Source of the DNA: Heptranchias perlo
Lineage: Eukaryota
Assembly (NCBI RefSeq): GCF_035084215.1
Contig: NC_090358.1
Location: 14,322,001-14,386,000, forward strand
Length of the DNA: 64,000 bases
Direction of reading: 5' to 3'
Both the position numbers and the translations under genes were made by a program. Position 1 is the first letter of the stretch; each line of letters begins with the position of its first letter. The notes under the pieces were generated by a model. The model did not search any database and was not told the origin of the DNA. It saw only the letters and a list, made by a program, of their open reading frames with translations. Shown here one piece after another: positions 1 through 64,000 of this stretch.

Positions 1-262
1 AAAGTCTTTCTTTGACATAAGTACCCTACAGAGAGTACCATTTGAACTTGCTATAAGATCAGTACATTTGAAAATACATATTATGCAGGATTCTGTTGGG
101 CCAATCATTTTATAAAGGTGCTAAATGTAGAGGAGCAAGGTCAAATGGTAAAATAACAAGATAAAACTGAAATAAATACTTTTTTTCTGCAACAATTTGC
201 AAGTGCTGGTTTCCTGTACTTGACCCATAATGAATGTTGGAGCTTGGATGCTGACTGTCAAC

Positions 263-503
263 AGAATCATAGAATTGTTACAGCACAGAAGGAGACCATT
301 CAGTCCATCGAGTCTGTGCCGGCTCTTTGTAGTCCATTTTCCCCGCTCTTTCCCCGTGGACCTGCAAATTTTTTCCCTTCAAATATTTTCCAATTCCTTT
401 TTGAAAGCCACAATTGAATCAGTATCCACCAACCTTTCAGGCAGCTCATTCCAGATCATAACTACTCGCTGCGTAAAAAGGTTTTTCCTCACGTCGTCTT
501 TGG
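263..503 (-). mobile_element. CR1 LINE 3' fragment
   Basis: Reverse complement closely resembles 55370-55608. Confidence 0.85.
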
Positions 504-3333
504 CAGGTGGAGGGCCATGCAGTCAATTCCGATCCTAACCATACAGGCCCACAACATCCAATCATGAGTGCGAGTCCTGGCCAGTTGCTTTTTTCCCCTC
601 CCTTTCCTTATTGAAGTGTGCCGAGGGCAACTGCCCAGTTCCCCCTGTTAGCATCGCATAGACATTGGGTCCTTAATCAGTTCTTGTAAGAACAGTTCAA
701 AAGTCCATTTAACATCTATTTATGAATCACATCACTAAGGTATGGGTCCTTTCCAATTATTACAGGGTAACTTGTAGTTAATCAGGAATTCGGTAGCTAA
801 ATGAATCCAGATGATGAGTCTGGTTGATATATAGTTAATTGTCCACAAAACAAGAAAGTTGCCTCATATTCTTCCTCTTACTCCTGGGGTGGTACTGTGC
901 TGGTTTCAAAATCTCTGGTCCCAGGAGTGCAATGGAATGAGATCACAATAATTGCTGTCTTTGATCATTGCCCACATGTTAGCTTCAATAGGACTGAACT
1001 CTGATGTTAATAAGTCACCTGGGAAATGGCTGAGCTGTTCCTCCATAATCAATTTGTGGAGGTAAGCTCAGCAGTGTTTGAATACTACTTACAGGTCACT
1101 GACTTGCCTTAAAACCTAGAACACGCCTGTATGAAGCAGGTGAAGCATTTCTTTAAGATACAGAAATGCTTAGCTTATATCCCATGAGAAGAAAGGCAAT
1201 CTGAAGTAAATTGTGCAGCAGAAAGGATAAGCAAACATGTAGAAAGAGCAGTTGTGTTAGTCTGATCTAATAAATTAACCTATTTATAGAAGCAGTGTTC
1301 TAATGTCTGTCACCCTCAATGTTTCCTAATCTTAGCCAGTCCAGCTTTTCCTCATTTTATGGTATCCAGGTGCTGCATATGGTGAATGTCAACAACATTT
1401 CTGGTAAAGCTGTCTGCAGATGAGATGGGCGAAGTATTGGGATGTCTGCTGCTCAAATCTCCCAGCTCTCAAGCTAACAACTGAAGTTTCTATATCTATA
1501 AATGACATTAGCACTGTAACTACCATTACTGCTGGTCCTACTGATCTGTTTTGATTCCTTTTTAGCTTCGTTTTCATTGCGGTATTATAGATGAAAATGA
1601 CAAAACTCAGATTTGCAATGAAAAGCAGCAGGAATTCCAGTACTAGCGAGTTATGATTCTAGTGCCAGCCTTTGTGGTATTGGTTGTGCATTGATGCCTG
1701 TAGCTCATGTTTCTCTGAAAGTTTCCTGCAAGGTTGTGTAGCTGGCTAGCTTGTGTATGAATGTCCACTGTCTTGCACATAAGGTAGGGCAGCAAACTAT
1801 TTGAATCTCTGGAACAATCGTAGATACATAAGCACTCAACATCTAAGTACAGATATCATGTTCCAGTACTGCAAAGCATTTTTCTTCTCAATGTCCCAAT
1901 GGATTCTTGATTCCACTTAATTTTTCAAAGGCAGTGTTAACTTGGAAAAACTCAAGTTTATCACAATGTACTTTTGACTGTAAATTGCAAACTTTTCCTA
2001 CCTGCTGGTGATATCTGTAGTACAGATGAAAAGCTGCATTGTTGAGGTGAAATGCATAGTACTTGGAAGAAATTAGCACTCTTGAATGTTTTATATGCAA
2101 GAGACGCTGTGAGTTGCTATTGTGCAGGTTTTCAACTGTTCAGGAAGGAATACTTGGATTGTTTGTACATGCGCCAATAAGTAGGTGGCTGTTGGGAACT
2201 GTAGTTCTTGGCACATAGAATGGCACAGCAGAGCAAAAAACCTCTTCCATTGTTTCTTTCTCGGTTGCCTTAACTCCAGTTTCACTGTGTGACAGCTTCT
2301 CTACTAATTTTATTTCCAGCTGAGCATAATTCCATTCTCTAGCTTTAGTCCTCTAACATAACTCTATCTGGAAACTTTGATTGTACCTCCTTGTGTAGTG
2401 TTCCTACCTTTGTACCTGCTTTCACAGAACTTCAGATAATTTTGTTCTTCATCTCGTCCCTTTGATTCATTTGTGTAGCTTTCCAAACTCTTTTGGAAGT
2501 TTAATAAACTACATTTTAGTTTATTTTGTGTTGGTTTTTTTTCAGCTTTTTGAAGCCTGACTCCTTGTTAAACTTTGTACTTGTACCAGAGGAGGAAGCA
2601 GGAAATCTATGCCTGTCCCAGAATATTTTACATTTTCTGGACAGTCAGATGGGTAGTTATGTACATTTAAGTAATAGCTTAGAAACATTTCTAAAATGGA
2701 TGAATTATTCCAGGCAAGATCAGAGTTATGTATCTTGCAGAGGATTTGTCCTCTGTATTGTTTCAGAAAGCCCTAATTACAGACAACACAAGTTTTTTTT
2801 TCTCCATATTCATTTAAATGTATATATGAGCATTCAGTTATTTTGTCTGGCTGTACTCAGAATTACTAAACTGTTTATAATAGTTCTAAGGCGCTTTCAG
2901 CAGCTGTGCATGAAGTTTACTATTGGGAAATTTTCTTGGAAGAGCTCAGCTTGAATATGTTGTATAGGATAATACTGGTTTGAGTGTGTTTCAAGGACTT
3001 GATGTATCTTGAGATGAGATAAAGTTGATAAACTGCTCAAGCTTTGATTAGGTGTCATTCCAACCCTTTGTGGAGCTGGCTTGTAATAAATTCCAGTCTG
3101 TACGCTATCTTTTATTTCTCCGTGGAAATTGTCAGTTCATTGAACAACCTAGTGGTTCTACATCAGCTGCAAAGGTATGGGATTAAAAGCACAGAGTTGA
3201 TACCCCTGTAGGGTCTTGCAAACAGAATGCTAATCAAAGTAATTTATGTGCAGTGACCTTGTGTATTGTCCTGCTATTAATCAGTTTCTAGCAGAAGCTA
3301 TGGGTTCTATATATTTGTATTTAATAATCAATG

Positions 3334-3377
3334 AGTTATTTACCTATTGCAGTATTAGTTATTTACCTATTGCAGTA
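3334..3377. repeat. 21-bp direct repeat (23-bp period)
   Basis: agttatttacctattgcagta occurs twice. Confidence 0.8.
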
Positions 3378-5179
3378 AAGGCCATGTATGTCATTTGTCA
3401 CATTTTTAGCATATCGGCATTTGTTTTTGTATGAGTCAGGAGACCATGCTGTGGGGAGCAACAAGAGAAGGGAGATCAATGTTTTAGGGGAAATGGAGGA
3501 ATGTCTTATATTTTGGCTCTCCTTCCATAATGTTTCTTTCAAATTTTCTTATTGAGTTATTCTTGAGCCAACAGAAGAGTTGAGAAGAGAATTGAAGAAA
3601 CATGTGTAAAGGGATGGGAGAGCACTGGGGGAGAAGGACCCGAGGGTCAGTGAGACGAGTGCGCTGATCGGGATGCCGAGGAACTTCTTGGATATTGCTC
3701 TCCTTACAGTTGATTTTACATCAAAGATGTTGTCCACTCAAAGAATAACTCCGCAACAATTTTGAAAAGAAACTGAATGTAAGGACAGCCATATACAAGA
3801 GGCCTTTGCAATCCCCTGACCAGCACTTCATTGCAGTGGGATCTTAATTATCCACTGAGAGGGGATGGATCCCCCATCTTACAGGAGACAATTAAGGTTC
3901 CACCCGAACTGTAATGAGTCCTTATTTTTTTCTCTCTAGTAATGCTATGTATCCTACATCCAATTAGCAGGACAGAACAGCTTATGAATTTATCACCAGA
4001 ACATAAGTATGAAATGGGAAAACACCAGTTAGTCTGTGAAGCCCGCTATTTCCACAAACCATGTGCAGTTGGTTTTAACATAGTTACTCGTAAACGGTAA
4101 AGGGATCAGTTGATAAAGACAGACTCTTACTTAGAATATGATTGGGGAAACTGGGCATCAGCCTCTGAAATAAGACTTCTGATATTTTGAGAGACTCAAA
4201 CACTTTAGAACAAGATCATCTTTTGACTTAGACTTAAATATTTCATGAATTAAAACTCAACTTAACACAGCTGATTTGAGGAGTGGTAGGACTGTGAACC
4301 GATCTTGTACATGTTGCACGACACAGCTGGGGTGAACTATAACATGTATGAAGAACACCACAGCAGAAAATGTGCAGGCCTAAATCTTGTTTCCAACTAC
4401 ATTTTCAAGAGTTTATATAGAGACACATTTTGTGAAACCATTGTGCATTTTGATAGCACAGCATGTGTGGAAGGATATATTGATGCATTAGATTTATTGG
4501 CGTGGCTGTTCAAACACTGGGAGCAATGAGTGTTTAACAGATGAGGCAGTTCATTTGGTTCTGGCTCCTGTGATTTGTTTGGGCTGATGGGACGGCTGGG
4601 TTGAGAACGATTAGGGGCCCTTAAGGGTGGAAAATTTCATGAAAAATTTGCAAAAGTTACAGGATATTGGGAGCGCAAACTGAATAGAACCACGACAAAG
4701 CTCAAATTGGTTGTTCAAAATGATTTGGCATATTCCAAGTTGAAATATTCTAGTGTTGGCTCCTAATAATATACATGCAAATTACTTCTGGGACTATTTT
4801 TCCAGCCAATTCCCCCAGCTGAAAATGAGCTTTTCAGTAGAAATGTGGGTTGTGGGAACTTTTTGACTGTTCTGAAGAATTACAACCATTTTTAGTTTAA
4901 TTTAGTTTAGTTTATGCACATTGTTGAAAACAGTTAATGTAGCCTGTTACTAAAGGCTGAATCCAATCTCCTTTAGATTCTTATCGATCATTCTTCACTA
5001 ATGTGGATTCATATCGCTCCTACTTTACAACATCATCACAGGCAGAATTTAGACTAGGTTTCAATCTTGTCTTCATTTTAAAATATGCTTTTATTTTGAA
5101 TTCTGTTAATAATGGTGGGATCATCAGCTCATTTTCATTTTATGATTTGGATGTGCACAGAGGTAAATAATTTAGAGTG

Positions 5180-5590
5180 AATTAATAAGTTGCTGGCTGA
5201 CTTCGATAAGTTGGGGAAACGAGTCTGCATGTAGCAGATGTCTTTCAACATGGACAAATGCATTGTCATACATTTGGGGAGGGGGAACTCCAAGTATGCT
5301 TCTACCACACGGTACCCATTAAAAGTTACTGATCAAGAGAGAGAGAGAGCTGGGTTAATAGTTGACAACTCTCACGCAGTGTGAGGTGGCCAAAGGGAAG
5401 GCTAATAGAGTTTTAGGGTGTATTGTGAGGGCTATCTGATTGTAATACAAACAGCACTACACTTGGGATATACAAGCTTTGGTACATCCACACTTGGAGT
5501 ATTGTGTCCAGTTTTGGTCCCCCCAACATGGTGAAGGATATCAAGGCTCTGGGGAAAGTCAGCAGAGAGAGACTGATTTTCCTGGATGTC
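5180..5590 (+). mobile_element. Degraded CR1 ORF2 fragment
   Basis: Translates to VHPHLEYCVQFWSP (CR1 RPHLEYCVQFWSP motif). Confidence 0.8.
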
Positions 5591-7963
5591 AGCAGTGTTG
5601 TGGCTTAATTGAAGTTACGTTCACTACATGCCCTTTCACCTTAAAACAAACCGATGGAGATCAATGAATTCCTTTTGTAAACTTTCAAAAGTACTGATAC
5701 ATAAATTAATCCATCACTTTGTAAATAAACTTTGTAATTAAATTGTGAAGTATGTCTTTTTGAGGTTTTTTTAAAATTTGGAAAGTTACTCTAATTTAAT
5801 TGCATTAATATACCACCCATTTTTTGAAATGTTACACTCTGGAAAACAGTAACTGTTTTAATATTGGTAAACTTTTTTTGAATTCAATAAATCAGACCAG
5901 TTGTACTGAGATTTCTGCAAGGTCACAGGAGGGTCTTTTGCATTGCAGAACAGTTGCTGTTTGATAATGTCACGTGGTCCTGCTTGTTTAGTAAGACCAT
6001 GAAACCCTATAAATGTTTATATTTACATTCTAGCAGAGAATTTCCATGTCCCGGGCCAAAAGTTTCTCTCAATGTTCACATGGGAAATTAAACTGACTGT
6101 ACCCTACAATTAAGATGTACATAAACTTAAAAATAGTACATGTATCTTCAATTTGATTTTCAAAACAGCTGCTCTCTTGGGTGAATTTTGTGCTTTTTAA
6201 TGCTGGGGAATGGAACATAATTCAATTTTGGACAGCCAGTGCCAGTATTAAGAATTTTTGGGTCAAGTCATAAGTGCTATGCAGAGTAAAGCTCTTTCTA
6301 CTCTGCTTTAACCACAATCTCAGAAGAGCATCTTTCACTGTATACGTGACATTTCTTATTTCTCACATCTGCCATCCTTGTGCCCTTTCTAACTGATCAC
6401 TCAATTTAGAGCCAGTTTTGTGCTATGCCCAGTAGAAAGTGGCTTGAGAATATCCAATCAAAACTGCTTTTCAAAAGAAATTCAACCAAGCCCATTTGCT
6501 TGGCCGTCTCCAATAGTGAATTGCCATTAAGCTCAGATTCTGTGCAATATTCAGTTGTATGGATAGAAAAAAAATGAATCTGCTCCTAACTCTTGTTCTG
6601 TGTTCGCCTGATGGGGAAATAAAGCAGCTTAACAATTCGTCTTGAGTCTCCTCTTACCCTGTGTTTGCTAGGTCCACCTACAGAGACTGGAGAAGCTCGT
6701 GTGAAAGACGAGGGTATCCAGTCCAAATCACAAGGGGCTGCTAATGCTATTCTATCAAATAAATATAGGGCAGTGTGAGTCAAATCCCAAAAAAGTAAGA
6801 TACTTACTCCGCTTGAGGGAATGACCGGTGACACTGAACCCGAGGAGGTAGCTATGGCAGACTTGGTCTGTAATACAAGCTAAACAGCGTTAAGGGGACT
6901 TTTATTGGCCATCAAACACCAGAAAGGCTTTGGGAGAAAACAGTGTTTGGTATTATGTTTAAAATTGTTCGGCCAATTTTTTTTTTGTGTTTTAAGAAAG
7001 GGAAAAAAGTTATGGCCAAGAAGAAAGCTAATATTTCCATTATGAAATTTCAAATGAGGTTATATCAGACATTGGGACATCACGTAACTCGAGAGAATTC
7101 CAAGAGTTTATATAACAGTGGATGTTCAGTTAGGTCGCCAGTTTACCAAGATATTCACAGTCAAATAGCAAAGCAGAGAATGTTGCAAAGGCACTCCTAG
7201 AAAAAGCGCACAAGGCCAGCCAGCACTGACCCTTACCTTGCCCCTGTTGGCTGGAATAACATACCAAGTGAGATACTGAACAGCTCAAAGATTATTTGGC
7301 AGACAAACCAAGACATTCCTCCTTGCAGAAAGCCAATTTCTGAAACCGAGAATATTAAATCATGTAAAAGAGAAACTATATACCTACGATAGTCAAACTG
7401 GCTTGGCTTGGCTTTACAACAACTATCTAAAAACTTAAGCTTCAAGAAGGGAAAGTTATTAAAATTCTACCAACTGAGATGGGGGAATGGATACTAGCCA
7501 AGGTGCATCAGCAAGTGGATGTCAGATTCTGCCAAATAAAGTTGTTAAGGATTAATGTTGGACACTATTCTAACTACAATACAGTGATTTATATACCAGT
7601 CATTTTGTGATTGTTTGAACCATTATGACTTTATAATTTTTGGTATTCTTTGTGTAAAGTTTTTATTTGAGAAGGGAGATTTATCGATATTGAATTGAAA
7701 TTTTTCATCAGTACTGAACAATACGGAGTTCCTTTTTCTATGACTTAACAACTGCAGTGTAGAATTAAGATGGCTGCAGAGCAAAGAGCACATTTATTTA
7801 AGCTCAAGTCTTTGTCATTTCTTACCAACTGACACGTAATAACAAGTGTTCTAATGCTGTAGTCCAGAGTTGTTGCTTTTGTCCTAATGCTCCACATCTT
7901 TTACTTTGTCCTGCACCATAAATATCTATTGCGCTTGGAGGAGGATGAGCATAACCGTGTATT

Positions 7964-8862
7964 GTCAGCCTTGGCTCAGTGAAAGCACTCCTGTCTGAGT
8001 CAGATAGTTTTGGGTTCAAGCCCCACGCCAGACACTTGAACACGTAATCTAGGCTGACACTTCAGTGCAATACTAACGGGATGCTGCACTGTCACAGGTG
8101 CTGCCTCTCAGATAAGAGGTCCTGTCTGCCCTCACATGGGAACGTAGGAACAGGAGTAGGCCATTCAGCCCCTTGAGCCTGTTCCGCCATTTAGTGAGAT
8201 CATGGCTGATCTGTATCCTTACTCCATTACTGCCTTGGCTCCATGTTTCTTAATACCCTTGGTTAGCAAAAATCTATCTATCTCTGATTAAAAATTATTA
8301 ATTGAGCAACAGCTACTGCTTTTTGTGGGAGAGTGTTCCACACTTCTACCACCCTTTGTGTGAAGAAGTGTTTCCTACCTTCTCTCCTGAATGGCCTGGC
8401 TCTGATTTTAAGGTTATGTCACCTTGTCCTGGACTCCCCAAAAGTTTCTCTCTATCTACCCTATCAATTCCTTTCAAAATCCTAAAAACCTCAATCAAAT
8501 CACCCCAGAACCTTTCATATTCCAGGGAATGCGAGCATGGTTTATGTAATCGCTCCTCATAATTTAACCCTTGGAACCCTGGTAACATTCTGGTGAACAC
8601 TCTCAATTGAACATAAAAGATCCCATGGTACTATTGAATGAAAAACAGGGCAGTTCTCCTGTTGTCCTAGTAAACATTTATTCTTCAATAAACATCACTT
8701 CAAAAAAAAATTGGTCATTATCTCACTGTTGTTGGTATGACCTTGCTCCATTTCTCTACGTTATAACAGTGACCACATTTCAAAAGTACTTCATTGGCTG
8801 CAAAGCACTTTGGGATGTCCTGAAGTCATGAAAAGCACTATATAAATGTAAGTATTTTCTTT
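7964..8862 (+). mobile_element. DeuSINE (SacSINE1/AmnSINE1-like) interrupted by a CR1 fragment
   Basis: tRNA-like A and B boxes (tggctcagt, gggttcaagccc). The Deu-type core (gctgcactgtc..ggtgc; aaagatcccatgg) is split at about 8134/8601. Tail reads ctatataaatgtaag. Homologous to 47233-47643. Confidence 0.82.
8136..8600 (-). mobile_element. CR1 3' fragment nested in the DeuSINE
   Basis: Track ORF 8346..8606(-): FTRMLPGFQGLNYEERL..GDLIEVFRILKG. Confidence 0.88.
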
Positions 8863-11160
8863 TCTCCCCTTCTGTTCATCTTCCTCTCTTTTTAAAAAAA
8901 AATTCTAGCAAAAAGAGTGGCCTCCACTGCACCCAATGGAACTGGAGTAAAATGATGGATTTGAATTTAATTGGTGCAATTTGCCATTATGCAGAAGTGC
9001 TTTCCTTAATGTGTTTAATGTCCTCTGGTAGTGCATTGGTTAAAATGTGTGTATCAAATTCCCTTGCAGGGTATTCAAGCACAGTTTAAAATAATGCTCA
9101 AAGGAATTTAATGTGAACACATGAACCAATGTGCTACCAGGGGAAATTAAGCCCCCTAATTGTTAGGTTCCTGTAAAAGCCTACTACTGCAGCTCCATAC
9201 CATCCATTTGGATCTTCAAAGCTGCCATCCTCCTCCTTCCTTTCCATTATCTGTAGCAGTGATGAGTACCTGGGGAATTGTGTCAAATCTGTACTGTCAT
9301 TGCTTTGGATTTGTTGCACGCTACCTCAGTGCCCAGTGAACCAATTGCATATTCAAAAATTGCATGCTTCTCCATTCTTTCCATCATCTGTAGGATTGAG
9401 TGTACTTGAGGGTTTATACAAAAACTTGAATTGATTACATGCCTTTCCACAAGATTTCTTCCCTTGACTAGCTCCGCTTGTGGCCCTTACTTGCTCAAAC
9501 CACTTGCATTTGCATCTCATCCAATTTACAATATTAAATTGAAGTGAGAGAAAGCATTGTACTTTTTTTTTGGAATTAAGATTTTTTTTTTAAATTACCA
9601 CATTTTATATGCTTTATCTGAATTGACAAAATATGGGCTTGGTGGAAAGAAGAGGGAGAACTAAATAAAGACTTGATTGGAAATTATTTTTTTTCCCTCC
9701 TCATTTTGTCTCCTTCTCTCCTTAGGGTGTTGACCTCTTACTCTTGACCTGTAGCTAAGCCCAAATCTTGTACTTGTCCAATGGATATAAACACGAGTCA
9801 CTTTTATGCTGTTGCTGTTTTATAATTGGGGTTCTGGCAAATTGGCATTAGTGAGCTGGCTCCTGGCACCGTGACTGTTAAATCTGACTCCCTTATCCCA
9901 GCCGCAGACCCTGTGTCTTGTGTGTCTGAGTCTTCTGTTGTGATAATGGGACTGGATTTATCAGTGTAAACCCTGGGAGCCAGCTCATGGTTGCCAGTCT
10001 CCCATAGTCCAAATGGCAGCAGTATGAAAGTGGCCATATACATATATGTCTATGTGTGTGTGTACATACATAAACACGCACACATTGCTGAATAGTGATA
10101 AAGAGCAAGATTCCTCTGTCACCTAAGATGCTAAGCCAAATTGAGCAACCTGCCACCACCCTGAATGAGATTAGCTAACTCAGCACAGACCAGAGATTGA
10201 ACCTGGGACTTTCCTGATCCATGTGGCTGAACTATTCACTGTCTTCATCAGCTACGCAATTGGGCTAACCAAGTATGTTATGCCTCCTCATTTATCAGAA
10301 ATGGCATGGTTTAAAGAATCATGATTATAGATAAATGATTCACTGAAATATTCTAACTACAGCAATCCGAATCTGTCTTTAATTATTTATAATAAAAAAT
10401 CAACTTTGTAACTTCTACAGTACTGGCTGGGATGGTGGTCTATTTTTTAACACTACCTAATGCCAATGAAATACAGACATGCAATCCAGGAAAGATATGA
10501 AGAAAAGTAGTGATAGGTCTGGCCACTGCAGATGAAGAACTGGCAGTAATGAATGCCAATGAGACGGTGTGAGAGATATATATAAATATTAGAGAGAGAG
10601 AGAGAGATAGCGGCAGAAAGGAATCATAAAAGAGATAAGAGGCGGAAAAATAGGAGCAAAGAAATAATGTGGTGATAACTACATTTTTATCAAGTGGAGT
10701 CAGACTGCAGTATTCAAATTGAGCAGCAGATAAATGCTGCTGACTTTATTTCACTCCATATTTCCTGCCACAGTGTCGGAAATGAACTGTCAACGCAGAC
10801 TTCAAGCTTTCTTTTATTCAGAATAATGAGCTACAGAGCTTGTGGCTAAGGAAAGGTATTAATGGTGAGTGCAGCTTAACCTTCCTTTTCCTCCCGCTCC
10901 CCCCCCCCCCCACCACCCCAGTCATTGCTGATAGGTGGTGAAATGACAAATTGATCCATTTTCCGCAGCTTCTGTGGGGTGGTGGTTGGGATCTGGGGAG
11001 AAGTGGAAAGGAGAGAGAAGGAAATGAAGACCAAGAAACAAGGGAACAAAAATTTGTATTTATGAGGACTGTTTCTTGACAAGTATGTGGTAATGAATGA
11101 TGACATGTCCTTTATGAAAAGGAGGAAGCATGATAAATTGAGACATCCTAGATCACCTGA

Positions 11161-12140
11161 CAACTATGACAACAACTTGCACTCTGAAAGTATCTTTTAA
11201 CATCGCAAACTACCCAAGGCAGATCACAAAGCAAGTGGGAGCTGCGGAAAGAAGTAAGGGAGGTGACTTCGGGTGTGGTTAGGTTTTGAAGAGGATTTTG
11301 AAGATGGAGTGTGATGTTTCGAGATGTAATGGTTGATCAAGGCAATGTCAGAGGGCAGGGAAATGAGAGCTGAAGGCTTTGGCACCCATGAAGGAGGAGG
11401 GGGGACATGCAGTAGGCCAGGCTCTAGAGAGGGGAAGCGTGAACTGTGGTATAGGGCTGGAGGAGGTGTGGAGATAGTGGTGCAAGGCCTTGGAGGGGTT
11501 TATAGAATGAGGACCAGAATTTAGAAATCAACATGCTGGGGGACAGGGAAATCAGTGAGGACAGGGACCATAGGTAAACGGGCTGTAGTATGGGATAAGG
11601 TGCAAACAGAAGATTTCTGGATGAGCTGGTTTGTGTAGGATGGAGCTGGGAGGTTGAGGGCAGAGGTATTGGAGATGTCAAGCCTCGAGGTGATGAAGAG
11701 ATGGATGAGGCAACAGTGGGATAAGGTAAGGATTGAGCCCAGGGCTTGAAGTTCATTTTAGGGTCGAATGGAACATCGAGGTTGTGTATTGTCCAATTCA
11801 GCCTGAGAATGCAGCTGGGAAGGGGAATGTAATGAGAAGTGGGAAGAGCTAATTTGGATAATTTCTGGCAAAAGCTGAACAAGATGGTTTCAGTCTTGTC
11901 AATGTTGAGCTGGAGAAAGTTCCATTCGGTTAATGATGGACAACACTATGACAGTCGAAGGTAGAAAGTTGAAAATTGATGTCATTATATAAAATAAAGC
12001 TAACCTTGCACTTACAGATATTGCTGAGAAACAGCATATAGACTGGGAAAACAAGGGGACATGGATGCAAACTTGGAGCACACTGGAATAGACCTTTTTG
12101 AGGACTGAAGAACCCTCCATGGTCACTCAGGGTGGAAAAC
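11161..12140 (-). mobile_element. Degraded L2 LINE
   Basis: caac-type tail at the left end. The minus strand resembles the L2 ORF2 C-terminus and the copies at 17147 and 42238. Confidence 0.7.
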
Positions 12141-13070
12141 AAAGTGCACTTTTTTTTCTAGTGCAGAGAGATTTAAAAAAATGTTTTACCTCCATACAGC
12201 TGCAAGTTGCATAGTGAAACACCGTGATTTACATTTGTGGTCTTTCACCTTTCCTTGAATGAGGTAAAGGTCCTCCAATATAATACCATATTTAAACAAA
12301 AATACAGTTAACAGTCTCTTTAAATCACTTGTGTAAAAAAAAATGCCTTTCCTTTTCTTGGGTGGTCACTGGCTTCCGGCCAAGCAGGACAGTTCTGGGA
12401 GTTTCTGCAGTTCTTCCTGTTGCGGTTTGCTTGTACAGTGCTGATGGAACTCGGCACTAAACTTAAATGAGGAACAACAGTCCATCGTGCCTTTGGTCTA
12501 TCGAGCATTTTAAAACTAAACTATAATGAGGACAATAGTATTCGTGGTCAATTCCTTTTTCGATTAAGAAATGCACCAATATCTTGGAGCTTGATTTATT
12601 TTAACTGATGGGAATTAAATGAACTGATGCATGAAACATTCTGGAACTGTTTTAAAAGGTTGTATTGTCATTTTGGATAGTTTTCCTAGAAGGCTTTGTT
12701 CCTCATATAGCCAAGAACATTATGTGCTGTAAAGTCAGCATATTTGTCTCTTGGGACACCATTTACAGCAGCAAGTAAAATCTGCCATGCCAGTTGCTAT
12801 GCTTCTCTCTGCAGTTTTGTAAAATTGACTTAATTCTATTAAAATTTCAGATGTTCTGAGCGTTGTGTTAAGTCTGTACCAGTGATAAATGATATGTATG
12901 GCTACATCTGTTTCATCTTTGTGTTAGACCTGTGTTTATAAATGAGCCTCGCCTTACAAGAAGACACAGCTGCCGTATCTCAAACATGTTGACATGGCTT
13001 TAAAGCACGCATATTATCCAAGTTTTTAAACTGGAGAAATATAATTTCTGATGTTTAAAAATGTATTTGA

Positions 13071-13455
13071 GCTCCCTGAATGGCTTAGTGGATTAATGTA
13101 CTGTGTGGGGCTGCACCAAACCAAACGGAGCAGGAAATTCCCAGACTGGATGACTACAGACTTCGGATGGGGTACCGATGGAGGCATGACTATTGACTTC
13201 AGTGTCTTGAGACTAAGGATGGGAAAAATCAACTGGGATTCCTGCTCCAGACTGATTGATTCCTCAAAGGGGACAAGTGTAGATACTGGATGAGAAAAGG
13301 ATCATGTTTGGGTGTGATGGCCTTATGAACAGATAACTTGCTGATGCCCAATGCATGAAGAATTAGTACATGAGGTAGCCAATGGCCGCTGCCCATATAG
13401 TCATACCTCCGGGTAGGCTCCTCAAGTCATGAGAGGAGGGGAAAGGAGAGAAAAA
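13071..13455 (+). mobile_element. Ancient SINE, AmnSINE2-like
   Basis: tRNA-like head, then gggaaaaatcaactgggattcctgctcc, catgaagaat, and a purine-rich gagaggaggggaaagg end. Related inverted copies occur near 14165-14570, 9690-9800 and 26985-27050. Confidence 0.6.
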
Positions 13456-14164
13456 TATAAATTACCTCTAATCCAATCTTAATGGTACTACAAAATATAT
13501 TGTTTTGCATAACTTGTCCACAGCTAAGGCTTAGTATTAGTGTTTTCATCATGGTGACCAAATCAAAGTCAAAACAATACTAGAACTTACTTGTTAACCA
13601 GATCAATCTGGCATGTACTTGGGTACTAATTTGCCACACTCCATGTACCCAACAGGAAAGAAGCAGCCTTTTATGGACAGATTTCATGTTTGTCACTGGA
13701 GTGCAACAGTGGAATGCGAGCTGGTTTTGGTGTGAAACAGCTGTCGACATTGTGGTGTCTTTATGCTTTTTATAGGCCTATAAAAATATGAAATAATTAC
13801 AAAATGATTCTCTTTCCCTTGCTCCAATTAAATGGATCATTTCAACTACAAATAATGAATTTGTACATATATTTATACCTTTCTCACTCTTGCTGCACTT
13901 CACTGACATGGTGGACTGTTACACAGATGAGATATAATCCTGTAGCTTCCTGGGCAGTAAAACTGATCGAGATTGGGATTTTCATTTTATTTGCAATTGT
14001 ACTCGTCCCCCTCACCCAAATGTCCATATTCACACTAACAGGAGCGTGGGACAGGCCAACCTGCAGATATCTCGATGAAGCTGCTTAGTCAATCTCTCAG
14101 GATTCTAAGATAGGTAAACTGCAGGGAAAGCCTCGGTGTTTATTTCAGCGAAGGTTAACATTCG

Positions 14165-14570
14165 CCTTTTTTTCTCACTTTCCCAGTTTTCTGCCCTTTT
14201 CTATCCTTCTCTGAAAGTGGTGCCTTCTGCTGAGGTGCAGCTCCATAAGTGCTGGCTGCTCTCCAGCATCTCATCTAAATGGCCATTCTTAACATGGAAA
14301 TCCATACAGAGTGTGTCACCCAAGCTATTTAGCTGTAGGGGATACCACAACCAAACATATTCCTGTCCTCCAACATGTCCACAAGTGCCTCTGCAGAAAA
14401 GGTCAATCAAAAGCACCATAGCTGGCTGTTTGGCCTAGTTTGATGATTGTGAAGACAATTGCAGCACACCCACCTAGGCCTCAGCTATCATTATGCAACT
14501 CTACATAGAATACAGATAGAACCTCTGACCCACCTGTGTAGTGCACGTAGCCTATGAGCCCTTGTGTGAG
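14165..14570 (-). mobile_element. Ancient SINE, AmnSINE2-like (same family as 13071-13455)
   Basis: Reverse complement shares the aagaatggcca block and the purine-rich 3' end. A B-box-like gatagaacct is near 14516. Confidence 0.55.
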
Positions 14571-14624
14571 CTGAATATTTGGGAATCCACTGTTCTAGCA
14601 TTATATTGAGATAACCCACTCACT

Positions 14625-28712: not shown

Positions 28713-30341
28713 GAGGAGAACAAAAAGGTCAAATAAGGTTATAGTCTCTCTCTCCCTCTGTGTTTCTGTCTCTGGAACAGTAAATAAACACATGACTACA
28801 TAGTGAATAAATTTTAAAAATTCCTAATATCGCCACAGTTCGAAAGTTCATGCTTTACGATGTTTTCCTGTTTTGAAACAAGTGGTTTACTTTTAAGCCT
28901 TAAAAATGCATTGCTCTCAGCACTTTTGTGTCACTGAGCAAGTGAGTGGGGTGGGTCTTCCTCTGTGACTGAGCAGTCTTGCTGTGATTCATTTTTTAAA
29001 AAAATCTAAAATTTACCTCAGAAAAGATTATTTGTATGCCTGAAAAGTCCTGAAATTCATGTTTTAGTTGTTTAAGTTAATTTTTTTTAAAAATCAATTA
29101 TCACACACTTGTATGCGTTTTCACTTGACTGCAATGGGGGAGATCTTATCAACATCAAGTCCTCTGATGACCAGTCTTGCTGTTAGTCATAAATTCCGCT
29201 ATTTACTTCAAGAAAGATCATTTATGTCAGTGAAAAGCATATTGAAAATATACCATCCAGTGACATAAGGGCCAAGACTACTAACCTGACTTCCATAGGC
29301 TGCATCAGAGGTATTTCTCATATATTGCCCACTTCCCACTGTCTCCTTTTATATATCATGGCACAAATCCATTTTTAAAGTCCTAATTTCAAAATGTGTT
29401 TTTAAAAAATGCATTGACTCCATCTGGTGGGCATTGTGCATTAGTGGTTACATTTATTGGCATCATATTTGACCTCTTGAAACATTCTTTTCGAATTGTA
29501 ACATATGTATGTATATTTCTTTAATTAAGTTCACGGCGCCATGTTATCATTTATCCATCTGTTGGGTAGAAGTTTTTTCCTGTACTAGGATGTAGGATTC
29601 TGCTTCTACATTTTAATATTTTTCTTTGCCTTTTAGTTGGTTAAGAATTCAATCATATTGTTGGAGTGATTGTTGTGATTATAAATGTTTATAAATTGGC
29701 ACTGTTCTGAATAATGAACAACATACATCTGAGAGGAGGAGAGAGAGTTTAGTGCATTATTCTTATCTTCTATTGTCCATTGCAGTAAATTAAACTGCTT
29801 TTCTGCACATCTTTTCCTCTTTGGTATGATAAGCATTCAAAAACATTTATTTGCTGTTGTATTAACTGAATATGCAATAATTAGGTTTTGTTTTTACTGT
29901 TCTGACTTCAGTTTGCAGCACTTCACTGATACATCCTAAAAAAAATTGATCAAGTTCTTTTTTTAGTTGGAGTGAAATCAAAATTGGTATTTAAATTGGT
30001 CACATTTTCCAAAGCAAACAATATTTTTCTTGGGTTCAGTGATTTAGCCCTCTCTCCTTATGGCCTGGAGTGTGACTTACTTTCCCAATTTCTAGCGTGA
30101 CCAGGGATTGAACAGAAAACCCTTGATATTGTATTTTGGCTTACTTGTTATAATATTTTTCTTAATTTTGGAAGGCACTTGATCATGGCTTCGGCGGATG
30201 TATTAACAGTAAATGGATGAGTGAACAGTAGCAATGACACACTGTGGATTATATAAAACAAAATACTACATGACACAAACAGCTTTCCATACTCCGTAGT
30301 TCACTGGGCTTTAGCAGGCATTCTACAACATGCTACAGCAA

Positions 30342-30432
30342 AGGGGAATGGGACTAACTAGATTGCTCTTACAAAGAACTGGTACAGGTACGATGGGCCA
30401 AATGGCCTCCTGTGTTGTAACCATTCTATGAA
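30342..30432 (+). mobile_element. CR1 3' terminal fragment
   Basis: Matches 55517-55606. Confidence 0.8.
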
Positions 30433-31644
30433 CATGACCACCCAACTGGGAAGGGTGAGGGCACCAGGAACAGCTAGTTGGAGTGTCACCCACCAGACCC
30501 TGCATGTTGAGTCTTCCCCGAACCATTCCTTGCACGGTTGTTAGTAATTCACCTTGCAATCATCCGTGCTGCACTCTGTCCTCTCCCAAGTTCATAAAAG
30601 TGTCATATCAGGGATTCTGTTAGAGTGTAGTTTAATTCCAAGCTCAGCTAAAATTTAAAACTAGTCAAGCATTTGTGATGCAATCTGCACAACTTCATTA
30701 CACTTATTCCTGGAAAGTATACCCTGTAACTATAGGAAAGTTCTAATTTGAACTTGTTAACATGAAATGAAAAGGAATAACTTTACATTGAAAAAAAAAT
30801 TACATACAACAGCTCAGTCTTTGCTACCAGAATTCCATTTCCATTGTTTTGGTTAGGCCACCTGTATCAAACTGATTTGCCTAATTCACACATTGTTGCA
30901 TATTGATTAAGGGAATGTCTCTGAATTGTATACACAAACGGCTGTGAAATACTGACACTTACTGCAATAAAGCAATATCTATAAATGCCCATTGTAACTC
31001 AGTACAGCGGTGATGCAATAAATGCACAGTGCAGTTAAATGTAAGTACAGTTAAAGCTTGACCTTTGCAATGTTCAGGTTTGATAAGAGTTTGACCCTAG
31101 TGCATAAAATTTGCCAAGTAGTAGTATAAGGGAGTAATATTAGCTATATCTTCAAAACAGATTCCAACGGTGGTAGACCTAATCTGAGTGGACAATGTTT
31201 CCTTTCAAAATAGAATAAACAAGATGAAAATTCGAATGTTCGTTACCTATTTCCCCCTCCTTATTACTTGGTGTGTTCCGTGCCCCCGAGAGTCCAACTG
31301 CCAGAACGGTGAAGAAGAAAAATATCTTAGTTCAGGTCAATGCAGCAGATGCACAAGATGATGGGATTTGTTTTTGCTGTGTGTTGAATTGGTGTGAAAG
31401 TATATAAAACAGTAACGGTTATCAGCACTTGCTGCCAGTAAAATAAAATGTATGTGACCATAGAAGTTACAATACATTGTAAGTAACAGTAATGAGAACT
31501 ATAGCTGCCATTTGTAGGCTTCATAGTTAATGTGCTTGTAAGTATTTCCACTCTGCTCATGTTGTTACAGTAGTTATTCTTTGCTTGTCATCATATAGTT
31601 GCGATCGAAGCTTTGCGAATGACATATTGTTTGCAAGATTCATA

Positions 31645-32260
31645 GAGGGTGAAACTGGGCCTCTTTGCGCCCATTTTCCAGGTAGGAAAACAAGTGCAAA
31701 GAGGTCCAATTTAGAGGGCCAAACCTCCTGCGCCTGAACAGCATCAGGAGCATTTCTGACACTATATTGGCTCGGGCGCTATAGAGGTGACCCTGGCAGG
31801 TGTTAGGCCCCTTGAATATGCTAACAATGAGCCTAAAGCCTGTTTTAGAACTCAAACCCGAAATTGGTTTGCCCCGAGTCTGCTACATTCAGGATTACCT
31901 GTTGGCCTAAACAGCGGCCCTTAAAGGGATCACTGGAGGCCACCACCAAAAAGGTAAGTTTAAAAAAAATCTTGCCTTAATGTGGAGGCAAAAGGAGCAG
32001 GAGATTCCCTCCTGGTTCCACATTTAAACTGCGGGCCACAGCCATCCACCGCTTAATGCTCCCCTCCCCATGACCTGTATGGTATTAATTAGGACGACGG
32101 GCCCAGCCCACTATGGCCCAGAAATTGGAAACCGGGATGTAATCCGCGAGCAGACTGTGCTGCAAGAGCTTAACGAAGCCGGCAGCAGGACCCAGGCTTG
32201 TCGGCATACATGTGGAAACTGACGCCATGTCTTGAGATGATGTCACCAAGGGGCCAAGAA
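31645..32260. mobile_element. GC/CpG-rich non-autonomous DNA transposon remnant (possibly Harbinger-like)
   Basis: Abrupt GC-rich block with a subterminal hairpin (cctctttgcgc..ttttcc / ggaaaa..gtgcaaagagg). Composition resembles 38707-38950. No clean TIR pair. Confidence 0.4.
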
Positions 32261-32643
32261 TTGATCTTTGGGGGACTCGATAAATGGTGCAATGGCGGAA
32301 AGAGAAGCCATTGCCATTAGAAAAGACTTATCACAATGATCAACTACATTATTGATATTAAAATGTCCCCTGAGACATTTAAACTTGTAGATGCGATAAA
32401 GTCTGGAGCAAAATGTATTTTAGAAACGTCATGATGGAAGGCATTAACATTGGCATTAAAAGCTGAACCAGTGCATGCCAACCATTTATATTTTTAATGT
32501 TGTTATAGATGCCCTGTGGTCAAAGGGTGCTTATCGGCACTAACTTGCTATTCATTTACAATTTAATATTAATCAGAAAATTCTGCAGTAATTGTTAATT
32601 ATGTTTGAATATCATGGAATAATTGTGTTTTATGTTCTTTCAG

Positions 32644-32757
32644 AATAACCGCATCAAAACCTCCAAATACAACGTTGTCACATTTTTGCCTATTAACTTG
32701 TTTGAGCAGTTCCAGCGGGTTGCCAATGCGTACTTTTTGTTCCTGTTGATTTTACAG
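32644..32757 (+). CDS. ATP8B4: ATP8B4-like coding exon, [38 protein letters not shown]
   Basis: tttcag acceptor; CAG|gtatgt donor; 114 nt, phase 0. Contains the P4-ATPase TSKY and LFEQF motifs and TM1. FQRVANAY resembles ATP8B4. Confidence 0.95.
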
Positions 32758-34281
32758 GTATGTATTTTAAAATAAAGTACAAAAGAACAGGAGTGAAACA
32801 CATTTGTGATTGGCATCAAGTGGCAGTAGTTACACACAACCTGGAGCTTACCCTACATTTCCTTGACAACGTGGGGGTGAAGTATTCAATAAAACTTTTA
32901 TTAAATATCAGAAGTGAAATAATTCCATTTAATGGAGCAAGCTCTTGATTGTGTTAACATCAGTTTTAGTGATTTCTAGAGTTTATAGCGTGTTTGTGAT
33001 TCCTACAGTTTATATATAGTGTGTTAAATTGAACTTGACAAATAATTACACTTTACCTTTTGGGATTAGCATGCCCACCATCCCTTGTGAAATAAGTGGC
33101 TTAGCATGTGAGGTGATTAATTATCATTGAGCCTGATCTTAGAGTCCATTTATATGTGCTCAGCCTTCAATGGGCACTTGACATGTGAGCAGTACTCTCT
33201 CCACTTTCGGCCAGTTTGCACTGAAGCTTAGTTTTTGAAGGTATATAGGAATGTAAATTATCCAGAATAAAGCAATTAAATTGGATTTTAAAAAAAGAAC
33301 AGGGAACGCACCATTTTTATTCTCTACATTACAAATTACCCCCAATTTGTTTTCAGCGGTCCCTGTGCACCAACCTAGGGAGTGCAGAAACCAGGTGCTG
33401 AAAAGGGCAGAAATTGAAATGAAGGTGGGGGGGTAATAGTGACAGTTTTAACTGGCTGGATTTCAGGAGTGGAGCCTCCATGCACACTTAATATCTAGGA
33501 CTCTGAATTGGTTTGAGTGGGCCTTGTTCTATTCAGAGTTCAAGGTCATCAGCATGTGAACTTGGTATGTTTTTCAAAGACTGAACGTGGCATCAATTTT
33601 AGGGAAATATTGAAGACAAAGTTGGAAAATATATATGTATATATATGAGTTAAAAGAACAAATTTAAGAAGATATATTTTTGCAACTTTGGATTAATAAG
33701 TGAAAAGTGTAATGTCATTTCTATTTGTTCATAAGAGTTTAAAAATTCACAAGCTGTAATTTTTTTCTAAGTTCAATTTTCATTTCACCAGTTTCAAGTT
33801 TCCCTTCTGTTACTTGATTGTAGTCACTTTTCGTTTGCTAAAATTACAGTCTAGTCTTAGTTTGGAGTCACTTCAAATTATTAGCTATTTTATTTTTTAA
33901 GCACAAAAAACCTTTGAATTATCTGGTGGGACTATATTTGGCATTGACTAAATTAACATTTTATATTCAGGATAATGATCTTGAGCGCTAACATTCAGGA
34001 GTAGTGAAAATGTACTGCTGTTCAAAATATGTGTTGTAAAAATATGTATGCACTACTGTTCAGTCACTTAATTCAGAATATTGGATAATTAATTTTTTAA
34101 TACTTAACAAAAAAAATCTGTGCTGTTATTTGCATTGCTTAATTCAAATCACTAGATTTTTTTTTGTGTAAGAAATGACTGAATCATCAGGAGTAAGTTG
34201 AGCTAAATTTCCTAAGTATACGCTTGTGAATTGTTTAACTTAATTCTCATTGACGAAATCTTGAATTGTTTTTTGTTTCAG

Positions 34282-34380
34282 CTGATCCCTCATATCTCCT
34301 CCCTGTCCTGGTTTACCACTATAGTGCCTTTAGTGTTGGTGTTAACTATCACTGCAGTCAAAGATGCTACAGATGACTTT
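34282..34380 (+). CDS. ATP8B4: ATP8B4-like coding exon, LIPHISSLSWFTTIVPLVLVLTITAVKDATDDF (TM2)
   Basis: tttcag acceptor; gtaagt donor; 99 nt. Lies inside track ORF 34231..34425. Confidence 0.95.
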
Positions 34381-35481
34381 GTAAGTACTAAGTTAATTTT
34401 AGACCTGGTAATTGAACAGAATTAGGAGGTACAGTTACGCTAGTTTATATTTGCAGCTGGCGACACCCGAGGTTAGAGACACCCAGAGAAACACTCTCCA
34501 GGACGAGCTTTTTGCCCATTGGCACCAGCACCAGTTTGTTTACTTCACTTCTGCTCTGAGTTAATCTTATCAACTAAATGGGATATGAAATGATTTGATG
34601 ATACAAGGGCATCATACACTCTTCTGTTTTATGAATGATATGAAACAGAAATGGCCAACCTTTCAGAGCATAAGAGCCAGGAAAAAAAATGAATGCGCCA
34701 AGAGCTCAAGTGTTTGAGCCCATTTAGGTTACAGCTCAGGTTCTGGGAGAGCCGACAGTGGGGTTTGCGAAGAGGCTGCTGCAATTTTGAGGCCCCAGCC
34801 TCAATTCAGCAGGCGAGCTGCGGAGCACCAAACAGGCATCCTGATGCAGCACGCTAGATTGTAGCCTGAAACACTTGCCTTTAACTGTCTTCCGTTCCAT
34901 CGCCTGCACAGGCTTCAACCAGTTCTGGCCAAAAATGGCAATCGGGGTCCTATTTGCATCATAGGACCCTGATATCCATATTCAATGGGCCTATTGCCTG
35001 AAACAGGCAAGCGCTTCAGACACCTGGTGGTCGGCCCCTTTCAAATTAAGCTGGCCGCATTGCCGGTGTAAGGCTACTGACCCCATGTTGAGGCCGTTGA
35101 CCCCAGACGAAGTCAGTGAAAATCAATCCCAATGAGTCTCCATTGCCACTGGATGTACAGATGGCACAGTAACCTAGTGGTTACAGTAGTGGACTAGCAG
35201 CTGAGAGTTCAGATCCATCTACAGCAAGTTGGGGAATTGAATTCAATAAATCTGCTAATTTGTAGGCTAATACGTTGACAACACTCACCGGCAGAAAGTG
35301 AGGTGATTGGACGGCTGCAAGAAAATAACTTACCTTAATTAGTAAACCATTCAACAAAGGCCTGGTAATGAAAATTTAGCAATGGGAAATTTTTAAAAAA
35401 GAAATCCCTGTTCTTATCAAAAAAAACTCTCACACAAAAGCTGTTAGTGGACATTTACAATTATTCTTTTTTACTTTTTAG

Positions 35482-35543
35482 TTTCGCTATAAGAGTGATA
35501 ATCAGGTCAACAACCGACAGTCTCAGGTGCTCATCGGTGGCAA
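35482..35543 (+). CDS. ATP8B4: ATP8B4-like coding exon, FRYKSDNQVNNRQSQVLIGG(K)
   Basis: tttttag acceptor; gtaagt donor; 62 nt, phase 0 to 2. Conserved SDNQVNNR. Confidence 0.95.
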
Positions 35544-37188
35544 GTAAGTGCAATATAAATTTTCAACGTACGAAGCTCATTATGGGCTGAATGGCTTCCT
35601 CCTGTACTGAGGTTTCTATGATAGGTTGCTATTTGAAATTTCCAAAGCTAGTATTGTATATGCATTTTTAAAATATGGGAATGTAAAGTTAACTTGCTTT
35701 GCTTAAGGTTCTGTCTTTCCATTTGACTATTGTGACAGTTAATAATTTTGTTTGAAGATGTGAATGAAACAATGAGAAACCTTCAGCAAGGCTGAAACAT
35801 TTTTTTCCTTCCCATCAAAAAATAATCAACATCACACTGATTAACTTTCAGATAGCCTTATGGTTAAACACATAACTTCCATGTTAATAGGATATATTTG
35901 ATAAGGCTGTATATGATTATATCCTGTCATTAAAGCACTTAAAGGACAATATTGGCATATAGAGACCAATAAGTACACTAATTGCAGAAAACTGGGAACC
36001 AATGCCAAGTGACTAGATTCCAGAAGACACTCTGCCTGCTGTGTATACCACATTGCCCAGTGGCTTATGCTGTTTTTGACTAGTTTTGGATCAGGTCCCA
36101 AGCTGGGCCAAAATTCTAGCCCATATTGAATTGAAAGGAGCTGTTCCCTGATGCACATTGTGCCTCCCTATAATCTCACAATAATGGAGCAATTCACATG
36201 GGAATGAGTCTGGAATTGGCAGTTCTCCATTGAGAAGAAAACTGGACAATATATTTTAAAGAATAACAAGCAGATATGTTACCATCATTTTTCCATATGG
36301 ACATTAGGGAAGTGCTACCCTTTCACTTACAAGCAAAAGAAAATGTAAGCTAATTTATTCACTGACCAAATAATATCACTGATGGGTCCCTACCCCTTGC
36401 ATTCCTTTGTCTTTGGCATCTATGTACTTTTTCCATCAAAGTGCAGTTTTTAAGATAATTTACAAGGCTCCTGAGCCCAAGAAACATCTATATCTGGCAG
36501 TTGCTATAAACAAGACGTACAAGGGTGATGTGATAAAGGACAGCCCTCGTTTGACATCTGCTTCACACAAGTGGAATGGAATGGAATCTGTTTACTGGCC
36601 TTGTGGGCACTCTTTCGAACCAAGTTTTGTTTGTTTCTCAAGTGCCTGTTAAGTTTAGGTAAACATCAGTTGTATTAAATAGACATTTACCAAGTTATTT
36701 CCCATTCCCATTTTTGCTGCACTGGTGATTGTTTGCTTTCTATTTATGTATCATTGCAGTTTAATTATTTTTCCCCCAATGCATTTCAAGTAATTTTAAC
36801 ATAGGTGTTCTTGATTAAAGGAGGGCAGGTAATTGGAATATTTTCACCTACAATCATGGAATTTAGAGCACAGAGGGAGGCTGTTCAGCCCATTGTGCTA
36901 TCTAGTCTAATCCCATTTCTCCTGCCTTTTCCCTATATACTTTCATATTTTTGCAAATACCTATTCAATTCCCTTTTAAATTATGTAGTCTCTGACTCAA
37001 AAGCCGCTTATGTTAAAGCATAACTCTGTTTGATTCTTCTAATTCCCCCATTTGTAATAATCGTGACTCTATGCCACAGTGTATTCACCCTCTTCTATCT
37101 TCTAATTAGAGCTTTATGTTTTTCAAATGCTGCATTTTTTCTTGCATGGTCCCCGATGGGCGATTTCTGAAACTGCTACTTAATTTGT

Positions 37189-37345
37189 ACAGAAAGTGTT
37201 AGAAATACACAGCACTTCAGTCAATATCTCAGAAAAAGAGGGGTCAACATTTTGGTATAATCCCTCATCGGTGAGTTCTGATGAAAGGTCCCACCTGAAC
37301 TTCTTTCAGACACTGGCTGACCCTCCCTGGTGTATTTCCTGTTAC
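37189..37345. mobile_element. Old palindromic PLE-derived remnant with degenerate hammerhead cores
   Basis: + strand CTGATGA-A-AGGT-ccc-ACCT-GAAC at 37278-37300, and a degenerate mirror core at 37245-37271. Outer arms gaaatacaca / tgtatttc. Confidence 0.55.
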
Positions 37346-38289
37346 TAGTGTCACACAGCACTTCCCTGAATCATCACGGTAGCAACAGATTTACAGATTA
37401 GATACATTAGAAAACCATTGGAATCCAAAAAGGAACATTTGAGGTTGAGCCCCATTAAAAACACAACATTGATTGTAAATTTTGCAGCATTTTAGTTTTA
37501 CCAAGGCAAATATTACGACACAGTCATCACAAAACAAATTCGTCAGTTGGAGGTTATAAATTAATACTGCCAAAAATTGATGGATCAAGATTGGAATCGA
37601 GGCCATTGCAGCTAAAAATATATATATGTCACAAATGCGATTGGCCGCCATGAGGGCAGGTTAAATTTGGTCTCTACTTGATCAAGCTTTCTCTACACAG
37701 AAATAAACTTTCCTTTCAGAGGCTTAGTATTGCAATAGTGGATTCAGTTGCTTTTGTGCACTGTTTTTAGCACACCAACTAACATTTCCTGTTTATCACA
37801 ACTGGTGTAAAAGATAACACAACAGAAGATACAATCAAACATCTTAATAAAAACATGTAGCTGTAATAGAAATAATGCACTCGACAGATGTTCATTTATC
37901 ACTGTGAAATCCCAGTTAATACTTGACTTTTCCTCTCTCAAAGTGTGCTCCAGTGCAGCAAAATCCACACTTAATGTTCACCACCTCGTTTGTCACAGAT
38001 TATTTTTGACATCATTAGAGTTTCCAGCTACCTAGAAGAGATCTGTTCAATGGAAAATAAATTTGATTTAGCCACATATTATGACCTTTCAACCACACAA
38101 AGCTAGAAAGACAACAGTAAATTAATAGAAAATATTGCTGGAAGATGACAATTTGTCACTGTGACCAGCCCAGGATACAGTAAAATATATATCATACTGT
38201 ATTTTTGTCCTTTGTGAGAAACTTCTTGTAGAGAAAGGTGAATTGTATGTTTTTTATATCAAGGACCATAATATGTTGTATTATTTTGT

Positions 38290-38585
38290 GTTCATGGGAT
38301 GTGGGCAACACTGATATCCTTAGTTGCCCTGAGAGTATTAAGAATCAACCATGCAGTGTGGGACTGGAGTCACATGTAGATGAGACCAGATAGGGCAAAT
38401 AAGTCTCTCCTTGAAGGACATTAGTGACACAGTTGTTTTTTTTTAAACAACCATCTGGCAACTTTCATGGTTACTTTTCTGGTGCTAAATTAGGAGATTT
38501 ATTGAATTCTAATTCTCAATTTAGAATGGTGGGATTTGAAATCATGACCGCTGATCCAGTATCATAATCAATAGGCTGAGGTACT
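38290..38585 (-). mobile_element. HE1/V-SINE-like element
   Basis: Reverse-complement homologue of 40406-40776. Confidence 0.78.
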
Positions 38586-38706
38586 CCATAAAGGACAATA
38601 CCACTGGAGAGTTTGCTTTATTTTCTGGTTTAAAAAAGTGAGTCACGAACACTCTTAATCTTTCATACAGAAAATGTTATGTTTTTATATTTCCATTAAA
38701 CACCAT

Positions 38707-40358
38707 GGGGGAAAAATTGGATAAGGGCCGTTTTTGGGCGTGAGTAGCGAGATGTGCTATCACCCCACGCCCAATGACCCCTGCGCAGGCAGAATGCAAG
38801 TTTCGGCCAGCAGGAGGACTCCCCTGCATTCAGCATTCCATTCTGGGCCTTGCATGTGGAATCAATGCAATTTGCAATTTGCACCACTAGGGGAGCTCAA
38901 TCTCTTAAAGGAAGGCTGTTTCTTCGAAATCTCTTAAAGGTAGCTGGTATCTGTTATTTGCTGAAAATAACTGTCTGCATGGAATCTGAATGGAGATCAG
39001 ACATCACACACATAAAACACAGTTGCAGGCCCCATTCTTATGTTTACACACTGAGTTATGTTAAAATATTGAATAAAGGTTGCACACTACTAAATTCCAT
39101 ATTCTCCAATCTGCACGCCAGACCTCACCAATCTGCTGTTCTGAGTTGGTACCAGGCCTGCGAGAGTGTGTACAGCAAGGTTCTCTGCTGATGCACTAGA
39201 GACCTTGGTGCAAGAGGTAGACAGAAGGAGGGACATCCTATATCTACAGCGGGAGGGGCGGGGTGGGGAAACAAGAGGCCCTCCAGACATATATCCAAAA
39301 GGCAGTGGGGGACAAAGTCAACGCCAGGCACACAGCATCACGAACATGGATGCAGCGCAGGAAGAAGTTCAATGTTTTGACATGAGTGGTCAAGTTGTGT
39401 GAGGTCAACTGTCAAATGGCGTCTCCTACCAACTGCACCACGCACTACACACCCCCCATCACCCACATACCAACAAACTCTTTCCATCTGTACTCAACTC
39501 TTCCAACCAGATGCTTCCTCTCACCCTTACACAGTACCACTGTTTCAAGCCGCCCACCAACAACTCAGGCCACACACACTAGCTATTCAACCATGACAGG
39601 CACATCACCCAGACACACGTCCCTCTTTCTTGCAGGAGAAGGTGGTGCATATCAGGAGGCAGCAAGTGGCAGTGGCATTTAGGCCCTCGAGCCTGTTCCA
39701 CCATTCAGTGGTGGACCTGTGACCTAATTCAATGTACCTGACTTAGCCCCATATCCCTTAATACCCTTGGTTCACAGAAATCTATCCATCTCAGATTTAA
39801 CATGCACAAGTGAGCTAGCATTAACTGCCATCTGCAGAAGAGCGTTCCAAATGTCTCCCACCCTTTGCGTGTAGAAGCATTTCCTAACTTCACTCCTGCA
39901 CATCCTGGCTCTAAATGTTAGGCTATGTCCCCACATCCTAGTATTCAAGTCTAGGAGACCTCCAAAAACAGTTACAAATGTCTCGGCAGCCAGAGGCAAT
40001 AATCCAGCCACTAACCTGTAAATCCTGCATGGTCCCTTTCAATAGCGCTGGTTGGGGTCCTCCAGGCACTCTAAGATATGTTCAGATGGTCAGGGTTAAG
40101 ACTGTGTGTAGAGTTGAGTGTTAAGTCCCAAAATGGTGTCCATCACTTTAAATCAGCATTGCACACTGAAGCCATTTTCTCCCTACTTTACATGATTCCA
40201 GCACTCGTTATCTGCACCTGCGTTAACTCCTATACCAAGATGGTGTCCGGCGCATGTCGCACTGGAAACGTACGTGCACATCCAAGACACCATCTTGGAT
40301 GTCAGAAAGGCCGTGTTGCGCCAAAACAACGGGCGCTACGCGGCCCAATTAACGTCCC
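38707..40358 (+). mobile_element. Harbinger-like transposon derivative with a Myb/SANT-like pseudo-ORF and a nested CR1 fragment
   Basis: Imperfect termini gggggaaaaattgg / ccaattaacgtccc. Peptides ARFSADALETLVQEVDRRRDIL and RTWMQRRKKFNVLT*VVK, then after a cttgcag acceptor EKVVHIRRQQ. Confidence 0.72.
39676..39950 (-). mobile_element. CR1 3' fragment nested in the Harbinger-like element
   Basis: Track ORF 39772..40011(-): GHSL..RKCFYTQRVGDIWNAL..KSEMDRFL. Confidence 0.85.
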
Positions 40359-40405
40359 ATATTTTGTAAAGATGACATCATCTAAATTCTATCCTGGGTT
40401 ATATA

Positions 40406-40776
40406 GGGACAACAGCGTAATGGTTATGGACTAGTTATCCAAAGGCCTAGACTAATAATCCAGACAACATGAGTTGAAATCCCACCATGGCAGTTTGAGA
40501 ATTTGAGTTCAGTTTAAACAATCCGGAAATAAAAAGCTGTCGAATTGTCTTAAAAACCTAACTGGTTCATTAATGTCCTTTAGGGAAGGAAATCTGCTGT
40601 CCTTACCCAGTCTGGCCTACATGTGAGTCCCAGTCCCGCACCGATGTGGTTGATTCTTAACTGCCCTCTGAAGTGGCCTAGCAAGCAACTCTGTTGTATC
40701 ACTACCTTCTCAGGGCAACTAGGGATGGGCAATAAATGCTGGCCTTGCTGGTGACACCCACATCCCAAGAATGACA
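40406..40776 (+). mobile_element. HE1/V-SINE-like element
   Basis: tRNA-like head, V-domain-like core (aatgtcctttagggaaggaaatctgc..tctggcctacatgtga..tgtggttgattcttaactgccctctg) and LINE-derived tail gggcaataaatgctggcc..cacatccca. Confidence 0.82.
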
Positions 40777-41750
40777 TTGACTGTAAATCATAAGTGACTG
40801 TTATCAGGTCAGAATATTTCTAGGTTGTGCACCTTGTTCTTTTTGTGTTGACTTTACGCTGCTTTCAAATTTAAGGTCAGCGGAATTCCACCAAAGGTTT
40901 AACCTTTGAAATTTGGTAGGTTGATTAGAACTCTTAGCAAAATGCAATCAGATATTTACAGGGTTAGTTCTGGGTAAACAAGAAAGACAGACTTGTATAC
41001 TCCATGGGTGGAAACAGCTGAATAAATACTTAAATCTAATTGTTGAAAGTGCAGCTGTTGAGGGACTAGGGTTTGTGAAGCATAAGGATCCCAAAAGTAC
41101 AGCAGAATTTCAGGTATGTTATAGTATTCAAAGTTATCATCCTAACCTCCAAGGATATGGTTTAATTGGGACTAGTTTGGGATACAGTTATACCAATGCT
41201 ATGCATCTGCTATTCTGGTCCCATAGCTCTGGATAAAAGTTTAGCTATCTGGCAACTTTCAGAATTAGAGTGGTGGAATTGTAGGCCACTAGGAACCTTG
41301 AGTAGGTAATCTATGATACAATGATTAAGCAAACCTAATTCCACAGAGAGGGAGACTCAATTACAAATTTCATAGGAGTATTAATTGCGTTTCTGTGTGT
41401 CCACCCACATATTTGACAATGAATCTTAAAACGTTATAATATAGTGCAGAGTTATTATTTGTTTAATTATGTTGGACACTTGAGAGAGAATGTGCCTTTT
41501 CAGAATTGCACGTTAATTTGCTCTGACATTTCAAGCAGAGATTTGATTGCATCAGTTTGTGACCTTCTCATGAATTACACTGATGAAGAATCAATGAGAT
41601 TATTAGGTTTGAGTGGTCTCGCTTCAACTGTAGTTGGTACAGGTTCAAGGCAAAGAACTGCCCATGTTTTAGCACTAATTGGCACTAAAATTGTCAGTGT
41701 CACTCAGGCCAAAACGATGACTTGTGTAGTAGGTAGAAATCCAGATTAAG

Positions 41751-41990
41751 GGACTGGGTGGCACAGTGGTTAGTGCACCGGCCTTTCATCTCTGGAATCT
41801 ACGTTCAAATCCAGCCCACATTGTTGGGATGAAGTACCTTGTTTGTTTGCTGATTGTAAGGAAATGAGTTTGGACGTCTCAATCCATTTCCTACTGGGGA
41901 TGATCCCACAGTACAAAACTGCTGCTAATTTGGCACTAACTTGGCAATCACACTCTGAGTGGGTACAGGATTGTTTGTGTTGGAAATAGA
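41751..41990 (+). mobile_element. LF-SINE-related tRNA-derived SINE
   Basis: ggactgggtggc..gcctttcatctctgg..ttcaaatccagccca..gaaatgagtt..tctcaatccatttcctactgg..acaaaac..ttggcactaa follows the recalled LF-SINE consensus in order. Confidence 0.68.
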
Positions 41991-42237
41991 ATAAATGTCA
42001 CTGATCCAGCAGGGATTTTTTTTTTGGAGGTTTTGGGCCTGGGGTGTGCAGTTAGATCAGAGCATGGGGAGTTTTACCCAGTCTGGCTTGGCGCTGACAT
42101 TGGATGTTTGAAATAGCAAGTATTCCATTTCCCAGTACTAATGAGCACAAATATGTACACAGTCATTTTTTAAAAAGAAGCAAAGGACAGACCAGTGCAG
42201 TAAGTGGTTCTCTTCAGAATGTAAAGCTGTATAGGCT

Positions 42238-42917
42238 CTATCACCAAGGCCGCCTACTTCCACGTCCATAACATCGCCCGTCTCCACCCTGCCTCAGCTC
42301 ATCTGCTGCTGAAACCCTCATCCATGCCTTTGTTACCTCTGGACTTGACTATTCCATTGCTCTCCTGGCTGGCTTCCTATCTCCCTCCTCCCATCCTCCA
42401 TAAACTTGAGCTCATCCAAAGCTCTGCTGCCTGTATCCAAACTTGCACCAAGTCCTGTTCACCCAACACCCCTGTGCTCACTGATCTACATTGGCTCCCG
42501 GTCCGGGAATGCCTCGATTTTAAAATTCTCATCCTTGTTTCCAAATCCCTCCAGGGCCTCGCCCCTCCCTATCTCTGTAACCTCCTCCAACCCCACAACC
42601 CTCCGAGATCTCTGTGCTCCTTCAGTTCTTGCCTCTTGCACATTGCTGATTTTAATCGCTCCACCAATGGCGGTTACGCCTTCAGCTGCCTAAGCCCTAA
42701 GCTCTGGAATTCCCTCTCTAAACTTCTCCGCCTCTCTACTGCTCTCTCTTCCTTTAAGACAGTCCTTAAACCTAGCTCTTTGACAAATCTTTTGGTCACC
42801 GGTCCTAATATCTCCTTATGTGACTCAGTGTCAAATTTTGTTTGATAACGGTGCTGTAAAATGCCTTGGGACGTTTTATGATGTTAAAGGTGCTATATAA
42901 ATGCAAGTTGTTGTTAT
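42238..42917 (+). mobile_element. L2 LINE 3' fragment
   Basis: Track ORF 42324..42845: LHWLPV..FKILILV.K.LQGLAPPYL..GGYAFS..PKLWNSL. Tail reads ctatataaatgcaagttgttgtt. Confidence 0.92.
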
Positions 42918-44361
42918 TGTGGAGCTTTACCCTGCATATGGGCTTGTTGAATTGGGACTGTTAGTTGTTGAAACTGGGTGCAAGAAATAGAAAAAAATCA
43001 GTTTCCTAGCACCCAACTTTCTTACTTTAATTAACATAAAACCAAGAGAATACATTTTATGTATAGGTGTGTGGAATGTGTACTTTCGAACACAGTTGGA
43101 TACTTCCATGATTACAAAACTTGATATGAGACATAATTACTCTGCTCTCGTCCCGGTTCTTTGCTTGGGTTTAACTCAACAGCAGGGTCCATGCAAATAC
43201 CACAAGCCACGATCTTTAAACTGGCATTGCTAACATCCTTGCCTGCATTGCTTCGAATGTCAAGCTGTGCAGTACACTCCCCTTTATAATGGCCTTTTCA
43301 GACCAGGCAAAAGATGTGGTATATGGGGGCCACAAAAAGAAAAAGAAAATGCCAGAAATAAAACCAGAATACACTGGAAATGCAGAACACACGCATCAGC
43401 ATCTGAAGAGTAGGTTCAGCACCTGATGGGCCTGCTGTGTATTTCCATCACTTGCTGTTATGGCTTGAAGAGGATAATTTAGAAAGCTCTCTGTTTAAAG
43501 AGGGAGACACACTTAGTGTTGTAGTGAAGGCCACGGTATGCAAGAGAGCTTCTACTGTGTAAGTTTTCAAAGTGGCTTCATGGACCCTCAATGGTTGAAG
43601 AAGTGACGCCATTGAGTCTTCGGGGTTATCCGATTTCTGCCCTTCTGAGCCTGGCCATACCATAAGTGCGGGCTCTCGAATTCTGTGCACTGCATTTTTT
43701 GACTTGTTAACGTTATTTCTGTTGCTCCGTACAAATAAAAAAATCTTTTCTGTTATAAAATGATTTTCCTTTGGGCAACTGACACTGTGTTTTGGAAGTT
43801 TGGACAAGAGGTCCCAGCAGTGTGTTGATATTTGCAGTCACTCCCATAAACGGGTTCAAAATCACTACTGTAAAGGGATTACACAGAACTTCTAACATCC
43901 TGTCCATCAATGATCCCTAAACAATACAACTTTATAATTTACTCCAATCATCTGCAATGTTGCTGCTAACTACAACCAATATAAATTGTTTGTTCCCTTC
44001 TCTTCACACTCGAGTGATTCTGTACCCCGTTAGACTTCAGTACACCGACTACTTTGAAATCCAATAGGAAAGGAGAAAAAAATGCCAAAAAGTAATTAAA
44101 GGAATTTTAATTTTTTGCAGTGGTTTTTGCCTTTCAGAAGCATTCTTGTTGTGCCTGTTTGGTCCTTACTTCAGTAATGCTGTGCAATGGAAAACGGGTG
44201 ACATTTATTTACATGACTGAATTGTTTGTATCTGTGTACGCTTAGAAAGGTCTAGTTTGTTTTTATTTTGAAGAACTACATTATCTGCATTATGATTGAA
44301 AGTGGGACAGGCCATCTATAATCACTGTGTCTCTAAAGAATTAATGATTATTCTTGCCCAG

Positions 44362-44434
44362 GCTACAGAATGAAAAATGGATGAATGTTCGAGTAGGAGA
44401 CGTAATCAAATTGGAAAACAATCAGTTTGTGGCT
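44362..44434 (+). CDS. ATP8B4: ATP8B4-like coding exon, LQNEKWMNVRVGDVIKLENNQFVA
   Basis: cccag acceptor; gtaagt donor; 73 nt, phase 2 to 0. Actuator-domain W..V.VGD motif. LQNEKWMNV resembles ATP8B4 more than ATP8B2. Confidence 0.95.
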
Positions 44435-46243
44435 GTAAGTACTTGTCGAGAACTTAATTATTTTTAAATTTGTTCTCCGGATGTGGGCAAGGCTGGCATT
44501 TATTGCCCATCTCTACTTGCACTGAGAAAGTGGTGGTGGGCCGTTCTCCATGAACCACTGCAGTCTAATTGATAGTTGTGCCCCTGATGATGATTTTAAA
44601 AAATATATTGGACCGGGAATTGCTCTGAGCAGCGAACCAGCAGTGCTCGCCGCTCATTAGATTTAAAGTCCCTGAAGATACAGGAATTAAACTCTGATTC
44701 AGCTCTGCCTCTTGTTTATTTAAATATTAGTTTATGATTTTAAATGGTGTTTAATTTAAGGCAGTCTAATCTAAAGCTAACCCAACCATTTCAGATCAAT
44801 TGATCTTGTAGCCTTCAGTAGCAGAATTAAACTTTCTGTTCTGTATGGTATAATGACCCTGTCCTTATACTATTAGCAGATTGCCTTTATATTAAAAATG
44901 GTATATTCGTGCAGATGCCATGCTTTAACACTGATTAAAACAATCTTTAAAATGCTAGGTGTTTCTGAGCTGTAACCTGAAACGGATGAGCACATTCCAA
45001 TTTTCAAAGTTCCTGATCAAATAACAACTAAACTCTTAAGTGGCCCATACAGCAATGAGACTTTCTGGCCTTAAAGGGACAGGCCAGCTTAAACAGAGCT
45101 CCACTCTAACAGAAGAGTAGAGTAATACATTGGTAAATATTCCTGTCATTATAAAACAGTGGATCATCAAATTCACTTGCTTTCTCTCGCACTTACCTAA
45201 TGTGTATACAGTTTCTATGTTTAGCTGCATTTCTTCTACTTACCTCTGGCTTATCACTCCCATGGTCATCCTAGCACTATACTACACCTACTTTCTGTGT
45301 CTCTCCAGTCTAGCAAAGTAAATTTTAAAACAATTATTTTTGTACTGCATCCTGCTTGGCCTCTTCCAGCCCCATACTGCCTTCAGATTGTGCATCTTGC
45401 CTTCAGCCTTTTTGTCAGTCTCCTGGCACTATGACCTTCACCCCATTCTCTCAGTCCTCAAGACCACGCCCCCCACCCCCATATGCCAGAATTCCTTATC
45501 CCCTACTCAAAATCTTAATACTCTCACCACATTCCAACCAAGCTCCACCACTCTCTGCACTTCTAACAAACCTAGATACAAACCAGTCATTCCAAACTTC
45601 ACAACCTCCCCATGTTCCCCTTCCGCAATAGAAGTACAGAACTGCTAATTAAATCAAGAAAGGAGAAATATTTTCATGAAAATAAACTCAATTAAATCTT
45701 TTAAGTAAATGGGATAAGCAGCTTAAAGATTTCTATATTTTATCAACGGTGAATTGAAGAGGAAAAAAGCATTTTCTTCCAATTACCTTCGTAGTTTCCT
45801 GTTTCAACATTCTCCCTCCATCTTGGATTATTGTCAGTAATTTTTTAATTATGTTTTGCCTTTGTCTGTAGTTCACACTCACTCGATCACTCAATTCAGG
45901 CCCTGCACCCACCCCCGCCTCCGTGGGTATAAACATCGGTAGAGCTCTCCGTTTTTGAGTTCAATCTTTGAAATACTTCCACGTTTTAAAGCTGCTCAGG
46001 TAATGCCTCACGCTTCCATGCAAGATTATACTCCCAAATGGCAGAGAGCTCCCTCAGCAGATGTTACAACTTTATATTCGTTGTTGCCACTCAGTCCCAG
46101 GAGTCCACTGTTCATTTTGATAGATGAACCCTAATTGTAGAAGAGCAGTGTTGCAGTTTCGGAATGCTAATCGACTTTTTTTTAATGAAATTTGATTTCA
46201 ATTGATTTTTTTTTTAACCTTTGACTTTCATATTTACTTTCAG

Positions 46244-46314
46244 GCTGATCTGTTGTTACTGTCTAGCAGTGAACCTCATGGACTCAGTTATGTCGAGACA
46301 GCTGAACTTGATGG
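46244..46314 (+). CDS. ATP8B4: ATP8B4-like coding exon, ADLLLLSSSEPHGLSYVETAELD(G)
   Basis: tttcag acceptor; gtaaga donor; 71 nt, phase 0 to 2. Holds the first half of the P4-ATPase DGET actuator motif. Confidence 0.95.
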
Positions 46315-46379
46315 GTAAGAGTCGAAGGTGCTGTGTGTAAGCCTACAGAATCAAGTTAACTTACTAATAAATGGGGTGT

Positions 46380-47231
46380 TGAATTGAGGTGAAGCTTTTA
46401 AGTAGAGATGACAAGTAATTTAATGGCCAGTGGAATCAATAAAATTTGTTCCAGTCCTGTAACAGGTAAATATTCCAGAGCTTTTATGGTGGTACATTTT
46501 TATCCTTTAACAAACCAACTGGTCTAGTTGCAGGGTTAGGTGAGGGGAGGGGGGAGAGTTAACTCTCTCCCTTCCCAGAGCCCATCCTTCTTTATCACTT
46601 TGTGGCACTTGTCATGGGGGTATCGAGATTTCCTCAGTGCAGCAGTTATAGTAAAGTTGTAAACCCCTTTTTAAAAAAAGCATTTACAATTCTGTCACAC
46701 CTGCACAGAGGAAATTCCACCCAATTTCCAACAAGTTCTCCTCCAGCTGGGACTTTGGTATGGTCTAGGCCTCAGGCTTGTTTGTGGTCAGCAATGAGTT
46801 ATGAATGGCCATTAAGAAGTGCATTCGGGTGATATCGGGTCTGATCATTTTGTTTTTATTTCTTTCACGAAGTGCTTGCTCTATCTGGCATTGTATTTAG
46901 TGGCTCCACCACCAGCTGACAAATCCTACCCAATACGGGCAAGTGAGCAGAAATGACAGTCTGTGCTTCAAATTTGTGTTCTCCTGCTTTGTACCCAAAT
47001 GTTCCTAGTGCCCTTGTTACCAAGCCCCAAATCACTTCTGTTAATGAATTTTCTCAGTCTATTTCTTTCTGCTCATCAGTCGCGTTCCCCCCAATCTCAA
47101 CCCCACTTCCCCCCCGACACAGAGTATTTCTGGAATATCTACCAGTTACAGGACTGGATTAAATTTAATTGATTCCACTAGCCATTAAATTACTTAATGC
47201 CATCTCTACTTAAAAGGTTCACTTCAATTCA
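46380..47231. repeat. ~100-bp inverted repeat (46380-46479 / 47129-47231) around a ~650-bp spacer
   Basis: Manual alignment gives about 9 mismatches and one 3-nt indel over 100 bp. Confidence 0.9.
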
Positions 47232-47232
47232 G

Positions 47233-47643
47233 GTGTCAGCTGTGGCTTAGTGGCAGCACTCTCGCTTCTGAGTCAGAGGGTTGTGGGTTCAAGTCCCACT
47301 CCAGAGCATTGAGCACAAAATCTAGTACTGAGGGAGTGCTGCACTGTCGGAGGTGTGCCGTCTTTCAAATGAGACCGGTTAAACCGAGGCCCTGTCTGCT
47401 TCTCAGGTGGACTAGAAGAGCAAGGGAGTTATCCCCGGAGTCCGACCAATATTTATCCTTCAACCAACATCACTAAAACAGATTAACTATCACATTGCTG
47501 TTTGTGAGACCTTGTGTGTAAATTGGTTGCCGCATTTCCTATATTACAACAGTAACAACACTTCAAAAGTACTTAATTGGCTGTAAGGTGCGATGGGACT
47601 TCTTGAGGTCATGGTAGGCGCTGTATAAATGCAAATTTTTTTT
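47233..47643 (+). mobile_element. DeuSINE (SacSINE1-like), near full length
   Basis: A and B boxes (tggcttagtgg, gggttcaagtccc), Deu core tactgagggagtgctgcactgtcggaggtg, and an L2-like tail. Confidence 0.87.
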
Positions 47644-48769
47644 ATACTTCACTGAGGAATTGAGAAAATTCTCAGGGTAAACTATAATTTAATTGGAAAA
47701 TCAATGCAACAAAATGTACAATGAGACATTTACAATAAACTCTGTGTAAATGTTGCCTTTATGAATCATATGAATTATAATTAGGAGTTGATGAACGTGA
47801 CAAAATATGTAACTAGGACTGGAACTAGTAATTTTGCAAAATTAATTGTATTCCGTGTATAAAGTGAGGATAGAGAGAAAGTAATTTGAATATTTAATTT
47901 CTCAATTAAAAGGGATAGTCTGATTTTTACTGCAGAGGGAAAAACTGCACCAACTTGTTGAATATGTGGAAAATTCCTACTCTGGGGTTTATTGCACAAG
48001 TTCATTTCTTATCCTTTCATTGATGCAATCTTCATAGTACATTAATATAGACTAAAATGCAGCTTTTTTTCCAGCACTAAATGTGTGATGGTTGCTCCTG
48101 CTGACTGGAATTGTCATTCCATATGTTGCAAGTCCCTTTCTCCAAAAAAAAATTAATTCTTCTTTTGCAATACTTGAAGACATCATTATTTTAAGTGCTT
48201 CAAGCTATGCAGAATTAATTTGATATTCCCCACCCTGTTTTGTAAAACTCCTCAGCCTGAACCACACCTTAATTTTTTTCTCTCTCATTACCAACAGTTT
48301 GCACTATTGCCTTTGTAACAATCATTATAGAAGATTGTTAGTGATCTGTCTTGACAAAGATCCCTAAATAACACTGGGCAGTTGCAGGGATAGTGGTTAG
48401 AATTGTTGGTAGTTGCAGGGAATACTTTTCTTGCAGGTCTTTCTCCCTTCAATGGCATTTCAGTTTTAATCAGCTGCATGTTTTAAAGTATCAGTGTTCT
48501 ACCCTTTTTGCCCTGCTTAACAGCAAAGCCAAATGTACAACTGGCCATTGTAACAGCTGATCTTATTGTCTTTGAAAGTCACCAGCTCCATGGTCCAGAC
48601 TCATATTTTAACAAGTACCAATCAGCTCAGCATCTGTAAAGTGCAGCTACCTGGCGACTGTAACCAGTTGTTAGTCATCAGGTAGAAATTTCCTTTACTG
48701 TTAGGTGGCTGAGAGAGAGTCAGATCGCTCACACTTCAAAACAAGCTGCTGATTAAAGCACTGATGGGG

Positions 48770-49222
48770 AAAGAAAGAAAACTTGCATTTATATAGCACC
48801 TATCATGTCCTCAAGACGTCCCAAAGCACCTTACAGCCAATGAAGTGCTTTTGAAGTGTAGTCTCTGTTGTAATGTAGGAAATGTGGCAGTCAGTTTGCG
48901 CACAGCAAGGTCCCACAAACAGCAATGAGATAATGACCAAATAATCTGTTTTCGTAATGATGTAGATTGAAGGATAAATATTGGCCAGGAGAGAACTCCC
49001 CTGCTTTTCGGAATAGTGCCATTGGATCTTTAGCGTCCACCTGAGAAGAGAGACGTGGCCTTGATTTTAACATCTCATCCGAAAGACCGCACCTCTGACA
49101 GTGCAGTACTCCCTCAGTACTGCACTTGTCAGCCTTGATTTTGTGCACAAGTCTTTGGAGTGGGACTTGAACCTATATCCTTCTGCCTCAGGCAAGAGTT
49201 CTACCACTAAGCTACAGCTGGC
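48770..49222 (-). mobile_element. DeuSINE (SacSINE1-like), near full length
   Basis: Reverse-complement homologue of 47233-47643. Confidence 0.87.
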
Positions 49223-49792
49223 ACTGGAGTCAGTTGGACACCTAATTAATCTCTGTAAAGCTTTCAGCTAAATGGAACTTGATCCAGTTTGAAGTATGCT
49301 CTTTATTGTGTTAAACTTTGATTTAGGAAGTCAGATTATGGAGGAGTTTTCTGCAGAATTGTGTAATCTGGAGTTTTCTTTCTGTAATTTTAATCTTTCA
49401 TGGACAATGGTATTCTGTACTAAAATAAAAGTATCACTAGCAGCTGGTTTCGGAGTCTTTTCAATAAACGTGTCATAAATGAGGTATAATATAGTTCTTT
49501 ATCTGTGTATAAAACTTTTAATGGCTATTAAAAATTGCTTGATTTGAAAGCAACAAAATTGACTCAATGCTTAGAAGAATTTAATATAGGAAGATAGAGC
49601 TTGCCTTTATATGGTGCCTTTCTCATCCTTGGGATGTCCCAAACCCTGCAATTCTGAATAAATATGTAACTTTTTTTGGAAGTATGAATTCTTTGCAACA
49701 TGTGTACCTGATTCATTCGAACATTGAAATCAATTTAAGCTTCTGTTTTATGCAAGATAAAAATGCTATTTTTCTCTGACTTGTTCTAACAG

Positions 49793-49875
49793 AGAAACCA
49801 ATTTAAAAGTTCGACAAGCACTGACAGTAACTTCAGAACTTGGTACAGATATGTGTAGATTGGCAGAATTTGATG
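49793..49875 (+). CDS. ATP8B4: ATP8B4-like coding exon, ETNLKVRQALTVTSELGTDMCRLAEFD(G)
   Basis: taacag acceptor; gtaagt donor; 83 nt, phase 2 to 1. Completes DGETNLK. All seven exons splice into one open frame of 561 nt. Confidence 0.95.
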
Positions 49876-51152
49876 GTAAGTCTAACTTAGTCTATTAAAT
49901 TGATTGACTATATAAGGGGTAAGTTCAGAATTCCCAGCAGAGGATTGGGCTATGACACTGGGAGCACAAAATGCACCCTATGAAGTAAGTTCAAGAATAA
50001 TGGTGGATCCAGACCAGAAATTAAGTCAAGTTCAATCAATTTCAACATAGACTGAACAACAACATTTTCTAGGTCCTGCTTCAACATGCCAAGTTCATCC
50101 CATAGTCTTCTCCATGTTTATACTTGCCACTTTGCACAGTTATGCACTTAAGTCATTAAATCATCATGAACATCATTATGCTCCCACACAAGACCTGCCA
50201 AATATGTATGTGTAGGCTTTGAAATAATGTAATAGGTGCCTGCAGTGAAACTGTACTGTAAATGAATGGGGAAGGTGGTGATGAAGTTAGAGAGTTGTGT
50301 TAATCTCATTCATTGCGAGGCCTCATTTATACTTAAAACGTGCAGCTCTGCCATTTTATTTTGCACCTGGCCTATAACAATATAGAACACAGTGCAATGG
50401 ATGGTGAAGTCCAGGGATATTCAGATATGCACATGCAAAACAATGAATCAATTTGATACAGTGTATTCTTAGTGCCACTGATACAAATGCTGGTTTACAC
50501 TGAGAATAGGGCCCTAAATTATATGAGTTTAGTAAGGTCTTGTTCGATTCAAAGTGGACTTTAGTCATTGGCAGAAAGCTGCCTATAATTTGGCATTAAC
50601 TGCCACAAAACTAAGGATGGCTAATATAGGACATGGAAAGTTGATAGTGTCTCAGAATATCACCCCTTGAACACCACTGAGATTGGGATTGCTTCACTCT
50701 GAATTTACCTATGCTGCACTTAGTACGATGCTCCATACCCTAAAAGTGAGATCAGTCACTGAGCACAGAAATTCAGCAAGCACCCTTACATTATAGATTT
50801 AGATTCAATATTGTTCAGAATTTGCAAATAGATATTGCTCTTTATACTAAGCAAAAAGATCAATCAGGCAGTGTTCTACTCAAAGGAAAATGGTGAGTTG
50901 CTACTAAGCAGGTAAAAACAGGACTCGTTTTCCATGAAGGTATATGGGAAGTTAACAGGCCATAGTTCTCGAACTGTGAACACTGCATAAAAGATTGTTT
51001 CCACTAAAGTAAATCCCCAGTGTACCACATCTGCAAATTCACATCAGGTGCCTGTTTGCAAAGGATCTTCTTTTAATTTCTTTAGCATAAACACAGGACA
51101 TAAAGCGAATCGATAGTTAACATGAGGCCCATTGCTGCAACAATGTTTAATT

Positions 51153-51453
51153 CAATGGTTTCAAACTTTTCTGTGACGGGGACCCCCTGCAAATATTGAC
51201 CCTCGAGGACCCCTTGTCTTAACTGCCAAAAGACCATGTGAGCCACCTAAAGGAAACTATTATCACTGCAGAAAATGTTTTAGTGTACAGCAAAAGAAAT
51301 AACTTGCTAGTAAGTCAGCAAATACAGAGAAGTGTAGGAAAAATATCGAATACCATATTCTTGAGACACTGCGCTCACAGCATTCAGTTGGATAGAAATC
51401 TGATGGCCTCATGAACTCCCCATGATCCATGGATCCCAGTTTGAAAAATGATG
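51153..51453. mobile_element. hAT (Charlie-like) MITE
   Basis: Termini caatggtttcaaact / agtttgaaaaatgatg. 8-bp TSD gtttaatt (51145-51152) / gtttcatt (51454-51461). Confidence 0.8.
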
Positions 51454-53694
51454 GTTTCATTCAGTCTCTGGCTGTATAAACTCTAAGCACACTCCCCAAA
51501 TCAAATTGAAAATTTGCACACTAGAGACTAGAACTATCACATTGACATGTGGTATAATAATGTCAATATTTCTAGTAATGTAGCAATAGTGGTTGAATAA
51601 AACTGGGCCAATACCAGTCCAACTATTGCGTATTGTCTTGCCAGACTTGTACTGGCAGCACAGATAGAGCTCCGGTGTCCGACCATGTGGTTTAGACCCA
51701 AGACGTACAGATTCCCACAGTATTTCTAAGTTTTACAATAGATTTTTGTAGTTCTGGTACTGCATTGATAGGTTTCAATACTGGATTATCCTTTATAAAC
51801 TAACTCTGAAATTTATGTCAGTGCAATTTGGATTTGTAACAAATGCAAATCAACATGCAACAGTCTTGACTGTTTCCAATCAGATACACATGTCTTTAGC
51901 CAATGTGCATTTGATTTTACAGCAGTCTTGATTTGGTTTGGGTTATCTTGAAAACCCAGTAATGTGGAAGTATGGAATTCAGAGTTACGTTGCCACTTTG
52001 CAAAATAGTCACTTAAATAAAGAAGAAACCACCACCGTGATCTGCAGGAACTGGGTGGGACAGACTGTTGTGTTCCCCATTAAAAGCAGGACACAGGAAC
52101 AGCAGTTCTGGTTGGAAAGTCTAACTATTTCAGGCAAATGGAACTGTTCTGAATCCAAAAGGGGGGAAGTTGATTGTAAATTGAGATTAATGGTTCATTT
52201 ATATTGCAAGTTTACTGTCTGTCCAAAATTTAGATTCTGCCATCCTTGGGAGCTCAAAATTTAAATTTCTAATTTTGGGGAGACAGCTATGTTCATGTGC
52301 AGAGCTCTCTCCCAAACAGGGCAGTTAAAGTTTCAGTCAGACAGGAGCTATGCCAGGTTTTACCTGACTGGAATATGAACTGCAGCTGTTGGCTGGTAGC
52401 TACAGTGTAAACGTGTCCCAACATAATCCTTATCAGAAGCCCAAGATTATATTAGTGCTTGAAATCACTCCCAGGTATCTGTTGTAACAATTTATTTTGG
52501 ATTGGAAATGAAAGGTTTTGCTTGATTTTCTATGAGGAGGAAATGGTGTAAAGCAACTGTGTGTTGTCCATGTTCTTGATGAATCATGATGGTCACACAA
52601 CTCTATTGATGATTTGTAACACCACTACCTCAATGGACCTAGGTTGGGCAAGTGAAGTGCAATTTGTGTAATGCTTCTTCACAACACAGTACTTTGGATC
52701 TTTTTTCCTTTTGCTCATCCCACCCCCTTCTCCCCCCACCATCAGAAGACTGAAGATAAGATGGGATTTAACCACAAGTAGTACTGTAACTGAGGAATAG
52801 GTAGTCAATATAGTACCTTAATGGATCTGTGAAACAGGCTATTTGTCATTTTGAACAGGGCTAATGGTATCAAGTGTACTGTACCTTGAATTTTGTTCTT
52901 ATCAATTGCTCTGTAGCAACAGCCTTGAGTCTTAACATCTCTGCATCTCCAGACCCCCTCATCACCTCACCACATCTCACCTCTGCCAGACCATTTATTA
53001 ATGGTGGAGTTGTTGGATACTGAAATTGAATTTTTGGAAGCTGGTACTAACATGACTGTGCGAAGGATGGTATTAAGCAGTTCTGTATTAGGACAGATTC
53101 AGAAGAACTGCCGTCTGTAAAAGTTATTGCTAATCTAGTTGAAAGTTGAGCAGTTGTTTGAATCGCTGGTGCGTTTTTTTAAAATGCCAAATGAAAAACC
53201 GTGCACTTTAAAGGATGGTGTGTGGTCACAGAGCCTTGCAGCAAGTAGACCAGAACTGTGAGTTGCCATGGGATCATTATTGAGCCAAGTTTAAAAGCTG
53301 CTGATCTTTTATTTCTTATAAATGAAGCATTTTACCCACAACATGAACAATTGGGTTGCAATAGCCTGTTTCCTGCAGTATTTTTTCATGCAATACTTGA
53401 CTTTTTATGCAGCTTTTAAAGTCACACAAAGAATTGAATCACTTACTCTGTGAAAATAAATTTTGTAAATTATTTTGGTTTTGCTGTGAGGATACCATCT
53501 GGGGGAGATGGCTTCCTGTCATCATTTTATATATCAATTCATACTCTGCCTATAATATCTGTACAAGGAATCCTATTGGAATTGTTGAATCCAGTCGGTT
53601 TTGTAGCCATGAGAAAGGAAAGAGCTCATCTAAAATGTCCATACGCTTATGTTGGAACTTATCATCCCATAACAGCTGGCTTAAACGTTTTCTT

Positions 53695-55608
53695 GATAAT
53701 ACAAGTGGAGAACCAGGCTGAATATAGAAAGTTCAGAGGGTAAGTGAAAAAGGAAATCAGAGGGACAAAGAGAGAGTATGAGAACAGATTGGCAGCTAAC
53801 ATAAAAGGGAATCCAAAAGTCTTCTACAGGCATGTAAACAGTAAACGGGTAGAAAGAGGAGGGGTGGGACTGATTAGGGACCAAAAAGGAGATCTATGCA
53901 TGGAGGCAGAGGGCATGGCTGAGGTACTAAATGAGTACTTTGCATCTGTTTTTACCAAGGAAGAAGATGCTGCCAAAGAAGAGGTAGTTAAGATACTTGA
54001 TGGGCTAAAAATTGATAGAGGAGACACTAGAAAGGCTGGCTGTACTTAAAGTAGATAAATCACCCAGTCCGGATGGGATGCATGCCAGGTTGCTGAGGGA
54101 AGTAAGGGTGGAAATTGTAAAGGTACTGGCTATAATCTTCCAATCAGCCTTAGATACAGGGGTGGTGCCAGAGGACTGGAGAATTACAAATGTTTACACT
54201 CTTGTTCAAAAAAGGGTGTAAGGATAAACCCAGCAACTACAGGCCAGTCAGTTTAACCTCGGTGGTGGAGAAACTTTTAGAAACGATAATCCGGGACAAA
54301 ATTAACAGTCGCTAGGACAAATGTGGATTAATTAAGGAAAGCCAGTGTGGATTTGTTAAAAGCAAATCGTGTTTAACTAACTTGATACAGTTTTTTTTTT
54401 AACAGAGAGGGTCGATGAGGGCAATGCGGTTGATGTGGTATATATGGACTTCCAAAAAGCATTTGATAAAGTGCCGCATAATAGGCATGTCAGCAAAGTT
54501 GAAGCCCATGGAATAAAAGGGGCAATGGCAGCATGGATATGAAATTGGCTAAGTGACAGGAAACAGAGAGTAGTGATGAACAGTTGTTTTTTGGACTGGA
54601 GGGAGGTGTACAGTAGTTGGTACTAGGACCACTGCTTTTCTTGATATATATTAATGACTTAGACTTGGGTGTACAGGGCACAATTTCAAAATTTGCAGAT
54701 GACACAACACTTGGAAGTGTAGTGAACAGTGAGGAGGATAGTGATAGACTTCAAGAGGACATAGACAGGCTGGTGGCATGGGCGGACACATGGCAGATGA
54801 AATTTAACGCAGAGAAGTGCAAAGTGATGCATTTTGGTCGGAAGAATGAGGAGAGGCAATATAAATGGTACAATTCTAAAAGGGGTACAGGAACAGTGTG
54901 ATCTGGGGGTATATGTGCACAAATCGTTGACGTTGGCAGGGCAGGTTGAGAAAATGGTTAAAAAAGCATATGGGATCCTGAGCTTTATAAATAGAGGTAT
55001 GGGGTTTAAAAGCAAGTTATGATGAACCTTTATAAAACACTGGTTCGGCCACAGCTGAAGTATTGTGTCCAATTCTGGGCACCGCACTTTAGGAAGGATG
55101 TGAAGGCCTTCCTATCCAAGAGAGGTTGGAGAAGAGATTTATTAGAATGGTTCCAGGGATAAAGGACTTCAGTTATGTGGATAGACTGGAGTAGCTGAGC
55201 TTGTTCTCCTTAGAGCAGAGAAGGTTGAGAGAAGATTTGATAGAGGTATTCAAAATCATGAAGGGTCTAAACAGAGTAGATAGAGAGAAACTGTTCCCAT
55301 TGGCAGAAGGGTCAAGAACCAGAGGACATCGATTTAAGGTGATTGGCAAAAGAACCAAAGGTGACACGAGGAAAAACTTTTTTACTCAGCTAGTGGTTAG
55401 AATCTGGAATGCACTGCCTGAGGGGATGGTGGAGGCAGATTCAATCGTGGCTTTCAAAAGGGAATTGCATAAGTACTTGAAGGGAAAAAATTTGCAGGGC
55501 TGCGAGGAAAGGGTGAGGGAATGGGACTAGCTGGATTGCTCTTGCAGAGAGCTGGCACAGACTTGACAGGCTGAATGGCCTCCTTCCATGCTGTAACCAT
55601 TCTATGAT
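53695..55608 (+). mobile_element. CR1-clade LINE, 5'-truncated, with frameshifted ORF2 (RT)
   Basis: ORF pieces KGNPKVFYRHVN, KSPSPDGMH, VPEDWR, LGPLLFLIYINDL..ISKFADDT, FSLEQRRLREDLIEVFKI, VVRIWNALP. 3' end reads tgtaaccattctatgat. Confidence 0.93.
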
Positions 55609-56224
55609 GCACTCGGGACCCACTAATAAGGTACACGTTGTTTGATAACCATTAGGGTTGAAATACTGGCCAATTGCGGTTGTACCAGTTGTTAATACAA
55701 TATCTTGTGGTTGTAAAGATGAATATAATTACAAAGTGTGGATTCCAGGTTCAGCATGATCTTCCTTACCCCACCATGATGCAATTTAAAATATTAATGG
55801 TTGATTTTACTGGAAAATAGTCAAATGCCTAGAGTTAGAGCAGCAGCCTCAGAAAGGAGGATGTAGGAAAACTGTCATTTACTATGAGCAGTGCGTAAAA
55901 TAATTTACAAACAGAGCAATATAAGCTCGAAATGCTGGTGTTTTTGGTTCAGTCTCAGTCCAGTCTTGTCCTAGAGATGAAATCTATAAGTGATGAGGAG
56001 TCTATCATGATTTCATAAATTCTTCAATACACTGGGTCAGCTTGTGATGGATTTACCAGCATTGATGTCCTGATTTGATTTTTTTCTTTGCTTTTATGAC
56101 ATATTATGTGCTCAATGTTCAAATTGACTTGTACACACAGCTGATCAATGAGAAACTCCTACTTCTGTGTTAGCGAAAATGTCAAATGAAAGCAGAGCAC
56201 TTTCATTTAACTAGCTCCTTATCA

Positions 56225-56515
56225 CATTCTCAGTATACTAATGGATTACTTTTGAAGTACAGTCACTGTTGCTATGCAGGCAAATGTGCACAGAATGGTT
56301 CCACAGACAGCAAATAAATGAATGACTGGATAATCTGTTTCTGGTGATTTTGGTGGAGGGAAGAATGTTGATCAGGGCACCAGGAAAATTCCCTGCTTCT
56401 CTTCAAATAATGTCATGGTATTTTTTTATATCCACCTGGGCGGGCAGATGGGGCCTCTGTTTATAATGCCATCCAAAAGACCACACCTCCGACAATGCAA
56501 CACCTCCTTTGAAGC
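56225..56515 (-). mobile_element. Degraded DeuSINE
   Basis: acttttgaagtacagtcactgtt and ccacacctccgacaatgca match the 48770 copy. Confidence 0.7.
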
Positions 56516-57710
56516 CCTGTTGAGGTTTCAGCTGTAAATTGTGCTTTAAGCTGTATACTGCACTTTAATTATGCATGCGAGGTAATCAAAGGGCTGTAAG
56601 GTTGGAGGTGTACTGCCCTCAACAAGAGTGTATGTGGGCCTCAACCTCCCCAATGGGTTGACGGGTGCCAGAGTTTCTTGTGAGGATGGACAGGTGGTTC
56701 TGAGATGGTCCAGAGATGAACCAGAGGTGGCACTTGGGACTGCTTGACCTAGGCAAAATGAGATGTCCTCTCTTTAACTCCAGATAAACTGGTGGGCTGG
56801 AAGGCACAGTTGTAGCAATAACCACCAGGATCACAGCCCGAGCAATTTCAGGGTCTCTGTTCTTAAGTGCAAAATGCAAATAAATGATTTCAACCAATTA
56901 AAAGATGTTATATTGAGGCTCATTAAAATGCATAATGTTCAGTTCACTTGTGATTTGTCATTTTTTTAATATATGTAAACCTTGGGGATTGTTTGCTGCT
57001 TTGCACAGTTTTTATTCTCGTCTGTGGTCTGCCTGTTATTTTTTATTCTGCGAAGAATACATGCAGATTCTGAGTGCAGACTGCCACCAATAAGCATGAA
57101 GGTCCATCGGGCATCAAGTATTTTTAGTTCATAAGAAATAGGAGCAGGAGAATACGGCCCCTCTAACATGCTCTGCCATTCAATCAGGTCATGGTCGATC
57201 TTCGACCTCAACTCCACTTTCCCGCCCAATCCCCATATCCCTTGATTTCCCCAGAGTCCAAAAATCTATCTATCTATCTCAGCCTTGAATATATTCAATG
57301 ACTCAGCATCCACAGCCCTCTGGGGTAGAGAATTCCAAAGATTCACAACCCTCTGCATGAAGAAATTCCTCCTCATCTCAGTCTTAAATGGCCGACCCCA
57401 TATCCTGTGATTATGCCCCCTAGTTCTAGACTCCCTAACCAGGGGAAACAATCTCTCAGCATTTACCCTGTCAAGCCCCCTCATAATCTTATATGTTTCA
57501 ATGAGATCACCTCTCATTCTTCTACACTCCAGAGAGTATAGGCCCATTCTACTCGATCTCTCCTCATAGGACAAGCCTATCATTCCAGGAATTAGTCTAG
57601 TGAACCTTTGTTGCACCACCTCTAAGGCAAGTATATCCTTCCTCAGATAAGGAGACCAAAACTATACACAGTTCTCCAGGTGTGGTGTCACCAAAGCCAT
57701 GTATAACTGT

Positions 57711-57835
57711 GATGTGGAGATGCCGGTGATGGACTGGCGAAGGAGATAATCACCTGACGAAGGAGATAATCTCCGAAAGCTTGTGATTTTCAAATAAAAC
57801 TGTTGGACTATAACCTGGTGTTGTAAGATTCCTTA
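57711..57835 (-). mobile_element. Miniature PLE insertion (tail plus inverted hammerhead segment)
   Basis: TSD catgtataactgt at 57698-57710 and 57836-57848. 57710-57737 is the reverse complement of tail 61983-62010. 57748-57838 matches 61883-61973 with a few substitutions. Confidence 0.92.
57748..57788 (+). ncRNA. Minimal hammerhead ribozyme motif in the miniature PLE insertion
   Basis: AAUCAC-CUGACGA-A-GGAG-AUAAU-CUCC-GAAA-GCUU-GUGAUU, with a fully Watson-Crick stem I. Confidence 0.88.
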
Positions 57836-58088
57836 CATGTATAACTGTAGTAAGACTTCCTTACTCTTGTACTCTAACCCCCTTGCAATAAAGGCCAACA
57901 TGCCATTTGCCTTCCTAATTGCCTGCTGTACTTACACTTTCTGTGCTTCTTGTGCGAGGACACCCAAGCCTCTCAACACCAACATTTAATAGTTTCTCAC
58001 CATTCCAAAAATATTCTGCTTTTCTATTCTTCCTACCAAAGTAAGGAATCTTACAACACCAGGTTATAGTCCAACAAATTTATTTTAA

Positions 58089-58129
58089 AATCACAAGCTT
58101 TCGGAGATTATCTCCTTCGTCAGATGATT
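58089..58129 (-). ncRNA. Minimal hammerhead ribozyme motif, mirror copy in the left arm
   Basis: Exact reverse complement of 61883-61923. Confidence 0.88.
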
Positions 58130-58365
58130 GAATGAAAAGGTTCTCAAATCGCATATCTTATACGATGTTGGGACAGCATCACACCAATCAAAAGGTGTCG
58201 TTGTTATTCAAACAGGCCAGTCACGGAGAACAGCACGTCCCAGTACACTCGATATACATTGTGTCTTTTACACAGGCAGGCAGAAAGAAACTTAAAATGG
58301 CAGAGAGAGAGAGAGAGAGAATTTTAAAAAACATATAAATTTTTTCCCCCTTTTTGCTGGTGGGG

Positions 58366-59804
58366 TTACGTGTAGCGTGACATGAACCCAAGATCCCGGT
58401 TGAGGCCGTCCTCATGGGTGCGGAACTTGGCTATCAACTTCTGCTCGACGATTTTGCGTTGTCGTGTGTCTCAAAGGCCGCCTTGGAGAACGCTTACCCG
58501 AAGATCGGTGGCTGAATGTCCTTGACTGCTAAAGTGTTCCCCGACTGGGAGGGAACCCTCCTGTTTGGCGATTGTTGCGCGGTGTCCGTTCATCCGTTGT
58601 CGCAGCGTCTGCATGGTCTCGCCAATGTACCATGCTCCGGGGCATCCTTTCCTGCAACGTATGAGGTAAACAACGTTGGCCGAGTCACAGGAGTATGAAC
58701 CATGTACCTGGTGGGTGGTGTCCTCTCGTGTGATGGTGGTATCCGTGTCGATGATCTGGCATGTCTTGCAGAGGTTGCCGTGGCAGGGTTGTGTGGTGTC
58801 GTGGACGCTGTTCTCCTGAAAACTGGGTAACTTGCTGCGAACGATGGTCTGTTTGAGGTTGGGTGGCTGTTTAAAGGCGAGCAGTGGAGGCGTGGGGATG
58901 GCCTTAGCGAGGTGTTCGTCGTCATCGATGACATGTTGAAGGCTGCGGAGAACATGGTGTAGTTTCTCCGCTCCAGGGAAGTACTGGACGACGAAGGGTA
59001 CTCTGTTGGTTGCGTCCCGTGTTTGTCTTCTGAGGAGGTCTATGCGATTCTTCGCTGTGGCCCGTCGGAACTGTCGATCGACAAGTCGAGCGTCATATCC
59101 CGTTCTTACGAGGGCGTCTTTCAGCGTCTGTAGGTGTCCATCGCGTTCCTCCTCGTCTGAGCAGATCCTGTGTATTCGTAGGGCCTGTCCATAGGGGATG
59201 GCCTCTTTGACGTGGTTGGGGTGGAAGCTGGAAAGGTGGAGCATCGTGAGGTTGTCCGTGGGCTTGCGGTAGAGTGAGGTGCTGAGGTGCCCGTCTTTGA
59301 TGGAGATTTGTGTGTCCAAGAAAGAAACCGATTCTGAGGAGTAGTCCATGGTGAGTTTGATGGTGGGATGGAACTTGTTGATGTTATCGTGTAGTCTCTT
59401 CAGTGATTCTTCGCCGTGGGTCCATAGGAAGAAAATGTCGTCGATGTATCTGGTGTATAGTGTTGGTTGGAGGTCCTGTGCAGTGAAGAAGTCGTGCTCG
59501 AACTTGTGCATGAAAATGTTGGCGTATTGGGGTGCGAATTTGGTCCCCATGGCTGTTCCGTGTGTTTGGGTAAAGAACTGGTTATTGAAGGTGAAGACAT
59601 TGTGATCCAGGATGAAGCGGATGAGTTGTAGGATGGCGTCTGGAGATTGGCTGTTGTTGGTGTTGAGTACTGAGGCTGTTGCAGCGATGCCGTCATCGTG
59701 GGGGATACTGGTGTATAGTGCCGAGACGTCCATCGTGGTGAGAAGTGTTCCTGGTTCAACTGGTCCGTGGGTGCTGAGTTTTTGTAGGAAGTCTGTAGTG
59801 TCGC
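58366..59804 (-). pseudogene. Inverted, more truncated copy of the same PLE RT-GIY-YIG ORF
   Basis: Track ORF 58471..59733(-) matches the + copy except HDNIN/HDIIN and LHLSS/LHFSS. The same premature TGA is at 58471-58473. Confidence 0.93.
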
Positions 59805-61646
59805 AACGCCATCAACGCTCTCAAGACCAACCGAAACATCGTCATCAAACCAGCGGACAAAGGAGGAGCCATTGTCATACAGAACAGAACGGACTATTGC
59901 AAAGAAGCATACCGACAACTGGACAACCAGGAACACTACAGACGGTTACCCGCAGATCCGACCAAAGAACACACCCACCAGCTCAACAAACTGATCAAGA
60001 CCTTCGATCCAGACCTTCAAAGCATCCTACGCACTCTCATCCCACGTACTCCCCGCGTGGGTGACTTCTACTGCCTCCCAAAGATACACAAAGCCAACAC
60101 ACCCGGACGTCCTATCGTATCAGGCAATGGAACCCTGTGTGAGAACCTCTCTGGATACGTCGAGGGCATCCTGAAACCCATTGTACAGGGAACCCCCAGC
60201 TTCTGTCGCGACACTACAGACTTCCTACAAAAACTCAGCACCCACGGACCAGTTGAACCAGGAACACTTCTCACCACGATGGACGTCTCGGCACTATACA
60301 CCAGTATCCCCCACGATGACGGCATCGCTGCAACAGCCTCAGTACTCAACACCAACAACAGCCAATCTCCAGACGCCATCCTACAACTCATCCGCTTCAT
60401 CCTGGATCACAATGTCTTCACCTTCAATAACCAGTTCTTTACCCAAACACACGGAACAGCCATGGGGACCAAATTCGCACCCCAATACGCCAACATTTTC
60501 ATGCACAAGTTCGAGCACGACTTCTTCACTGCACAGGACCTCCAACCAACACTATACACCAGATACATCGACGACATTTTCTTCCTATGGACCCACGGCG
60601 AAGAATCACTGAAGAGACTACACGATATCATCAACAAGTTCCATCCCACCATCAAACTCACCATGGACTACTCCTCAGAATCGGTTTCTTTCTTGGACAC
60701 ACAAATCTCCATCAAAGACGGGCACCTCAGCACCTCACTCTACCGCAAGCCCACGGACAACCTCACGATGCTCCACTTTTCCAGCTTCCACCCCAACCAC
60801 GTCAAAGAGGCCATCCCCTATGGACAGGCCCTACGAATACACAGGATCTGCTCAGACGAGGAGGAACGCGATGGACACCTACAGACGCTGAAAGACGCCC
60901 TCGTAAGAACGGGATATGACGCTCGACTTGTCGATCGACAGTTCCGACGGGCCACAGCGAAGAATCGCATAGACCTCCTCAGAAGACAAACACGGGACGC
61001 AACCAACAGAGTACCCTTCGTCGTCCAGTACTTCCCTGGAGCGGAGAAACTACACCATGTTCTCCGCAGCCTTCAACATGTCATCGATGACGACGAACAC
61101 CTCGCTAAGGCCATCCCCACGCCTCCACTGCTCGCCTTTAAACAGCCACCCAACCTCAAACAGACCATCGTTCGCAGCAAGTTACCCAGTTTTCAGGAGA
61201 ACAGCGTCCACGACACCACACAACCCTGCCACGGCAACCTCTGCAAGACATGCCAGATCATCGACACGGATACCACCATCACACGAGAGGACACCACCCA
61301 CCAGGTACATGGTTCATACTCCTGTGACTCGGCCAACGTTGTTTACCTCATACGTTGCAGGAAAGGATGCCCCGGAGCATGGTACATTGGCGAGACCATG
61401 CAGACGCTGCGACAACGGATGAACGGACACCGCGCAACAATCGCCAAACAGGAGGGTTCCCTCCCAGTCGGGGAACACTTTAGCAGTCAAGGACATTCAG
61501 CCACCGATCTTCGGGTAAGCGTTCTCCAAGGCGGCCTTTGAGACACACGACAACGCAAAATCGTCGAGCAGAAGTTGATAGCCAAGTTCCGCACCCATGA
61601 GGATGGCCTCAACCGGGATCTTGGGTTCATGTCACGCTACACGTAA
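59802..61646 (+). pseudogene. 5'-truncated PLE polyprotein: reverse transcriptase, Cys-rich linker and GIY-YIG endonuclease, with one premature TGA at 61539-61541
   Basis: The frame is open from RNAINALKTNRNIVIKPADKGG. Motifs: FYCLPKIHK, GRPIVS, MDVSALYTSIP, GTAMG, RYIDDIF, FLD, CHGNLCKTC, NVVYLIRC..C..YIGET, RMNGHR, VGEHF. After the TGA it continues DTRQRKIVEQKLIAKFRTHEDGLNRDLGFMSRYT*. Confidence 0.93.
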
Positions 61647-61882
61647 CCCCACCAGCAAAAAGGGGGAAAAAATTTATATGTTTTTTAAAATTCTCTCTCT
61701 CTCTCTCTCTGCCATTTTAAGTTTCTTTCTGCCTGCCTGTGTAAAAGACACAATGTATATCGAGTGTACTGGGACGTGCTGTTCTCCGTGACTGGCCTGT
61801 TTGAATAACAACGACACCTTTTGATTGGTGTGATGCTGTCCCAACATCGTATAAGATATGCGATTTGAGAACCTTTTCATTC

Positions 61883-61923
61883 AATCATCTGACGAAGGAG
61901 ATAATCTCCGAAAGCTTGTGATT
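61883..61923 (+). ncRNA. Minimal type I hammerhead ribozyme motif in the PLE terminal repeat
   Basis: AAUCAU-CUGACGA-A-GGAG-AUAAU-CUCC-GAAA-GCUU-GUGAUU. Stem I is AAUCAU/GUGAUU, the core is CUGANGA and GAAA, stem II is GGAG/CUCC, and stem III is loopless and palindromic (AAGCUU). Predicted cleavage after 61917. Confidence 0.88.
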
Positions 61924-61927
61924 TTAA

Positions 61928-61933
61928 AATAAA
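61928..61933 (+). promoter_or_regulatory. AATAAA polyadenylation-type signal of the PLE terminal repeat (also at 57793-57798)
   Basis: The hexamer is kept in both PLE variants although the flanking bases differ. It is followed by a GT-rich tggtgttgt. Usage is not shown. Confidence 0.5.
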
Positions 61934-64000
61934 TTTGTTGGACTATAACCTGGTGTTGTAAGATTCCTTACATTTGTCCACCCCAGTCCATCACCGGCAT
62001 CTCCACATCATCCTACCAAAGTGAATAACCTCACATTTCCCCACATCATACTCCATCTCCCACCTTCTTGCCCACTCACTTAACCTGTCTATATCCCTTT
62101 GCAGACCTTTGTGTCCTCCTCACAGCTTGCTCTTCTCTTGACTATTGAACCTTAACCTGGTTACCATTGCAATTGCCTTGCTTTGGGTGGCTCAGTTTGG
62201 TACCAACAAATAAGCTAGGATTTGACAAACTAATTCAGCAAGTGAAACTTGCTTTGTAGCTACAGCCCTTTACATAGCTTCAGCAGCACATTGAAATTCT
62301 GTCTCTGCACTTGAGCACTCCCACTGGGTAACCAGGATATTGTCTTGCATATTTAATTAACCCCAAACCTAGGCATCCAGGTGCAATAAATTATGCAGGG
62401 GGCCTGCTGCCCACCATTCCTGTTGACATTGTGTCTATCCTTACAAGTGAAGAGATGGTTTGTGAAATGACTCCATGTTAAAATTTCAATATAGTCAGAC
62501 TGGATAGAATTAACAAGGAGAACAGATAACAGACAGGCGTATTTAGCTCCCATCACTATAACAGGAGGATAAGTTGTAATTGTGAATTATTACTTGATTT
62601 GACAGCAATTCCTGCACAATAATAGTTTAATTCAACATGTCAGATTTGTTGATGGCACAAAAATCTTCTTTTGATTTGTACAGTTATATTTAATGTCCTT
62701 TGACAGGAAGCTCACACTGTGCAATTTAAAAGCAAAAATCAAGAGAATTTTCCTTTCATGGATATTCAAAGTAATTTTCAAGATGACTGTTGCTGAATGA
62801 GTAATGCATTGCATTTTTAACAAGTTTCATTTTTACTTGAAAATCAGAAATGGAAGATTGCCCATTTTTCTCCATAATTAATGATCCATTAACAAAATTG
62901 CAGGAACACACAGCTTTGAACAGTGCAATGTTTAAGATTTTATTAGCTGGCTGTTAAATGTGGATAAAATCCATGTTTCACCAAGAGGAATTCCACCCCA
63001 TATGTTCCATTAGGTTAAATCTAATACCTATTTTCTGATCTTTTTCTAAGTTACTTATGGATTGACTTGTATGGGCACTTAGCTGCAATAAATCGAAGTG
63101 TTTTTTTGGTTTCTATTACTAAGTAAGTTAATGTTCTTTTAAACAATTTCTATATATGGTCGTTTGCACATCTACACGCATGTGTTAGACTTTTGTTTAT
63201 TAGATTTTATAAACAAAGTGATTTTTTTTTTACGTCACTGTTGGCTTTTGGTTTACAAGGGGGCCAGATGTACATATCAGCTAATCCTCATTTTAAATAC
63301 TCTAGTATCTCTTTTGAAAAATACCTAGGTTGTAATTTAGTACTGTTCCATAACAAATAAACAAATGTTGTTCTAAATAATCTAAGCTTCTGAAGAGGGA
63401 AAAGAAAATTTCCTAATTCAGTCATCAGTTTTTTTTTCTGGTTGTACTCGAAGCAGTTTGGCTTTGAATTGAAGTTGATTTTTCCCTCCTATAATGGCAG
63501 TGCAAATGTTGCCAAATAGATATCCAGAAAGGTGTGAAATTGGATTTATTCCTCCAGATTGGCTGTTCTTGTGCCAGCTAGGACTTGTATTGGTTCTCAT
63601 AACAATAGTCCTGCCCAACTGTAACGTGGTTTAACTCATTTTTGATCTCATGGGTTTGACTCTGATAGCTGCTAGGCATGTAGATAGACTGAGATAAATT
63701 GTATTGGGTACCATTGGGCAAGTCCCAAATTTCTCATCGTTTAATGCTTTTTTTAATAACCTGCAAGTTATGGTTTAATATGCATTTTCATTTTTACCCA
63801 TGGGGAACAGAGTTCTAACCTAGTACATTATTTTGTTCAGAATTCCACAGGTAGGGGAGAAAAGGAATAACAGTGTATGCTTGCAACATTTTGTGGAGTG
63901 TGGGCTGGTTAGGTATGACTGGTTTGGTTATGATGTTTGGTTGGTTGCCTAATGGACTCCATAGTCTTTCATGAAATCAGCTAGAGAGTTCTCCCTCTTT

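Follow-up and report, generated by a model that had tools for sequence, protein, structure and literature searches.

The window, a stretch of 64,000 nucleotides from Heptranchias perlo, contains two insertions, both of them head-to-head copies of a Neptune-type Penelope-like element (PLE) flanked by 12-bp target site duplications (TSDs; Table 1). The TSD of the larger insertion, TCCTACCAAAGT, is exactly 12 bp long and its copies are separated by 3,968 bp (3,970 with the shared GT included); the minus arm stops at TTCCTT(AC), the plus arm at CCACATCA(T). The smaller insertion has the TSD ATGTATAACTGT, which reaches 13 bp with a chance C, and the 126 bp between its TSD copies comprise an inverted tail (28 nt), a filler (10 nt) and an arm of 91 nt that ends at TTCCTTAC(AT) and begins with a hammerhead-like core (57748-57788). 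The original prediction that the two insertions share the same two end points was confirmed, with overlaps between ends and target measured at 1-2 nt where 1-3 nt had been claimed. Because both the sequences and the TSDs of the two insertions differ, they represent independent events, as had also been proposed.

Table 1. Features of the two insertions, in window coordinates; registers are relative to the start ATG.
Feature	Position	Strand	Remarks
Small insertion, left TSD copy ATGTATAACTGT	57699..57710	+	second copy at 57837
Small insertion, site-2 arm, tail only (-27 to +1)	57710..57737	-	28/28 identical to 61983-62010
Small insertion, arm-junction filler, 10 nt	57738..57747	+	templated (hammerhead-stretch repeat)
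Small insertion, site-1 arm, older subfamily	57748..57838	+	96% to 61883-61973; ends TTCCTTAC(AT)
Small insertion, right TSD copy	57837..57848	+	
Large insertion, left TSD copy TCCTACCAAAGT	58031..58042	+	
Large insertion, site-1 arm, 5'-truncated	58041..59804	-	3' end toward left TSD; register -40; 2-nt overlap
580-aa open frame	59799..61541	+	telomerase-like RT, Cys linker, GIY-YIG
Large insertion, arm joint, head to head	59802..59804	.	3-nt overlap
Large insertion, site-2 arm, 5'-truncated copy plus tail	59802..62011	+	register +2; 1-nt overlap
TATA-like box (-160), predicted pLTR promoter	61850..61857	+	putative; TATA-like words at similar spacing in five reference copies
Initiator-like TCATTC (A at -131)	61877..61882	+	predicted RNA 5' end and short-arm run-off point
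Minimal type-I hammerhead-like motif	61883..61923	+	CUGACGA, stem II, GAAA, palindromic AGCU; from sequence and fold
Predicted RNA stem-loop	61936..61993	+	z = -2.3; 3/200 shuffles as stable
Site 1 window, -42 to -32, mode -37	61968..61978	+	n = 64
AC-rich tail joining site 1 to site 2	61972..62010	+	last base is the A of the start ATG (site 2, mode +2)
Large insertion, right TSD copy	62011..62022	+	

The open frame of the large insertion closes at a premature stop that both arms carry and that few family members share: in the fetched loci, 3 of 75 matching sites have the T. Intact copies contain a single ORF of 891 aa, found in all three tandem copies translated, with CCACATC directly before the ATG. 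We detected an RVT_1 domain in the encoded protein, whose six best fold matches were all TERTs, while a PDB sequence search with the family profile returned no match. The C-terminal GIY-YIG domain of CCHH type was assigned by motif, as Pfam did not call it in this protein; the residues Y792, C796, C800, Y805-G807, R816, H820, H836 and E866 are kept in 42-44 of 44 aligned proteins, and PF01541 is present in many homologues. In addition, the family forms pLTRs from partial tandems, direct or inverted, and has a 30-40-bp tail, as in other EN+ PLEs. The assignment to the Neptune type, made originally, is supported by the linker that joins RT to EN, C753-X4-C-XX-C, with cysteines in 44/44 aligned proteins, fitting the CX2-5CxxC mark of the Neptune clade (PMC8557442). 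The same linker occurs in Nematis, and one survey of vertebrates records only Neptune and Poseidon. The bias towards microsatellites attributed to Neptune (PMC8557442), a tendency and not a strict criterion, was not seen in 63 empty sites, which were diverse (1 similar pair) and showed a dyad preference instead. The hammerhead-like motif of the large insertion has a visible core and stems (predicted fold, z = -1.4), although an Rfam scan of 57000-63000 returned no match, hammerhead included. This putative hammerhead has the type-I core, short helix I and palindromic helix III remnant of the minimal PLE hammerheads (PMC4209133), but differs in that the 5' ends of arms do not pile up near the predicted cleavage point (about -93), ruling out hammerhead cleavage as the origin of the short-arm 5' end.

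We investigated how the two ends are combined in copies of this family across the genome. Of 99 TSD-closed pairs drawn without knowledge of their ends, 98 combined one site-1 with one site-2 end, one was a site-1/site-1 pair and none had two tails. These blind counts leave out the loci of the first DNA search, which comprised tail-bearing copies only, and two sets chosen for one read-through arm (T, 40/40; X, 14/14), which are included in the tallies of TSDs, registers, motifs and arm lengths. All 12 TSD-closed pairs among 44 loci with an ORF start were likewise one of each. Of the approximately 2,529 short pairs in the genome, only 18 run through site 1 on both arms, where about 303 would be expected (from 2,529 / 875 / 875), and five of six such double read-throughs that we inspected proved to be ordinary site-1 ends. 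These counts speak against chance as the source of the end points shared in the window. One locus, L263, is a true site-1/site-1 pair with a 12-bp TSD. The claim that one site is used per target strand stands in the sense of one of each per insertion, but neither site is associated with the longer or the inverted arm; the target sequence weakly predicts which end took which site (29 vs 17 of 64, p = 0.018). Loose site-1 ends in contigs from sequencing runs were clear in one of four runs, with one contig in a second, and we draw no support from them.

Junction positions cluster in two peaks, whose modes correspond to window positions 61973 and 62011, as anticipated. They are windows of about ±3 nt and not fixed points, so that of the fixed dual priming sites about 39 nt apart envisaged originally the two sites are retained and their fixity is not, priming itself being deduced from DNA. 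At site 1, 51 of 64 ends fall in -39 to -35, the mode lying within the unpaired stretch 61973-61977 of the predicted stem-loop. Site 2, the AUG, spans -4 to +9 (28/64 at +2), and the median spacing between the sites is 38 nt (n = 64). The two registers are uncorrelated (rho -0.09, p = 0.46), which rules out a rigid 39-nt ruler. Full-length copies read CCACATCATG into the intact ORF, the last A of CCACATCA being the A of the ATG, which bears out the suggestion that the tail abuts the start codon.

The target sites have features of their own. Exact TSD lengths were 12 bp in 64 cases, 13 in 40, 14 in 16, 15 in 6, and 16 and 17 in one each, a spread that fits a constant 12 bp with chance extension. 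We identified a weak dyad preference, with GRCAGTG on the 3' side of the TSD in either strand; it cross-validates between sides, peaks at offset 0 only and holds in 39 held-out sites; at both window sites the right half scores under background. Positions 2-5 of the TSD match the continuation of the RNA in excess at site 1 (152 vs 81) and at site 2 (129 vs 67; 64 pairs, permutation p = 2e-4), with the proviso that site-2 registers come from gapped alignment, which may slightly inflate the matching.

Taken as scars of priming, these junctions suggest a mechanism that we regard as probable, in which a protein dimer cuts the two strands 12 nt apart and the two 3' overhangs both prime on one RNA, one at each site. 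Two GIY-YIG domains would nick each strand just 5' of its GRCAGTG half-site, for which there is a loose preference, and so produce 3' overhangs of 12 nt; it is the TSD and the dyad that we observe, the dimer and the chemistry of the cut being presumed. The last 5 or so nucleotides of each overhang would then pair imperfectly with the RNA, the excess matching being the visible trace, and thereby choose the register within site 1, at the unpaired stretch of the predicted stem-loop, or within site 2, at the AUG. Both cDNAs would extend toward the RNA 5' end, priming in the first pLTR giving arms of about 90 and 130 nt with run-off at the predicted start (-131), and priming in the downstream pLTR giving long arms. 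Arms do fall into such length classes, and in 40 of 44 pairs the two arms belong to the same class (Fisher p = 7e-8). Microhomology or filler links the cDNA 3' ends (the arms overlap by at least 3 nt at 36 of 79 junctions, against 5 expected), and fill-in would complete the insertion. The two arms of a pair are also closer to each other than to the median other copy in 12/12 pairs. Double priming with one of each site would explain the long-puzzling one-sided tail of PLEs, and its 'optional' character may reflect cases in which one cDNA aborts, leaving a single-arm copy with or without the tail. Against this mechanism stand the pair L263, the weakness of the dyad, the uncorrelated registers and the Anolis finding of start sites that are alike on both strands and non-homologous to the cut DNA (PMC11167929). 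The microhomology at both ends could also stem from end-joining, the similarity of arms could stem from gene conversion between the inverted arms (among young copies, other copies are often as close as the partner arm), and strand displacement has to be assumed for two cDNAs on one overlapping template.

The same observations could arise if both target ends primed, one per site, in sequence, either with a single protein or on two RNAs from the same source copy. We consider this unlikely, though it accounts equally well for the one-of-each rule, the microhomology and the TSD if the first priming occludes or consumes its site; it is in keeping with the uncorrelated registers and avoids the problem of a shared template. 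Two RNAs would not easily yield the agreement in arm length classes nor enforce one of each, and two nuclease domains offer the simpler account of a symmetric dyad at fixed spacing. Somewhat less likely again is that the tail is left over from endonuclease resolution of a transposition intermediate (PMC8557442), with one end or neither marking a priming site. A staggered cut in a DNA intermediate would naturally give one tailed and one tail-less end, and the fly enzyme reportedly cannot cut its own DNA without the tail (earlier work, as cited in PMC11167929). Both ends nevertheless vary over about 10 nt in step with target pairing, the best dyad-like sites of the element itself lie away from the tail, and the start sites found in vitro already bound it (PMC11167929).

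Fold-back, in which one strand is copied off the other by self-priming on an antisense template while repair attaches the second end, is how head-to-head copies have been interpreted in print (PMC3846280), and it appears improbable here. In its favour, many short pairs are near-palindromic (40/163 within 3 nt), and arms share rare variants. The near-palindromes are, however, explained by a common 5' stop, and a copy cannot exceed its template, whereas either arm may reach further 5' (66 vs 57, with 40 ties, of 163 pairs). The arms of the small window insertion have no sequence in common, so neither was copied from the other, and single-arm site-1 copies can bear inverted tail stubs of 5-7 nt (L089, L106); as a sole route, fold-back is thus largely refuted. 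Least probable of all is that site choice was independent and same-site pairs were lost later through hairpin instability, selection or assembly collapse, for although inverted repeats that are long and perfect tend to be unstable, mixed pairs are just as palindromic as site-1/site-1 pairs, which yet make up 1/99, and the rule holds from copies of about 130 bp to multi-kb ones and in young copies that are 99-100% identical.

The double priming that we favour has a partial precedent in LINE-1 twin priming, in which both target strands prime on one RNA, the cDNAs are joined by microhomology and the TSD is kept. There the second primer uses variable internal upstream sites, and a minority of insertions thereby acquire an inversion but no duplication. 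The shark element would work similarly, but with both primers on defined neighbouring sites; its arms repeat one and the same stretch and terminate in two defined windows.

The closest known system is Poseidon_Ac of Anolis carolinensis, from the Penelope/Poseidon clade, which has likewise an RT with a C-terminal GIY-YIG domain, an AC-rich tail bounded by two internal sites, and a dispensable hammerhead, uncleaved RNA being used (PMC11167929). In vitro its protein cuts and extends both strands from two start sites bounding the tail, and was modelled as a dimer (PMC11167929). The two end windows of the shark family, 38 nt apart, may be the genomic counterpart of this two-site initiation. The Anolis start sites lie 111-118 nt inside the ORF with ATT preferred, and are the same for both strands and non-homologous to the cut DNA (PMC11167929); in the shark element both sites belong to the 5' leader, site 2 falling on the AUG, one of each is used, and a 12-bp TSD, a dyad preference and target matching over about 5 nt, in excess at both sites, depart from a target-independent, strand-identical start. 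The locus goes beyond a genomic record of the Anolis mechanism, since PMC11167929 reports no strand difference in start site.

Canonical EN+ PLEs form units with an inverted pLTR and a one-sided tail of 30-40 bp, and share with the shark family head-to-head inverted 5'-truncated copies, partial tandems, a tail often at one end, and TSDs (PMC8557442, PMC3846280). In those accounts the arrangement is frequent or optional, rotifer TSDs measure 8-10 bp, and endonuclease resolution or antisense self-priming is named as the cause; the present data differ in a near-obligate rule counted genome-wide and in the evidence against fold-back. The literature already contains one-sided tails, inverted copies and the two start sites seen in vitro. 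What is new is the fixed 12-bp TSD, the weak dyad target preference, the apparent target-RNA pairing over about 5 nt at both sites, the covariation of arm lengths and the finding that either arm can be longer. We found no earlier description of near-obligate site-1/site-2 pairing in the literature searched, and older reviews may state parts of the model.

The origin of the tandem and inverted structures and of the tail is an open problem of PLE biology (PMC8557442), and the in vitro study left strand usage and the second-strand steps unsettled (PMC11167929). The thousands of natural events in the shark family narrow the mechanism to one of each site, a fixed stagger, a dyad target and primer pairing, and the family provides intact natural ORFs together with a leader of 131 nt and a preferred target. 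We propose tentatively, and at rather less than even confidence, that symmetric double priming is the normal route of PLE transposition: a two-headed RT-nuclease would cut a palindromic target at a constant stagger of 12 nt, much as restriction enzymes do, and place each of the two overhangs on a dedicated site of one RNA, the start codon being one of these sites, with tail, inverted repeats and abundant mini-elements all being products of one reaction distinct from the target-primed reverse transcription (TPRT) of LINE and R2 elements. If true, this would be a variant of TPRT that primes from both ends of a double-strand break, and would bear on the evolution of telomerase-like RTs and on tools for RNA-templated insertion.

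The large and small insertions, two head-to-head copies of one Penelope-like element (PLE) family separated by about 180 bp of host sequence, each carried TTCCTTAC (site 1) at one end and CCACATCA (site 2) at the other, bearing out the original prediction that they have two end points in common. The arms of the large insertion, which join with a 3-nt overlap, are mismatched at 3 of their 1,746 aligned positions. In the small insertion an inverted 28-nt tail (the AC-rich stretch between both sites) is linked by 10 nt of filler to a 91-nt arm, the latter from an older subfamily. The surrounding host sequence resembles what we take to be a CR1 LINE (minus-strand frame 57266-57661); CR1-like repeats apparently surround both insertions (window 57100-62080) and many of the fetched loci. 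Nested inverted repeat pairs at 46380-47231 (I9, I22) and 47268-49191 (I11, I23) may represent a DNA transposon or SINE copies in inverted orientation.

Features of the two insertions and of the element leader (window coordinates; negative values are relative to the ORF start)
Feature	Position	Strand	Remarks
Large insertion, TSD	58031 and 62011		exact 12-bp repeats
Large insertion, first arm	58041-59804	minus	3' end outward
Large insertion, second arm	59802-62011	plus	3' end outward
Small insertion, TSD	57699 and 57837		12-bp repeats
Minimal hammerhead-like motif	61883-61923		upstream of site 1
Predicted stem-loop	61936-61993		upstream of site 1; z = -2.3
TATA-like box	-160		from sequence
Initiator-like TCATTC	-131		from sequence

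As anticipated for full-length copies, CCACATCA runs into the ORF in three tandem copies, each with an intact 891-aa ORF (translated from genome G000), and the start ATG begins on its last A, numbered +1 (window 62010). The protein contains an RVT_1 domain, and its predicted fold is confident (mean pLDDT 88.6), with TERTs as the six best structure matches. The CX4CXXC linker and GIY-YIG/CCHH residues are kept in 42-44 of 44 aligned proteins, and the nearest named relatives are from sharks (96% and 86%), then turtle (about 45%). Judged from its linker and host range, the element is probably of Neptune type, as proposed; PLE clade distribution is treated in the accessible part of bioRxiv 10.64898/2026.07.22.740005. 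Several named host gene isoforms grouping with the ORF (P0128, P0140, P0150, P0157, P0168, P0176; P0020) are probably gene models that have absorbed PLE copies. Minimal hammerheads are described in the accessible part of PMC4209133, and stem II of the hammerhead-like motif varies among subfamilies (GGAGA/TCTCC, GGGGA/TCTCC, GGAG-AAAG-CCTCC). The site-1/tail region (window 61938-62010, compared with loci L107, L123, L096 and L132) is nearly invariant among subfamilies with upstream UTRs that do not align, consistent with a conserved cis-element.

Registers, defined as the RNA position aligned with the first TSD base, formed two peaks in the 64 pairs whose TSD is exactly 12 bp long. Site 1 ranged from -42 to -32 (mode -37; -39 to -35 in 51 pairs), the mode coinciding with an unpaired stretch (-37 to -33) of the predicted stem-loop, and site 2 from -4 to +9 (mode +2, in 28 pairs). 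The median spacing of 38 nt agrees with the expected 39 or so, but the ends are windows and not fixed points, and no correlation was found between the two registers in these pairs. Genome-wide, an exact 29-mer just upstream of site 1 occurs 23,135 times, one across site 1 8,826 times, and one spanning site 2 into the ORF 186 times, this last count being lowered by subfamily ORF divergence. In each of four sequencing runs (four organisms), loose contig ends were concentrated at +2/+3, indicating that site 2 is common to relatives.

Head-to-head insertions almost always have one end of each kind. We sampled loci irrespective of their ends (72 covering the first 100 anchor matches, 41 from the short-pair list, and 45 from three further patterns, with 19 duplicate pairs removed), giving 121 adjacent head-to-head arm pairs: 116 joined site 1 to site 2, five site 1 to site 1, and none site 2 to site 2. 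Three of the five (L080, L102, L262) lack a TSD of at least 10 bp, in L268 the tail has lost an internal segment, and L263 is genuine. Among pairs closed by such a TSD, 98 of 99 were mixed, where about half would be expected from independent choice. The same held for all 12 TSD-closed pairs among 44 ORF-start loci (40 from the first 100 listed, four earlier), the direct arm carrying the tail in ten and the inverted arm in two. Genome-wide pattern counts gave 2,529 short pairs with a 117-147-bp gap, 875 + 875 with one arm through site 1, and 18 with both, against roughly 303 under independence, an approximate figure as pattern lengths are not identical. Five of six double read-throughs inspected are site-1 ends whose target matches the RNA to -28; in the sixth one arm continues into the ORF. 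Two single-arm site-1 copies (L089, L106) have 5-7-nt inverted tail stubs beside the TSD at the far end, which points to aborted priming at site 2.

We favour, with some confidence, a mechanism in which a dimer would cut a loose dyad target with a 12-nt stagger, each overhang would anneal, through about 5 nt, to one of two sites in a single RNA, and both cDNAs would be extended and their ends then joined. The end windows, the pairing rule, the TSD, the dyad, the microhomology and the arm statistics are observed, while the nicks, priming, dimer, single RNA and RNA start are deduced. L1 twin priming is a known system for comparison. Exact TSDs in 149 mixed pairs, from blind sets and sets selected for one read-through arm (21 mixed pairs with fewer than 10 exact bases excluded), measured 10 bp in 9, 11 in 12, 12 in 64, 13 in 40, 14 in 16, 15 in 6, and 16 and 17 in one each; at 12 bp and above the distribution fits a constant length of 12 bp plus chance extension (expected 68, 37, 15, 5, 2, 1). 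Since the TSD has element 3' ends on both sides, standard TPRT geometry would imply 12-nt 3' overhangs. In 63 rebuilt empty sites (126 half-sites; one similar pair), the bases following the TSD in the 3' direction favoured GRCAGTG on both strands (chi-square p 1e-2 to 1e-14; position 1 is constrained by how the TSD was defined). When a matrix for positions 2-7 was trained on either side, the opposite side scored above control, with overlapping control windows and optimistic p values; the score peaks at offset 0 only, and the preference is also present in 39 held-out 13-mers. It is weak, each of the two window sites fitting on one side only.

TSD positions 1-5 matched the RNA continuation in 48, 41, 35, 33 and 43 of 64 pairs at site 1 (permuted 26, 20, 22, 17, 22) and in 43, 37, 33, 24 and 35 at site 2 (permuted 29, 14, 16, 16, 21), fading past position 5-7 at both; the register therefore follows target sequence. 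Matching alone is no proof of priming at both ends, because end-joining leaves a similar trace.

Arm length is concordant in blind set U1 (44 pairs: 25 both short, 15 both long, 4 mixed, with L091 a possible fifth; Fisher p = 7e-8), in every long pair (12 of 12) the arms are nearer to each other than to the median other copy, and both large-insertion arms carry a stop allele found at 3 of 75 matching sites. The two cDNAs are probably from one RNA, with gene conversion a possible source of arm similarity; a sequential monomer, or two RNAs, we regard as unlikely. Filler occurs at 80 of 159 arm junctions, and the other 79 overlap by at least 3 nt in 36 cases against 5 expected. That nuclease resolution made the tail, the likely origin given in the accessible text of PMC8557442, where the tail is frequently at a single end, seems less probable still. 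Antisense self-priming, as in the accessible part of PMC3846280 (where one inverted pLTR bears the tail and TSDs are 8-10 bp), or fold-back is improbable: a fold-back copy cannot outrun its template, yet in 163 mixed pairs the site-1 arm reached further 5' in 66 and the site-2 arm in 57 (40 ties within 3 nt), and the small insertion's arms have no common sequence. Post-insertion loss is very improbable.

The furthest 5' end lay at -120 to -137 in 21 of 25 short pairs (counted by eye); the TATA-like and initiator-like motifs suggest cDNA run-off at a predicted RNA start, whereby short elements would arise from priming in the first pLTR. In six mini-tandems (L275, L282, L283, L290, L300, L309) the pLTR extends 46-107 nt into the ORF before a second pLTR piece, as though cDNA, on reaching the RNA 5' end, had switched to a position slightly within the ORF; such events might give rise to partial tandems and regenerate the promoter. 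Segmental duplication or a carrier repeat, not independent insertion, probably accounts for six short inverted elements that cluster within 2 Mb (G000:C2:3603704, 3779906, 4387029, 4595457, 5406702, 5695893) and whose junctions look identical. L310 (G000:C6:66256500-66266499) holds several ORF units in a multi-unit, head-to-head tandem array that is 100% identical, and is a candidate very recent insertion.

The feature is real, and the element with its one-sided tail is of a known kind. In the accessible part of PMC11167929 both strands are cut and extended, two start sites bound the tail and a dimer is modelled, with no strand difference and no homology; its Fig. S2 may bear on the pairing. 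The literature searched, with older subscription papers outside its scope, yielded no statement of obligate one-of-each pairing, no 12-bp PLE TSD with a dyad target and no twin priming in PLEs. The near-obligate pairing is new as far as searched, as are the fixed stagger, the dyad preference and the primer pairing; they allow direct tests of how PLEs insert.

Follow-up and report, generated by a model that had tools for sequence, protein, structure and literature searches.

Back-to-back copies of a Penelope-like element in a 4-kb insertion of Heptranchias perlo

Inverted copies in described retroelement insertions

Two earlier studies (PMC8557442, PMC3846280) describe as a common layout of Penelope-like elements (PLEs) one in which a 5'-truncated copy lies inverted at the 5' end and a tail of 30-40 nt is found at one end only; the head-to-head orientation is there called the most frequent one in EN+ PLEs. 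How the tandem and inverted structures arise was still listed as unanswered in 2021 (PMC8557442). In vitro, the purified protein of an anole Poseidon element (PAc) cuts and extends both target strands. It starts reverse transcription (RT) internally, at two sites bounding the tail and without start-site difference between the strands, and a dimer is predicted for it (PMC11167929); that 2024 study leaves what follows RT initiation unvalidated. Its main text discusses neither inverted copies nor their link to the two-strand extension.

Another system that resembles the locus described here is L1 twin priming, in which the second strand primes internally, as it probably did here, and which likewise leaves an inverted 5' part within one target-site duplication (TSD) and a junction with microhomology. 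It was reportedly described by Ostertag and Kazazian in 2001. Duplications at L1 inversion breakpoints are generally short. Twin-priming L1 insertions carrying such duplications do exist, according to PMC12350158 (Extended Data Fig. 5 legend), so that the statement of the first-pass annotation, that the process gives only non-overlapping parts, was too strong.

The 4-kb insertion and its element

The analysed window is a stretch of 64,000 nt from the forward strand of the Heptranchias perlo assembly GCF_035084215.1 (NC_090358.1:14,322,001-14,386,000), and all coordinates below are window positions. It contains an older, degenerate LINE (57215..62107, minus strand, 3' part of an APE-RT ORF), which we take to be a CR1 and which was the target of two PLE insertions. 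The larger one is a real 4-kb insertion, made of two back-to-back copies of a PLE. By base-by-base comparison, 58041-59804 and 60208-61971 are reverse complements of each other without gaps, apart from 3 mismatches over 1764 positions (58408/61604, 59235/60777 and 59384/60628), exactly as first annotated. The inverted arm (58041..59804, minus strand, 1764 bp; supported also by tblastn of relatives) is 5'-truncated and tail-less, and runs from the RT core to the end of the pLTR, with its 3' end facing left. The longer copy (59802..62010, plus strand, 2209 bp), 5'-truncated as well, is composed of a single-copy spacer between the arms (59805-60207, 403 bp), the shared arm (60208-61971) and a 39-nt tail (61972..62010, plus strand), which lies between two putative RT start sites and is absent from the left arm.

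A 12-mer, found at 58031..58042 and 62011..62022 (both plus strand), is the longest string common to the two flanks; in the left copy, its last 2 nt (58041-58042) agree as well with the element sequence where the tail-less copy would have started. When the insert and one 12-mer are taken out, the flanking LINE ORF aligns without gaps, over 52 aa, to named shark and ray LINE proteins, and when both 12-mers are left in, 4 extra residues appear. Since excision restores the LINE frame, the 12-mer is a true TSD, and the earlier claim of one TSD around the whole unit holds; neither arm, taken by itself, lies between duplicated stretches of more than 5 nt.

This bears on the idea that one element inserted first and another later at its 5' end, the two being then homogenised by gene conversion. 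In vitro, the sequence of the element itself can serve as a target of the PLE protein (PMC11167929), and a second family member did land 200 bp away; the single frame-restoring TSD, the unbracketed arms and the layout, which is the standard one of a single unit, make the idea very improbable nonetheless. Assembly is difficult where inverted repeats are long and nearly perfect (PMC8557442), and an assembly or read fold-back artefact was considered. It would have to account for three arm differences, two of which, one per arm, replace the residue typical of the family, for the spacer and the one-sided tail, for termini matching those of an independent insertion, and for a frame-restoring TSD with unique flanks on either side; we regard it as extremely improbable.

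The arms diverge by 3/3528 per site. Under the mutation rate of the epaulette shark, 7e-10 (PMC10587355), the age would come to some 1.2 million generations (0.25-3.6 million), if all three differences are post-insertion and the rate is applicable; the insertion, annotated as young, is so only in relative terms.

The truncated ORF (59802..61646, plus strand) contains RT (YIDD at 60564-60575), a CxxxxCxxC linker (61227-61253) and a GIY-YIG endonuclease; the last 35 residues of the ORF are lost to a premature TGA (61539-61541), which both arms carry. Pfam returned an RVT_1 match and no GIY-YIG match on this ORF. GIY-YIG-type motifs with two Cys and two His were recognised by alignment to relatives, some of which carry PF01541. 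A single ORF with RT and then a C-terminal GIY-YIG domain with CCHH residues is as expected of EN+ PLEs, for which the cited descriptions also report, as found here, an inverted truncated copy directly at the 5' end, within one TSD, flanking inverted repeats and a one-sided tail. The layout is thus not a new kind, being already well known for PLEs. In the rotifer cases contained in those descriptions, TSDs measure 8-10 bp, against 12-13 bp here, and the inverted arm spans about one pLTR (181-212 bp), against 1.76 kb and most of the ORF; no tabulation of arm lengths was found for comparison. The partial-tandem, full-length organisation of EN+ PLEs includes a direct upstream pLTR, which is missing here because both copies are 5'-truncated.

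The linker is conserved in relatives and matches the CX2-5CxxC pattern which, between RT and EN, is diagnostic for the Neptune/Nematis clades (PMC8557442); by its linker, the element would belong there, whereas PAc is of the Poseidon clade. The window ORF is 96% identical to H. perlo XP_067848012.1 (a cluster of 54), up to 99% identical to XP_067840994.1, and 87% identical to a Scyliorhinus torazame relative. Gene models of this shark family, from H. perlo, S. torazame, Mustelus asterias and Chiloscyllium punctatum, are relatives of the window element and come without genomic context; the premature stop is a feature of the window copy. No solved structure was retrieved by a PDB sequence search with a full-length relative, and none of 8 window-encoded stop-terminated proteins was found by exact look-up in the protein collection. 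To learn what the RNA contains beyond the tail, a translation of pLTR and tail was sought in the fetched proteins; a single 6-residue match (P0068) came up, which told nothing about the sequence downstream. Among named shark proteins, 1/43 (E 4e-4) and 0/27 were gene models that span inverted copies, a weak signal. A Pfam scan for host genes, on 149 of the 212 stop-to-stop frames of at least 62 aa (those from 16045 on), gave two matches, both RT fragments, and hence no sign of a host gene nearby.

A minimal type-I hammerhead motif was predicted in the pLTR by a descriptor of our own (61883..61923, plus strand; predicted cut after 61917), with a mirror copy at 58089-58129 (minus strand). It is made of a 6-bp helix I, the conserved core, a bulged A and helix II, without helix III. 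The descriptor matched 3 times in the 64-kb window, always in pLTR copies, against no match in 30 random sequences of 64 kb; the RNA fold prediction also shows helices I and II, and an Rfam search of 56500-63000 at E<=5 gave no match. The minimal hammerheads of metazoan PLEs in the portion consulted of PMC4209133, where sharks are not mentioned, also lack helix III, and have the same unpaired base before helix II, G10.1-C11.1 pair and palindromic 15.2-16.2 positions; opposite-strand motif pairs are noted there too.

A common source for the two arms

The two arms agree at 19/19 polymorphic protein columns. Only 4/210 pairs of database copies agree at all their shared polymorphic columns, and none of 203 pairs is as alike as the arms. 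The TGA is missing from 24 of the 25 H. perlo proteins reaching that codon, the two closest copies included, a count affected by the bias of annotated proteins against copies with stops. The remaining one, P0301, is 202/209 identical, differs at two subfamily columns and has the same stop, which indicates that this CpG site mutates recurrently. Because the nonsense codon is shared by the arms and absent from their closest relatives, and because all 19 columns agree, both large arms derive from one source copy. This narrows the earlier alternative of two RNA templates or one re-read template to a single source copy, used as one molecule or as two. Independent decay of the same CpG in each arm was rejected, about 0.001 such cases being expected. 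Gene conversion between the arms is another possible cause of shared changes. The shared stop, as a CpG transition, suggests decay in the genomic source rather than an RT error. Since it removes the endonuclease end in both arms, the RNA was probably mobilised in trans; a single RNA, used by two RTs in convoy or providing two units of one tandem transcript, therefore appears, tentatively, somewhat more likely than two independent RNAs.

Arms of the same source are also accounted for if a head-to-head unit pre-existed, in the source locus or in an antisense or self-primed transcript, and was copied as one piece; for head-to-head PLE structures, it has been proposed that an antisense template was self-primed (PMC3846280). 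RT would then have to traverse a 1.76-kb hairpin, and the left end would not be expected to have, as it does, its own target-template microhomology at a fixed second site. No sibling copy with the same junction was seen in the collections searched, which did not include the host genome. This account is improbable.

Probable priming from two target strands

At the head-to-head junction (59802..59807), the two cDNA 3' ends share a microhomology of 3 nt exact, extending to 5 of 6 positions when compared with the continuation of the left arm. Among 200,000 random pairs of truncation points, 3 exact matches occurred in 1.4%, and 3 exact matches with at least 5/6 in 0.19%. The residue before the RNA(I) motif is Q in 11/11 fetched proteins having the motif and C in the window, which places the start of the right copy at or after 59802; the native R codon at the junction is presumably CGC, as are 13 of the 41 R codons of the ORF. 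The annotated CGC microhomology is thereby borne out and slightly lengthened. The inverted arm stops within a 10-bp perfect palindrome (60204..60213), a feature earlier taken as a sign of self-priming (PMC3846280), and thus a point against priming from both strands; 2.0% of element positions fall in such palindromes, and this one is not independent of the junction microhomology. A DNA fold of the junction only recovered the arms and was uninformative.

About 200 bases from the large insertion lies a separate mini insertion of the same PLE family in opposite orientation (57698..57848), absent from the first-pass annotation. Its 128 bp (57710-57838) are flanked by a 13-bp TSD (57698-57710 and 57836-57848) and consist of a 28-nt tailed arm (57710-57737, minus strand), a 10-nt re-read piece (57738-57747) and a 91-nt tail-less arm with the hammerhead (57748-57838, plus strand), which shares no sequence with the tailed arm. 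The end points of the two insertions on the element coincide, to within 1-2 nt, at both positions, and at their tail-less ends primer and template match over 2 nt (large) and 3 nt (mini). As the mini arms are disjoint, its tail-less arm is not a fold-back copy of the tailed one, and, if no later deletion is assumed, would have to be primed separately at the second site.

In the large insertion, a staggered double cut (the 12-bp TSD) is combined with two outward-facing, 5'-truncated cDNA copies, one starting at the tail end (62010), the other 39 nt upstream (61970-61971). The reading we hold to be probable, by a modest measure, is a single PLE integration, in which both cut target strands primed RT at two fixed sites 39 nt apart; the common end points of the two insertions, the primer-template matches and the disjoint mini arms support it. 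The GIY-YIG endonuclease would leave two 3' overhangs, and each of these would prime RT from one or the other of two fixed start sites inside the element RNA, with the help of 1-3 nt of primer-RNA pairing. One RT would run 2.2 kb and the other 1.76 kb, and the cDNA 3' ends would anneal through the 5-of-6-nt microhomology and be filled in by host repair. Such twin priming with fixed start sites would give overlapping arms where the tailed cDNA runs past the second site, as in the large insertion, and non-overlapping ones where it stalls inside the tail, as in the mini insertion.

The first-pass annotation had likewise proposed a single event primed from both nicked strands. One TSD, two 5'-truncated copies and the microhomology agree with this; what it overlooked is a fold-back, in which a tail-primed cDNA reaches 59802, anneals by its 3' end at 60205-60210 (403-nt loop) and copies itself back, until the element endonuclease or a template jump ends the second strand 39 nt short and joins it to the left flank. 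The same final sequence, with the same microhomology, is obtained equally in this way, which counts against dual priming, and the shared stop and the shared alleles need no further assumptions. The inverted arm also lies within the longer one, in favour of a fold-back. Self-priming has been proposed for inverted PLE junctions (PMC3846280), the tail is attributed to endonuclease resolution of an intermediate in PMC8557442, and self-primed inverted duplications are reported at L1-induced ends (10.1101/2024.12.14.628481). A fold-back requires, however, a sequence-specific stop at precisely the site at which in vitro measurements on a relative place the start of RT, as well as a secondary deletion in the mini insertion; the CpG nature of the shared stop would point to the genomic source more than to RT error. 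The mini insertion is in turn a single case, and could be a larger unit after deletion. On balance the fold-back is unlikely, while deserving serious weight.

Priming from both strands fits the in vitro work on the anole PLE, where two tail-delimiting RT start sites also lie downstream of the hammerhead. It counts against the reading that this work concerns another clade, shows no start-site difference between the strands and leaves inverted copies undiscussed in its main text. The distance from hammerhead cut to tail end, 85-92 nt as computed from the numbers of that study (PMC11167929), is 93 nt here, with the predicted cut. In contrast to PAc, no ATT motif is common to the four putative nick sites, and RNA folding of the tail region gave nothing significant (z -1.1 and +0.5), so that the stem-loop described in PAc found no confirmation here.

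The mini insertion has the very look of an L1 twin-priming product. The locus differs from one by a second priming site that appears fixed, 39 nt from the first, and by a 1.76-kb overlap; moreover, neither end has the poly(A) of a poly(A)-primed APE-type LINE, and the element is of GIY-YIG type. The process would work like twin priming, and is not an L1 event.

A more speculative extension, which we put forward tentatively and think may well be wrong, is that PLE insertion is routinely a programmed twin priming on one RNA by a protein dimer, which would prime both cut strands at two fixed sites 39 nt apart. The trailing RT would displace the leading cDNA, yielding two overlapping kilobase cDNAs per RNA molecule. 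If so, tail, inverted copy and head-to-head junction would all come from one step, with the two insertions here as its overlapping and non-overlapping outcomes. This model was not found stated in the retrieved literature, which excepts the main older PLE reviews.

The locus does not settle the mechanism of PLE inversion and offers modest clues to how mirror-image insertions form. In genomic data, dual priming and fold-back could be told apart by the overlap of the arms, by fixed end points and by private mutations that the arms share, and this shark family, whose near-identical copies number at least in the dozens, is well suited to such a count. If transcribed, the near-perfect inverted repeat of 1.76 kb could also be a source of double-stranded RNA directed against the family.

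Inverted repeat, target site and junction of the large insertion

Comparison of the window with itself reveals a single long inverted repeat. Base by base, the reverse complement of 60208-61971 equals 58041-59804 without gaps and with 3 mismatches, exactly those listed in the first-pass annotation. The longest string common to the flanks measures 12 nt (58031-58042 and 62011-62022). As a test for a target-site duplication (TSD), the insert and one 12-nt copy were deleted and the host was aligned with LINE proteins, 10 in number and all named, from sharks and rays (output displayed for 4). The frame of the host LINE (57215-62107, minus strand) is then gap-free over the site; when both copies are retained, four extra residues appear. 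No flanking duplication longer than 5 nt was found around either arm alone. Because the LINE frame is restored and neither arm has a longer duplication of its own, the large unit is one insertion inside one TSD, as had been proposed; two sequential insertions are very improbable, and, judged from the assembled sequence, an assembly or read artefact is even more so. By protein comparison, the host is an APE-RT LINE of cartilaginous fishes, which we take to be a CR1.

The right copy (59802-62010, plus strand) carries 39 nt (61972-62010) that are missing from the left arm (58041-59804, minus strand). Where the window has C-R-N-A, Q-R-N-A stands in each of the 11 retrieved proteins that contain the motif, so that the right copy begins at 59802 or later. 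Of the six positions 59802-59807, five agree with the continuation of the left arm, as happens in 0.19% of random truncation pairs (1.4% reach 3 exact). This supports the junction microhomology suggested earlier, the native codon for R being presumed to be CGC. The left arm terminates within a palindrome of 10 bp. Such palindromes cover 44 of the element's 2209 positions, but this one overlaps the microhomology and is no independent evidence.

The insertion is real and well formed, a further member of a Penelope-like element (PLE) layout already described. Head-to-head copies with a one-sided tail are known: PMC8557442 describes PLEs that have an inverted, 5'-truncated copy at the 5' end and a tail of 30-40 bp at one end; in the available text of Arkhipova et al. 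(PMC3846280), an equivalent layout has 8-10-bp TSDs, and head-to-head is the most frequent inverted arrangement.

Identity of the element and common source of its arms

Pfam RVT_1 (RT) matches the plus-strand frame starting at 59802, which continues through a CxxxxCxxC linker into a GIY-YIG-type domain. The top protein matches are Heptranchias perlo gene models (96% identity, a cluster of 54), followed by other shark proteins at 74-87%. According to the accessible portion of PMC8557442, the linker marks the Neptune and Nematis clades, to one of which this element may belong. A minimal hammerhead motif was found at 61883-61923, in the element's 3' repeat, by using our own descriptor. All three matches that the descriptor gives in the window lie inside copies of the repeat, and 30 random 64-kb sequences give no match; an Rfam search of 56500-63000 (E<=5) returned no match either. 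The predicted motif has the features listed for PLE hammerheads in excerpts of PMC4209133. The sole helix I difference among the copies preserves pairing (G-C vs G-U). Both arms carry, within the 3' part of the element, an (AG)n/(CT)n microsatellite of equal length (58302-58320 and 61692-61710).

A TGA codon (61539-61541) is present in both large arms and removes 35 endonuclease residues, including a Glu and a GLN motif conserved among relatives and presumably catalytic. This position is reached by 25 of 42 H. perlo proteins: one terminates and 24 have R, a proportion that overstates how private the stop is, since gene models are biased against stops. Compared with the arms, the terminating relative has 7 differences over 209 residues, whereas no stop occurs in the two copies nearest to the arms (99%, 14/14 subfamily columns identical); the relative's stop is therefore probably an independent CpG hit. 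The arms agree at all 19 columns polymorphic among 24 H. perlo proteins; only 4 of 210 database pairs are identical at all shared polymorphic columns, and none of 203 is as similar as the two arms. Separate origin of the stop in each arm by decay is unlikely (about 0.001 expected). The shared stop and this agreement leave three histories for the arms: a single source copy behind both, the copying of one arm from the other, or homogenisation. Codon 209 (60426-60428) is N in both arms and D in 14 of 16 relatives, possibly a second shared CpG-type change, which would suggest an already aged source copy.

A mini insertion and the formation of the head-to-head unit

The first-pass annotation overlooked a second, very small insertion (57698-57848) that belongs to this PLE family. 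This mini insertion is oppositely oriented and has its own 13-bp TSD, likewise confirmed by restoration of the LINE frame. One LINE copy thus hosts both insertions, some 200 bp apart. The mini insertion's tailed arm (28 nt) is identical to 61983-62010, and its tail-less arm (91 nt) shows 96% identity to 61883-61973; these four differences mark it as a separate or older event. Element end sites of the two insertions coincide to within 1-2 nt; at each tail-less end, target and element match over 2-3 nt. No further family member was detected in the 64-kb window, so a preferred target or local homing may explain why the two lie so close together. At the mini junction, a 14-nt direct repeat with 20-nt spacing (57738-57771) starts at the 5' boundary of hammerhead helix I. 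It resembles the product of RT slipping from one 4-nt match to another, and RT may have re-annealed 20 nt back on the same template.

The reading already proposed, that both cut strands primed RT and the truncated cDNAs were then joined, remains the best and is rather likely. After a staggered cut of the target, both 3' ends would prime RT at two fixed positions on the element RNA, and the two truncated cDNAs would be united via microhomology. What is shown is the TSD, where the copies end, how they join and that they share a source; the order of steps is deduced from the biochemistry of an anole protein together with the mini insertion. According to the available text of Frangieh et al. (PMC11167929), the purified anole PLE protein cuts and extends both target strands, with RT initiation at two internal sites bounding the tail; the available main text uses 'inverted' once, about a blocking nucleotide.

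The main alternative is that a single cDNA folded back on itself, leaving a loop of 403 nt, and that the endonuclease ended the second strand 39 nt short. Fold-back would yield an identical final sequence and is the simplest account of the shared stop. However, it fails for the mini insertion, whose arms do not overlap (61974-61982 is missing), so that the tail-less arm is not a fold-back of the tailed one, barring later deletion; we regard it as possible, at clearly lower probability. Copying of a pre-formed head-to-head unit is improbable. Under two-strand priming, a stop-bearing RNA, if used, needs endonuclease in trans. This somewhat favours a single RNA that was copied two times, or a single tandem transcript, over a pair of independent RNAs.

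The contrast drawn earlier with L1 twin priming, as giving non-overlapping parts, was overdrawn, breakpoint duplications being on record in the accessible part of PMC12350158. A literature search, with the main older reviews outside its coverage, found no paper linking dual priming to inverted copies or about shark PLEs of this type; a term search of the available text of a preprint on retrozymes and PLEs (10.64898/2026.07.22.740005) found nothing relevant.

Age and other repeats

The three differences between the arms, taken over 3528 sites, amount to 8.5e-4 (95% interval 1.8e-4 to 2.5e-3). At 7e-10 per generation, a rate taken from excerpts of PMC10587355, the insertion is about 1.2 million generations old if all three differences post-date it; This estimate could be too high because of RT errors, the rates at CpG sites or differences between species. 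The label 'young' holds relative to other repeats, and not otherwise.

Degenerate LINE RT fragments akin to the host LINE occur on the plus strand (53777-55527, 5190-5523) and on the minus strand (21061-21351, 8290-8603, 39736-40011, 334-507, 16410-16589). Older inverted dispersed repeats (17146-17589 vs 42468-42923; 47233-47643 vs 48774-49224), at 75-78% identity, are probably independent LINE/SINE copies.

In a Chiloscyllium punctatum gene model (P0068, XP_072410591.1), a short antisense stretch resembling the element's 3' repeat region (weak, E 4e-4) precedes a sense RT stretch by about 35 residues; this is possibly another head-to-head insertion, with one short and one long arm, although gene models may be spliced. 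In three H. perlo gene models (P0128, P0025 and P0247), family copies are fused into host genes (a divergent kinase domain gene, epn2 and a cytochrome P450), probably by annotation read-through into intronic insertions.

Follow-up and report, generated by a model that had tools for sequence, protein, structure and literature searches.

The window (the whole 64,000-nucleotide stretch of DNA that was analysed) contains a two-armed insertion of what its sequence identifies as a shark Penelope-like element (PLE) with a Neptune-type linker. The reverse transcriptase (RT) in the open reading frame (ORF) remnant was matched by RVT_1 (E=1e-10). GIY-YIG motifs were read directly in the ORF and its homologues carry PF01541; Pfam on the window protein did not call the endonuclease domain. 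The linker before the endonuclease reads CHGNLCKTC (CX4CxxC), and a CX2-5CxxC linker is a mark of Neptune and Nematis (PMC8557442). The preference for Neptune over Nematis rests on the vertebrate host. The closest named relatives of the ORF are shark proteins of 96% and 87% identity. The family has a pseudo-LTR (pLTR), partial tandems, an inverted copy and a tail; a natural tandem shows a 3,039-nt unit, a start codon that begins 93 nt after the predicted hammerhead cut, and a 38-nt tail. The features of the locus are as follows, with signed positions counted from the predicted cut.

57710..57837, no strand: separate 128-nt head-to-head mini-insertion
57748..57788, + strand: sister-subfamily hammerhead in the mini-insertion, its outer stem I letters derived from a junction re-copy
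58031..58042, + strand: left copy of the 12-nt target-site duplication, partly shared with the arm end
58041..59807, - strand: left, short-ended inverted arm, 1.77 kb, with the same premature stop as the right arm
58089..58129, - strand: hammerhead in the inverted arm, identical to 61883-61923
59808..62010, + strand: right, long-ended arm, with a 5'-truncated RT-thumb-Zn linker-GIY-YIG ORF remnant plus pseudo-LTR
to 61646, + strand: ORF remnant of the right arm, premature stop at 61539
61850-61856, + strand: TATA-like box, kept across subfamilies while the spacer diverges
61877-61883, + strand: initiator-like TCATTCA
near 61879, + strand: predicted transcription start, 4 nt before stem I, where arm 5' ends pile up
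61883..61923, + strand: minimal type I hammerhead of the pseudo-LTR, from sequence, fold, covariation and genome count
61883-61888, + strand: stem I, 5' strand
61889-61895, + strand: core CUGACGA
61896, + strand: unpaired A between core and stem II
61897-61909, + strand: stem II
61910-61913, + strand: GAAA, followed by GC and then UU
61913-61916, + strand: loopless palindromic AGCU
after 61917, + strand: predicted cut site
61918-61923, + strand: stem I, 3' strand
61936..62010, + strand: structured priming region, outer stems plus hairpin 61957-61972
near 61971-61972, + strand: short end (+55)
62010, + strand: long end (+93); in unit-length copies the ORF start codon begins at this base
62011..62022, + strand: right copy of the target-site duplication

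The mini-insertion at 57710-57837 is composed of an inverted +66..+92 piece, a re-copied stem II fragment and a -33..+55 arm, and is flanked by a 13-nt duplication (57698-57710 and 57836-57848). Both window insertions lie inside an older degenerate repeat (57130-58030 and elsewhere), and the window is rich in dispersed repeats that are 75-85% identical. Decoding of the TGA at the premature stop as selenocysteine was rejected, the stop being private to the window insertion among the copies compared.

By sequence and fold, the 41-nt motif at 61883-61923 has the layout of a minimal type I hammerhead with a loopless stem III, located on the sense strand of the PLE pLTR. The core arrangement CUGANGA ... 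GAAA ... UH is present with H17 = U, so that the intact CUGACGA/GAAA core reported in the first-pass annotation was confirmed, together with two further window copies. In helix II the G10.1-C11.1 pair is present and an unpaired nucleotide sits between positions 9 and 10.1; the annotated 4 bp of stem II are kept across subfamilies, and the window copy itself can form 5 bp with a 3-nt loop. Positions 15.2-16.2 are palindromic, GC in the window motif, and there is no loop III. In hammerhead numbering the helix III pairs are A15.1-U16.1 and G15.2-C16.2, which gives the stem AGCU. A14 and U17 are core positions, and full AAGCUU pairing would tie up both A14 and the cleavage-site U17; the helix III palindrome was taken as AGCU for that reason. 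Stem III is thus loopless and palindromic as first described, with the conserved stem being AGCU and not AAGCUU.

The hammerhead at 57748-57788 has C in place of U beside the core. This U/C change in stem I, which had been read as a pairing-preserving difference between copies, does distinguish the subfamilies (U-G versus C-G). In the AAUCAC at 57748, however, the outer letters are a re-copied stem II piece at the inversion junction and not natural upstream sequence. A loose hammerhead descriptor gave five window matches against 0.81 expected, three of the five being the three copies, and the isolated 41-mer folded modestly better than shuffles (z -2.1, 6/200). No hammerhead model was matched by an Rfam scan of 56000-64000 at E up to 10, a result that was not taken as evidence against a loopless hammerhead variant.

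On these features the window ribozyme is assigned to the known min-HHR class of metazoan PLEs, as had been proposed together with the inability of stem III to close in a monomer. Shared with that class (PMC4209133) are the type I layout without loop III, the palindromic 15.2-16.2 positions, the extra nucleotide between 9 and 10.1, the G10.1-C11.1 pair, the pLTR position and the predominance of dispersed single motifs. Helix II is 4-5 bp in the shark versus 7-8 bp in the Schistosoma min-HHR, and members of the class were also reported from fish Neptune elements (PMC4209133). According to Cervera and De la Peña (2014, PMC4209133), monomers of the class are inactive and weak cutting is confined to dimeric or trimeric constructs, in agreement with the earlier statement that PLE minimal hammerheads cleave as dimers. 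For the shark motif, cleavage after 61917 would likewise be likely to be weak and to occur as a dimer only. CUU is a slower cleavage triplet. For the window copy, the dimer of lowest energy forms through the stem II palindrome GGAGAU-A-AUCUCC, but loop II varies across subfamilies and this candidate dimer signal was rejected.

In the 3.25-Gb genome, the pattern CTGANGAAGN{6,16}CGAAAGCTT gave 82,576 matches versus 3 for the reversed pattern, and the abundance of the hammerhead in the genome is beyond chance. Descriptor searches gave ~4,000 motifs in coelacanth and ~9,000 in Xenopus (PMC4209133), figures whose method is not comparable with the single exact pattern used for the shark.

Conservation was assessed in 26 subfamily representatives, which were hand-picked via the core pattern and are related to one another, so that they hold few independent covariation events. 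The four core-proximal pairs of stem I were kept in 26/26 representatives, with wobble pairs and two compensatory changes, and pairs 5 and 6 in 14/26 and 22/26. Among these core-selected sequences the core was invariant while N7 and loop II varied, and AAGCUU was unchanged in all 26. The spacer upstream of the hammerhead has strongly diverged between subfamilies and can serve as a diverged flank; the downstream priming region cannot, its conservation being about equal to that of the core. In the hairpin at 61957-61972, the short priming site, a compensatory change was observed (G-C in 9, A-U in 12 and G-U in 3 of the 26 representatives). A search for other stem III variants in the genome found no active broken-palindrome subfamily among the 100 matches listed of 1,322, and returned sporadic mutants, older families and a second tandem family. 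The latter also carries a minimal hammerhead, with a CG insert, UC and a perfect stem I of 5 bp, and repeats every 8-20 kb in large arrays, at L121-L128 (G000:C1 about 0.93-1.02 Mb) and at G000:C1 about 198.1-198.3 Mb.

Among distant elements, a sense-strand motif was found at 16/80 metagenome loci with related RTs. The insert was palindromic in 20/20 motifs from the 80 distant PLE loci and 0 were obtained in five shuffled sets; the descriptor did not require a palindrome, and some of the 20 motifs are repeats of one element. At position 17, 8 of them have A, and U and C account for 6 each. Core and palindrome are retained at 30-50% protein identity despite unrelated stem sequences, and the distant elements are stronger evidence for a conserved ribozyme than the covariation among subfamilies.

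The ends of the insertions were examined in 101 arms, namely the first 100 of 5,001 downstream-anchor matches plus one incidental arm, all on one contig; two initial DNA searches, biased to best hits, were left out of the end statistics. Arm ends were located near +55 in 54/101 and at +92/93 (62009-62010 in the window) in 47/101, which extends to the whole family the two priming sites first noticed about 55 and 93 nt downstream of the ribozyme. The arms fell into 77 events, 36 with two called ends, 35 consisting of a solo arm (18 long, 17 short) and 6 in which no end was called for the partner. A long end was paired with a short one in 35 of the 36 two-ended events (p=5e-10 against an even split). 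A duplication of 10-14 nt was present in 34/36, as listed by hand, and the sole short+short event had no target duplication.

A pile-up of arm 5' ends at the hammerhead cut was ruled out, as 0/101 arms start within 3 nt of the predicted site. Instead, 20/101 arms start at -45..-26 versus 3 in the next 15 nt upstream, and an initiator-like site lies ~30 nt after the TATA-like box. Among 33 longer arms from the subfamily whose common spacer is longest, drawn from a sample selected for short junctions, 13 stop 16-17 nt before the core (17 predicted) and 2 go beyond. Copies running from the repeat into the ORF were inspected by eye in the first 100 of 852: 4 end at the start window and ~53 retain the TATA region (9 of these belong to one array). 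Sequence lying upstream of the start is therefore part of long templates, as would be expected of multimers or circles. We infer a template RNA whose 5' end lies just before the hammerhead and which is copied either uncut or after re-ligation. Tandem units within insertions were near-identical (0 differences in 3,055 nt; 1 difference plus a 2-nt gap in 2,971 nt), as would fit a circle and a multimeric read-through template alike. Multi-unit insertions with arms of at least 3 kb and near-identical units, often beside simple repeats, were seen at L255 and L428-L429.

Junctions between arms often hold a re-copied core and stem II fragment beside stem I, as if the RT had jumped back on arrival at the RNA 5' end (window 57738-57753; L032, L033, L035, L036, L040, L046, L055 and L246), these loci having been selected by a query that contained that junction. 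At L263 (G000:C1 about 2,628,700) a mini-palindrome junction is centred exactly on AAGCTT, which suggests that this palindrome can be used as microhomology between two cDNAs. Pure fold-back copying was rejected as a general rule, because short arms often run past the upstream limit of their long partners and cannot be the source of the tail.

Whether one RNA or two served as template was assessed by comparing paired arms. The two window arms differ at 3/1,757 sites with no lineage-type difference and carry the private stop in both; the window insertion fits one template equally well, so that the two-template insertion originally read from this locus is supported at the level of the family and not by the locus itself. 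Genome-wide, ~8,275 mini-pairs have both cores within 30 nt, and N7 differs in 245 of them (~3%). As a control, G-to-C was permitted at two invariant sites, which yielded 36 additional matches (18 per site); N7 is part of a CpG in one allele, and its background may be somewhat higher. The first 51 mini-pairs comprised 18 C, 31 G and 2 mixed, a composition at which random pairing would give ~47% mixed pairs versus the ~3% seen. Other subfamilies contributed 5 of the first 100 N7-mixed pairs, by eye, versus 8/18 of the C-type pairs, and mutation therefore accounts for roughly a tenth. A second, loop marker, for which there is no matched control, differs in 122 mini-pairs, and 18 of the first 100 loop-marker-mixed pairs are mixed at N7 as well (p=9e-10; baseline 3%). 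Among 20 pairs fetched, 18 had one duplication and all 20 paired long with short; among 30 fetched N7-mixed pairs, a duplication of at least 10 nt was scored by script in 21. Three N7-mixed pairs with 11-13 lineage differences had no shared duplication, and these most divergent pairs are probably separate events.

Longer arms were compared in 42 pairs, 24 of which overlap by at least 200 nt, after arms of <92% identity to the reference had been dropped. L176 and L245 carry 9 and 6 linked non-CpG lineage differences, each within one duplication, and the alleles at these sites also occur in other insertions. L185 has 8 lineage differences and no duplication, and five pairs have one such site. 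At L252, both forward-tandem repeats carry a -45 variant absent from the inverted long arm, all within one 12-nt duplication, a single case that fits two RNAs. Arms of different lineage in one event would mean two RNA molecules, mostly of the same source. Taken over the family, two RNA templates per insertion are probable for at least part of the events.

The alternative that a single RNA provides both arms, by two starts with strand displacement or through tandem or circular repeats, with mixed pairs arising by later conversion or mutation, is considered unlikely, although a good deal agrees with it: ~97% of mini-pairs match at N7, the window arms have their private stop in common, strict long+short pairing suits two sites on one RNA, and several long arms stop at +23 to +66, scarcely overlapping the short arm. 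Against it, discordant pairs are 6-13 times as many as mutation is estimated to produce (18-40 pairs); they cluster in the same insertions (18/100 double) and come mainly from subfamilies in which both alleles act as sources; moreover, the near-identity of tandem units means that one tandem RNA would rarely give 6-9 linked differences. Post-insertion gene conversion may also have produced mixed arms. A far less probable reading makes the hammerhead a mere passenger, inactive or parasitic, that persists only because it belongs to the promoter and protein-binding repeat. The absence of arms starting at the cut (0/101) agrees with this, as do the anole element, where mutating the hammerhead had no effect on in vitro insertion and the cut was not seen as the end of any RNA read (PMC11167929), and the suggestion of Craig et al. 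that hammerheads parasitise PLEs. It is opposed by stems that covary whereas loop II and N7 vary, by the core and palindrome that outlast all stem similarity in the distant elements, and by the anole motif, which cleaves once protein is added (PMC11167929).

The first-pass annotation had further proposed that dimerisation through the ribozyme palindrome holds the two element RNAs together near the priming sites. In the version considered here the uncut hammerhead would act as a tether, AGCU/AAGCUU pairing with swapped stem I delivering two RNAs to two nicks in the manner of a retroviral genome dimer. It draws on the invariance of AAGCUU in 26/26 representatives, the existence of single events of mixed lineage, templates that are uncut at the hammerhead and the position of the motif 55-93 nt from both priming sites. 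Nearest-neighbour duplex energies, which ignore core tertiary contacts, are -2.5 kcal/mol for AGCU and -4.3 kcal/mol for AAGCUU; the hammerhead-type AGCU dimer was less stable than two monomers in all 26 copies (by 3.5-5 kcal/mol in 25/26, and worse in the last). U17, which the 6-mer needs, is present in 6/20 distant motifs, and AAGCUU is thereby lineage-specific. Naiads make the same inverted, tailed insertions without a canonical hammerhead (PMC8557442), and catalytic hammerhead mutants left insertion in vitro unaffected (PMC11167929), although the palindrome is still present in them. Dimeric catalysis already accounts for the palindrome, and a two-fold symmetric RNA duplex gives no long+short prediction. 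A retrovirus-like dimer initiation site is a conserved 6-nt palindrome in a hairpin loop, able to drive dimerisation; here, the palindrome lies in a junction, the 6-mer is limited as above by U17, and the dimer is not favoured. The tether is accordingly judged improbable. The same low standing is given to the wider reading, in which PLEs would integrate as pseudo-diploid particles whose RNAs, paired via the uncut-hammerhead palindrome, are primed at +55/+93 and allow subfamilies to recombine.

Dimerisation of the element protein is also predicted. The N-terminal 280 aa of natural copy L016 were modelled as a homodimer via an antiparallel helix, with helix 57-77 at the interface (score 0.53, versus 0.00 for the best of three controls; contact agreement of at least 17%, pLDDT of at least 55). 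The threshold applied was reached by 17/29 eukaryotic homodimers (7/16 animal) and 0/30 monomers, and a pass may reflect memory of the predictor. It is more likely that the two RNAs are held by the element protein than by the hammerhead. A symmetric protein dimer does not by itself explain the strict long+short pairing, and neither it nor an RNA duplex accounts for this asymmetry.

The explanation favoured here, held with somewhat better than even confidence as a whole, is that the minimal hammerhead processes transcripts as a weak dimer ribozyme and that a protein dimer primes two uncut RNAs at +55/+93. Transcription would start ~4 nt before stem I. The hammerhead dimer would likely cleave weakly after 61917, processing element transcripts, and head-to-head insertions would likely form when the predicted protein dimer primes a pair of uncut element RNAs, at +55 on one and at +93 on the other. 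Copying from two internal sites to the RNA 5' end would yield the numerous hammerhead stubs of 90-130 nt. In the weakest step of the scheme, cleavage at both repeats may give unit-length or circular RNA, and longer-than-unit copying may restore the promoter.

Several parts of this scheme have counterparts in other PLEs. In the Anolis Poseidon element PAc (Frangieh et al. 2024, PMC11167929), as in the shark, two internal reverse-transcription starts bound the tail, both target strands are primed, the RNA template is uncut and an N-terminal protein dimer is predicted. PAc belongs to another clade; its ORF starts inside the hammerhead and priming occurs ~111-118 nt into the ORF, unlike the shark element, in which the long end coincides with the start codon, 93 nt past the cut. 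The main text on PAc covers neither the pairing of long with short ends in one insertion nor the use of two templates. Head-to-head arms, a short target duplication and a 30-40 nt tail at one end only are also found in Adineta Pen2a (PMC3846280) and Naiad/Chlamys (PMC8557442), and Pen2a has, like the shark element, a putative TATA and Inr in the pLTR (PMC3846280). Drosophila Penelope has a TATA-less internal promoter (PMC2377424). Both PMC3846280 and PMC8557442 attribute the inverted layout to self-priming or endonuclease resolution; the shark data, with short arms exceeding long arms and arms of mixed lineage, argue against pure fold-back. Non-LTR retrozymes (bioRxiv 10.64898/2026.07.22.740005) have a type I hammerhead of pLTR origin as well. 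Identity as a retrozyme was rejected for the window locus: where retrozymes form non-coding tandem arrays, it consists of two insertion arms and retains part of an RT-endonuclease ORF. A retrozyme-like array of the shark PLE family was observed at G000:C2:21272854-21276296, with at least nine tandem 404-bp units containing the pseudo-LTR and ORF start.

No report of two-template PLE integration was found in the literature searched, subscription papers and supplements lying outside the search. The ribozyme itself is ordinary for its class, and what the analysis adds is the family-level evidence on the insertion mechanism. Beyond the description of the class in PMC4209133, it assigns the shark stubs an origin, between a likely start site and a pair of sites for internal priming.

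The formation of inverted, tailed PLE insertions is stated as open in PMC8557442 and related literature. Tens of thousands of young shark events with ~12-nt target duplications reduce the question to three testable rules: one long and one short start per event, templates that are uncut at the hammerhead, and, in some events, arms from two source lineages. Should the use of two RNAs in each integration be borne out, PLEs would have a recombination route like that of retroviral co-packaging, and the many solo minimal hammerheads of animal genomes would be explained as 5'-end stubs. Should the pseudo-diploid reading hold, the ribozyme would double as a genome-dimer signal, and mixed pairs would let subfamilies recombine.
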